Below are positions 1 to 64,000 of a stretch of DNA of 64,000 bases, piece after piece (the first letter of the stretch is position 1; every line of letters starts with the position of its first letter). Origin of the DNA: Auanema rhodensis. Lineage: Eukaryota; Animalia; Nematoda. The notes below the pieces were generated by a model, which searched no databases, was not told the DNA's origin, and was given only the letters and a program-made list of their open reading frames with translations. Made by a program: the position numbers and the translations under genes. The stretch is from contig OZ059895.1 in the NCBI GenBank assembly GCA_964057225.1, positions 13,702,001 through 13,766,000 of the forward strand, read 5' to 3'.

Positions 1-1727
1 AGTTGTCGAGCACTTACGTAAGGATACCTTCATGTTCAATTCAATCGCTGTGTTATGATTTCACTATCGAGTACTTGCGTAAGCATTTAAACTTATTTCA
101 TATCTGAATGTTCATATCTTGCATCTAAGACATCTAACTCTTTCTAGTTTCAAGCATAATTAACAAACAATGACATGATACTTTTGTTGTTGAAATTAAC
201 TTCAAATCCCAAACATATTCGTTAATGGGTATGCGCGCAAGTGTTCTGCTGTGAACTTACGCAGTAGTTGTCGAGCACTTACGTAAGGATACCTTCCAGT
301 TCCATTCAATTGCTGCGTTATGATTTCACTATCGAGTACTTGCGTAAGCATTTAAACTTATTTCATATCTGAATGTTCATATCTTGCATCTAAGACATCT
401 AACTCTTTCTAGTTTCAAGCATAATTAACAAAGAATGACATGATACTTTTGTTGTTGAAATTAACTTCAAATCCCAAACATATTCGTTAATGGATATACG
501 CGCAAGTGGTCTAATGTGAACTTACGCAGTAGTTGTCGAGCACTTACGTAAGAATACCTTCCAGTTCCATTCAATTGCTGCGTTATGATTTCACTATCGA
601 GTACTTGCGTAAGCATTTAAACTTATTTCATATCTGATTGTTCATATCTTGCATCTAAGACATCTAACTCTTTCTAGTTTCAAGCATAATTAACAAAGAA
701 TGACATGATACTTTTGTTGTTGAAATTAACTTCAAATCCCAAACATATTCGTTAATGGATATACGCGCAAGTGGTCTAATGTGAACTTACGCAGTAGTTG
801 TCGAGCACTTACGTAAGAATACCTTCCAGTTCCATTCAATTGCTGCGTTATGATTTCACTATCGAGTACTTGCGTAAGCATTTAAACTTATTTCATATCT
901 GAATGTTCATATCTTGCATCTAAGACATCTAACTCTCTGTAGTTTTCAAGCATAATTAATAAACAATGACATGATACTTTTGTTGTTGAAATTAACTTCT
1001 AATTCCAAACATATTCGTTAATGGGTATACACGCAAAGGATCTAGTGTGAACATACGCAGTAGTTGTCGAGCACTTACGTAAGGATACCTTCCAGTTCCA
1101 TTCAATTGCTGCGTTATGATTTCACTATCGAGTACTTGCGTAAGCATTTAAACTTATTTCATATCTGAATGTTCATATCTTGCATCTAAGACATCTAACT
1201 CTATCTAGTTTCAAGCATAATTAACAAACAATGACATGATACTTTTGTTTTTGAAATTAACTTCTAATTCCAAACATATTCGTTAATGGGTATACACGCA
1301 AAGGATCTAGTGTGAACATACGCAGAACTTGTCGAGCACTTACGTAAGGATACCTTCATGTTCCATTCAATCGCTGTGTTATGATTTCACTATCGAGTAC
1401 TTTCGTAAGTATTTAAACTGATTCCATATCTGAATGTTCATATCTCGCATCTAAGAAATCTAACTCTTTCTAGTTTCAAGCATAATTAACAAACAATGAC
1501 ATGATACTTTTGTTTTTGAAATTAACTTCTAATTCCAAACATATTCGTTAATGGATATACGCGCAAAGGATCTAGTGTGAACATACGCAGTAGTTGTCGA
1601 GCACTTACGTAAGGATACCTTCATGTTCCATTCAATCGCTGTGTTATGATTTCACTATCGAGTACTTGCGTAAGCAATTAAACTTATTTCATATCTGAAT
1701 GTTGATATCTTGCATCTGAGACATCTT
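1..1727. repeat. Tandem satellite array, 265-bp unit, about 6.5 copies visible (continues off the left edge)
   Basis: The anchor agttgtcgagcacttacgtaag recurs at 1, 266, 531, 796, 1062, 1327 (variant acttg) and 1592, giving a period of 265-266 bp. Units are near-identical. The last unit is truncated at about 1727. Confidence 0.98.
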
Positions 1728-2275
1728 AGATATGAACAATATGATAAGAAATAAGTATAAATGCTTACTACTCTAGTACTCGACATTGGAATCGAGAGAC
1801 AGCATTTAAATAGATAAAGAAAATAATAAAATATGTAAATCAAATATATCTTGATGTTGATGTTGGTTAATTTTGTTTGAAAAGTAGAAAGAGATTGTTG
1901 CCTGAGATCCAAGAAAAGATAAATCGAAAAGCCTCCTTACGTTAGTTCTCGACAACGAATGCGTAAGTTAAGAGAGATATTATATAGAGAAATGACATTT
2001 ACAGGTGTGCTCAAAAACGAATTTGTAGGTGTAGTAATATGCCAATACTAAAAATAAAAGTATATACTCGTTTATTGTTAATAATGCTGCAGTATTTCAT
2101 AGTATATAAAGTGGGAACGATTTGCTACGAAATTAGAATCATAGTCATGTACTCGACAATGAATGCGTAAGTTAACAGTAATATTATAGAGAAAGAACAG
2201 TTACACGCGTATCCGACAATGAGTGTTATGGCATATTATTAGGTGAAAACAAAAGTATCTGTTCCCTGTTAGCAT
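1728..2275 (-). repeat. Inverted, degenerate copies of the 265-bp satellite unit
   Basis: 1728-1810 (agatatgaacaat...aaataagtataaatgcttac...agtactcgac) is the reverse complement of the satellite segment just before it. tccttacgttagttctcgacaacgaatgcgtaagtt (~1934-1969) and ctcgacaatgaatgcgtaagtt (~2152-2173) match the reverse complement of aacttacgcagtagttgtcgagcacttacgtaagga. aacaaaagtatc (~2248) matches the reverse complement of gatacttttgtt. Confidence 0.8.
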
Positions 2276-2452
2276 ATTTATTTTTTAGGCTGCGAATCTG
2301 TTGCTAATAAATGGTCTAGTGGAATAATATTCTTGATTTGTGTATATTTGTTTTAACACTTCATTAACTTGCGGATTATATTATTGTTATAAAGATTTAA
2401 AAACTCTGGAGCAAACTCTTTGAAAAAAATAATGTTATGTCATGGCTAGGAA

Positions 2453-4089
2453 TTAATTTTCTTCGAAAACATTTCCAGAGATACCCATTTTTTTAGCCAA
2501 AATGTGAAGCTTACAGTAGTCTTCGTCGGATAATGGAGGTATCTAAATTATTGTTTTGTGTTGGATAAGAAAAAAACTCAATTCATTTGAACATACTTTA
2601 ATATTTTTCAGTTTATCTATTGATAAGAACGAATCTTTTTGAGAATCTTCAGATTTACAATTTACTGCAGCTGATATACATTCCAGTGGTATTTCAATCT
2701 TAGGAAAAAACTAGTAAAGTAAAAAAAAATATAAAAGGATACCTTTGTAAATAAGCTTTCGATGGTTTTTTCAGTATTTCCAATAATATCATGATGCCAT
2801 ATAATGGGATGACAGTAGTGAGATATATTTTTCTCATAGAATGATAGTGGAGAGGCATACACGATAGCAGAGAGATGCTGAGATATAAGAAGAAATATAA
2901 AACAAATATTATTGTTAACTCACTCTTATGTTTTCAGGCTGGCATAAACGTATATGTTCACCTTCCATAGCAATTAAATTGCTGATGAATCTAGCGAGGC
3001 TTGGTATTTTCTTATACAGATTAAGTAAATACCAGTTCATAACCTCCTCTCTGAAAATATAGGATTCAAGTGATACCACATAATAAAATTTTTGTACCGT
3101 CGTACTACTCTCTCAACTGAGGTCAAGCCATTTTTACGAAACATAAAAAAATGTTTCAGATTCGTTGTTTTTGCAGAATACGGAACTAATCGAGCCTCTC
3201 CAGAAGTTGTCTTCAGAACACAAATTTCATTTGAAGGAATATGTGTTCTCAAACAAATGATAGTAGCGTTCACAAGAGATTCTAATGCCTATAATATGAT
3301 TTTTTTTCAGATTAGATGGTTATATTCACTTCGCTGGAAAGTATTTTTTCGTTATCCATAATAGCTAAATTACTGAGTGCATGGGGCTCACCGAAGCAAG
3401 TAGATTTTCCGTCATGATTTAGCATTTTCGCCATTAATGTTGAACCACAGCGAGCAGTATTCGTGAATAATATCTAAGTTTCTAAGATAATTATCTAAGA
3501 TAATATTAGCAATTTTACAGTTTTTGGTTGCGGCTTCTGCTCAAGGGTACGAGCAAAGTGTATAAAATCAGAATGGCTTAATTGGGCAACTTTTAAAGCC
3601 TTAAAAATCATTATTATAGAAACATCTTCATAAGTGTTTCGATTTTGCTTACATCTTTGTGAACAGGTTCAAACATAAAAGGGTATTTAGCAATGCTGTA
3701 GTGCGAGATTGGAAATTTAAGATATACAAAGGTGACAGTTGCCTAGAAAGAGCAAACAGTTACAGGAGAGAAAAAATATAACCTCATCAATACAGTAGAG
3801 ATGCCAATTCGGATGATCAAGATCGTCTGGGTTTTCTAATGATCCTGGTGCTAACATAAAATCTGTGGCTCTTGAAATTTCTTCCGGGTCAATTTTGAAT
3901 CTATAAAAAATTTTTCGAACCCTCATGCTACCAGAAGGAATGTGTCCGAAAAAAATCTTAAATAAATATTATACGATTTCTACATTTAACAATTACCTTC
4001 ACAAAGAATTCATATACATAGATCAGCATTAAATATATAAAGTAAATGAAGAGCGTTAGAAATACGGTTATGTACTTCAGGACATCCAT
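2453..4089 (-). CDS. Type II membrane sulfotransferase-like protein (P-loop, PAPS-binding motif), about 10 exons
   Basis: Spliced by hand with GT-AG introns into a continuous ORF: MDVLKYITVFLTLFIYFIYLMLIYVYEFFVK (TM anchor)...HPNWHLYCIDE...ILFTNTARCGSTLMAKML...GEPHAL...HFFMFRK...EDSQKDSFLS...GNVFEEN*. TARCGST resembles the 5'-PSB loop of sulfotransferases. Confidence 0.75.
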
Positions 4090-6379
4090 TACAGCTTGTT
4101 TCAGCAGTATCGACAAGAGAACCCGGTGAAGACTTATATAGTTGTAATAACACGATTACTAACACGTTGCCTTAGATACAAATCATTCATAGAAAAATTA
4201 TATTTCATACGGTCAATAAACGATATTTTGCGTACTATTTATGTATATATAGAGGAGGACGGTAGTTAGTCTCGCAGGTTTTTATGTTCTGTTTGAAGGC
4301 TCCTAGCGAAATGGTTGAAAAAAGCTGTATTCGTAGTGTATAAGAAAAAGTTTCTTTACAATATTCATAATAAAACCAGGCACCGTTAATAGATAATAAT
4401 TATTTGTTTCAGTTATTACGTCCTGAGATGCGTTTGAAACTGAAGCAGAACTAAATCAAATTGGTCAATCAGTCCTGTCTTAATGAAATTGGGATTAAAC
4501 AATATCTAAATTTTATGTCAGCATACGTAATTTGTTCATGCACACATCGTCTTACTCAAATCGAGATCACACAATGAAAAAGATCTCGCTATTGTATCAG
4601 ATTATGGCTGCTGTAAAAATGAAAATTGGCCAGGAGCTGCACAATAACGTAGCTTTCCATAGGAAAAGAAGTATCAATATTTGCATGAATAAGCCCAACG
4701 TCCCAAATCGTAGAGCTTTATGGATAATCAATAGTTGTTCTATTCCGGTAGCGTTTAAAAAAAGGGTCTCGAAAACTTCTTACATGGAAAAAGCAATTTC
4801 TTAGCCAAAGGAAGGTAGCTTGCCAAGGTAACCATTAGTTCTCACTTCACATAATTTGCATGTAGCTGATATTGTTTTTTTTTGTGGAAATTTGTTCATA
4901 CGACATTATCACAAAACGGAGATTTATGCAGTCATAAATTTTTTTCAAATCTTCGAAAAAATAAAATGTTCATGTTCAATCAATTCTTTGATTCTTGATA
5001 GGTATACAGTTCCAAAACAATTTTATCACTTTTATTACGGTTTAAAATGTTTTGAATTGACGACAATATTTTACGTACATGTTATGAAGTAGACGTCTTG
5101 AATATTATTTAAAGATCAGTGTTTGCATTACATTCAAATATGATCGGTATTCGAACAAACGTACTCTGAATAGCTCCCCAATTAGATTAAATTTTTTAAT
5201 CTGTGGGAATACAATCAATCTCGAATAATGTTGGCTGTATTTAAGAACTCGATTAATTGCAGGGAAGTATACCGAATTAAACCTATAGATGGGATCAGGC
5301 CTGTTTTTTTTAACACTTTTTGATGTATTTTTGGCCTTAATATTTGTTTCATTTAAAGTGATCAAATTTGTCATAATTATTTATTTCTAAAGAATATAAG
5401 TACTTGATATTACCCCCGATTTTCACCCTAAGTATGAGTTAGTTGATTAATTAAATACGTGCAACAGGAAGGACAATATAATGAGGGGGTGGCAGACTAC
5501 AATAGAGCTGCATAATTTTTATGAAATGCAAATCTAACTTAGTTATTAGAAAAATTGGCAGTTTTTAAAATCGAAACATTTGTTGAACATTTAGATGAGA
5601 AATAGATGGGAAATAGAAAATAATACAGTTGTAGAGTATATTTGATGAAAAAGTACTATATATTATTCATTGCTCAATATTTTCTTTTGACATCAAGATT
5701 GAAATGTCGACAATTTCTTTCTAGTTTAGCCTTGAACTGTGTTTTTTTGATCGGCCGTTTGTATATACCTATCTTTTTATTGATTTTTTCAGTGTTTTTA
5801 CCATTGATATGTAGTGTTTATGATCTTAACTTAATATTTTCAAATTATATTATTAAGTGCCTATGCTCTGTTTCAATATATATTCTAAAAATATGGCAAA
5901 TGTTTAAGGAATATATGCTTTGACTATCTGAAAGAAGTTATCCGATGGTGCTTATTTTTATATATAGTTGCTGTCATTTGAACCAAAATTGAAAAAAAAA
6001 TTTTTTTTCCAAAGAATTTTTTATATTTAAAAACACAAATTTGTTAATGTTATAATTTAATTATTGATAAGATTCTACAATATTGATCAAATAACATTTA
6101 AAAACCAATGAAAAATTTCAATTATATTAAAAATTCTTAAATCATCCTCAAAATTATTGCTCAAAATTGGTTTCTGCTTTTACATTTTCTTATTCATATG
6201 TTGACCACCTGCCCCGATCCGCGTTTACGATTTGCTGTCTAGTTTCTCTAGTGTAATAAGAAAGCTTTAACATCTGCTTCTCTTCGTCTTGTCTATCACA
6301 TTCAAGTTTTCAGTTGATGTTCCAAATTTAAAACAATATTTAGTTGCTATTGTCATATATTTTAAGACTCAATCTCAAC

Positions 6380-9300
6380 ATGTCGGTTAATAGTTTAGGT
6401 GTGAAAGCACCTAAACTTAATACCACTGGTGCACGAACTCCCAATGCCAGAGAGCCGCACATAGATTATTCCTTATACCCTCCATTCATGAAGCAGGTAC
6501 AACGCAATTTTTTCTGGCATTCATATTCTGCTGTATTCTAGGTTGAAGCCAAACTACCTGATTATGAAAGAGAAGGAGACGTTGAGTATCCTTTTGAGGA
6601 AACCACAGGTGTTGGTGATGAAAACAGGTAAGTCCAAGCCTTTTAGTGTAATTCATTTTTTTCGCGCAGACGATTTTGTATGAGTTTTTTTTACAGAATT
6701 CGTGGAAATTGGAGCTCTAAGTCAGATTATTTATTAGCAGCGGTTGGCTTTACCTTTGGCCTTGGTGAATAATTTATTTTTTATTTTTGTAATATATATA
6801 TTTTTGAAGGAAATTTGTGGAGGTTTCCTGTCTTGGTTTTTCAATATGGAGGAGCTGCATTTTTTATTCCATACTTAACACTACTGATTGCTGCTGCTTT
6901 ACCTATTTTTTTCATGGAAGCTGTAAGAATTAATTTTAATGTTCTATTTCAATTACTATTTAAGGTACTTGGTCAATTTTCTTCTTTAGCTGCAATTTCT
7001 GTTTGGAAAGTTGTTCCTCTATTCAAGGTTCTAATTTTTCTTTCCATAAATTTTATATACTTTACATATGCTGTATTATTTAATTTTTAGGGAATTGGAA
7101 TATCTATGGTTTTAATCAGTTGTGTTCTTGCTATATACTTAAATATTGTATCTTCTTGGTCATTATTCTACTTCATCAACTCGATCAGTTTTTCCCTGCC
7201 TTGGAGCAACTGCGAAAATTCGTGGAGTGGACTAAGTTCTTTTAATAGGCATTATTTCAAAAATGGCGTTATTGCTTCAGATTGTACCATAGGAACACGC
7301 ATAACATGCACCGCTATGAACGGCACACTTCTTGTTAATGGGTCTTGTATAGTTCAACAAGTATTGATAACCAAAGTCTGATATATTTTATTTATTTTCC
7401 TTATTTAGGCTAATTCAACTGTGAGCGTTATGACTTTGCCAGATCAACAAACTATTCCTAGTTTACGCTATTTTCAGTAAGCTGCTATTCGTTAACAATT
7501 CACTTTGTCCAATTTAAGTAATGATGTCCTCATGCTCTCCTCAGCTTTTGATGAAATAGGAACACTTAATTGGTATTTGGGAATATGTGTTTTAGTGTCA
7601 TGGATAACAGTATTTCTGTGTTTGTTTCAAGGAGTGAAAAGTAGTGGAAAAGTATATTTGGATTTAATAGGCAATGACAGTTCATATATGTTTAGGTTGT
7701 GTATGTCGTGGTTTTACTACCTTTTATAATTCTTGCTGTCATTCTTACTCGCCTTCTTACACTGGATGGCTCAGTGGTAGCACTACTGCATTTCTTAAAG
7801 CCTGATTGGAGTGTTCTTAAAGATTTGAAAGTAATTATTGACTACGTTCCTAATGAAAGTTAACATTTGAGGTATGGGGTGAAGCAGCTGTTCATGCCTT
7901 TTACTCTGTATCTGTATGTACAGGTGGCATTACAACTTTATCAAGCTATAATCGTTTTCATAATCAACTGTTTAAGTAAAATTTGAAATATGGAGAATTA
8001 TATAGCTTTTTCAAACTTTCCAGGGATATTTGGATTATTCTTATTATTGATTTGCTAGCATCAGTTGTAAGTTGTGTTTTAACCTTTTCTGCTATTGGTT
8101 TCACGTGTTATGAGTTCTCCATTGCGCTCGATAAGTTTCACATTAAAGGTATTTAACATTATGCCTCGAATTCTTATATTTTGAACTTTTTATTTTCAGA
8201 TGGATTTCACCTAGTTTTCGTTTTCTTGGCTGAAGCACTTGCAGGCGTACCTGTCGCTCCTTTGTACACAGGGCTATTCTTTCTGATGCTTCTCCTAGTT
8301 ATTCATTCAACCCAGCTCTTTGTTGTAAGCTATTTTGAAGACTGATTCGTTTATATAACTGTTTACGTTACCTTTGTAGGTAGAAACAATAGTTTCATCA
8401 ATATGTGACGAATTTCCTGAGCGTTTACGAAAAAATCGTCGTCATGTGCTCACATCTGTGTGTGCTTCATTCATTCTATTGAGCATCCCGTTTTGCTTAT
8501 CAGTGAGTCTATCACTGAACGTTCAGCTATTCAACATTAGTTTTAAAATTTCAGTCAGGTTTGTATTGGCTCTTGTTACTGTCTAAGTTCACTATAACGT
8601 GGCCTCTTGTTGTCTTAGCCTTCTTAGAATGCATGGCTATTAGCTGGGTAACTTTTAATAAGCCAAATATTTAGCTCTAACCTTTGTTCAGGTTTATGGT
8701 GTTGATAATTTGCTCGATAATATTAAATGGATTACTGGAAAATATCCGCCTTGTTATGTTTTTTGGAAGTTGTTATGGAAATTTTTTTGTCCAATCACAT
8801 ACTTAGTAAGTATCCTTGATTTGACAAAAAATAAAGTTTCACGTTAAGGCTATTCTTTGTTTTTTGTGGCTAGAATGGCAGTCTCTCAGCTATGATGCCT
8901 ATGTATTTCCGTACTGGTCGATGCTTCTTGGCTGGGCTATTAGTATTTTCCCAATGTTGTTTATTCCTCTCACGGCCTTCTATCAATTATTCAAAGCGCG
9001 TGGAAACTTTACGCAGGTTCGCCCACTTGTGAAATTACATTCTCTTTTTTTCTTTTTTTGGAAGTGGCAAAGTGTTTTAAATCCGGATGATGCCTGGGGA
9101 CCTGCTTTAGCTATTCATCGTGCAGAACAGTTTCCTCTGCAAATACCTGAAGCTCGTCGTTTACTTATACCACCTGAAGTTGAAATTCCAGGAAGTCCTT
9201 CACCTGTAACTTTTCTTTTTTATGAGTACTTCTATGTTTTAATTGCAGTTTCTAGCAAAGGATGATGAAGATGCCGCTCGCAGTGAGAGCGCTTCAGCTG

Positions 9301-9392
9301 ATCCAAAATCAACGAAAGCAACAGTGAATTGTAGAAGCATTGCTGCAACTGTTAATAGTTTACCAAGTTTTGAGCGTGAAACGGCTATTTAA
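6380..9392 (+). CDS. snf-6: SLC6 sodium:neurotransmitter symporter, ortholog of the acetylcholine/choline transporter SNF-6
   Basis: Spliced ORF MSVNS...[49 protein letters not shown]...GLGNLWRFP...[28 protein letters not shown]...PSFERETAI*. It closely matches C. elegans SNF-6 as recalled, including the C-terminal PDZ ligand ETAI. Confidence 0.95.
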
Positions 9393-9762
9393 AAGCATAA
9401 TAATATATAATATAGTTATCTTCGAATTGATAGTACATATAATGTTTCTCAATTATAATAAGTCAGTATTGTTGCTTCTTATCGGGTAACGCTTATTTTT
9501 TTATTTTTTCATATCGATTATCTGATCAATCAATTGAGATCAGCCAAGGTCTTGTTCTCTCGCAATGTTGTTTAGCTTTACTAATTTCCTACGATTTCAA
9601 CTGTCATATCAGTATTAATAAGATTAATAATTTAAATATTGCATTAATAAGATATTCGAATTATTTTTTTCATTTTGAATTGCTGGAGGTACAAACATAT
9701 CCTTTGAAAATTACATCAAATTATGTTTTTACCAATAATATTAAGAGTCATGTTTTAGATTC

Positions 9763-11206
9763 ATGGAACAGTTTGATACTGAATGGGAGGCTTTAAGAAA
9801 GGAACTTCTTGAATCAGAAGTGACACAGAACATTGTTTGTAATTACGTTTGTTTCCTATTTCCAGAAAGAGCATGATGCCTACATTCATAAATTGAGTGA
9901 AATATCACAAATACAAGAGTCCAGATTGAAAGCTATTAAGCATTTGAATTATCAAATTGGTAATCTTAAGGAACTTCTCTCTAGGTTTTTTCACTATTCA
10001 CTGCGTACAAAAAATAATTTTAGTGCTGAATTAACAGCTACATCAAATGATGTCCAAGAAATAGACAAATACAAGAAAGAAATTTCTGAAGCTCGTTTAC
10101 GGCTCAAAATGATGCAGTCTGAGCTTCCAGTAGACAATCTTGGATTTTACCTCTCCTTGATTCTTGGTTTTTTCTTCTATTAATACTTTCAAAGATTCAT
10201 ATATATTTAGGGCATAATTTGAATCTGTCGATCCTGACCGCTAATGGTCGATTTAAATATAAACAAGTAGGCTATTCTATCTAGTGTACAGTTTATGAAC
10301 CTCGCATTAGGATTACGAGTCTTTCAAATGGAAAGTAACTATTACATTCTTGGTATGGACAGTAATTGCCTTACTTTTCCCGATGCGACCAATTGACTCT
10401 ATAGGAAATTTCCTCATGGTTTGGTTTGTTTATAATCTAAATGAATACTATTTAATTTTCCCTTTCAAGGTATTATTGTACTCTTACCATTCGTGAAAGT
10501 ATATTGAGAATTAATGGTTCACGGTGGGATATGGTCTCGTTTCATTATACTTGTAGTGTGTTTCAGAATTAAAGGTTGGTGGGTAGCCCATCACTACATT
10601 TCCTGTGTCCTCTCGGGTATTGTTCTGATATGGAAAGAAGGCGAATGCTATCAAGCTTTCAGAACTCAGTTTATAATTTTTGTCGCTTACATTGGTATCG
10701 TTCAATTACTCCAGGTAACTCCGTCCACTTATGATCGTTATGACTTCAATATTTAGAATCAATATCAATCTGGCTGCTTGAGGCGTTTACATGCTCTCGG
10801 ACAAGGCCATCAAATGGACGTAACCTTAGAAGGCTTTACTTCAGCTATGTTCAAAGGATTAACTTTTCTTCTCCCATTCTTGATGTTTGGTTATGTACGA
10901 TTACCTAGTTTACAACTCTTTAGCTGATTAAATATTTTAGTTCTTCCAATTATTTAATGCCTACACCTTATGGCAATTGTCATATCAATGTCCCGGACAG
11001 TGGCAGGTAAACACTTACAATCTGTTCTCATAATGTTTTTATCATTACTACAGGTTGTTGCTTTATTTTACCTGTTTCTCATGGTAGCCTGCGGCAATAT
11101 TTTTACAACGAGTTTGGTTATCTGGAAAAAATTTCGAAACTCGGGTTCTTATTCCAATCTTCTAAAGATGACCGGAAACTATCGTATGAGAAATAAATCC
11201 CACTGA
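9763..11206 (+). CDS. tmem-120: TMEM120/TACAN (TMPIT) family membrane protein
   Basis: Coiled-coil N-terminus, then [12 protein letters not shown]...[75 protein letters not shown] acceptor lies 4 nt before the ATG. Confidence 0.93.
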
Positions 11207-14200
11207 AAATAATGTTGTTTGTAAAATTACAACTTGTTTCCCTCAAAGTGCTAGTTTTCCACAGTTTATATTAGCCTAGTCGGCTATGATTTGAATTGTA
11301 TAATTGTGCCTGTGAGTTTTTTCATGTTTTTTGTTCAAAATCTGCTTGATAAGATTTTTTTGGGTTAGATCAAATAAATATATTGAAATAATTTTTTAAT
11401 CTATATGGAAAAGAAGAAATGAAAGGCATACTTATGCAATTACTTAATATGATACACTAACGAAAGTAATTCGATTTCGCTTCCACTTGCAAATTAGTTA
11501 ACGTTGAAGAATTTTACATTTTGAACATACTAGCTGGAAAAAACCTAGTTACATATCTAGATAGGACACTTCAAAAGCATAGTTGTGAACAAGTGCTACT
11601 TGTCACGTTGAGAATTATTATAGAAAGAAGCAAATAGTCCAACTTTGCGTAACTGATTTCATTTTATGAAAAGTAATTTTGTTTCTTTACTAGTTTAAAA
11701 CTATGTCTTTTTAAAAATATAATTTCCTATTTTACATTAATAAAATTTTAAATCCTGTCTTCTCTAATTAATATAGCTTACAATGTATGTTTCAAGTTAT
11801 ATATTATTTAATTATAATTGTATAATATTTATATGTATACATAGTTCGATTATACATAAAAGGAGAATTGAGTAGCTAGCTAAAATTCAAAACTGAGAAG
11901 AATACGATTCATTTTGATCATGAACTCTATTGAGTATGTTGCTTTTTCCATCACACTCATATGCAAAATATAAGATTAACATTTCAAATTCATACTGAAA
12001 CACTCTTCTCTTTATTATGCACTCATGTTTTGATCTTTGTAAAACTAGCTGCATATTTTAAAAAATGTTCTATTTATTATCTTGAAATTTATACTTTTTT
12101 CACAAGTAATAGATGCTACATATGTGTGCTCCACTGCTAATTCGATCTTCTTCAAGATGAGCTTTTGTGTGCTCCATGAAATAATCCCGGAAAAAGTGTA
12201 TAATAAATTTCCGGTTCTGCTGAGAACTTTAAAACATCAGAATTATATGATTTACAAGGTAAATTTTTTTTGAACTTGACTGTTTAACTTGTCTTTAATT
12301 CTTATTTTCTCCTCAAAATCTCTTTACTTATTTAACGGTCTTAATTTAAATTTTATTTTTTATGTTGAAATTTTATATCTTATTTTTCCTAATTCGAGTC
12401 TTTTTCGTCCAGTAAGCGAAGCAACACGATTATCCTTTCATTTGCTGGCGTTCCCAACTAGTTATGTCCAGTATTGTCTGTTCTTATAGAGGGATCTTCT
12501 TGTTATGTATACGCTTGCAGTCTGGTAGATTCACTTTTTTTGACCTACTTGTTAGTTTTATCATTAGAGATCATATTCCCTGATTTCAACTGTTGATATC
12601 GTTATCAAGCTTATTTATATGTTTTACTTATTTTAGCCTTATATTATACAGTTCAATAGAACTTGTACTAAACCTAATAAATAGAGCAAGCAAAGTATTC
12701 ACCAAGTTAGGTTTTCTACATTTCTAGTTGATCAATATAAATTCTGTCGAATTGTTTAAAATAAACTTTTGTCCTGCTATACTTCATTCACAATTCTCTT
12801 GAGCATTAGAAACTTATTTCAATAGGAATAATTTGTGAACTTATTATTTTGCTTTTCTTTCGAAAAAATGTAGACGGGTTAAAAAACACGATTTCTTACA
12901 TATTATAGATTAACTCTATCCTTGTCGTAATTGAAAGCCGCGATTACAGTATATATCTGTTATTTTTCGTAGTCTACTTATCTTTCAAGAGCTTTGCTAA
13001 CATCAAATAGTATGGCACTACGACTCTTTCGAACCTTCCATAGAAGTAATTTTTTGAATTCCGCAGCAATCTCAGCATTTGTAATACTTACGAATGTTAC
13101 ACGTCGTATTTTTTCTAACTGATATTTCCTTTGTCATTATTTTTATGAATAGCTGCTTTTTATGAGTTCGTTATCAAATGGTATTATGAATAAGCATTGC
13201 AAATTGTTAGAGACGAGTGTTGTCATTGCATTAGAGCATACTATTCCTATTTCTCATCCTATCTATGTACACAGCTTGTTCTAATCTCTGCTGTTCAAAT
13301 GTGATCTTAAATGTATGTAAGTGCTAGTGTGCCACGTTTATATCACCACCTTTAAATTAGTTTCATATTTATTTGCTCTGTCAAGTAATCGTAATGAATA
13401 TATTAGTTATTTTTTTGAGTGATAGCTTTTTTTGTTTCATATCTGGTAAGCGTTTGTTTATATGCTTTCTGTTATCCTCCAACAGTTGTGGTACAATTTA
13501 TGCAATCTAAAAGTGGCAATATGACTTCTTTACATTTACTACAAAAATTGATTTGGTACTTTTTGTTTCTAGCATTATTTCTCAATGTATATTATTTAAT
13601 GTTTGCTGTCATTGATAATCAGTTGCTAAATCGAGTAATAGTTACAGAGTTTATATTAGGGCTTTGTATGTCATAGAATAACTTGAATAATGTTCTTAAT
13701 GCATCAACTTTATTGATTTTGGATTACATCAGACCATATATTTTCTGTAAAATCTGGTAATCCATTTCACCTCACGAAATAGTGAAACAATTGATCTAAC
13801 ATCATTTTTTTATTTTAATTGTTTGAGTGAATATTTTTATCATTATCTGATAAGCGACAAGGTTTCTGATTAAAAAGTGATGCATTGCAATGATTTTTGA
13901 AGTATTATAAGTATAAATTATATTTATATTCGGAGATATTGGCAAAATCTTTTTTTTAATATTATTCTACTTATATTCTTACGATGGTTGTCGTGGTATC
14001 CTCATATGTTACGACAGCTGCTCGTCAATTCTTTACGATCAGGCAGTTTCATGTAAAACATCTCTATGAGCTATATAGCTTTATAGGTACTTTTTCTTTT
14101 AAAAGACTTTTACCTTTTATTCTAATTTTTATCTTATGCACTTACATATAATTAATATTTTTTTGATTTTATTCTCGTATTTTTGTTAGTTTGTATGCAT

Positions 14201-14246
14201 TTTCTATATTGCAAAGTTGTATTTATTTTTTGAAGATGTGTTACTA

Positions 14247-15798
14247 ATGGCAGCGTGGTTACGAGTATCCCCTATTATATATGTAGCCCTAGGAGTACTC
14301 ATAGGGCTATCTTTATCAATTATATCTTCTCCGTCTACGGTTAGAAAACATTTCAGATTATTTTAAATTCGAGTATTTAGACCTCATTTGATGTTGGGTC
14401 ACTAGCTATTCGCCAAAATCGTCACGGTCATGTTCATGATCCGCATAACGGTGAAACAGTAGACGATAGTGATGCTCCTAGGGAAGCCATCGAGTTTCAT
14501 GGAAATGGATCCGACCATGATCATGACGGTAAGCTTGATGATTATTTATTGTGATATAATAGATTTGTTTTGAAGGAGAACGTGTGGTAGCCGACATTGT
14601 TTCCGAAAAAGTACGCGTGTTTTGTTGGATTTTGACCGGAAAACAAAATCATGAGAAACGAGCTATTCATGTTAAAGCAACGTGGGCCAAAAGATGCAAT
14701 AAGTAAGTTCCTATAATGGTTAAACTTATTCTAATTTAATTTCAATTTTGAGGTATGTGTTCATGTCTTCGGAGTATGATGTTGATCTTCCTGCTGTAAA
14801 TTTAAATATATCAGAGGGTCGAGACTATTTGTGGGCGAAAACTAAAAAAGCATTTCAATATGCATACGAAAATTATATAGTAGGAGTAAATTCATAATCA
14901 AACCAACTAATAGTTTTTTAGGATCAATATGACTGGTTTTTAAAAGCTGATGACGATACCTATGTGGTTTTAGAGAATCTCAGGTTTATTTTATTTTCAA
15001 AGATTGGTGTAATAGTTTTATGTTGCAGATATATGTTATTAGCTCATTCAGCCGATGAGCCTATATATTTCGGGATGAAATTCAAGCCTTTCACTAAACA
15101 GGGCTATATGAGCGGAGGAGCAGGCTATGTTTTAAGTCGAGAAGCTCTGAAAAAGTATGTTTATTTAGTTCCAAAAATAAGCAATCATGTAAAATTAAAC
15201 TTTTCTATAGGTTCATTACTGAAGGTGTCACCGATGCGACTAAATGCTCACCGAATCATGGTGGCGCTGAAGATGCTGAGATAGGAAAATGCTTAGAAAA
15301 AATTGGAGTTAAAGCTGGAGATTCTCGAGATAGCTCTGGACACCATAGGTATTTTAATATTCCAAAGGTGGTAAAATATCTACCTTATTTTAGATTTATG
15401 CCTTTTGTGCCGGAACATCATCTTGTTCCTGGACATGTAGACAAAAGTTTTTGGTTTTGGCAATATACATATTACCCGATGGAACAAGGTCCTGGCTGTT
15501 GTTCAGGTTTGTATACAACGTAATAATGTTAAAAACATTTCCGATTAAATTGTAGATTATGCCATTTCTTTCCATTACGTCAATGCTAATCTGATGTATG
15601 CTTTGGAGTATCTAATTTATCATCTGAAGCCATTTGGGGTGGATCGTACATTGAGGGTTGGTAGGAATGAGAGTATCGTACACGCAGCTTATATGTCTGC
15701 GAGGTCTACTATGGGAGAGGTAACTGTATAAGTATACTATAACTAATTATATACATATTAAGGACGATGCTTTCAAGGATCAGATGCATTCAATTTAG
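14247..15798 (+). CDS. C1GALT1: Core 1 beta-1,3-galactosyltransferase (T-synthase, GT31)
   Basis: [21 protein letters not shown] (signal anchor)...[15 protein letters not shown]...TWAKRCNK...[18 protein letters not shown]...[15 protein letters not shown]...[11 protein letters not shown]...[12 protein letters not shown]. Matches the recalled C. elegans C38H2.2. Confidence 0.95.
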
Positions 15799-16515
15799 TA
15801 GCTTTAACATACTAGAATATAGCTTAGGGTTTATTCCGATATTTTATTCATTCAGTGTCGTATAGCGGTTAATACGATCAAACATTATTGATTTTCTTCT
15901 CGATATAATACAACACCGTTTGTCTTAAAATGTCTTTATTCCTTTTATTGCTCGCAGGTTACTGATATCATGTATTATTTTTTCTCAATTTAAAGAAAAG
16001 CATGATATTTTAGCAATTTTAGCCATCTTATTTTTTCGAATTAGTTCAGTATGGAATGGTTAAAATATTCTTTGCTTCAAATGCAAAATTTGCCTTCGTA
16101 TTTTAATAGAATACTTCATTTCTCCTGTGATATTTGCGAGTGTAATTACATTTTTGGGGTCCTTTTTTGCCAAACAGTATTTTTGTTAAACAAGCGCTCG
16201 TATGTTTTTGTGAAAAATAATGAAAGAATTGACTAGTCAGTACATAATTAACATTTCTCCTTTATTATTGTATATTTATGTATTGGTTTTCGATAATACC
16301 AAATTCTGGGCTAAGTGCGACATTAATTTATGACATATATTTTGTATTCCCCCTTTATTATTTATATTACATTTTTATCAGATGGCTTTAAGCAGATACC
16401 GATTCCTATTGTTTTATACTTTTTTATTTCTAAAATATATTAAGGGAATAAACGTTAAATTATACATTTTGTTATATGTTTGTGTCACGTTTTTCTTTAA
16501 TGCATGATTTGTTAG

Positions 16516-18331
16516 ATGCCAGTCGTTGGTTTGGATATTGGCACGTCAACGATTAAAATATGTCTTTTGGACCGAAATAGGTTAGGCTTATTAAATATCC
16601 ATAAGTTTTACATAAATACGGTGCAGCAAATTAATTTTTTCTGAAAAAAGGAAACATGTAGAAGGAACACACAATTCGGCTGTTCCAGGTCGCCAAAATG
16701 GAGTAAAAATTTTAACAAATGTCCTTTCAATGTTAAAGGTATTGGATTTCTATGTTATTGCATGACAAGTTTTAAAATTGACTCCTGCAGGAAGTTGAAT
16801 CGAAATTCGGTCAATTTACTGATATATGTATCAGCGGTCAAATGCATGGTATCGTTCTATGGCATGACAATCTAATCTGGAATAATGATCTATGTGAGCT
16901 TTAAAACACGTTTAATCTTGATAAAATCTCAATTCAGCTTGTGTCTCTGATTTATATAATTGGATGTATCATAATTCGGAAGGAGTTATTAATGAAATTC
17001 ATAAGTAAATACGGTAAACTTTAGAATGAGTAAGTAAATGTGGTTATAGCTGGCCATCAGTCACTCAAACGGTTCATAATGGCTTTGGAAGTGTTACACT
17101 TGTGGAGCTTATGAAAAAAGCAGAAACACAAGGTTTTAATCGATGTGGTACTATTATGGACCTTTTGGCCTGCTATCTTACGAAATGCCACGAGGTGAAA
17201 ATGAGTGAGCAGCTAGCAGGAAGTTGGGGCTTAACTGAAAATGATAATGCAAATCTAGTTTGGAATTCGTTTTTTAAATCATGGACTGAAGTATTGTTGA
17301 AATAGAATTTTAGGGCTTCTATTCAAATAATTTAAGAAATATGGAATGATTTTACCCGATATTGTTAAAACGCCAGCAGTAATTGGGAAAGTAAAAATAT
17401 CTGATGTTTTCATGGACACTAATGTTTATGTTCCTATTGGAGATTTACAAGCATCTGTTTACAGTATAGCTACTGATTGTAAACAAACATTCCAGTCTAA
17501 TGTAGCATGTATTATCTTAATTAAACGCTGAAATTGTATAATAATGTTATTTTAGTTTTGATAATAGGCACATCTGCACAATTGTGCACAGTTCAAACAG
17601 ATCAGGTCTGTGCTTCCTTAAATTTGGACGATTGTAAAACAGTTCAAAGTTTACATTTTGATCAAAATTATAAATTATTAGCTGCATGCTCGATGAATGG
17701 AGGAAATGTGCTTGAAAGCACAGTGAGGGTAAAAAAATTTACAGATCTGCTCAATCAATAATATTATGTTTTTTATTCAAGTTGTTCACGAAGTGGGCTC
17801 AATATTTGCAAAAAACAACGAACCAAAATGAAACCAAAGAAATCAAGATGAATGAAATCATGCAGCATGTAGATGGTACGTACATTGATAATTGTTTACT
17901 TTATCATTTGAAGTTTAATTTCATAGTATATTCTGAAATCCACGAGCCCCAAACGGAAGTGAAAAATATTTGTTTCATCCCTGAAAGAAATTTGGAACAA
18001 GAGACTTGCGGTCTAGATATCTCGAATGTTCAGTTTAACACTGACCTTGTTGACGTTTGTTTTTCTTAGATAAGCATAATATATGTGCTAGTTATAGGTT
18101 TTGGCATCTGTTAGTGAGCAAATAGTCCGGAATATGTTTAGAATGTTTCCTAATGATCTTTTCAAGAAACTTTGTATTGAACGAGTTGTTTTAATTGGCG
18201 AGGCAAATCGCACAAAATATATTAGAGAAATCAAAAGAAATGTTGGTAAATTTAACGGATTCGTGCAACATACTGAATCCCAAATGGATGCTTCTTTGGG
18301 AGCAATTTTGATGAGTCATATTAATTTTTGA
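16516..18331 (+). CDS. SHPK: FGGY-family carbohydrate kinase, sedoheptulokinase-like
   Basis: MPVVGLDIGTSTIK (phosphate-1 motif), ISGQMHGIVLW, NGFGSVT, CGTIMD, AGSWG, IGDLQAS, IGTSAQL, CSMNGGNVL, PER, DASLGA. Confidence 0.85.
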
Positions 18332-19094
18332 TGTAAAATGTTTCTTATAAAGTTTTTCTTCTTAGAAAAGTTCTAGATATCTGCAAATAAGTTTGTTATA
18401 AATGCTATTAAAACATTGATGACAGTGTTAACATATAAAACAATATAGTTGAATTATAATACTTTTCATATAAATCCTTTTTGGTTTTAAAATCAATATA
18501 CTAATTAATGAACTTTTATAATTATTATATCATAATCATGAGCACATGACTCACTTATTTTAAAAATCAATTTAAGCTTAAATTACTCAACGCCTTTCTC
18601 TCGTTCTCGTACACCATATCTCCTCAATTTCTCTTATCACGTTGTGGAAACCTATCAAACTTGTATGTTTGTTAGGACATGCTTACTTCATTTATAGTTT
18701 TATTTAATAATATTCAAAACTTCTATCTAATACTTTTTTGGATTTTAACAATACTTTTTATGTTTTTTAGGGTTTTATTTATCCATTTCTTGAAGTACAA
18801 TTTATACCATGCCTTCCTTTGTTTTCTTTTGGTTTCTGTTGTAATTTTCTTACATGTTTCTCTGAATTATTAGCCCCCTCACTTTTAGATCTTTATCTAA
18901 TCTTTAAAATTTTTGATTTTCGAATAAAAAACTCAAATCGGTTTTAATTGTTTTTTGAATACTTAAATCATTTGGGCTACTTATTTCAGAAACCGTTATG
19001 CTCAATACTTTCTCACAAAAATCAATATTATCGCAAAATTGTCTAGATTGCTACATTCTAAGATCACACAAGTTGGAATATTTCAGAGATTCTT

Positions 19095-19804
19095 ATGGTT
19101 TCCTATTCTGATGCCGCTAGTACTAAAATTAATAGTTCAGAAAATATTATCTCTTTACCTACGACATCGTTAATTTCTGTAAGTTAAATTAGTCGCCATT
19201 AGTAATTATATTATTTAGTCAGTGAACTCTTCAACTCCTCAAAATGTTTCATCCAAGCAGTATAATGTCCGCTCTTCTCGGCAGCAATCGCAAAGCTCAA
19301 TAGTTTTTGTTGATTTAAATGATCCTACCTTACACTGCTCATTGTCCTTACATGTAATTTATTATGTTCATTTATTTTTAATATAATTATTCTCTTAATC
19401 AAAAGCAATTTTAAGACTGAACCATCATCATCAGATTGCATTCAGCTGCCCTCACCCCCTCAAAAAAGCTTAGCAAAGCGAGGAATTCGAGCAATGCGAT
19501 GGTGGTTGAATCAGACTTCAGAAGTCGTCACTCATCCAAAACGATTTCGGCGTCAACATGTTCGCTATAAATGTAGACAACATGCATTTCTGAAAGAAGA
19601 TAGGAGATCTGATAAACTATGTGATTCTGAAGAATATTTCCGCAAATTTTCGCAATCCACGATACAATTACCCCTGCCACCACTGAAAAAAAAACCGAAT
19701 GTAATTATTCATCGTTTTAAGACACTTTTAGAGAATATCGTTTGCTTTAGATGAATTTATTTATAAGTTTTTTACAAAATACGGGCCGCTTTTATAATTT
19801 ATGA
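19095..19804 (+). CDS. Unassigned Ser/Pro-rich protein with a basic region (about 185 aa, 4 exons)
   Basis: TTTCAG acceptor at 19081-19086, ATG at 19095. Three GT-AG introns (19179-19218, 19354-19415, 19701-19750) join a stop-free frame MVSYSDAAS...LPSPPQKSLAKRGIRAMRWWLNQT...HPKRFRRQHVRYKCR...LPLPPLKKKPN|MNLFISFLQNTGRFYNL*. No family recognised. Confidence 0.6.
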
Positions 19805-21859
19805 TATTAACTCATAATTCTTCAATCTCTTTATTCTATTCAAAAGATGTCGAAATAGTTAAATGTAATTAAATATATTTCTTTACGTGTTTTTTTAACT
19901 GCTCTAAAAAAATTCAAGTAATGTTGAGGTTATGGAGGGTAAGTTGACATAAGAAGGATTGATTGATATATGCATTATGGGTGATGCATGTGACTTCAAC
20001 TATCTAGAATTACGACTTAACATTTTTGAATTTTTTCATAGAAAATATTCGTCTCGAGACTAAAAATAAGGGTTCGTTTTACTCTCTTAAAAAAATACCT
20101 TTCCTCTAATGATCTTTCCCAAGACATCAGTGATTTCTATAAGTATTTCGAATTCCGATTTGCATTCTTTCTGGCCCTCCTCGCAGAAAAAGGTAGCCTC
20201 AGTTGATGTCGTCCAAGGGGGTTTTCAGAACCTGAAAATCCACAATTATGAAATCGAAACTTGAACAGCAAACACATTTTTGAGGAACAGTTTCTTATGA
20301 AAAATTACATTATAATATTATTGGTGACACATTGACAATAAGCGTATGCTTACACTGAGTCCAACGTTTAGAAAGTTATAACACTTATAAAATTATATTG
20401 AACTTATCACCATTATTGTTATTCTGTGTAGTATATATCAAACAATGAATTACCAAATTCAGACTGAATAAAGCTTATATTCAAACGAACTCATCTATAA
20501 CTAAGCATACAAACATACACTTAAAGTTCAAAGAAAATTCCTTCGAAAAACAGTGAAAGGCTGTTGTGATTGAGCAAAGTAAGTTTGGCATCGACGATTA
20601 TGCGGTTTTGAGGGTTCAAAACAAAAATTAAACAAAGACTTTTTATCGCATTTGTTCCCAATCTTTTATCTTTTTTCTCGAAACTAGGTGTGATAGTATA
20701 TTACGTATATATTGTGTCTACTAATTGAGAAGATAATTCAGGTATATTATTAATGTATGTAGTTGCAATATTGTTTCTAAATAAACGATTTTTCAAAGAG
20801 TTTTGCTGATGGACAGCATGATGATGTAGAAAGAATAGCGGTTATGGATAATGACTTCAAATAACATACCACATCCATACTGTCCACTAAAGAATAACGT
20901 CTTACTTTATTGAGTTTTTTTAAAATTTGGAAATTTATGAATTTTATTGTGCTTTTGCAGCTTGTTGCTTTATTGTTCGCTTCATTTTGTTCGTTTTCTT
21001 TTTGTAGTTCTTTGGCTTCTTTATTCATCTTATAGAATATATTCTTTATTCCAGCTCTCACACTCCCCCCAATTTATTTATCTCTCTCTCTTTCACTCCT
21101 TCGTCCATCTCGTTAAAAATTTCGAATTCTGAAATAAAAATAGATGTATACAGTTCAATGAACAAAACATAAATATTTTTTTTTGAGAAGAATTTCATGT
21201 TGCACTGATCTTTTTAGTTAATTTTTGGTTTGATGACAAAAAAAAACTTCCTTTCAACTGAAAATATCAATTATCTAAAAGTGCGTAGTAAGAACTTTCT
21301 TATTGATGCACATAATAGAGATATGAACTAAAGAAATTCAAATGCAAAAGTGACAGCAGTCATATGAAACATATTTATAAAGATTATAAAACGTTTTTAT
21401 TCCTAATGCCGGGTTAGAATTGTGTTTAAAGCGTGTGAAAGTACCAATATTTACTTCTGCCATCAATTAATAAAGTATACATAATTAAATATAATGTAAA
21501 ATATATTGTATTTGATTGAAAATAACTTAGAAAAAGTTAGAAAATAATATATTCTAACACTAAAAGTTTTTGCAAGCTAATTAAACGTTTAATGAATATC
21601 GAGCATTTTCTTATTTCATTCATTCTAGTAAATAGAGTGCTTAAGTGACGAGAATGTGACGATCGATATATACATTACATGACCAACGACATTTGGGCAA
21701 ATACTTATTGGTTTCAACTATTTTTTTGTTTATATGGACATAAGTAATTGAGCCTATATTTGATAAAACAATATCTCTAAAAAGGTTATTATTCAGAGAA
21801 TTTAAATACCAAAAAAAGAGACTCGTTTTTGTTCAAACCCATAGTCTATTTCGCCAGTA

Positions 21860-22200
21860 AAGCTACGATAAGATACTACTAACATTCGTCCACTTGGTAA
21901 CAGACGACTACCCATTTCTCCCTTTATTTCGCGTTTCTCTGTCCTCTCCTTGTTCTTTCTTTCTCTAATTCTCTCCCCCCATGGCACATTCCGTTTTTGC
22001 ATAAATCGCCAGCCTCACACCACCCTACAGCCCTTATTTCTGCCTGCTTCTTGCCTCCGCCCTCTTTCTTTTTCTCATTTCTCTAACTGCTGCTTGCTCC
22101 TCCTTATGCTTCCATTGGTCGTTCACAGCTCTTTTCGCGATTTCATATTCCCTTTTCCTTACAAACGAAGCTTTCATGTATGACTGCACACTTACGGGAC
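21860..22200 (+). promoter_or_regulatory. Pyrimidine (C/T)-rich, GC-elevated putative promoter/outron region of the TMEM132 gene
   Basis: Strong C/T strand skew and higher GC than the flanks, about 600 bp upstream of the first TMEM132 acceptor (ttgcag, ~22768). Confidence 0.4.
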
Positions 22201-22806
22201 ATTCAAACTAAGTTTTCGTATTCTATAGAAGCTTACAGATAGTAAAGATATTAGGATTTCACCTGTTATTGGGAAGAAAAAACAACGTTGGGAATGTTGG
22301 ATAGTTTTATATTATTCTTGTTAAACTTTGTGAAAATGTATGTTCTTTCATAAAGAGCATTTTTTGAAATTTTACTTTATGTTTAAATAGTTCTCGTTTT
22401 TAAATTTGTTTATAAGGATAAAAAAATAAAGTTAATGCTTGTGAAAATGTCTTTTCTTGCTTTTTTAGAACATTACTTTGTAAACAAGCAATCGGATAGA
22501 TTACAAAATTAAAAAAGCTCTTTTTATTGTTAACTTGATACTTCCTTAATCTCATATGCATGTATTTACATTGTAATTAGAACAACAGAAATGACATTGT
22601 ACTCATTTTAATCATTTTTTGGTTTTCATAATTTATTTAATCTTATATCATAATTTTAAGACATTTTAACAATTTATTTTTTAACTAATATTATTTATTT
22701 ATTTATTATATCTTTTTATATCTATGCTTATTTATTCAATTTGTTGATAATTTCTATTTTTATTGCAGTTTCAAAATCCTTATAGCGGATCAATGCGGCC
22801 GAATTG

Positions 22807-25800
22807 ATGCATCTTAGTCCTTTCCAACTACCGACACGTGCTTTGTGTCATCCTCTATGTTATCTTCTACTTCAACTTCCAGTAATTTGTAATGGTTTGT
22901 TACTTAAAAAATTAATTAAAAAAATTAAAATTCCTATAAAACGTTGAAAATTGTAAACTTAGAAACATTCCAATATATCTGAGAGTAGACGCAGCTTAGT
23001 ATTATCTTTCCCTGTTATACATTTTTTGCCCCATTTCTTTATTTTTTCACATATCTTACTATTTTACTAGGGTTTTCTTGTTGATGAATAGTAGCAGCTT
23101 GTTCTGCATTTCAAATCAACAGAGGCCGATGACTTCTGAATGAATGACGTGCTTTGTGTGGCTTTTGACCAATACCAAATCCTCTCTTCTTTCTCAACTC
23201 CCTTGAGTGTGTAAATAGGCCTTTTTTGGTTCATAATTCTCTAAGCTATCCCAATCAGTAGAATGCGATAGCCCATTAATTCATGCAGTAAATTCAAAAT
23301 AGCCAATAGAAACTTGTCTAACAAAATAAAAGTAAATAAGCCGAACGATACATGAACTTAAAAAACATATTGTTACATATACATATACTGAGCGAGTAAG
23401 GTTACTATTGAACAATCGAAAATAAAAGTATAAGTAAGTATACTTTTCAATATACATATCTAGTAGTCATTAACACTTAATTAAACTTGAAAACAAATGC
23501 TAGTTTATGAAATATATTATGTTAATTATACTTTATATATCTTTATTGGATGTTTTTAAATATTTTTCTTATTTTTAAAAACGTTTCACAAAACTAAAGT
23601 TTTATTTTATAAATGAAAATATAAATATGGATTTCAATCGATAATTCTAATTTAAGCTTGTCCATGTAATTGCATAAATAACATGATTAAATAGACATAT
23701 TTGTTTGAATAATGAAAAAATAATAGTCAGTAATTATTTGGAAATATTTTGAATCTTTAATACGGCAACGGATATTAAATATATTTGTTAGAATAAAATA
23801 AAAGTTTCCATATGAAATAATAAATGTGTTTATATAAATTGAAAGACTATCTAGAGATTAAAGCATCTAAATGACATCAGAATACTTTTATAGTGTTAAT
23901 TATTAATTATTAAGCTCTTCATTTCGCTATAAATCCTCCTGGGCATTCTGCATTTTTTTTGCATTCTGAATCTTTTGGTGGAGGAAACTTTTCACATCGT
24001 CAGATATACTTACAGGTATGATTATTAATAATTAAAAGACATTTTTTATTAAATATAGAATGATTGTCCTTCATCAACTGATCAACAAATCACTGTGTCT
24101 AGTGGAAATAGGGCAGAATCGGCTCAGTTATTCCCTGCTATAGTTCAAAACTTCTACTGTGCTGTTAATGTGAAATTAGTACAGGAAATCGTGAAATTGG
24201 CAAGCACAGAAAAGAAAATTTTGATAAAAGTAACATTTAGGATCGTCCATACGTTGATATACTAGCGGTAGCAGATCCATCTACTTTGAGTTTTTTTAAG
24301 CAAACCGTTTGTGTAGCAATTCAAATTACTAATCCGTCCTCAGAAGTTGGTTAGATAAACTTTTTAGAAGATAAAACATCTTCGTTTTCTTTTTTTAGTT
24401 TCTGCACAATGTCATTTATCTCCTTTCGAAGAAGGTCGTCAAGAATGTTTATCTCGTGTACAGATACCATATTCATGGTTTGGAACTATAGGAGGAATTT
24501 CAATGACAACATTACCTGCGATGAATGTATCAAGACAAGTTTGTTAAATAAAGTTTTAGCCTAAATCCAAAAAACTTTTTTTCAGACGTTGCAAATGTCT
24601 TACACCGTTTCTAGTTCGTGTAATGTTCCATTTTATGATCGACCTCAAAAAGCAATCAGTTTGATACCTTTTGTGGAAAATGCTCAATCTCACACCCTAG
24701 CCAAAAATTCTCAAACGTATTAAAATTTTAAATTATTCTTATTTTAGTTATTAATGTTTTAGAGATCTATCCTTATTATCCAGGGCAAATATAACTTTAA
24801 ATTTACGGTCTTTAAATTCATTTTTTGTTCATTTATCATACAACAACTCAACTAATCGCATTTTATCCTCGTTGGAAGTTAGGTAAGCGAATCAATCAGC
24901 AATGCCTTTTATAATACACCTCAAAAATATATTTTAGACTTTTTCTTGACGCTAGAGTGGACTTGGTCTCAGTTTCAGCACTTTCTAGAAATGCCTGGAC
25001 AATTCGTGCTTCTTCAGCACCTCGTCCAGATGTATATACTTCTATTGTTTGTATGCCAAGAATGAATATCACTAAGTAATTCATGATACATCTAAAAACA
25101 TTCTAAGTATGATTTCAGATGGGATGGATATCTCTTTTCATTATTAGTAAAATTGCGCGGAGCTATTGCGGAGAACAAGCGTTTGGAGCGTGGTGAAGAA
25201 GGAGCAGATGCCATATTGCATTGGGAAGTGAGAACTACGACGGTCGAAATTGAGGACAAAATTGTAAACAACTCTACTGAAGTTCGCAAATTCTCAAACA
25301 TTTTTAAAAACTTTTATTTCATTTATTTTCAGAAAACAGCGGTAGATCGGGTAGCTACTAAGTTCAGTGTTACTCCAGATGCAGTTTACGCCCTTGTTCC
25401 TATAGCAAAAGTATTTCATAGTACAACATATATCTAAATTCTACGTTTACTTCAGAATACTGATATTATTAATACGGGCATTTTATCCGGACGACAATCA
25501 ACAACTAGCATGCGTGTTTATACAGTGTCTGTGGGTGGATTAATCAATGATGTGACAACACAGTCACATTGTATATCTGCGGAGTCCAAGGTTTTGAAAA
25601 CAAGTCCAACATGTACAACTGTAAAGAAGAAATAATGATTCTCAAAAAAATAATTTTATCTTTAGGTTTATGTCGATGGTTCAGAAATGCGAGGTATATC
25701 TCATATTAGAATACATGTTCATTATGATCGTTGGATAACAAGTATTAGCTTCACAGTATGGTATCCACGTTTACCAATAATGGTTTGCTCTATGAATATG

Positions 25801-27737
25801 CTGTTTGTTAAATCAATGAGAAATTTAGCTCTGGGTTCGAGATAATAAATTGAATGCTATAGAGAGTTGGCCTGTAGCTAAATTACGAGAACTAAAAGAA
25901 AACAGCAAACAAAGACGAAGAGCTGCAAAACAATTTTCCTGTACTAATCGTTATCAACAAACTGAGGTTATTAGAAGCACATTTTTCTTTCGAACTATGT
26001 TAAACCTTCAGCTGGTTGTATTGGCGTCTTTTGTTGTAACTGATGAAAGAACAGGAGAACGAATATTCTTGAGTGGAAGCAGAGATACATCGTTTGATAT
26101 CACGCCTTTGGCAATAGAAAGGTAAGCAGTTTAATAAGTTCTGTCACTCATTTTGTTGCAGCATTCAAAGTCTGGACCGATCTGTTGCAACTATTCGACA
26201 AGTAGATCGAAGAATTTTAATTCAAGCAACGGGCCCTGGTTCAACAAAGTATCAAATAGTTATAAATTGATAAATAATGCAGATTATTGCAGAATTGTAC
26301 TCAAACGACAAGGAATTGAATATGGATCAGCATCTATAACTGTTACTGATGAAAAAGTAACTGTAGAACATTTGTCTGCGTTGCCAATCGTGCAAATGAA
26401 CATAAATATTCATCCGATGTTAGGAAAAAACAAAAATTACTACGTGCAAACAGATTTGGAAACTGCTTTCACGCATCGTTTCCAGGTATTATAAAAAAAA
26501 ATTTGAAATTTTTCTTTTTCCACTTAAGCATGGTTCTTTTCTTTATCAATTGCATTATTCTGATGACACAATGGAACCTTTGGACGATGTTGCATCCTCA
26601 GATTACACATTTGGAGCGATATCAATGGATGAGCGAATTGTAGGCATGAGCCACAAATCAGGCAGTTCCGTTGATTTAATTGGTATTCTTTTTTCTGTGC
26701 CGATTTTCAAGTTTAAACTGTTTAGCTCTTGATGATATTCGTGATCCCTCCATAGAGTTGGAACTTCGTGCTCCATTACATTGCACTGATGCTGATGCAG
26801 CTCCATTGGCAGCAACAGTAGTTCCTATTCAGGTTCATTTTGATGATATGGACTCTAGTCGTCTGTCCGTCGCGAGAGTTTTGACCGCTTTCAGTAATAT
26901 TGAATTAAAACAACTTTTGGTTTGAAGAAATCCTTTCAGATACTTCGTCTGGGGTGCCACCGACTGAAGAATCACCTTGGCGAATGGATACATCTCTAAT
27001 TATTGTCGTTTGCATTATTGCTTTTCTTACTTCTATACGTTACATTGGGAAAAGAGCCAAAAATTTCCGAGGGTTAGACATTTTTCTTTAATATAATTAT
27101 TCAGTTATTATCAGATATGAGAAATTAGTTGCTCCATTTTTTTCAAGACTATCTGCTTCTTCGAGTGCCGAGGGAAGGGATGAGGATACAAAAGAATGGG
27201 TGTGGTTAAGCAAAGCAAGAGTTGATAGCAATAGCTTGGGTATCGAGATATTGCATGGAAAACTCAGCTAACTTTCATTCAGGATCCAAATACTCTCAAA
27301 AATCAACTATTCATGTTTTGGAGCAATCATCTCCTTCATATGATGATAATACCCATACCAGTATTTCTTATCGTGGTTCTGAAATAAGTGTTTTCATTTC
27401 TCCAACTCCAGTAATTACGGTATTTCGTTTTGATATAATCAATTACTTATAATATGGTTTTGAGGTTCACGCTGACAGGCCATCCGGAGGGAGCTGGCGC
27501 TCAAATGGAGGCAGATCTAGAACTCGAGCTGCTCGTCATGCTTTAGTGGATTCTTCATCAGACCACAATTTGGCTAGAGTTGTTGCAAGAAGCGGTAAGA
27601 AATCATGTGAAAGCTGTGATTGAAATAAAATTAAAGGATCGTGGAGAGATGAGCCATATCCATGGCCCAATAATACTTGGAACTCAAAACGACGACCACC
27701 ATCGAATTATTATGGAATGAGAGAGAGCGTTGCATAG
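22807..27737 (+). CDS. tmem-132: TMEM132 family type I membrane protein
   Basis: Signal-peptide-like N-terminus, CLSRVQIPYSWF, IINTGILSG, VLKTSPTCTTVYVDGSEMRG, FTVWYPRLP, LNAIESWP, CTNRYQQTE, TM segment LIIVVCIIAFL, cytoplasmic KEWVWL and YRGSEISVFISP, C-terminal RESVA*. Confidence 0.88.
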
Positions 27738-28045
27738 CCAAAGCTAGCAACAATTGGATGGTCTCAAAATAGTGCATAGTACACTCAAATCTATGGTTTC
27801 CTCAATTTTTAATTTCTTTCGAGAATTTACGGGTTTTATATTATTTAATATAAAAAATTTGAAACTAAAAATAATAACCTGAAAAGTATGTATATCAGAA
27901 CAACAAATAAATAACGAAACATATAAAACTCGATATAAGATATAAAATACGAATAAAAAGTAATGGTGAACTATGATGACGTACAAGCGTTTTCCTCCCA
28001 ATTTTCGCAATATTCTCTATAAACATTATATGGTCAATATGTACA

Positions 28046-29986
28046 TCATACTATTGTCAACCTAGCGTTCTTCAAAATATCAATATCTCCTTGTTTTAAA
28101 CGTAATATGGCAGAACCATTCAGAGTTGTAATTTCTTTACTGTTGGAATAGCTTCTAAAATCTTGAGATTATTTAAGATAAATGCATAGCAACAAACCTT
28201 TCCAAAAGACTAAAACGTGTTTTTAAAAAGGCCACAGCTTTTCTCAGCAATTCGGGAGCATTCTTAATTGAATAGGAAATAAATATATTGTGGCATTGTA
28301 ACAAACCAAGTCTGATACATCTTCAGTAATGTAGATCAAAATGAATTCAAAAAGCGTTGAAGGTATTGGGGTTTCATTATGAAATAGATCAAAATTATAA
28401 ATATTTGATTCTAGCCTGAAGAAAACTAAATAAATTAAAAAACAAAGACTTAACAGACCAAGGTTTACATCCTAACTCGAACAACTTTTGTGTCTTTTCT
28501 CGGAAAAGACGATCTGACCGTGGTAGCGCTAACGAGTTCATCATAGTTATATTAGTTTAAACATTATCTTTATATATTTACCTATCTTCAATTTATATGC
28601 ATTGCTCACATTGTTCCCTTCGGGAACAAATCCGTTGTAAAGCAGATGATCAGCATTCGTTCTACGGCCATAGTCGATAGATATAACATCACCAATTTTA
28701 TAATCGCGTGAAGCTGATATCTTAAACATTTTATTATTGAGATATTATCATCTTGGTCTCACCTCCCCAGATTCAATGTCTGCTACATATGACACTACAC
28801 TAGATTCTATATATTCGTGGTTAGCCATATCCATAACAGGAATTAGCACCGGCACCTGTGAAAAAATCATTTATCTAAAGAATCAAGCACGATATAAACT
28901 AACAAAAATAGGATCTCCCTTATCAGTTTTCTGAGTTTGACTGGGAATCATGTTTATGCGAGTGGATATGATACATACACCCCAGCGATATAAGTCAAAC
29001 GTGAAGTTTTCCACAGTAAATGGACTATTATAAAAAGGTGGTGGAGGTTCATTAAGTTGTCTTTGCTAAAAATTAGCCGAGTAGGATAATAAATTCATCA
29101 GGATTTCATACCTTTCTCACCGACGCGTAGAGGTCATTTTTGCTAAATTGCAAGTAGAAATAACAAAATTGTCTTGCAATTGTGCGATAGAAATTTAAAG
29201 ATTCTTCAAAAGCAGGAGATGGTTTCAGAGCCTTAAAAACATATTGAAAAGAAGATATTGTAATAATTTACCAATAGCTCTTCCTCTGTGTAATATAACG
29301 GTGTTGTGAATGTAGTGGGCAGCATATCCAGGTAGGCGATCCATTTAGAATCACTACGCAATCTATGACCACAGAGAAAGAGAGCCAAAGCTACATTATC
29401 CATGGATTTTAATATGGGATCAACTTCAACTGCTTTCCTAAACAGTAATATAAAAGCTATATCATTACGTTACTCTATTCACTTTAGCATAGACGATTTT
29501 TTCACTAAGTCATAAGATATCATAGCATGATGCGGAACAGATACAATTGCTTCGCTCTTCTTAATTGGTCTGAAAGTAACAGGATTTATATCAAGGAAAG
29601 TACTCACATCATTACCTTTTTGCTTTCAATTGAAAATCTCGAGCAGTCCATTTTGTGATTTCTACATTTTCATATTTTATACCAATTTGAACAGCCCATT
29701 TATTGAAATAGTCCAAAGAACTTAGAGAACTAAACAAAAACTTTCAACAAAGTTCATAATGAACAAAATCAAAAACGCACCGTTTATCAGTCAAGAGCGC
29801 AGCAGTATCACCTAGTTTTGATTGGAGAACACTAACTTCAGCAAGTGTTTTACGAATAATTAAATGCTCCTTCCATAAATCTTCAGGTTTTTGGGATCCT
29901 GGGTAGTTCAAGTACTTTTCAAATAGACCAGAAACAGCTTGAAAACTAGCTAATCTAGCCTTTTCTGCACTTGATTTGTTACTCAT
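28046..29986 (-). CDS. set-27: SET-domain actin-histidine methyltransferase SETD3-like, with Rubisco LSMT substrate-binding region
   Basis: MSNKSSAEK...LWKEHLIIRKTL; MDNVALALFL...WIAYLDMLPTTFTTPLYY; FTVENFTFDLYRW...ISTRINMIP; LIPVMDMANHEY; ISIDYGRRTNADHLLYNGFVP; C-terminal LRLKQGDIDILKNA. Confidence 0.9.
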
Positions 29987-29989
29987 TCA

Positions 29990-30581
29990 GATCTGAAAAC
30001 ATTTTACAATAAGCTTTTTGTACGAAATATGCTAAAATAAAAATACTTTAAAAAAATTATACATAATTGATAAGATATCTTATACAACCTCGCAAAGCAC
30101 ATAAAGTGGCACAATCTTGAAGATTAGACAAGAGAAGCCGCTGTTGCTGTTAATGTTGCAGTGTGAAAGCAATCGTGCCTCACCATGTGGGTGTTTGGCT
30201 AATATCTCTGACTCTGTTTTCAAGTTTAATTTCTCCTCTTCAGTGCTATTCGTTTTTCTCTCCTTCTGTTCATCTCTTTATGCACGATTATTGATCAGTT
30301 GGATTGCTGAAGAGGCGGAGTCGATACGGAACTGACCAGTGTGACGTCAGACGATGCGTTGCAGCATAGAATACGCAGGCAACTATTTCATTGCCGACGG
30401 TGTTTAGAGTTAGCCGCTAAATTTTTGTTTTTTATTTAAAGCATTTTAAAACTTATTCGTTTTTAGTTGATTATTTCCTGAAACAAGGAAGAAGTTTCTA
30501 AACATTTTGTGCATTTTGTTTCATTCAGAAAATTGTATTAATTTTATAATGGCTCTAATCAATTTTTCAAATATAGAATTG
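29990..30581. promoter_or_regulatory. Putative bidirectional promoter between set-27 and the ubinuclein gene
   Basis: About 600 bp between divergent ATGs, with a GC-elevated core (30090-30420), a C/T tract and a perfect CRE palindrome TGACGTCA at 30342-30349. Confidence 0.55.
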
Positions 30582-33500
30582 ATGGCCCTGGATCTAGGGG
30601 GGAGTCGAAAAAAAAAAGATACCAAAAGCCAATACTCGATTATTGATATTGCCTTATTCAAACCGACCAAAAAGAAATATCCAGATATTGACTACGAAGA
30701 AGTTAAAAAAAAACATTTGGTAAAATACCATCTTTGCAAATACCAGTGCTTGATATTCTTTCAGCAAGAAGAAGATTCTAGTGGGGACGACACACGTTTT
30801 CATGATCGTGAAGCCTTGGAATTAGTTCGAAGGCTTGAGTCTAAATATGTATGATTTGACATTATGACTTATGAATACTTGCATTATCCTTCAGGGTAAC
30901 AAAAAGACCAAGAAAGGGAAACGTGTAAGAATAGGCACAGAGGATGACTTTATCGATAAAGGTGCTGGTTATGACCTTGATGATGGATTCATCGACGATT
31001 CAGAAGCGGTAACATTCGTGTATGTTCATAACAAGGTCTAATGTTTTAGTATGATGAGTTAATTCCATCTACTATGGACACCGCTAAAGGAGGATTTTAT
31101 GTAAATAAAGGAAAATTAGAATTCAAGAGTAATCATGATCTCGACGATCTTTCTGAATTATCAGAAGTTGAGGAAGAAGCTACAGAACAGAAAAAAGGAA
31201 AGGTATAGTTGAATTGTTAAATATTCAAGAACTGGCAATCTGGTTTATAGAAACGACCACACGAAGAGTGCGGGGAAGACGAAGAAGCTGAAGAAGAGAG
31301 TGACGATGGTAAAGCTAGTACTTCTTCTGATAAAGCTGTTGTTGATAAACCTCAACAACCTGCTAATAATAGTGTTGGAAGTATGCCGCAGAAGAAGTGC
31401 GCTAGTCGTATGACCGGTGCACCCCCTGCTAAGGTATTCAGAATTTAATTCCCAATAATTCGAAGGGCTTCCAGAAATTTCCTTCCTTGGCTGGTACGCC
31501 AACGCAAAGAGCCGCTAATAAAATTAAAAAGAAAATCGCTGTGCGAACTTCAATGGTGGGAAGAGCTCCTTCGTTAAATAAACCGAAATTGTTTAGTACT
31601 GTCAAGTAAGCTTTAGTCTCATTTTTAAAGTTTATACCCTATCGTTTTAGTGCCGTATATGCAGCCCGCTTGGCGAAGCAGCAAGCTACTTCACCTCCAA
31701 ATCACACCGCAAAATCTTTAACGACGGGTTCTCCGGCCAATGTTAGTTTTCAATTACTTATCGCAATATTTGGGTTGTTCAGAATCCAACTCTTATAAAG
31801 TCAGTCGAAAATGCCCCACCTAACACAATATCTTCTGTGGTTCAAGGAACTCCGACTACGGAAATATCACCTGTATATTAAAGCAGTCTACTATTTACTT
31901 GATTTTCTTTTGCTTTAGAGAAAGGGCTTGCCTGAATTTAGCCCAACACTAGCAAAATTGATGGCTAACTTCAAAAAACAAACTTCAGCTTTATCGCAGC
32001 CTGGCCAGAAAAAGAGATTACAGAATTCGCATGTTGATATGGTTATAGCGTAAATTTTGAAAGTTTAATTGTTTTAAAAGATATAATGATTAAGTATTGA
32101 TGACCAATGCACTAATGATGGAATTTCTGGACATGAAAAATCTCGCGTGCTCTGTTCTCTGGCAGGCTATTGTGGGATACAAAAGCAAAGCTTATATGCT
32201 CGAATTCAGAAAAGAAGAGATGTATGATACATTCAAATTTACATTTTTTAAAATTTTGATATAGGAGAAAAAACTTGAAAGTCAAGGTGTGACTGAAACT
32301 AGTACGCCTCAAGCTGAGAATGTTAATTCTGCTCCTAATTCTCAAAGTACTGCATCTGTTTCAAAAAAGGTTTTTTTTCCTTTCTTCAAAAATAAATGTT
32401 TTTCTATTAGCCTTCATCAAGCGCGTCATCAAGTGGAAAATTGGAATGGACCCCAGCACAATTACAGGTGATCAGAATATAATATTATTGCTTGCTTATA
32501 TTTGTATTTTTAGAATGGAAAAGTCATGCTAGCTTCATTAATCAAAATGGGGGTCAGCCCCGAAGAAATACAAAAGCTAACAAATTCAGTCGGCAGTATT
32601 GCTTCAGGGTCGTATGAAAGCTTTATCAAGGTTCATGAGCAAATGTTAGTTTATCATCATTCCTTTAATTACTATCTGTTCTATAGATTTAATGTGACCA
32701 AACAAAAAGAAGAAACGGCTGCTTTGGTTAATTCCTCTAGTGCTTCCAATCAAGTGAATGCTTTGAGTCAGGTATTTTCCTTTTTTTGTAACTCTTTACA
32801 ATTGTTTTTGTAGAAACAACTGAGCAAGTTTACGAATTTGACTACGAGCTCAACAAATTCTGCAGTTGCTGCAGCCGCAGCAGCTATAGTGGCCGCTGCT
32901 GCTTCCAATGGTTCGTCAACGAAAGCATCTACCTCAACTGTTTCTAAACCTAATAGCTCTAACAATATTTCTCTTCAAGAAGTGATATCGAAAAAGGTAG
33001 TTGAGCTAAATTAGACTTTTTATTCTTTGGAACGTTTTAGAAACGAACGCCAGATACACTGGAAAAAGGTAACACTGAAAGTCAAAGTGGCTTGATCTTG
33101 GACCTGCAAAATTCTATTAAAAATCTTTTATCTGGTAATTTGTTTCAAGTATACCCAAAAACAAAGATTATTTTTAAGCTATAAGTAATTCCTTGGAACA
33201 CTCTAAGATTCTCCATATGAATAAAAAGAAAGAGTAAGTATTGTTTATTGAACAGTCTGATGATTATTGTTTTAGATTTCAAAGTTTGGGAAAACCTGAG
33301 CCAAAGTACATTTTTCATTTTACGGAAGCTTTACAGTTAGTGTTATCTACATTTCAACACTGATTTTTCTTATAGCGTTAACTTACGAAAAACTCTGGAA
33401 AAATCATTCGTTTATATATCTTCAACTACAAGTAATGTCGCAACTCAGTACGAGACACTTTTTCAATTCATAAAATCTAGTGTATGGCCTACCATGCTCA

Positions 33501-36500
33501 ATCGCATCGGGATCGGGTATAATTCTTCTTTTTTTTTGTACACCTGTTTTTTTCTTAGAAAACTTTGTGTCGAATATGTTCGGCGAAATCCTGAACGATG
33601 CTTGCTCCTCACTTCTCCCTCTTGCAGATCATCACTCGAAAAAGAGCATATTGATCTCAAAAAGTATTAAATTTTAATTAGACAAGATAAAAAGATTGTT
33701 TCAGAGTTTATTTATCTGAAAAGCCTTCTCCAGTAAAAGCTACTTCTTTCACAACTGATGCTACATCTTCTAATTTCAAATCAAGCTTGGATGATGATGA
33801 TATACAGGTATTAACAGTTAAATATGTTGGGTAATGGAAATTAAAGGAACTGTATATAGGTTAACTGTTTAATATATATTTTTGTTGTACCATCTGTTGT
33901 ATATTAGTTATTTTTTGAGTTATCGATGATCTCCGTATAGGCTCACTTAAAGTTACCCTAGTAAAATAATTGTTCGAGAATCCTTTGCCATGTAACAACA
34001 ATTAATAGGTTAAGACCATTTCAATGAATTATTGCATACTTTTGATAGTTCAGATTACATAACCTTTTTTTGGTTTTATCATTTTTTTGGTGGTGTTTCT
34101 CTAGTGGTGAAAATTGTTAGCCCAAATATTTTTTTGCAGTTCCTCGGGGAACATGGATGTTTACCGTCTACTTCTCAAGTCAAGCCAATATCTGATGGAT
34201 CTAGTACAAAACCAATTACTTCAGGTTAGGTGTTAAGATTTTAAAATTAGAAGGTATTCTCTTGCAGGTTTAGTCAATGTACCATCATCAAATCAAGATA
34301 AAAATATAATGAAAAATACATCGATAAGCACATCTAAAGATCGATTACAAGACAACAAACGTGACGCTGAAGCATTAACTAAAGTATTGTTCTTTTATAT
34401 TTCTACTTTGAGTAATTTCTATTTCAGTTAGCACAGGCTAGCTGGGATAATAAAAAAGGGTTTGATCCCTCAAAGGCAGCTCTGTTATATGTATTCCACA
34501 GGTTATAATAATTTGGTTGAAGTTCTTATTTTCAGCAATTTCTACAGAATGCTTCTAAACTAAATGCTCAAGCGCAAACTCAAACTCAAAAGCTACCTAA
34601 TATTCAGGAATTAAAACAAAAAGCTCAGGATGAGAAAGATAAAAAGAAAAAGGAGAAAGAAGAACAACGTCAAAAACAGGTATTCAATTAGAAGTGATGT
34701 CGTAATGAATTGTCATTTCAGATTTTGGCTAAGCAGGCCGAACAGGCGGAGAAGGATCGAATAAAGAAAGAAAAGCAGGAAGAAAAAGCACGAAAAGCTG
34801 AGGTTGAGACAAATGGATTCCTCGTAATAATTTTTGCTTCAGGAGGAACGTAAACGACAATTAGAAGAGCAGGCGGAAAAGGAGAGGCTACGTAAAAAGG
34901 TAAATTTTTAACGTTTCATTAACTAACAATCGAAATCTACAATAGGAAGAAGAAAGGAAGAAGCAAGAAGAAGAAGAGAGGTTGAAAAAAGAAGAGGAAG
35001 AAAAACGAATTCGAGAAGAGAAGGCTAAAAGAGAAGTAAGTGCATTTCTTCTTTAATCATTCTGAAACATATCTAAAGGAAGAAGAGCGAAAACGTATAC
35101 AAGAAGCTAAACGATTGGAACAGATTCGTGAGGTTGGTTTTTTATGTAATTTGTAAGAAATAATTTCTAAAGCCCGAATTTTAAAAAACATTAAAAGTAT
35201 AAAGCGCACTCCATGCATGTAATTGTTGTGAATATCTTACTAGGAGGAGGAAAAAGCTGCATCGTTGCTGCAAGAAGAAATATCAATGGATTTTAGTGGT
35301 GTAGAAGAGATTCCTGAAGATTTACAGTCTGAGATTGAGGTTTAGATAGCTATAAATGTTTTATTATAAATGCATGCTCCCCATTCAATCTCTGTGTTTG
35401 TCATAATTTTATGTTGTCTGTATGCTTAATGGGTGAATTTTTCTGATGAAAAATTCTTGCTTCCTTTTAATTACTTTTGGTTTGGAGGCTTATATTTATT
35501 TCTATTTTATTCCGTACTACTAACGAGATAAATTTTTAGAAGGAACGTCAAGCTGAAGAAGAACGGGTGCGCTTTCAAAAGGAGCAGGGAGCTGCTGCCA
35601 GAGCTGCCCAAGCAGCTGCTTTGAATATGGAAATGAAACCGGCCATACTCGAAGATCCTGAACAAATACTAGATTTTGATTGTGATGGTTGGAATTCCCC
35701 TGTTCTCCACTCTGGGATAATTGTTGTTTTCAGACTTCCTGGATGTAAAGCCTTCAGTATCAGTGAAACAGGAGGCAACTAATTATAATATTCCAAGTGT
35801 AACCGGTAACGGATCATCATCAAGTAAGTGTGCTAGGTTGTTTTATTTCTCTCATGCTTCCAAAAGGTGTCCCGTCAACCTGTATGAGCGATTCTCCATT
35901 TGCCTCACCTTCGCCTGTGTTTGCTAAGCCACATCAAAGTCCTCGTGTATCTTCAGTTAGTCAAAGTCCAAGTTATACAACTAATAATAATAGTTTTGCA
36001 TATCCGGTAATGTTCAAGAAATCTTCTGTTATTGAACCGTGTTTTACAGAGCAATATATCGAATATTCAAAGTAAACCTTCTACTCCTCATCACAGTCCT
36101 TATCAGGCACCGGTTGCTAACTCCCCTCTGAATAATATTCCCAGAAGCCCAACTACGCCTCGCGCACAGTCTTCGAATTTCAACATGTGGTAATGCGCTA
36201 ACTTATAATAAACTTAGTTATTCGTTACAGTCAGCAACAAGGACAATCTCCAATACAAGGCATGCAACCTAATTTTTCTATAAAAGAGGCTTCTAATTCG
36301 GGATATTCCGCTGTGAATCATGTAAATTCTAACCTACAGCCGCAACAATCGAATGCTGTTTTTCAACAACAATCTCAAAGTAGACCTGTGTCACAACCAT
36401 TTAGTCAAAATCCTATGTATCAACAACAAATCAATCGTTCAAAAGTAATAATATTTTTTGTTTTAAGTATACATTTATTTTAATTGATTTTCCAGCCACA

Positions 36501-37253
36501 TCAGTTTTTGAATGGAGCACATACCCAAGAAGATCAGAGAAGAATACATCCCCAACATAATATCAATAAAATTCCAGTTTCTGGTCTGCAGCATACTACT
36601 TCAAATTTACAGACGACTCATCAAAAACCAGTGAATAACTTGAATCAAACGAACACTTCTAATCAGATGAATACTCATTTGAATCACCCTAATCTCATTA
36701 ATCAACAAAATACTTCAATTCGACAAACCCAGCTTAATTCTATGAACCTTCCACCAGCCCAAACACAGATGAACCAGCAGAATGGCTCACAGGTAACATT
36801 GCTGGTAAAATCCCTTACTATCAATCTAATTGCAGCATCAAAGCCATGTACATCAACACCAGGTGCACCATCAAAGTCAAATGGCACATCAAAATCACCA
36901 ACTGAGCAACGTTCAACAGTCTCACCAAGTTCATATGAATTCAAATCCAGTCCTCCAACAACATCATAGTCAAGTGCAGTCACATCAGCAGCATCATGGT
37001 CAAATTCAACAGCAACAGCATCATGGTCAAATTCAACAGCAGCAGCATCATGGGCAAATTCAACAGCAACAGCATCATGGTCAAATTCAACAGCAGCAAC
37101 AACAACATCATGGTCCAATTCAACAGCAACAACAACATCATGGTCAAATTCAACAACCACATCATAACCAAATGCAGCTCAGTCATATTCAACAACAACA
37201 TCATTCGCAACACCAGGTTCCAATGCAAATGCAGCAGCAACCACAACAGCGTC

Positions 37254-37296
<43 letters not shown>

Positions 37297-37554
37297 TCAT
37301 CATTTCCCAGAGCAGCAGCATCGACAGCAACAGCAGCAGCAGCAGCAATTTATGCGGAGTGAGCCTAATGTCAGGCAGCAACAAATGATGGTATGTTAAT
37401 TTTCCATTTATCGAAAATTTGACTATTTTTCTAGCGAATGGCAAGTCATTGTCCTACTCAGCAATCACATTCTTACCAAGAAATGCGTAGTCAAGATGTT
37501 CCTCAGTCACAACAGCATCAACAAAGCTATGATTACAGTGGCTTTATGCGGTAG
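30582..37554 (+). CDS. pqn-80: Ubinuclein/Yemanuclein-like HIRA-complex subunit with HUN/HRD domain, coiled coil and Q/H-rich C-terminus
   Basis: YPDIDYEE...VRRLESKYG...[48 protein letters not shown] is the HRD signature. Many GT-AG introns lead through E/K/R coiled-coil exons and poly-Q exons to SGFMR*. Confidence 0.85.
36992..37160 (+). repeat. Coding minisatellite, 27-33 bp unit encoding HHG(Q/P)IQQQQ, 6 copies
   Basis: catcatgg(t/g)c(a/c)aattcaaca units start at 36992, 37019, 37046, 37073, 37106 and 37136. Confidence 0.95.
37253..37294 (+). repeat. (CAA)14 microsatellite encoding poly-Q
   Basis: Uninterrupted CAA run inside the Q-rich exon. Confidence 0.95.
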
Positions 37555-40500
37555 TTTTACATATGTTTTATGGTAGTAGCTTTTAATATTTGGTATTATA
37601 ATATTATGATCTTCATTCATTTCACTTCATTAACTTCTCTGGCATTTTATTTTAATGTTTTGAAGTCATGCTTAACGAGTATATATGAAAATGTTTAGTT
37701 TTACGTAAAAGCTTGATTTTATCTTATGATCATCTGTTTCCCCTTTGTAACTAAGAAGAAAGTCTTGAAACTTGAGCTTTTGTATATAGTTATTTCAGCT
37801 TAATAAGGTGCAATTGTAGCCAGCGGGTATTAGTTTACTAAATATAACGGTCTTGTGAATTAAATGACGTGCATTTTTATAAATTATTTGATTAAATGCT
37901 TTATAAATAGATTAATAATAAAATATCATTGCTATAAAGTATTATTAAGAAAGTATCTGTATTGTTTTTGTCTCAGGGCTGTTCAAGTGCGTGAAAAATA
38001 CCAGAAAAAAATTCGTGTTTATAAATCTATGAGTCAGAAGCAATATCACGAATGGGCAATGAATATACATGAATAAAACGATGAGCGGATGCCAAGGATG
38101 GGCTGGCGTGGTTGTTTGGCCGACTGAGTGTGTGGCTCGTCGTCCTATTGATTCTGCTCGCTTATTTGCTTCTTTTCCATTTCCTTTTCTCCTATATTGC
38201 CCACTCCTCCTTATTTCAGATTTCTGGATTCTGTTTCAAATAGGATTTTATTCAGAACTGGAGTAAATTAATTTTTTTGAAAATGAGCTATTTTTTCGTT
38301 TCTCATTGTGTTCTACTTAATTTTCTTATAACTAATTTTTCTCATCGAACTTATTAAAAAAATATGAGCATACTTATATTTAAAAGTTGCTGAATAAACG
38401 TAGTCAATAAAATACTAAAATTCTGTGTACGTCGAGCAAAATAGAATGACGTAGATATTTCCGAGATTCGATAATATCTACATTGGAATATCGCAAGTTC
38501 TTTCATTGGGAAAAACTTAATATTCATACTTACTTATATTTAAAAAGCCGAATGAAAGAAATATAGCAGAACTGAGAACGAAATCGGGGATAACTTACTG
38601 AGTTTTAAAAAGTTTTTTCGAAGGAATTTACGGATCCAAAACTTCCTTTTCGATTAAAAGAAATAAAATAGAGAAACTATTCAGATTCATTATTGGTTAG
38701 TATTCTTAATAATTTGAATTTATTATAAACCAGATTCAGTAGTAAATTACTTTATAAAAGCTTGCACGATTTACATCTGCCATATTTACTTCTTTAAAAT
38801 TAATTATTTATTAACTTTTATTATTTTATTATCCAGAGGCTAAGAGAATGACCACAATGATATTCATTTAGCAGTGGTTGAAGTAATGAACCCATGGGAT
38901 CTATTTCTTAAGCATTTTCCTTGTGGTTTAAAACTGAACTGAGTCTCTCTTACCAAACAAGCCGTCTGGAAACTGACATGACCACGTCTGACAAATTTGG
39001 GAGAACGGGCATATGAATGTGTACTCCATCTATTCTTATATTCTTTATTTTGTTACATTTTCTTAGATTCATTATAAGTTTATTTGCTTCCAAATACTAA
39101 ATCATCTATATGCTGCAAGTTTTTATTTTTCTTTATTTTAGTATAATTGTATACATCGTCCTGACGTATTGAACCACCTCCAGCACGCCGCATGGAACTG
39201 GATGCGAGGTTAGTATAACATATATATATTTTTATAAATCTAATTATATACATGCATAGTAAACAAAACGTTAACTCTTTCTGTGCTGTTTTTTTCTCTG
39301 TAATCCCTCTTCTTATTTTAAAATTTGATTTTAGACGTGTATTGTCTAAAATTCTCTTCAACTTTACTATTCTTCCCGGTCATTTAAATATTTTTCTAAA
39401 TCCATTTTTTTATAAAAATAAAACCCATTTTCCAATAAAAAATTGGAGTGCTCAAACTAAAACGTCTATTAGTCATATTCACTTCGGGCGCTGATGTATT
39501 AATTTGGACAAGTTCCCTTTTCAGCCAACATTTCTTGCTTTTACGTCTTCTTTTCTTTCTCTGTATTTTCGTCTTCTTTTCATTTTTAAATTTAGATTTC
39601 AATTTTTCGTTATTGCCGTTTTGATAAAAGTTATGTGTACGATTGGACATCGACAACAAAAATTAGGTATTTTGATAGAATCTATATCTGCCAATTTTTG
39701 GTAATCTCCTGTCATATGCTTTCAAAACGTCTATTTTTACCTTCAACATAATTAGTTATGTGTATTCTTTTAAGAAGTTAAACTGTATATTAAGAAAAAC
39801 TTTCAAATATATACAATATTCCATATGATAGCTAATTTTTATTGTTTTATAATGGACAAAAAAAGTAAGAGTTTCTGCAATTTATCGAATCTTCGATGTT
39901 GATTGTCAAACATAATATTATATTTCATAAATGTGGTTCGATTTCTTGTAGTCAGTCTGCAATGTTGTTAGGCTAAGTGCATTTTTATATTTTCCCGTTC
40001 CGTTTCATTCTTTTTTTTATTTGATTTCTATATATCCACACTTTTTTGTTCTCGTTTCCATGGGCAACCTGCAACAGCTTATTGAACCTCATATCACAAC
40101 CATCCCCTAGCATTCGACTACTAGACTATCACATTTAAAATGGCTGTGACTATTTTAGAAATTGAATCTTTTTCTTGGAATCGCTTTACTTTAAGCTGCA
40201 CATATCGGACTCTAACAGTCTTTTCTACATTTTCTGAAACTTCTGACCATAAATCCAGTTGGATATAGTAGCTATGAAGCTTCACATTAGACTCCTCGTA
40301 TGGAGCTTACTCCGAACTAAATATTGATTATTTCTTTTTGCTATATAAGGAAACCCTTTTTATGTTTTATGACACACACACATATATTTTATATATATAT
40401 CTATATAAATTCATATAGATACACATATGTTTATGTTTATAGTATATAACAAATGCACGTTGAAAAAAATATTTTGAATGTGAGTTTCATAAAATTTACC

Positions 40501-40961
40501 ACTTACTTTGAATATCTTATGATTTGATATGCATTATATTGGCTCATTACAAATAAATTCAATTTTATCGATTGGTTTTTTTTCTAATAGATCATAACAC
40601 GTTGGTTAATGCTTGAATTTTTAAATTGTCTTGCTCCTTTTTATAAGACTTGTATTGTTTGGCAGTGTTGTAAGAATGTGTTCGGTAATAGCATACATCC
40701 TGTCAGCACTGCCGAATCGATGCTAAGTCTATACTTAATAAAGATACTTCTGCAGTTTATGATTTTCTTAAATTTGTGTGATCTTTCATAACCTGCACAT
40801 GTTGGTAAAAATATGGAGTTCTGATTAGGGAGGAGAAGTTTTTCCTTAGCAACTTGTCAACATTACTCCATTTCATAAAAACGAGAATCAATCTTTCCTA
40901 AAATAGAATGCTTACATTTTCTTATTAATTTACAGGTGCTTCCCAGCGTCATATTCGCGAA

Positions 40962-43900
40962 ATGGAGGCGATTGTATCAAAAGCCAGGAGGTTTGATCAA
41001 CTGCGTGGCATATCGGATAGTCTCCTTCTAGCTTTAATTCGCTATTCAGAGCCCCAACCAGATAAAATTTCGGCTGGAGTAATTTGTAAGTATATATTGT
41101 TTAAATTATTTTCTCATCGATAAGCCAATAATAAAAATAAAAAAGGAAGATACATACACTTATTAGGTATGAATGCACATACACACATACAATATTGGTG
41201 ATTCATTCATTTCGTTAAAACAAATGACGTATTAGTATTTAATTATATATATATATATATTAATAATAGGTATATAGATATACATATATTATATTTAAAA
41301 CTTTATATATTCTTTCAAACAATATTATGTTTAGTATTACAATCTTGTAATTATGTGATATGTAGATATGAAATTATAACTACTTGCAAATATATATCTT
41401 TTAATATTAAATTTCTTATAAAAAATTGAAAATTATCTTTTGATTTATCTAAAATTCTAAAATCATTAGAATTTTAAATAATAATGAAATAAGCAATTAG
41501 TCTGGACAGTTTCACAGTGCTGGTTTTTTCTTTCTAAATATTTCATTTGTTTCAATTTCGTTAAAAACTGAATATAATGAGCTTTCAGTATTCAATCAAG
41601 GTGATTATACTCAATATTGGTATCTTTTACTAGCGGGCCAGGTTCAACTATTCCTTCCTACTATTAATGGCAATGTGAGTTTTTAAATTAAAATTAGTTT
41701 TATATTTACATATTTAATATAATAAATTTAAAATACTATAACTTTCTATATTCGTTCTGTATTTATGAATATTGTTTCGTTTTCCCCTCACTTTTTGAAT
41801 TTGCTTTTATTTCGATTGTAGAAACGATAACAAGCGTAAATAAGACTTAACGAATCAATCAAATAGTTAACGAAAAGCATCCTAAGTTCCATAAAAAATT
41901 TCAGCCTATTCACTTGCGAACTCTCTCAGCTGGTTGTCTCTTTGGAGAACTTGATGTTGTTCGTCATTGTTGTTCTGTAGTTGTAACTAAACCAGCCGAG
42001 TTTATTAAAATCTCCCAGAATCAGTTTCTCAGTGTGTATAATGTGAGTATTTATATGAGAACTTCTGAAAATGTTCTAATTATTTTAAGAAACACGCTGA
42101 TCATCTTCAACCATTTTTGGTTGTGATGCAAGATGCGATTGCTGAAGAATATGGCAAGTTAATTATTTTTTTTTATTTTATAATAAACAAAACTAAAAAA
42201 ATATTCAAAAAGTAAATTAACTTCACGTTGTTATATAAACACATAATTTCAGCTCATTCACCAGTTTTTCAATTTTTTGAATCTGATAATCATAGACATC
42301 CTGAGAACAAAACCAAAAATGGTTATTATCACCAACCGGCTATACCTGGCTCTGTTACAAATATTCAATATCAAGGCAAACTTTTTATTTTTTCATTATA
42401 TACTATATGCATGCGTTCCAGATGTTTATGATTTGAGTAAACTAAAATCAGAACTGCCTAACTATGATCAAACAAACATCATTGAATTCAATTCGATTGT
42501 AAGTTTTTTTTTTCTGATATTCAACAAAAGCTTTCTATTTATTTATTTGATTGCTATCTGTTTTTCGTTTATCCAAAAATATTTTATTTTTTAAGTATAT
42601 ATGAATATTTCAAATTATTTTACTCAGATGCAGCAAGTACCGAATAATTATTTTGGTTATAAATAGATATTCTTTATTATCTAATGTCTAAACTATGATA
42701 TATGTATACATATATATCTACTAATTGTGGTTTCTCATAAAAAAAAGTTGAAAACCTAAAAGTTAGTATACGTCCTCTTACGGAGGTTTAGGATCTACCC
42801 AGCCTTTATGACATAAATGCAAACATAAATTACAGTCATCTGAAGAGAGAATGGCCGAAGCTGGCTCAATTTTGAAGCATGTAATGATGTCTCAAGCACC
42901 ACATATTGTCCGTGATCGGGTGTTACATAATTTGGTATTTGATAATTGAATATAATAACAAACCCGAGAAGTTTAGCCATTTTCGTGTTGTATGATTGGG
43001 TCAGAAATGGTGGATTGGCTTCTAGAATTGAGCATCTCAATGGGACAACATTCTCCAGTATTGAGTAGATTTCAAGTGATTAAAGTGCAAGATTCCTTTT
43101 ATAATTTTTTATATTTATAGGTTACTGGAATATGGCAAACTTTATTAGAATATAATATTATTTGTCATGGTAAGTCTTTAACCAAAAATATTTGTACGTT
43201 TATAATTAATAAAATACAAAATATAAGAATTTTGAAGGCATATAAACATTTTATGTGTAGACAAATTGAGTTCCTATATAATTTATAATTTTTTTTTTGT
43301 TCTCATCAATAGAATCCATTACGTATGAACATTCGTATTATCATAAATGATGATGCCGACGAGTGTACGTTTTATGTACATAGAAATACATATACACAAC
43401 CATACATTTGTCGATAAATTCTATATTTCTGTTTTAATTAAACTTTATGTGAAGAGAATTCTGCTTTATATAGATAGATATATATATGAAAATAAGGCTG
43501 TTTATAAGAAATTTGATAAATGTTTACTCAGTTTTGCCTGTTTCAGTCTCGAATGAGCAACAATTTGCGGACAAACACCTTTTATATCGCTGGCTGAATG
43601 AAGATCAAATCCGTTTGTTTTTTTTCTAATGATTTGAATGCTCTTATATTTTATTTAAAACATTAACTTTAATATATTTAGAGCTGAATATTAAAATGCA
43701 AGCAGAAATTCCGTCAAGGGAAGATATCTTTAACTCCCTGTTCTTTTTGTCCACAGTTGGCCCGGACGCTCTGTTTAGAATGATCCTGAAGAAAACGTTT
43801 CTTTATTTCTCATGAAAGCATTTTAAGAATATTATTTAGGCCGTATGAACGAACTCCGGAAGAATTAGAGCTTGTATATGAAGAATTGTTACACGTTAAG

Positions 43901-46865
43901 GCTTTATCTCATTTGAGTACTATGGTAAAACGAGAATTAGCTACAGTTGTAGGATTTGAACACCATACTCATGCTGGTATGATTATTTTGTTCCTGAATA
44001 TTCTCAAAACAACATTTTAGGGACTGTATTGTTCCATCAAGGAGAGCCAGGTAAACATTGGTATATAATACTGAAAGGAAGTGTAGATGTAGTAATTCAT
44101 GGAAAAGTTATAATAAAATTTGTTTATCATATTTATAAAATAATATTAGGGTGTTGTATGCACATTGCAAGAAGGTGATGATTTTGGCAAACTAGCTTTG
44201 GTAAACGATGCTCCTAGAGCAGCTACTGTAGCTTTGCGAGAAGATGATTCACAATTTCTAGTTGTTAATAAATATGACTTTAACAGGTAAGAAAATAGCT
44301 AAGAAAGATAAATTTACTCATGTCCTTGTTTAGAATAATTCGCGATGTTGAAGCTAATACGGTGCGATTGAAAGAACATGGGCAGGATGTACTAGTTTTG
44401 GAGAAAATGAGCTGGCCCAGAGGTGCCGCTGTAGATGATGGAATGCCTGCTTTAACTGTCAAGGGCCAATGCAGGTATATTGCAATTTCTTAATTATATT
44501 TATTTATTGATATTTAATAGTTATTCGGTTATGGCTGGTTTACCTGAAAAGATGATTGAATATGTTTTAGAAACGAGAGTAGATGCTCAAACTGAAGAGG
44601 TACTTCATTCATTTTTTCAAGTATAGGCTAATTGATCAGATTTTTTTAGGGAGACATGGATGTGTTTCTGGAAGATTTCATTTTAACACATATTATATAT
44701 ATGCCAACCAATGTATTATGTAATTATCTTCGAAACTATTACAATCGGAAGCCTGATGTAAGTTTATTTCTTATTCCTTCTCCACTTTTGTGCTAATTTT
44801 CCAGTTTCACACTGATCCATTGCGTGCTCCAAATTGTGTATCACTTGCCATCGATTATGAAGCTGATATGGAGTTTAGCATTGCATCCAAACGTCGTGTT
44901 GTTACCTTTGTTAATCTTTGGGTTAGCACTTTAGGCGTTCAATTTTTTCTTCATCCTGCAGCTAATTCATTTATTGAAGTTTATAAAACGTAAATTTTGC
45001 ATTTACTGATAATTTGTTGTTAGGAATTATATTGTTATGTCTTGGACGACAATAAAAGATTTCCTCGAATGCAGCCATTACTCAATCGTATGACAATCTT
45101 ACAAGAAACTAGAGAAGAAGCTATGAGGTTAGTATGATTTCCTAACGAGTAAAACTCTATTTCTAGAAACCTTGCAAGACACTCGGCCGTAGTCCTGGAA
45201 TGCGGAGTTTTAGCAACTTCAGCTCCCGCCCCTTTGCCAATTCTTCCCAGTGATACTTGTATGTAAAATTATAGTTTAAACAAGTAGTATTATTCTGTAG
45301 GCAATCAGATAATTCATCTGGCTGATACAACATCCATCGTCCTTAATATTAGAATGGATAAAACTGCTCAAGATGTGTGCGAACTAGCTCGGGCTCGTGT
45401 ACGCTATAAGCATAGTAATGAAGCTCTTTCCTTGGTCGAAGTCCGAAGTGGAGGAGGTAGCCATAAACAGTTTTTTTTTATTTTCAAATTTTTCTATTAG
45501 AACGACATGTTTTTTCGCCACGTGATATTTCAATATCAACTATGCTCTCGCTCAATGGTAAACTTTATATTGCTTATAAAGATGAAATAATGTCATTGGT
45601 GAGTGTAGTAAACTAGAATTCAGCGTTTCAAAATTATTATAAATAAACCTTTTAGGTAGCGCAACCTGATCAGAATGGGCCTATAGAATCAATTCACTCA
45701 TCTGTTTTAGATTTCGTAAGAAGTTCTGAATTAGCACAGCAACTTTTTATTCTTCACACTCAATTATTTCATGCATGTGACGATATTGAACTTATCAATC
45801 AGGTAAAATTAATATTATGGAAATAAGTTAAATTTAAATCTTATTAGGTGATAGGTCGGGAGCAATTTCCAGGGAGAGTTCCTTCAAATTTGGATTTAAT
45901 GATGAGAAGGTTCAACGAAGTTCAATATTGGTCTACAACTGAAATTCTCCTAGCAGTCCCTGCTAAACGTGTGAATACGTTGAGAAAATTCATCAAGATT
46001 GCTATGCAGTAACAATATTTTTTCTTCTTCTACATAAAAGAAAAATTTAAGTGCTAAAGACAACGGAGATTTGTTATCGTTTTTTGCAATTACTCTTGGT
46101 CTTAGTAACATATCTGTAAGCAGACTTTCACAAACTTGGCAGGTATGTAAATGCTTGAAAGTGTTTTTTTGTTTTTATTGTGATATATTTTATTCCCTGA
46201 GCTATTGCTGCAGAAGCAGCGTGGCGCAGTGGAAGCGTGCTGGGCCCATAACCCAGAGGTCGGTGGATCGAAACCACTCGCTGCTAATGTTTTTGCAAAT
46301 ATTTTAAAAAATACTCAAGAGCTAAGGAATTCTGTTTTAGAGACTCCCGATGAAAATGAGAAGGCAGTTTGCAGATTTCGAATCTTTATTAGATCCGTCT
46401 AGGAATCATAGACCTTATCGTGCTCTTATTGCTAAAGTCTGTTAAAATTTGTTTTGTATAATAGTATAAGTTTAATTGATAGATGAATCCACCATATATT
46501 CCTTTTGTTCCTCTTCTACTGAAGGATTTAACTTTTATTCACGATGGAAACAAAACATATTATAATGGTTTGGTTAATTTTGAAAAGATGGTTAGTCTAC
46601 ATAACAATCCGAGTTCATAGAACATGTATTTTAGCACATGGTGGCAAACACTCTTCGAAGTTTTCGTCATTGCAAACTACGATTTTCAAGTAAGATTTTC
46701 CAGAACTCTCATAAAGATAATTGTGTTTCATTTTCAGATCAATGCTATGAAATGAAAAAAGTTTGTGAAACTCAAAATCTACTACGCAACTTTCGAGTTA
46801 TCGATAACCAGAAGCGTCTAATGGAGTTATCATATTTAATAGAACCGAAACGTAGAAAGAACTAA
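40962..46865 (+). CDS. epac-1: EPAC/RAPGEF4 cAMP-activated Rap GEF (cNMP-DEP-cNMP-REM-RA-RasGEF)
   Basis: [10 protein letters not shown]... first cNMP domain ([22 protein letters not shown]); DEP ([14 protein letters not shown]...GIWQTLLE); [12 protein letters not shown]; second cNMP domain ([18 protein letters not shown]); REM; RasGEF ([52 protein letters not shown]). The ORF is open upstream of the ATG to an acceptor at ~40936, so a further 5' exon is possible. Confidence 0.93.
46215..46286 (+). tRNA. tRNA-iMet: Initiator tRNA-Met (CAT), inside an epac-1 intron
   Basis: AGCAGCGTGGCGCAGTGGAAGCGTGCTGGGCCCATAACCCAGAGGTCGGTGGATCGAAACCACTCGCTGCTA: A1:U72 pair, three G-C pairs in the anticodon stem, AUCG T-loop typical of initiator tRNAs. 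A TTTTT Pol III terminator follows 3 nt downstream. Confidence 0.98.
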
Positions 46866-47312
46866 TAGCAATCATATATCAATGTACATGCCACTGTTTC
46901 CGCTCAATATTTGTATACTTCTCAAACCTATACTAATTGACTATAGCTCAATTATTCTGCAATTATATATAGGAGCGTGTCTAACTTTAAAATATTTCGA
47001 TTGGTTAAATCTCTTTAAAGATATCTGTACGCACTTGTAAATTGCTCAAGTATGTACTGTTATATATTTTATTATATATATTATGAATTTTACTTATTTA
47101 TGCTTAACTTCATTTTGCTATATAATTTCACTATCGTCAACATTGTCTAAATACCGGTGCTTTCAAGGTTGATTTATTAATCACATTCACTGTTTCAACA
47201 GTAAAGTAATGATTATAATAAATATAATATATTAAACAATGCAAATATATTTGATATTTAATTATATATGCTACAGTATAGCAACAAAATTTAAATATTT
47301 AAAGGTCTAAAA

Positions 47313-47673
47313 TTATTGGTCTCGGCACGATTTCACCGTATGGCTTTATCGACAACTCGCGTGAATTCCTAACTTCAGCGTCGCGGCTTGCGGAGCGCTG
47401 CGTGCGACATGCGTACCTTCTGAATACGTGCGTCGCGGTCGTACCGGACCGCGAGGCTTCGCGAAGCGGCCTGCGTGGCGTACATATCCTAAACAGCGCG
47501 AATATTCAGTTTTTGAATGCGGCTGGTATTCAAATCAACGGTTTCAAGCACCGTTGGTGCACTTTCGTATTAACAAATAAGGCTTCCAACAACTTGGTTC
47601 TTTGTGGGCCAACTCCCGGAAGCAAAAAATGCGATAAAGTGTCTGTAGGATAAGTACGTTACGAGCCCAATAA
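47313..47673 (+). ncRNA. Putative structured non-coding RNA or structured GC-rich element, family unknown
   Basis: Closing stem 47313-24/47662-73, at least 6 internal hairpins and two crossing long-range helices. G-U pairs favour the + strand. See findings. Confidence 0.45.
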
Positions 47674-47736
47674 GTTTATTTCTCGTTTTATGTTTTCATA
47701 GTAGCTTTCATCATATAATTGTTGTATTTAAGGTAA

Positions 47737-50581
47737 ATGGATGTAAGAGACGATGTCCGCAGTCGCGAAGCAAATTACAACAGTTCTGTAAAAGTAGCTC
47801 GCGAAAATACTGCTGAAGACGGGACGGGGACAGACTATCAGCTAACAGAGCTGAAGACAATGGTGAAAAATGAAGGTAGGTTAAATAATTTGTTGGATTT
47901 TGTTAAGGGCGAAAATTTAAAAAAGGTTTAATCAATTAAATGCTATCCTACGTTGGCTTTATTTATCGCTCTCTGGAAATTTCAGATTGCATAAGAATAT
48001 AGATGATTCTAAAAATATTGTTGTCCCCGAAAATAACGCAAAATAAAATTAAAATTATATAGATCTTAATCTTTTAATATTATAATATGATTATAATTTA
48101 AATTATGAAAGATTATAATATGAGTTTTTTTTTTGGTTTTTTAAGTTATCTAATTTTTTCCTAATCTTTGTTCTGTTCCCTATTAAATTTTGATGGAAAG
48201 ATTCGAATATCTTATATTCATAAAAAAGTCCATAAAAAACATTTTTGCAAGAGCAGTACTGAATTTTGAGAAAATCATCGCAATGGGTGCGCAGTCGTTG
48301 TGGTGAGTGTTTAGGGGCGGGGTTTTATTCCGATGTGCGCATTGAGGTTAGCAAGTTCGTCCTGCGCAATAGCAACTTTACATAAGTGTTCATGATATTT
48401 CGTTTTCAAGATTCCATGCCCACGATTGAATCTCCCTTGGAAGAATTAACGGAGGATGATAGAGGAGCTCAAGAAAGAACATCAGTAGTGGCTGATGAAG
48501 TGGGACATTGAATGATTATTCGAGAAATATTCTTGGTTTTATTTAGACTTTCCATCTTCAATTTGTTGATGTTGTTAGTCGGCACCCCTGTTTATATAAT
48601 CCTGACGATGAGTTTCATGGCAGTAAACATCAAAGTGCTGAATTTAGAAGTCAGGTCTGGAAGAAGATTGCCAAAGATGTGCACTGGACAGGTTTCATAA
48701 TTTAAAAAGGGATAAAAATTGACCATATCTTAGATGATTTGCAAGGCCTTCAATTGCTATGGAAACGTCTGCGAGATAAATTTGTTAGAAAATTAAGACG
48801 TAATGGGGGATTAATAAATGAGGTATTAAATCTTGCATTATACTATATTTTTTATCATCTAGGATCGTCACGATAGTGACCAATTATTTGAAAGGATGAG
48901 ATGGTTAATACCATATATATCTACTCACTGTAAGTTTTAAGTGAATATATATATGTAAAAAACTTTTCGTGTTATAAATTCAGCTCCTCCAACAAGTCAA
49001 GCACAATCTAGAGATTTTTATGTAGAACCGCATGGAATGGGGCATGATGTTATGATAAGTGGGTATGTTTAATAGTTTTAATGTATATACTGTATTTATT
49101 CCGATTCTTAGTTATCAATCCCAATCAAATCCCGCAAATAATCGTATGTCGAACACAGGAGGGTCTGTTGAAGCTATTCGAACAACAAGTGGTTCAAGTA
49201 AGGCTGGTTTTTTAGTAGCAAAAAAAGTTCAATTATTTCAGCTTCTGGCTATTATTTGGTAAGAAACCCTAGTGGGACTGGCGGACAGGCATTTCGCGTA
49301 GTAAATTCGGGAAGTGAGATATCAAGCGGGTTTGTGTATCTTTCTCCTACGAATTACCTTTTTTTCCCACAGAATCTCTTCTAGTAGGGTTACTGTGTTG
49401 CCTGCCACAAGGTCAACTAATGGTAATGCTACTGTTTTACATCTACAGCCGGCGACCTCTAGCCAAGTTTCACGGAATTCACCTCGTATTCACATTGTTA
49501 GTTGCTCTCGTTATCAGTTTTATTAAAAAATATCTTTTAGATTCAGCCTGGCGCATCGAACTATGAGAGAGCAAGTCCTAATGATAATTCCACATCAGAA
49601 GGCTCTAACGTTAATATTAAAAAAGGTTTTTATTACCTATGATTTTGATTTGATAATATTGTTCTTTCAGAAAGCTCCTCTACTATGTCTATGGTTCTTG
49701 ACCCCAATCCTCATTTTTATAATGGAAATCAAAAAGTATACCGCCTTCATGTTAATGAAAATGAAAAAATAAATGAATGGAAACCTGAAATACAAAGGTA
49801 AATGCCTCAGATGTATTTGTTCTTAATGAATTTTCAGTATGCAAGGCTTACCCAGGAAGCGTATGATCCTGTCTAGAGGACAAGGCAATCCAGCTCAGGT
49901 AATATTTTTTTTATTGAAAGTAGTATAGTTTATTTTCAAGATGGGAGAAGAAGTGATTATTGATGATGGGATTCAGGAACGCACTGTTGTTATTGATCAG
50001 GATGGTATTTTATGAAAATAATGTACTATAGAAATATTTCTTATTTTAGATCCAGATTCTCCTCTTTTAAGCGAATCCCCCCTAGCTTCGATGATGATTA
50101 GTGGTCATCAGGTAATTTTTTTTTTCTAATAATTTAATATTTTTGTATTTAGGTTGTCAATAGTCGCCACCAAAACATGTCTCAAAGAGTAATGCCTTCT
50201 TCTCATCTCATGCAACATCACCAAATGAGCGAGGTATTTTTTCAAATTTTAAATCCATATATATCGTCATTAAGCCTGGTTTATCGTCTTCACCAACTTC
50301 TCATCCTGGCTATCTTCAACAAAGTCAGTACGATGCCGATTTAGCTTTCCAACAATTAATAAGTTCAAGTCTAGCTCGTTATGATGATGATATGGTATCT
50401 TAATTTTTATTTTGCTATATACGATTATAAATTTTAGAAAGCACTTATGAAATTTAACATTCAAAGAATTCTTTTGGAAGCTAGGTATGGTGCTGGGACG
50501 TGTCAACGTATAATTCAAGAAGAGGAATTGACTGAGACTGCAGGTAGTAGTGCGGTTGCTCATGAAATGGTCACAAAATAG
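47737..50581 (+). CDS. MADF-domain (Myb/SANT-like) transcription factor with C-terminal BESS-like motif
   Basis: FHLQFVDVVSRHPCLYNPDD...FRSQVWKKIAKDV...LQLLWKRLRDKFVRKLRR...FERMRWL is the MADF pattern. C-terminal DADLAFQQLISSSLARYDDDMKALMKFNIQRILLEARYG is BESS-like. Confidence 0.85.
48280..48410 (+). promoter_or_regulatory. Putative internal (alternative) promoter in intron 1 of the MADF gene
   Basis: GC box GGGGCGGGG at 48314-48322, three TGCGCA palindromes (48288, 48336, 48363), then a TTTTCAAG acceptor (48410) and an in-frame ATG at 48416. Confidence 0.5.
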
Positions 50582-50734
50582 TTGCTGTGCTATACGATTC
50601 TATCAACAAGTGTAATTAGCAATCTTTATACCCGGGTAATATCATCTGTAGGCTGAGCCTCGAATGATAATCATTATGTATAATAATCATGAAGTATAAA
50701 ATAAATTAAGGATCAATTTGTCTTGTATGAAAAA

Positions 50735-51992
50735 TCAGTTATTTTCCCCGTCAAGGTTAATTAGCTTGTTACTGTATTCTGCTAGTTCTTGGATAGAGAA
50801 TCTACCCCTTTGATTGGCAAACTTAGCAACTAAAATGAAAATGACGCGAAACGGATGTTATTAATGGAATACCTGCGTTCAATTCTTCATCAGTTATAAA
50901 TATGAACTTTCCTCGGTCATCCATTACTCCCTAGAAGAAAAAAATTTGAATTTTCTACAACAAGTTTTACCTGGAGTTGTCCATTTTCAAGGAAAAATTG
51001 TAGGCGGTTAACAGCTTGATCAGATTTTAAATTAAAGTGAGCAGCAAGTTCATCCATGTTGACCACTTTGCTTTTTTTAACATAGTCGACGAAATCTCTC
51101 ATTAGGTTTTCGGCCTCTTCTCCTTCGACCACATCGAATCCTTCTTCTTGGACCGCAAATGAAGCTTTCATCTACAACCAAATGTCACCATATGAAAAAA
51201 CTTATTTTTTTACCGCTAAATATTCTTCATGCTCTCTTTTCTCCTTTTCTTCCTTTTCCTTCCTTTTTCTTTCTTCCTCTGCTTCCTCTTGTTGCCGTTC
51301 CATTTCACGTTCTTCTTCTCTCTTTTTATCTTTTTCGGCTTCTCTCATCTTCTGTTCTTCACGATCTCTTAATTCCTAAAATTAAATACTTTGCTAAAAA
51401 CTAAATTTTGTTTCAAAATTAACACCTGTTCTCTCATGGCCTTTTTCTCAGCTTTAGCTTGTAGCTTCAGTGCCTTCCGTTTACCTATTTTTTCACCAGT
51501 CTCCGATCGATAAGAATCACCTTAGATATGCCACTGTTTAGTTAAACAAAATTTTTCCAACCTTCGTCATCCTCATCATCTTCTGCATCTTGCTCACCAT
51601 ACTGTTGCGCAATCATTTGATCAAAAAAATCCTCATCATGGTTCACACGTCGTCGAGCTCCTCGTCTTCTACCACCAGCAACTAAAAAGCAAAAATACGC
51701 TAGGTCATAACAGTATTTGTCTGCCTTCTGCTTCTCGTCTTTGATTATCGTTGCCTTCTGTGGCAGCAATTATAGCTGCTGTTCTTCGTTTGGCAGCTGC
51801 TTCATCCCATTGAAGTTTCAGTAATCGGTAGATTATAAATGATAGCCTAAGTTTTAACTAGATTTAAACCTTTTTCAAAATGACTTACGCTACGAATAAA
51901 ATACCCACCGATCCCAGAAGGGCAGGACTCATTCCTTCATTTGCAAATGCAAACGGAGCATCTGAAGTTGAAGACTTCGTATCGTCCTTCAT
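50735..51992 (-). CDS. DDRGK1: DDRGK domain-containing protein 1 (UFM1-binding protein UFBP1)
   Basis: N-terminal TM anchor, KIGKRKALKLQAKAEKK, charged coiled coil, [65 protein letters not shown]. Confidence 0.95.
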
Positions 51993-52628
51993 ATCTATTA
52001 TAATTATGTAAAGTGAATATTTCAATAACGCAATACAATGACATGTTTAAATTGTATTAGATTTTGATATGGAATGCGTATGAAATCGTTTGAATTTTTG
52101 ACGAAGTTAACGAAATTAAATTAAATCTGTTAGCTTTGATGAAAGTAGCTAATTTTACATAAAGAAAATAGTTTGATGTGATTTGGAGGGTACCAACGAT
52201 CCTAACAACTTACGATTTGCTTGCATTCCGTTTACATAGAGGCAAAACAGCACAGAATAAGAAACTTTATTTTAACACTTGATATGAACCGTTGTTAGTT
52301 CTAAGATAAAATTAGATTATGAAGTGATAAATTACGATTATTTCAGTTTGAAAGTTTTAATGTTTTTACCATCTGTATTGTTGAAGAAGCATGTTTTAAA
52401 ATTAATAGAAGAGTTATAAATCTTTCAAACTTGTATCTTTTTTTAGAGCAGTTCTTGAAAAACCAAAACATATTTTTGCAACTTTGAAATTTAAAATTTT
52501 CAGGCTTTATTCAATATTTCATATTAGTACGATCAATTTGTGCAAGGTTGCAGATCTGAAATCGTGGTTTTTATGTTATTGTTTGCTAAAGTAGATATAC
52601 TGTTGAAGCTATATCATTTGCTTGATAG

Positions 52629-52809
52629 CTCCTCTTACCCAAGACACAATGATTCGATCGAATCACTGTTTTATTTTCTGATTAAATCTATCAAATGTTC
52701 TAATAATGAAGGTAATTGAACTCTTCTTACTCAAGAGATAATGAATCAATCCAATAACTGTTTTATTTTCTGATTGAATTTATTCAATGTACTATGAAGA
52801 TAATTGAAC
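52629..52809. repeat. Degenerate tandem duplication of about 92 bp (2 copies)
   Basis: cctcttacccaagacacaatg...ctgttttattttctgattaaat...gaaggtaattgaa (52629-52720) versus ctcttcttactcaagagataatg...ctgttttattttctgattgaat...gaagataattgaac (52721-52809). Confidence 0.85.
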
Positions 52810-52985
52810 GAATATTTCAGTCTTCTACATGTATTTACCACAAACATTAAATATTTTCTGAAAATCTGTATGTGAGCTAGTAATCAACGTTTGACATGGC
52901 CGACCTAAAAATGAAAATCACGTGAAATAGTTTGCGGGCTTTTCTATTTCATTCTTATTAGTAACAGTGAAATCAGCGGTTGATT

Positions 52986-53983
52986 ATGTTAGGTGATGAA
53001 GATAGTACTGATTCTGACACGGATTATCATAGGTTCACTTTTGTTAATGAAACATTAATGTGAAAAATCATTGTAGATACATGAATGAATTAATGCTCGA
53101 TTTACATGCTCTTCAACAAACAGGGGATAGGGAACACCATTTCACTCATGTTAACGTAGTATTGATATCTGATGTCGCTTTCTGATTAGGCTTCTTCAGA
53201 AACTACTAATAAACGAAATTGAACGTGTGTGGACATCTTTCTATTGTAATAATCAACAAAATAATTCAGTCAATATCCCATATCGCCAAGAAGCTGGCAA
53301 AAACAATGATACTAGTGTAAGTAATCATTGTGTCAATAAATTTCATATAAACGTTATAGTTTTTGAATAATGTTCAAGGAGGCGATCAAATTGAAATGAA
53401 AGAGAAGGTTTTCATACCTAAAACACCAGAGTTTGTATCTTTATACATTTTCTGTTTTTATGCTCCCTTTAGAAACAGCAAGTGCAATTTGATTGGTCGA
53501 ATAATTGGCCCTTGTGGTATGAGTATCAAACAACTCGAGGCGGAAACAAATTGTTCGATTCGTATTCGAGGAGAAGGAAGTGTTAAGGTAGGTATCGATC
53601 AGTGATATTTATAAATTGTATAAATTAGGATCCTCGAAAAGAAAAGTATTTGAAACATGTCAATGGCTGGGAGCATCTTTACGAGCCGTTGCATGTTCTT
53701 ATAATTGCTCGAGATAATAGCAAAGCAGTGTAGATGATACTTGAAACTATATACGTAATTTTCTGGTTAACGTTTCAGATGTGAATGGAAACTTAGAATG
53801 GCAGTAAACGTAGTTCGAACACTACTTAGTCCAACTCATGACGAATATAAGAAAAAACAACTTATTCAGGTTTATAAAAGCAATCTATAATTGAATATGA
53901 AAATGCTTCAGCTGGCTATCATAAATGGAACATATCGTCACAGAAATAATATTTTAGCCATGTCAAGCTCTTCTTCTTCATGA
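52986..53983 (+). CDS. Short STAR/GSG-family KH RNA-binding protein (QUA1-KH-QUA2), GLD-1/ASD-2/Quaking-like paralog
   Basis: YMNELMLD...FTHVNKLLINEIERV (QUA1); EKVFIP...[35 protein letters not shown]...WEHLYEPLHVLI (KH); DEYKKKQLIQLAIINGTYR (QUA2). Confidence 0.9.
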
Positions 53984-54212
53984 AATTATTTGTTTTTATA
54001 AGTTAAAATTAATGAGTGACTACACTGAAAATATTATTTATGTCTGAAACAATTTGAGTTAAAAAAAGTTTATAATTATTAAATCTTTGAATTATTAATT
54101 GAACATGTTCAAATTGCTAATAGGTTATAAAATAATAACAATGAGATCTAAGTGTATTATACAAGTACAGTTCAAACAAGAGTAAAATTAGTAAATATAA
54201 CTTTCAATTTAT

Positions 54213-57200
54213 CTACATGAATGGAGCCCATCCAATATACATTAGTGATAAAAGTTTTTCATCAGAAGAAAGAGAAATTAATTTGTCCACTTGCCCTTCT
54301 AAACTCATAGGAGGACAGTTATAACGTAGTTTATGGATCTGGAGCATTTTTATTGAGATGAATACAGAAAAAAAATAAACCTCGGGTGTTACAATATGTC
54401 CTTCCAAACGTTTGGCAATAAGCGAAACAGCTTCTTGAGCTTGATTTACAGCTTTTGGTGCTTGCTGTTGTCCTAGTATATTACCTCTCTAAAAAAGTAA
54501 CAATATAAGCATCTTTAATAAAAACAATACTCTGTTTTGCTGAGCACGAGCTTCTGTAGTGATCCATTCGACAAGAGGATCATGTACGAACGTTTGGATA
54601 ACACTAAGTAACGTATCTTTGTGATCTCTCATAACCTTCATGGTCACTTCACATGCTTTCCTAAATATACCCTCCACACCAGTTGGACCTAGACCATTTA
54701 TCATATTGCGTGTTAACCGGAACGGAACTATCTGCAAGAGCATTAATATTCAGCAGGATATCAGTTTTCTAGCCAACCTCTTTGACTGGTAATTGTTCTC
54801 CTTTATTAAATATAAGATTAAAGTCGACATGCACGACACATCCTTCGAGAACATCAATTAGCACGTTTTCACCGTGCCTATCACCTATAGGGCATTATAA
54901 GACCTTTTCTCTATTTAAAAATACCTAATCCGAGGACAAAGCCTATCATAGACATTACGGCAGAAGAAGATGCATAACTGGTTCGCGCTGCATGCCATGA
55001 AGCAGGATCAGCAAATTGCCTTCTAAAAAAAAGATACGATTGTTTAGAAAATAGACCCCACCTAAACCATTCGGACATTACCAAAGGATAATGTTCATAA
55101 AAGTATGTTCGCATCTTGTTTAATTTATCTTCTTCTGAAGCATTGACATTCCAGTTTAGAAACCTGGTAAAGCAAGAAAACAAAATAAAACTATTTAATA
55201 TTCTAGCTTACCAATTAGAATCATTGATTGGCTTCCCGCTAATTTCCTCGAAGAGAGGTTGTAGAACACCTCTATAAGGCATAAGGTTATGGATCCATTC
55301 TAATATACCCCCTCCTGCCTAAAAACGAGGCTAAAACTATTAAGATAGTGATTAAATCACCTGTAAAGGAATAACACTGAAAGTTCGAACCATCAACTGT
55401 CTTCTGCGAGCATCCGCATTTTGTTTCATTAAAGAATTCATCATCTAGATCTTACGATAACATACATTTCTTATAGAAATTCTTACTCTGCTCACGTCCA
55501 TAAATCGAGCATCCTTACGAAGCTCGTCACCAGGTTTACACATTAATGGCAAACTTCTGCCATCTACAGCTCTCAGAGTTAGTTTCTTTGGTCGCTGCAT
55601 TGATTTTAATACCTGTAAATATCACACAAAAATATTAATCTTTCGTTGGAACGCAGACCATATATTCTTGATCCAATGAATGAACTAATACTTCCGGAAC
55701 GCACTTATCTTCCTCATTCAAAGAATCAGATAGCATTACCATTTGGGAGAGATAGCAAACCTAAACTTAAAACTTCTTAATTTAGAAGTAAAATTAACAT
55801 ACCTTCAATTCTCGTTCGGGAGAGACTGCATGCTGAAGCATTTCAGTCAACGGTATCATAACAGATGGAGTAATTTTTCGAACTCCTTCTAAGCGGCGCT
55901 CCCTGGCTCCCACTACAATTAGAAAAAAGTGTAAAAAAACTAATCAGGTAATCCCAGTACTTAGCAAACTACAATCGAGCTTTCCCATTTTGAAGAAATC
56001 ATATAAAAGCGAATATCGACTAGATAAATCAAAATAAGTTCCAGGATTACATTGATCTTCAGCAAATCTAAAAACAATTCTACTATTATCTTAAAACAAT
56101 TTGAACCACACTTGATTAGAAGTGCAGAAATATAGTCATATTGATCAATTAATTCCTCTAGTTCGCTTCTACCAGAAACATTTCTTCTACTTTTGTTACG
56201 AGCTACGTCATAAACCATTGCACATCTGAAACAAGATGAATGACAAGGATACTTAATGTTTTTCTATGCCGTTGTTGTCTGATGTTTTTACCCCAAGTAC
56301 CATTACGATAAACGGCGATGGATTGCCATAAGCATTGATGAGGGTATTTACATATCAATTCTGATAATATGATCTGTAATATAAAATATGTTAACATTAG
56401 AAGCAGTTGCAGCACCTTTAATGTGTTGAAAACACGTTCATCCGGATGTACTATACGGGAAATTAATTGAGGAAATGCAGTATAAAAATCCGAAGAAGCC
56501 AATTGATGAAATGCAGTAAGAACAAAACTGTTCATCTTTAAGATGAGCATTTTCAAGAATCAAAGTTACAACTGTCATACCCTATCTATATCAGCTCTTT
56601 CCCTAGGTTCTATGTCAGCTTTGGTTCCCATTTCTTGTTTTCGTTTGTGCATCTCTTCATTCTGAAAAAATTCAATAACTAATAACAAAAAACTTAATTT
56701 ACCTTTTTTTGTGTGACATCCAGCCATAATGTCAGCATACGAGGTAGGGCATGGAATAAATGACTTTTCCCATATTTTAGTGTTGAGCAATAAGTATCCA
56801 AAAGAAGAATCATCAGATCGGTTTTGCCCTTTCCATCAACACCAAACATGCTGTCCATGAACACAGCAACACGATAATAAAGATCTTCCGAAGGAACATC
56901 CAGACTGCGCAATGAATTATATGTTTTATATAGATCATTAGCACTCATAGCTCCTGCTTTCATCATATATTCGGCTCTCAGTAATTGAACCTTAACCATT
57001 AATAAAATGATTTCATGGCGGTCAGTTCAAAAAACCTCGGCAAAGGCAGCGCGATCTTCACGTCTAGTTCTCAAAATAGGATGATGGCTGGTACTTTGAC
57101 CACTACTTATATCGCTAACAAAGTTAGAAAATAAGTCATTCATACTTTCAAATCGTCCTTTAAGCAGTTTGCTTAATAACCCTATGGCTTGTTGTTGATT

Positions 57201-60200
57201 GCCCTATAAATCTTGTCAATTACTTCCAAGAAAAAGGCAAACCTTCTGGAATTCAAATCTTGCTTCCTCCATTCCAACATCCTTGTGATTCACATCTAGC
57301 TTTTTTGCTTCCACTAAATGAGTCCAAGCTATTTGCAAATGACCGGCCTGCCTAGCTAACCGTGAACTCTAAAGGCTAAGGAGATTAAAAAATATATCGA
57401 AAAGGTAGATTGAACCTCAATAAGAAGTTGTGCGACTTCCTCTTCATAACCAACCCCTTTACTTGCTTCAAGAATTTCTCGACGTACACGTAGTATAGGT
57501 TCAAGTACTGAAGTACATTGAACGGTAGACTCTGATCGAGACTAGACTCGAGAAAACGAATGTTAATGAATATGGCTAGAAACGCTACCTTCCATTTAGT
57601 CATCACAGAAGCAAGCATCGTGTCTGAAGATTCTTGACTGCTAAGTAAGCGCAAAGACGAAGTTGAATCATCCACTTCCTCCAAGATATGAAGCCTTAAT
57701 AAACAAATGATTGATCATACGTGTGAAGTAACCAACTGGGCAACAAATTTATAAGCTTGGGCATACGCATCAGCATGCTCAATTGTCATTGCGGTCAATC
57801 TCTCAACAAGACGTTCTCTAGCTGATTCGAGGCGAGCTGATACAACTGAGCGTTCCCTTTTCTTTACACTACACATAATTGCTGCACATGCAGCACCCCA
57901 CGAAACTTCAGGTAATGACAAAACAATATTCGATTTCTTAATAAATCATGATCAACAGATATACAAATAACCTTACTTCGACCATTTTTTCAAGCATTCC
58001 CCAATCTCTGAGATGCCAGGTAGCCTCGATCTGACAAGCATCCATAGCTGCCTTTGTAGCTTCATCTAGGTTATGTGCTGCGCAGTATGAAGTAGAGGTA
58101 TCAAGAGCCAAATGTGGTTGATTTAAACGAAGAAGACAACGAATCAGTTTAAGCTTAAAGGCGTGAGATATTAAGTATTACTGATATATATATTAGAAAG
58201 TACTAACTTTTTGATTATCTACGGAGCTACCGTACAACGGCAGAGCTTCGTTGTAATCACCATTAGCTTCAAAGGCTAAAATTCGTTCATCAGCGCTTGG
58301 ATCTACCCGATTAGCTAAACATTCGAAAGCACCAAGAACTCCATCGACATTTTGTAATTGAGAATATATTCTCTGCAAATATCTATTCTTATTTCATTAT
58401 AGGAAAAGACTGCCATACCTCTATTGTATAATAGTGATTACGACAGAATATATCCCCACCATTTGAATCTTTCTTGATCCCGTATTGTTCACACCTGAAC
58501 GTCGAATTACTAAATTCATAAAACTTTAGCCTCTACCATCTTAAAGCTCGATAGAGACACTGGCATCTTTCCGCTGCTGCAACTGCTAAAAGTGAACCAT
58601 CGGGTAAGCAAACGTTTAAAACTCGATTAACGAATAGCTTAGCACGTTCTACCTCCTTAAAAATGAATGTTTATAAGAAGAATGTGAGATCATACTTTTG
58701 GAATAGTTCTTCTTGATCCATTAACTTTCAGAACAATATATCGTTCAACTACGTCCAAAATTGAAAAAACAACATGAGCTGCCATACGTATCCAACCAGG
58801 AGCAGAATCAGAGATAACAGTTAATAAAACCTTTTCCATTTCCTTGGAATACTGAATGAAAATGAGTAAACACTTTAGTTATGAAGTCATACGTGATCAA
58901 TAATCTCATCAGCTGGATTCTCAACAAGCAAACGAATAATTAACTGAGAAAGGATATGTTTGGTGAAAATAGTAGTTTTAGTGTTAACAATCCATTTTAA
59001 AGCACGGAAGACATCTCTCATTGGGTATGCTCGCACCTAGAACCCATAGTATAAAACATTAATCCAGAAAAAACGATTCACATGAGCGGCTCCCAAAAGA
59101 TAGCACTGCTGTAGCCACTCGTCGAAGCCTCCCACATGATCTACAATTGGCCTATAAAAAAAAATGAAAAAGCAAAATAAAAATAAGAGCAATACAAGTC
59201 CTCAATTAATTTCGTCTCTCGTGTTGGGTTAAGATGTGTTTTTCTCAAAGGTTCTATATCCCTTCTGCAATCAGAGCTCAATCTGAAATGTAAAAAAAAT
59301 ACATAACCAAAAAATCTCAAACACACTTCATCATAATTCCATCTTCATCAACATCTCCAACGAGGCGAACCAGCAATTCTTGTATAGAATATTCAATTTG
59401 ATCAATCATGAAAGCATTTGTAACTGTTGAATAAACTTTCCAACATCGTTCGATTAGGTCCGCGCTGAACTATATAAACTATTATATTAATAAAATGGCA
59501 ATATATTTAAAAGAGACACATACGTCTTTATCTCCAACAAATATTATGGGATCGCTGGTTAACCTTCTATTAGTCAGCGATAAACCCAAACGTCCGGGAT
59601 CTACAGCTCCAATTCTACCAAGGCATTTAGCGGCCAGCAATCGAACATTCATTTCACCACATCTTCTCAAACAATGAAATAAGGCAGGAACCTGAAGCAT
59701 AATTGTTGTTAATTTCTTTTTTATAATTAATACTAATTCGGCAGCCAAAACGTCATCCAAGGGATTACCATCCAATGTAGAAATTAATTTTTCCAATACA
59801 ACTTTTCCAACTGTTTCACATTCATCAATCAACATTCGAACACATCCTGAAATACGATTATCAGGACTATAACGTTCATATTGCTACCTTTAACTACTCT
59901 TTCACGAGTATCTGCAACAGTTCCACGTCTTAGATATTTTTCAACAACAGAGGAACCAGGAGATTCGCTGTTTATCAGAACTAATGCTGTTCGTTTGAAG
60001 TTTTCGCTTAAATTCGACAATAAAAGTAGAAATATATAAACAAACGCACCATTGCTCTACTTCCAGAGGGCCTTTTTGTTCAAAAATGAGTTCAAGCAAA
60101 TTATTAGCAGTATCATATCTGAGAAGAGGCTGAATTGCGATGAGAATCTGAGGTAACAGAGCAGCCAGTTCTCTACAATTAAAATAATATTGCATAAAAG

Positions 60201-63200
60201 TGAACTTTAAGTACTTTGTTTCCAATCTTTCAACGAAAGCAATCCAGGACGCAATAGCACCTTCTCCAACAGTAGTAGCTGCACGTAAAACAACCATAAG
60301 CTTATTGACAATCTAATTAATTATTCGAATTCTTGAAGAGTTACTTTATGAATTACCTGAGATACAAAGCTACTATCTAGAAGTCGGATAAATATTGCGA
60401 AGCTCGCCAGAAGAACATGTCGAAGCTCGTAGAACACATCATCAAACAGTGTTCTACGGAAGTGAAGTAAAAGTCCTAAATACTCACAGCTGAAAAAGTT
60501 ATTTAAGAAAAGCGAAAAGTATGATAAGAAAGCTCCTACTTCACTTTAATAACTTTAGTCAGTGTTAATGGAGGCTGTATTATATCCATATTAATGTCAA
60601 AAATTAACTCCAGGCATTTTTCTTGATCAATTGACAGCATATGAATTAAGAATAAATTACAGAAGTACCTTCTTTGATTGACTAGCATGCTCTTAAAATA
60701 ACTCAAACATTGTATATATGGAAAATGATATTCTCACAGTTTCAATACCACAATAATGTCGTACGAACAACAGTGAACGGTCACCATCATCAATTTTTTT
60801 CAATAAACGAAAAGATAGTAACGATGGAAAGAACTGTAAAAGACTTGGGGAAAAGTTTAAAAAATCAAAAAAGCTTACCTCGGTTCCTAACTGAGCCTGG
60901 CTAACATGAATATGCTCTCGAATTCTATCTAATATAATTTTAGAAACATTTTGTAAGGACTCATCAACCAAGAAAAAAGCTGGTATTAAGAACTTTCCGC
61001 AGGAAGCAATTAAGCTTAAATGATACTAATTTTAAAAAAAAGAAACAAAATAACATTCAAACTTTTCAACAGAATCGAATCCAAATAACTTTTGAGCAGT
61101 TACAAGAACATCATCAATAGCTACGTAAGCACTCTGAATCACATTATTTCCCCCTTCTAGCATAACACGCTGCACCGAAGAAACTAAATCGTTGGCGATT
61201 TCTTCACTGAGAACCTGGAAACAAATTGTTTATCAATAACACTAATGTTTCAAAATATAATATTTTAACTGTTTTCATAAAACTGTTATGAAACGTACCT
61301 GTACTTTTCGTTCAAATAATTGAACAATATCAATTTTACTAGATTGAGCCAGATCCCGGATCAAATTACGCATGGATGTAAATAATTCCTAAATCTTCAT
61401 TAATACAAGAAAATTGGAAATAACATTACTTTTGTTCCAAACTGTAATACCATACTAAAGTGATGTTGAAAAGCCAATAATCGAATATCATTGTGATAAG
61501 CCTCCCTGAAATTCAACATTACATCTTCAGCTCTAGTGGCTATCAAACTTGGCACAAAGGTACATGAATCGACACATGTGACTAGCAACCATCAAAGTTC
61601 TTTCTTCTTCATTAATATTTTCATACGCTAACAATTGAGACTTAATACTATTCAATATCAAATCAGATTGTTTAGAAGAAATAATCAATTTCAAAGGTAA
61701 TCTAAAAATATAAATAATTTCATGAAAAAAATGAATTTAAATCATACGTATATTCCATTATTAATTCTTCATCACATTCGCCCATAAGATTTAAGCTATT
61801 CTCTAAAACACGTATGTCAAAGCTATCGACACCACTACTATGACACATGCAACTGGATAGTAAAATGGCAGCTTCTGCAATATACTCAGTTGAGAAAAAT
61901 TGATAAATCAACTCACCCAATCTTGTATTCCTATCGAAATTCTTGAGGTTCTCCGCCCGGAATATCCTTTCAAGAAATGACATTAGTTTATCCGGTATCA
62001 AAAGTTGCGATTTTTGATCCAGTTGAACGCCATCTTGTTTCCCTAAGCGTAAAGCAATGCAGTGTTTACAATCCACCGAGTTAAAAGGTGCTTTAGCGTT
62101 CGGATGTGATGCGCAAACGCAGGACGCAAGAGCAGAAAGAATAGCTGACAGTTCAACAGGAGAATTAGGAGAATAATCCAAATCTAAAGTTGCAGAAACA
62201 AGTATTCCGAAAGATGACTGTTCAGAGACAGCTACAAAGGTTGCAATATTTGATAATGCTGCCTTAATGTTTTAGCAATAACGTACAAATAAGAAAACCA
62301 AACTTACTTGAACTAGACAACTACGATGACTTTGCAAAGCAGAGAGGAAAAGGGTTCGACGCCATTCCGAAAACCCTTTTAATAAAGCTAAGGGTGCTAA
62401 TGAACATTCTCTCAGATGATCATCTGATTAAAACAAAATTTAAGAATACCATAATAATAAAAATACTCAGAATATTTTGGCATTTTTTAGCCGTTTTAAT
62501 AAATTCTCGGAGAAGAGGAATAGAATTGAAATGTCTTTTAGCAGCTAGGATTAATTCAGGATCCTGAAATTAATTCTGAGATATAAGACTAGTACCAAAT
62601 ATACCGTTAACCATGGAAGTGAGAAAAAAGCAACTGCTAAAGAAGGAGCAAAGACATTTTCTTTTACAACGTCTCCAATCATTTCCAATAATGCACGAAA
62701 AAGATCTGGAGAGCTGTGAGTGCATGATTTTTCAAGCATCTGAAAAAATTATCTCTGTAAAAAAAACTTTTTTTTATTAACTTGAAGAAGGAAATTTTCG
62801 TCAGGCAGAACTTTAGCAAGCAATTCATCAGCTAAGGTATTGTGACACCTGGTCAATGCAGCCATGATGACCCTGCGAACTAATATAGATTCGACTAGTT
62901 TTTCTTCTCTAATAAGAGTACAAGTTTTTTTAAGAGTAATCCCACAGAGCCAATTGCAATACATTCTAAAAAAAATGTATAAAACCTATCATCCACTATG
63001 TATTACTTGGTTCCCGTCAACTTATCAATTGCTAGCATAAAGCACAAGTAAGGGACTAGTTGTTCAATCATTTCACTACCATCCGTATAAGACAAAACCG
63101 TGGAGATTAATTTCTGAGAAAAAAAAGGTGAAAGCATTATTTTCAAAAATAAACTTGTAATTCCTTCAAAATATCCTTAGTAAGTTCATGTTTACAAATA

Positions 63201-64000
63201 TCTTTAGTTTTTAAACGGCTTAGAATGAGGCAAATAACAGAGATCATCTTGACCAGACGTGCAGCTGAAATACGAAGTAATCACTTATTAATCATGTCAA
63301 GCTTACGTGGATTCACATGACCATTAGCAATTTCAATAAATTTTTTCCCCCATAATAAAACAGATTCCAAGTCAATATTTGCAAACGTTTTCTTTTTCTC
63401 AAAATTAGGAAGTTTATCAGCGAAAACCTAAAAAATGTTTTTTTTTTGAAAAAAGATGTGTAAACTCTAACACTGAAAAATGAATGATGAGCTTCTTGAA
63501 GACTTGTGGAATATGTCGATATTGTACTATTTTCAGCTAAATACGTTTCCACCTAAATGGTATACAAACATAAAAATATTTTCAGAAATACTGTACTTGT
63601 ATCATTCTGTCAATTAATAGCCGGCAAACCACCCAATTCCCAAGATCAAGACTGATTAGCTTTTGGAATATTAAAACACATAACTAAAATAGTAGATAAA
63701 CCATGTTTTGCATAAAAAAGAACTAACGGTACGAAGTTGAATACTATGAATATTGTAAATTTTCAACAACACTTGCCAAAATTTGAGTAAATGATATTTA
63801 GAAAGAGCTTCAAAATTAAAATCGCCATGAATAAACAAATATCTGCAAATAACAACATAGTTAGGTTTCAAAGTTGCCTGTAACATTATAGACTGATAAA
63901 TAGTAACGTCATTTCCTTTCAAACTGGATATTGGAATGTGAATGATGGGTTGATTACTACTGTTATCATCATTTAGAGAAAAAAATACTTTTTGAGCTCC
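54213..64000 (-). CDS. atl-1: ATR (PIKK) checkpoint kinase; 5' end probably beyond the window
   Basis: HEAT/UME region (AAKCLGRIGAVDPGRL), FAT (HALPRMLTLWLD, PQLISRIVHP), kinase (KSMQRPKKL...LMCKPGDELRKDARFM, GILEWI, GLGDRHGEN...HVDFNLIF, VPFRLT, FVHDPLVEW), FATC LMYIGWAPFM*. The motifs are ATR-type rather than ATM-type. Confidence 0.93.

What the first reader, a model, noticed from the sequence alone, without database searches (positions are those of the whole stretch)
47313..47673. Unassigned ~360-nt pseudoknotted structured element (candidate novel ncRNA) between epac-1 and the MADF gene
Seen in sequence: a sharply bounded GC-rich island in very AT-rich flanks that is almost entirely self-complementary. 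(1) Closing stem ttattggtctcg 47313-24 / cgagcccaataa 47662-73 (11 of 12 bp). (2) Long-range helix A gctttatcg 47343-51 / cgataaagt 47632-40. (3) Long-range helix B gcgtacatatccta 47478-91 / taggataagtacgt 47646-59 (13 of 14 bp, extendable by cag/ctg). A and B cross each other, so they form a pseudoknot or a conformational switch. (4) Local hairpins: cagcgt/gcgctg 47376-400; tgcgacatgcgta/tacgtgcgtcgcg 47403-37, competing with tcgcggtc/gaccgcga 47433-54; tttgaatgc/gtattcaaa 47512-34; caacggt/accgttg 47536-56; gcttcc/ggaagc 47582-623 enclosing ttggttc/gggccaa. Non-Watson-Crick pairs are mostly G-U on the + strand, which points to RNA-level rather than DNA-level structure. I do not see the signature motifs of RNase P/MRP, SRP, U3, spliceosomal snRNAs, group I introns or hammerhead ribozymes. 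Inference: a stand-alone structured RNA, or a structured leader/outron of the MADF gene whose acceptor lies ~60 nt downstream.
Basis: partly seen in the sequence, partly recalled or inferred. Interest (0 to 1): 0.8.

Follow-up and report, generated by a model that had tools for sequence, protein, structure and literature searches.

The report
Conserved promoter and leader of MADF gene
The GC-rich island is real and folds better than chance, but it is most likely the promoter and transcribed 5' leader of the neighbouring MADF gene, starting with a known nematode germline-promoter motif, and not a new stand-alone RNA gene.

Summary
Window 47313-47673 is the only strongly CpG-rich island in the 64 kb.

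The proposed RNA architecture does not survive comparison. In the syntenic locus of Auanema sp. JU1783 only 47315-47534 is conserved (84%). The closing stem, helix A and the 3' hairpins are lost or weakened. Only helix B persists.

The 5' arm of the "closing stem" is a near-perfect copy (12/13) of the published C. elegans germline-promoter motif m2. An m1 core and an m3 match lie just upstream. An m2-like pattern occurs 45 times in this genome against 1 for a reversed control.

Core blocks recur upstream of the MADF orthologue in strongylids. There they lie inside spliced mRNA contigs that run on into the MADF coding sequence.

Best reading: a CpG-dense, m1m2-type promoter plus the 5' leader or outron of the MADF-BESS gene. 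A functional fold in the leader is not excluded, because folding is sense-strand-biased in five orthologues and the consensus fold scores z -2.8. A stand-alone ncRNA and a young MITE are unlikely.

Earlier scan notes reached similar verdicts on other GC islands of this genome.

The parts
47271..47278 (-). Exact match to germline-promoter motif m3 (TACTGTAR), in reverse orientation
   Evidence: scan. Motif consensus from PMC9757741, supplementary file 3. An 8-mer alone is weak evidence.
47298..47312 (-). m1-like motif. Only the core TTTAAAGG matches (10/15 of GTRTGCGCCTTTAAA), in divergent orientation to m2.
   Evidence: The pair TTAAAGG-N4-30-m2 occurs 6 times in the genome against 0 for the reversed control.
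47318..47330 (+). m2 promoter motif GGTCTCGGCACGA (12/13 of GGTCTCGMCACGA).
   Evidence: The pattern GGTCYCGNCRCGA gives 45 genome hits against 1 for the control. It is kept at the aligned place in Auanema and in L004. Other copies lie upstream of the start codons of ORFs that I read, by eye only, as rps-6-like and rab-6-like. No Rfam snRNA lies next to 20 other copies.
47313..47673 (+).
   Evidence: Single copy in the 181-Mb genome.
47376..47388 (+). Conserved block TTCAGCGTCGCGG, holding the first copy of GCGWCGCGG (47378-86)
   Evidence: Present in strongylid loci L003 and L004; Auanema L002 has G at the W position. The two-copy spacing of 50-53 nt is kept in the window, L003 and L004.
47418..47438 (+). 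Conserved block TTCTGAA-N5-GCGTCGCGG, holding the second copy (47430-38)
   Evidence: The 5-nt spacing between TTCTGAA and the 9-mer is the same in the window, L002, L003 and L004.
47433..47454 (+). Perfect 8-bp hairpin h3. It lies in a ~19-nt segment present only in this genome and Auanema.
   Evidence: a gap in both strongylid rows.
47463..47524 (+). Most conserved block, holding CAGCGCGAA at 47494-502. The stretch 47478-47522 is identical in Auanema. It is homologous to the 5' ends of mRNA contigs L008 and, more weakly, L029.
47478..47491 (+). Helix B, 5' arm
   Evidence: 13/14 pairs in both this genome and Auanema, with mismatches at different positions.
47646..47659 (+). Helix B, 3' arm. 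It is a small conserved block inside otherwise unalignable sequence.
47657..47678 (-). 3' arm of the terminal inverted repeat. By eye it reads as a degenerate inverted m2 (about 9/13). It is not conserved in Auanema.
   Evidence: The m2 comparison is from direct reading of the sequence.
47725..47731 (+). Candidate 3' splice or trans-splice acceptor (TTTAAG) 5 nt before the ATG. Auanema and Cylicocyclus have TTTTCAG / TTCAG at the same place.
   Evidence: Inference only; there are no read data.
47737..47875 (+). Coding exon 1 of the MADF-BESS gene (ATG at 47737). It contains the conserved YQLTELK stretch.
   Evidence: P0031 has EYQLTELK. One search shows that the ATGGATGTA start is kept in Auanema.
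48547..48691 (+). MADF-domain exon, used as the anchor to find orthologues
   Evidence: Pfam MADF_DNA_bdg, 24.2 bits against a cutoff of 22. 79% identical to P0002 of Auanema sp. JU1783.

Best explanation
The island is the CpG-dense promoter and the transcribed 5' leader (5'UTR or outron) of the downstream MADF-BESS gene, conserved across rhabditine nematodes.

Its 5' edge carries an m3 / m1-core / m2 motif group of the kind that, in C. elegans, marks promoters bound by the THAP protein HIM-17. Downstream lie locus-specific conserved blocks: two GCGWCGCGG copies about 52 nt apart, TTCTGAA, and CAGCGCGAA.

Transcription probably starts inside the island, roughly at 47380-47470, and runs into exon 1 at 47737. 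This start position is inferred. The upstream half would therefore act as DNA, and the downstream half would be leader RNA.

Shown:
- motif matches and their genome-wide enrichment
- synteny
- sequence conservation
- presence of the core in orthologous mRNA leaders

Inferred:
- the start site in this species
- binding by a HIM-17 orthologue
- trans-splicing at 47731
For: Position and synteny:
- The island lies between the epac-like last exon (stop at 46865) and the MADF ATG at 47737, on the same strand.
- The same gene order, Epac-MADF-DDRGK-KH-ATR, holds in Auanema sp. JU1783.

Conservation:
- Window 47315-47534 is 84% identical to L002 4628-4847, while the flanks do not align.
- The core blocks, with their spacing, are kept in the Cylicocyclus genome and in the strongylid-like contig L004.
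- C. bovis has a CpG-dense island at the same position.

Transcript evidence from other species:
- Spliced mRNA contigs L004, L005 and L008, and more weakly L029, carry the homologous blocks in one molecule with the MADF coding sequence.

Promoter motifs:
- The m2 match is 12/13; an m1 core and an m3 match lie upstream.
- The m2-like pattern is enriched 45 to 1, and the m1-m2 pair 6 to 0.
- Two other copies lie 330-380 nt upstream of ORF starts that I read, by eye, as rps-6-like and rab-6-like.
- CpG-dense promoters are established in C. elegans (PMC4079969).
- m1m2 promoters bound by HIM-17 are established in C. elegans (PMC9757741).

This species:
- Four small runs of one study hold 28-48% of the sampled words of 47250-47750. 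This fits partial transcription of the stretch.
Against:
- The runs are only guessed to be RNA.
- m1 matches only in its core. The m1-m2 gap here is 5 nt, outside the 10-30 bp used in the paper.
- GCGWCGCGG is not enriched genome-wide (113 hits against 404 for the control), so it is not a general promoter word.
- Excess folding stability, stronger on the sense strand, recurs in five orthologues. The four-species consensus fold gives z -2.8 on the + strand and -0.4 to -0.8 on the - strand. A purely DNA-level reading does not predict this.
- L004 and L005 contain the whole core including m2, so part of the "promoter" is transcribed there on one strand or the other.
Confidence: 0.75

Rival explanations
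1. The transcribed part of the island is a cis-acting structured RNA domain in the MADF mRNA leader or outron. It would control translation, trans-splicing or autoregulation. Helix B (47478-91 / 47646-59) would close a variable ~150-nt domain, and small conserved hairpins would lie in the core. This is compatible with the promoter reading and adds an RNA-level function to it.
For: Sense against antisense z-scores:
- window: -3.5 to -4.0 against -2.4
- Auanema: -2.3 to -2.6 against -0.95
- Cylicocyclus: -3.7 against -3.3
- L004: -2.8 to -3.1 against -1.9
- C. bovis, 3' window: -3.1 against -0.6

Other points:
- Four control islands of the same genome gave -1.5 to +3.5.
- The four-species consensus fold gives z -2.8 on the + strand only.
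- A 7-bp hairpin at 47378-84 / 47395-401 has G-C in Auanema and A-U in both strongylids at one pair.
- Helix B has 13/14 pairs in both close species although the interior has diverged.
- The putative leader alone (47464-47745) gives z -3.7.
- The leaders are retained in mature mRNA contigs of three other species.
Against: - The leader-only fold is weak in Auanema (z -1.7) and absent in L008 (z -0.85).
- Most helices are not conserved.
- The strong long-range helix of strongylids (the TTCTGAA block pairing with TCAGAAACCG) sits at a different position from helix B.
- Only two independent clades are available. The core alignment is ambiguous because of internal repeats (A2 differs from A3).
- GC-rich repeated GCG words pair easily by chance.
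- Inverted copies of DNA motifs such as m2 give the same signal.
- If the mRNA is trans-spliced at 47731, the structure would be discarded with the outron.
Confidence: 0.2
2. A stand-alone structured non-coding RNA gene of about 360 nt, with a closing stem and a pseudoknot, transcribed independently of the MADF gene.
For: - A sharply bounded GC island in AT-rich DNA, with a TATA-like TTTAAATATTT about 25 nt upstream.
- The ends are complementary.
- z is -3.5 to -4.0.
- A tRNA-Met gene lies 1 kb upstream.
Against: - No Rfam match.
- A T5 run inside the + strand and an A6 run inside block Pol III on either strand.
- The closing stem is not conserved, and its 5' arm is the m2 promoter motif.
- The m2 pattern is not an snRNA promoter element: 20 other copies have no Rfam RNA beside them.
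- Homologous sequence in other species is continuous with the MADF coding sequence in mRNA contigs.
- It is single copy.
Confidence: 0.04
3. A relic of a miniature inverted-repeat transposon whose inverted repeats carried m1/m2 motifs, like CERP2 in Caenorhabditis, later co-opted as the MADF promoter.
For: - The terminal inverted repeat of 22 nt at 82% lies exactly at the island's edges.
- Its left arm is m2. Its right arm reads as a degenerate inverted m2 (by eye).
- In C. elegans the m1m2 promoters derive from the inverted repeats of CERP2 and CELE2 MITEs (PMC9757741).
Against: - It is single copy in 181 Mb, and only three loose matches to the 20-nt terminus exist.
- There is no target-site duplication.
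- The right arm is absent in Auanema.
- The interior and m2 are shared with strongylids at the syntenic site, so any insertion would be very old.
- The paper reports that CERP2 is not abundant outside Caenorhabditis.
Confidence: 0.08

Closest known systems
m1m2 (HIM-17-bound) germline promoters of Caenorhabditis elegans (Carelli et al. 2022, PMC9757741)
   Same: - An m2 match of 12/13 lies at the 5' edge, with an m1 core on the opposite strand just upstream (divergent orientation) and an m3 match nearby.
- It sits a few hundred nt upstream of a protein-coding start.
- The motifs lie in an inverted-repeat context.
   Different: - m1 matches only in its TTTAAAGG core.
- The m1-m2 gap is 5 nt, not 10-30 bp.
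- The genome is not a Caenorhabditis and holds only about 45 m2-like sites rather than thousands. There is no repeat family.
- HIM-17 binding and germline expression are untested.
- A long CpG-dense conserved block follows the motifs.
CpG-dense (CFP-1-targeted, HOT) promoters of C. elegans (Chen et al. 2014, PMC4079969)
   Same: - A ~300-nt CpG-dense island (o/e 1.6-1.8) at the 5' end of a gene, in a genome without CpG depletion.
- An island is kept at the same position in the C. bovis orthologue.
   Different: - Chromatin state, CFP-1 binding and breadth of expression are unknown here.
- This island also carries unusually well conserved, locus-specific sequence blocks.
- It shows a sense-biased folding signal.
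Structured 5' leaders (cis-regulatory RNA elements in 5'UTRs)
   Same: - The leader is long (at least 115-615 nt in the orthologous mRNA contigs), GC-rich, and folds better than shuffles.
- One long-range helix is kept between two species.
   Different: - No Rfam family matches.
- The structure is not demonstrably conserved beyond two close species.
- The leader may be removed by trans-splicing in this species.

Membership tests
m1m2 / HIM-17 germline promoters (C. elegans) | m2 motif GGTCTCGMCACGA present | tested here: met
   Window 47318-47330 matches 12/13. Consensus from supplementary file 3 of PMC9757741.
m1m2 / HIM-17 germline promoters (C. elegans) | m1 motif GTRTGCGCCTTTAAA present | tested here: inconclusive
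   Only 10/15 positions match, and these include the TTTAAAGG core. The core paired with m2 recurs 6 times against 0 for the control in this genome.
m1m2 / HIM-17 germline promoters (C. elegans) | m1 and m2 separated by 10-30 bp, mostly in divergent orientation | tested here: inconclusive
   The orientation is divergent. The gap between the 15-mer and the 13-mer is 5 nt here, and longer (about 12-22 nt) at three other loci I measured by eye.
m1m2 / HIM-17 germline promoters (C. elegans) | Bound by HIM-17 and active in the germ line | not testable with these tools
   Needs ChIP and expression data for this species.
CpG-dense promoters (CFP-1 targets) | High CpG density at the 5' end of a gene | tested here: met
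   37 CpG in 361 nt, o/e 1.63, against 0.85 for the whole window. The island ends 64 nt before the MADF ATG.
CpG-dense promoters (CFP-1 targets) | Start site inside the island, nucleosome depletion, H3K4me3 and CFP-1 | not testable with these tools
   The only indirect hint is that mRNA contigs L008 and L029 begin inside the homologous block.
Known structured RNA families (RNase P/MRP, SRP, 7SK, U3, snRNAs, telomerase RNA; Rfam 15) | Covariance-model match | tested here: not met
   No relevant hit at E <= 10 on either strand. By eye I saw no TTAGGC-template-like run.
MITE | Many dispersed copies with terminal inverted repeats and target-site duplications | tested here: not met
   Single copy, three loose matches to the terminus, and no duplication at the edges.
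Stand-alone ncRNA gene | Own transcript with defined ends, separate from neighbouring mRNAs | not tested
In other species the homologous sequence is joined to the MADF coding sequence.

The most novel reading that the evidence does not exclude
The sense-strand leader of the MADF-BESS mRNA carries a functional RNA fold kept across rhabditine nematodes: helix B closing a variable domain, plus small core hairpins. The fold could, for example, let the MADF protein or another factor control its own translation or trans-splicing. A second, DNA-level novelty is also possible: the m2 / m1-m2 promoter code would predate the Caenorhabditis CERP2 transposon expansion and would be an ancestral host promoter signal shared with strongylids.
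Probability: 0.18. Interest if true: 0.55.

Novelty: new member of a known kind. Interest (0 to 1): 0.3.

Why it matters
This removes a candidate "novel ncRNA" and replaces it with a concrete, testable promoter-plus-leader model. It also gives a likely explanation for some of the other "structured GC islands" flagged in this genome.

Two by-products are of modest interest. First, the m2 motif described for Caenorhabditis germline promoters is strongly enriched in a non-Caenorhabditis rhabditid. At this locus an m2-like match is also seen in a strongylid-like mRNA contig, which bears on whether transposons created or merely spread that promoter code. Second, five orthologous leaders show a sense-biased folding excess that deserves a proper covariation test.

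Tried and rejected
RNA families:
- Rfam scans at E <= 10 on 2 kb and on 431 nt found nothing.

Protein look-ups:
- Exact look-ups of the island's 83-aa ORF and of the exon-1 ORF are not on record.
- Word searches with the exon-1 ORF and with the island ORF were blank.
- The island ORF has no Pfam family. Indels of 3, 4 and 19 nt against strongylids argue against coding.
- P0003, P0032 and P0034 are not on record.

Relatives:
- Diploscapter (L006) shows no homologue of the island and no m2.

Motif ideas rejected:
- m2 as an snRNA-type proximal element: no Rfam RNA lies beside 20 copies.
- GCGWCGCGG as a general promoter word: it is not enriched, and many copies sit in a transposon-like pair about 1.4 kb apart.

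Background islands:
- Much of the fetched 13.30-13.51 Mb stretch was a ~528-nt tandem array, so only four usable control islands were obtained.

Full report
**What is there.** Window 47313-47673 is a sharply bounded island in AT-rich DNA. GC is 0.56 in 47300-47499, against 0.22-0.26 in the flanks. It is the only stretch of the 64-kb window that combines GC >= 0.5 with CpG excess (o/e 1.63-1.81, 37 CpG, against 0.85 for the window). The repeat finder independently reports the terminal inverted repeat 47308-29 / 47657-78 and the long-range pair 47474-91 / 47646-63. The + strand folds at -130 kcal/mol, with z -3.5 to -4.0, or -3.0 to -3.4 when shuffles keep local composition. The - strand gives z -1.9 to -2.4.

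**Context.** An epac-like gene ends at 46865 on the + strand, with a tRNA-Met in one of its introns. The island follows. At 47737 an ATG opens exon 1 of a MADF gene. Its MADF-domain exon (48547-48691) passes the Pfam cutoff. DDRGK, KH and ATR-like genes follow.

**Not a known RNA, not a repeat.** Rfam gives no match even at E <= 10. The island is single copy in the 181-Mb genome. A T5 run at 47510-14 and an A6 run at 47624-29 would stop Pol III on either strand.

**Relatives.** The MADF exon found P0002 of Auanema sp. JU1783, and the locus there has the same gene order. In that locus, window 47315-47534 aligns at 84% identity while the flanks do not align. Positions 47478-47522 are identical.

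Helix by helix, this genome against Auanema:

| Helix | Pairs here | Pairs in Auanema |
|---|---|---|
| closing stem | 11/12 | 5/12 |
| helix A | 9/9 | 7/9 (poorly aligned stretch) |
| helix B | 13/14 | 13/14 |
| h4 | 9/9 | 6/9 |
| h5 | 7/7 | 3/7 |
| h6, h7 | 6/6, 7/7 | lost |

Only the 5' 220 nt and the helix-B 3' arm are.

**Deeper relatives.** The orthologue search gave strongylid, Diploscapter, Pristionchus and C. bovis proteins. In the Cylicocyclus genome (L003) and in spliced mRNA contigs of other species (L004/L005, L008, L029), the same blocks recur upstream of the conserved exon-1 motif YQLTELK:
- TTCAGCG-W-CGCGG
- about 39 nt further on, TTCTGAA-N5-GCG-W-CGCGG
- then GAGCGG...GGCGT...CAGCGCGAA

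In L004 and L005 the whole core is in one molecule with the MADF coding sequence. L008 and L029 begin 20-30 nt before the CAGCGCGAA block, which hints at a start site inside the island. L004 also begins with a T24 run, which is the poly(A) tail of an antisense transcript. C. bovis has a CpG-dense island at the same place. Diploscapter shows nothing comparable.

**The 5' edge is a promoter module.** The 5' arm of the "closing stem" recurs elsewhere in the genome. The pattern GGTCYCGNCRCGA occurs 45 times, against 1 for the reversed control. Two copies lie 330-380 nt upstream of ORF starts that I read, by eye only, as rps-6-like and rab-6-like. No Rfam RNA lies beside 20 other copies, so the pattern is not an snRNA promoter element.

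The pattern is the m2 motif of C. elegans germline promoters. Supplementary file 3 of PMC9757741 gives m1 as GTRTGCGCCTTTAAA, m2 as GGTCTCGMCACGA and m3 as TACTGTAR. At this locus:
- 47318-30 matches m2 at 12/13.
- An m1 core (TTTAAAGG) lies at 47298-305 on the opposite strand.
- An exact m3 match lies at 47271-78.

The m1-core/m2 pair recurs 6 times against 0 for the control. Auanema has an m2-like match (11/13) at the aligned position, and L004 has a looser one (10/13) near its 5' edge. In C. elegans such pairs are bound by HIM-17 and are needed for promoter activity. They derive from MITE inverted repeats. CpG-dense promoters are likewise established there.

**What still speaks for RNA structure.**

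| Locus | z, sense | z, antisense |
|---|---|---|
| window | -3.5 to -4.0 | -2.4 |
| Auanema | -2.3 to -2.6 | -0.95 |
| Cylicocyclus | -3.7 | -3.3 |
| L004 | -2.8 to -3.1 | -1.9 |
| C. bovis, 3' window | -3.1 | -0.6 |

- Four other CpG-rich islands of this genome gave z between -1.5 and +3.5.
- Column-shuffled controls of the four-species core give a consensus-fold z of -2.8 on the + strand and -0.4 to -0.8 on the - strand.
- One 7-bp hairpin has a G-C to A-U exchange at one pair.

Against this:
- The leader-only folds are weak in Auanema (z -1.7) and absent in L008 (z -0.85).
- The strong long-range helix of strongylids is at a different position.
- The core alignment is ambiguous.
- Only two independent clades are available.

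**Verdict.** The island is best read as an m1m2-type, CpG-dense promoter plus the 5' leader or outron of the MADF-BESS gene (0.75). A functional leader fold is an open add-on (about 0.2). A stand-alone ncRNA (0.04) and a MITE relic (0.08) are unlikely. Four small runs hold 28-48% of the sampled words of 47250-47750, which fits partial transcription but proves nothing.

Noticed in passing
own genome, 45 sites (e.g. L030, L031, L038, L041, L050): The C. elegans germline-promoter motif m2 is about 45-fold enriched over a reversed control in this non-Caenorhabditis rhabditid. It pairs with a TTAAAGG (m1 core) 6 times against 0 for the control, at single-copy promoters. The source paper reports that the CERP2 carrier transposon is not abundant outside Caenorhabditis, so the motif may predate that expansion.
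   Followed up: partly
window 46215-46286 (+): A tRNA-Met (CAT) gene lies inside an intron of the epac-like gene. This stretch tripped the human-like filter of read laying and was not sent to any search tool afterwards.
   Followed up: no
G000:C3 about 13.32-13.51 Mb (L010-L019): A long tandem array with a period of about 528 nt, whose units each carry a ~215-nt CpG-rich segment (o/e about 1.4). It lies about 0.2-0.4 Mb upstream of the window.
   Followed up: no
own genome, e.g. G000:C3:4526553 / 4527968 and C6:9844033 / 9845448: GCGTCGCGG occurs at many loci as inverted pairs exactly 1,415 nt apart. This suggests a ~1.4-kb transposon family with that word in its terminal inverted repeats.
   Followed up: no
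L004:1-60: The strongylid-like mRNA contig starts with T24, the poly(A) tail of an antisense transcript that ends upstream of the MADF promoter island. The island may be bidirectional there.
   Followed up: no
L002:5055 and L003:5186: The annotated MADF proteins of Auanema sp. JU1783 (P0002) and Cylicocyclus nassatus (P0030) appear to miss the conserved first coding exon (ATGGA..., YQLTELK). The exon is present in the DNA and in mRNA contigs of other species.
   Followed up: partly
window 48280-48370: A second, smaller GC-rich patch lies inside intron 1 of the MADF gene. Not examined.
   Followed up: no
L006 (Diploscapter pachys): No homologue of the island and no m2 lie upstream of the MADF orthologue. 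The gene model there is fused to a Patched-like neighbour. The source paper notes that Diploscapter lacks HIM-17.
   Followed up: no
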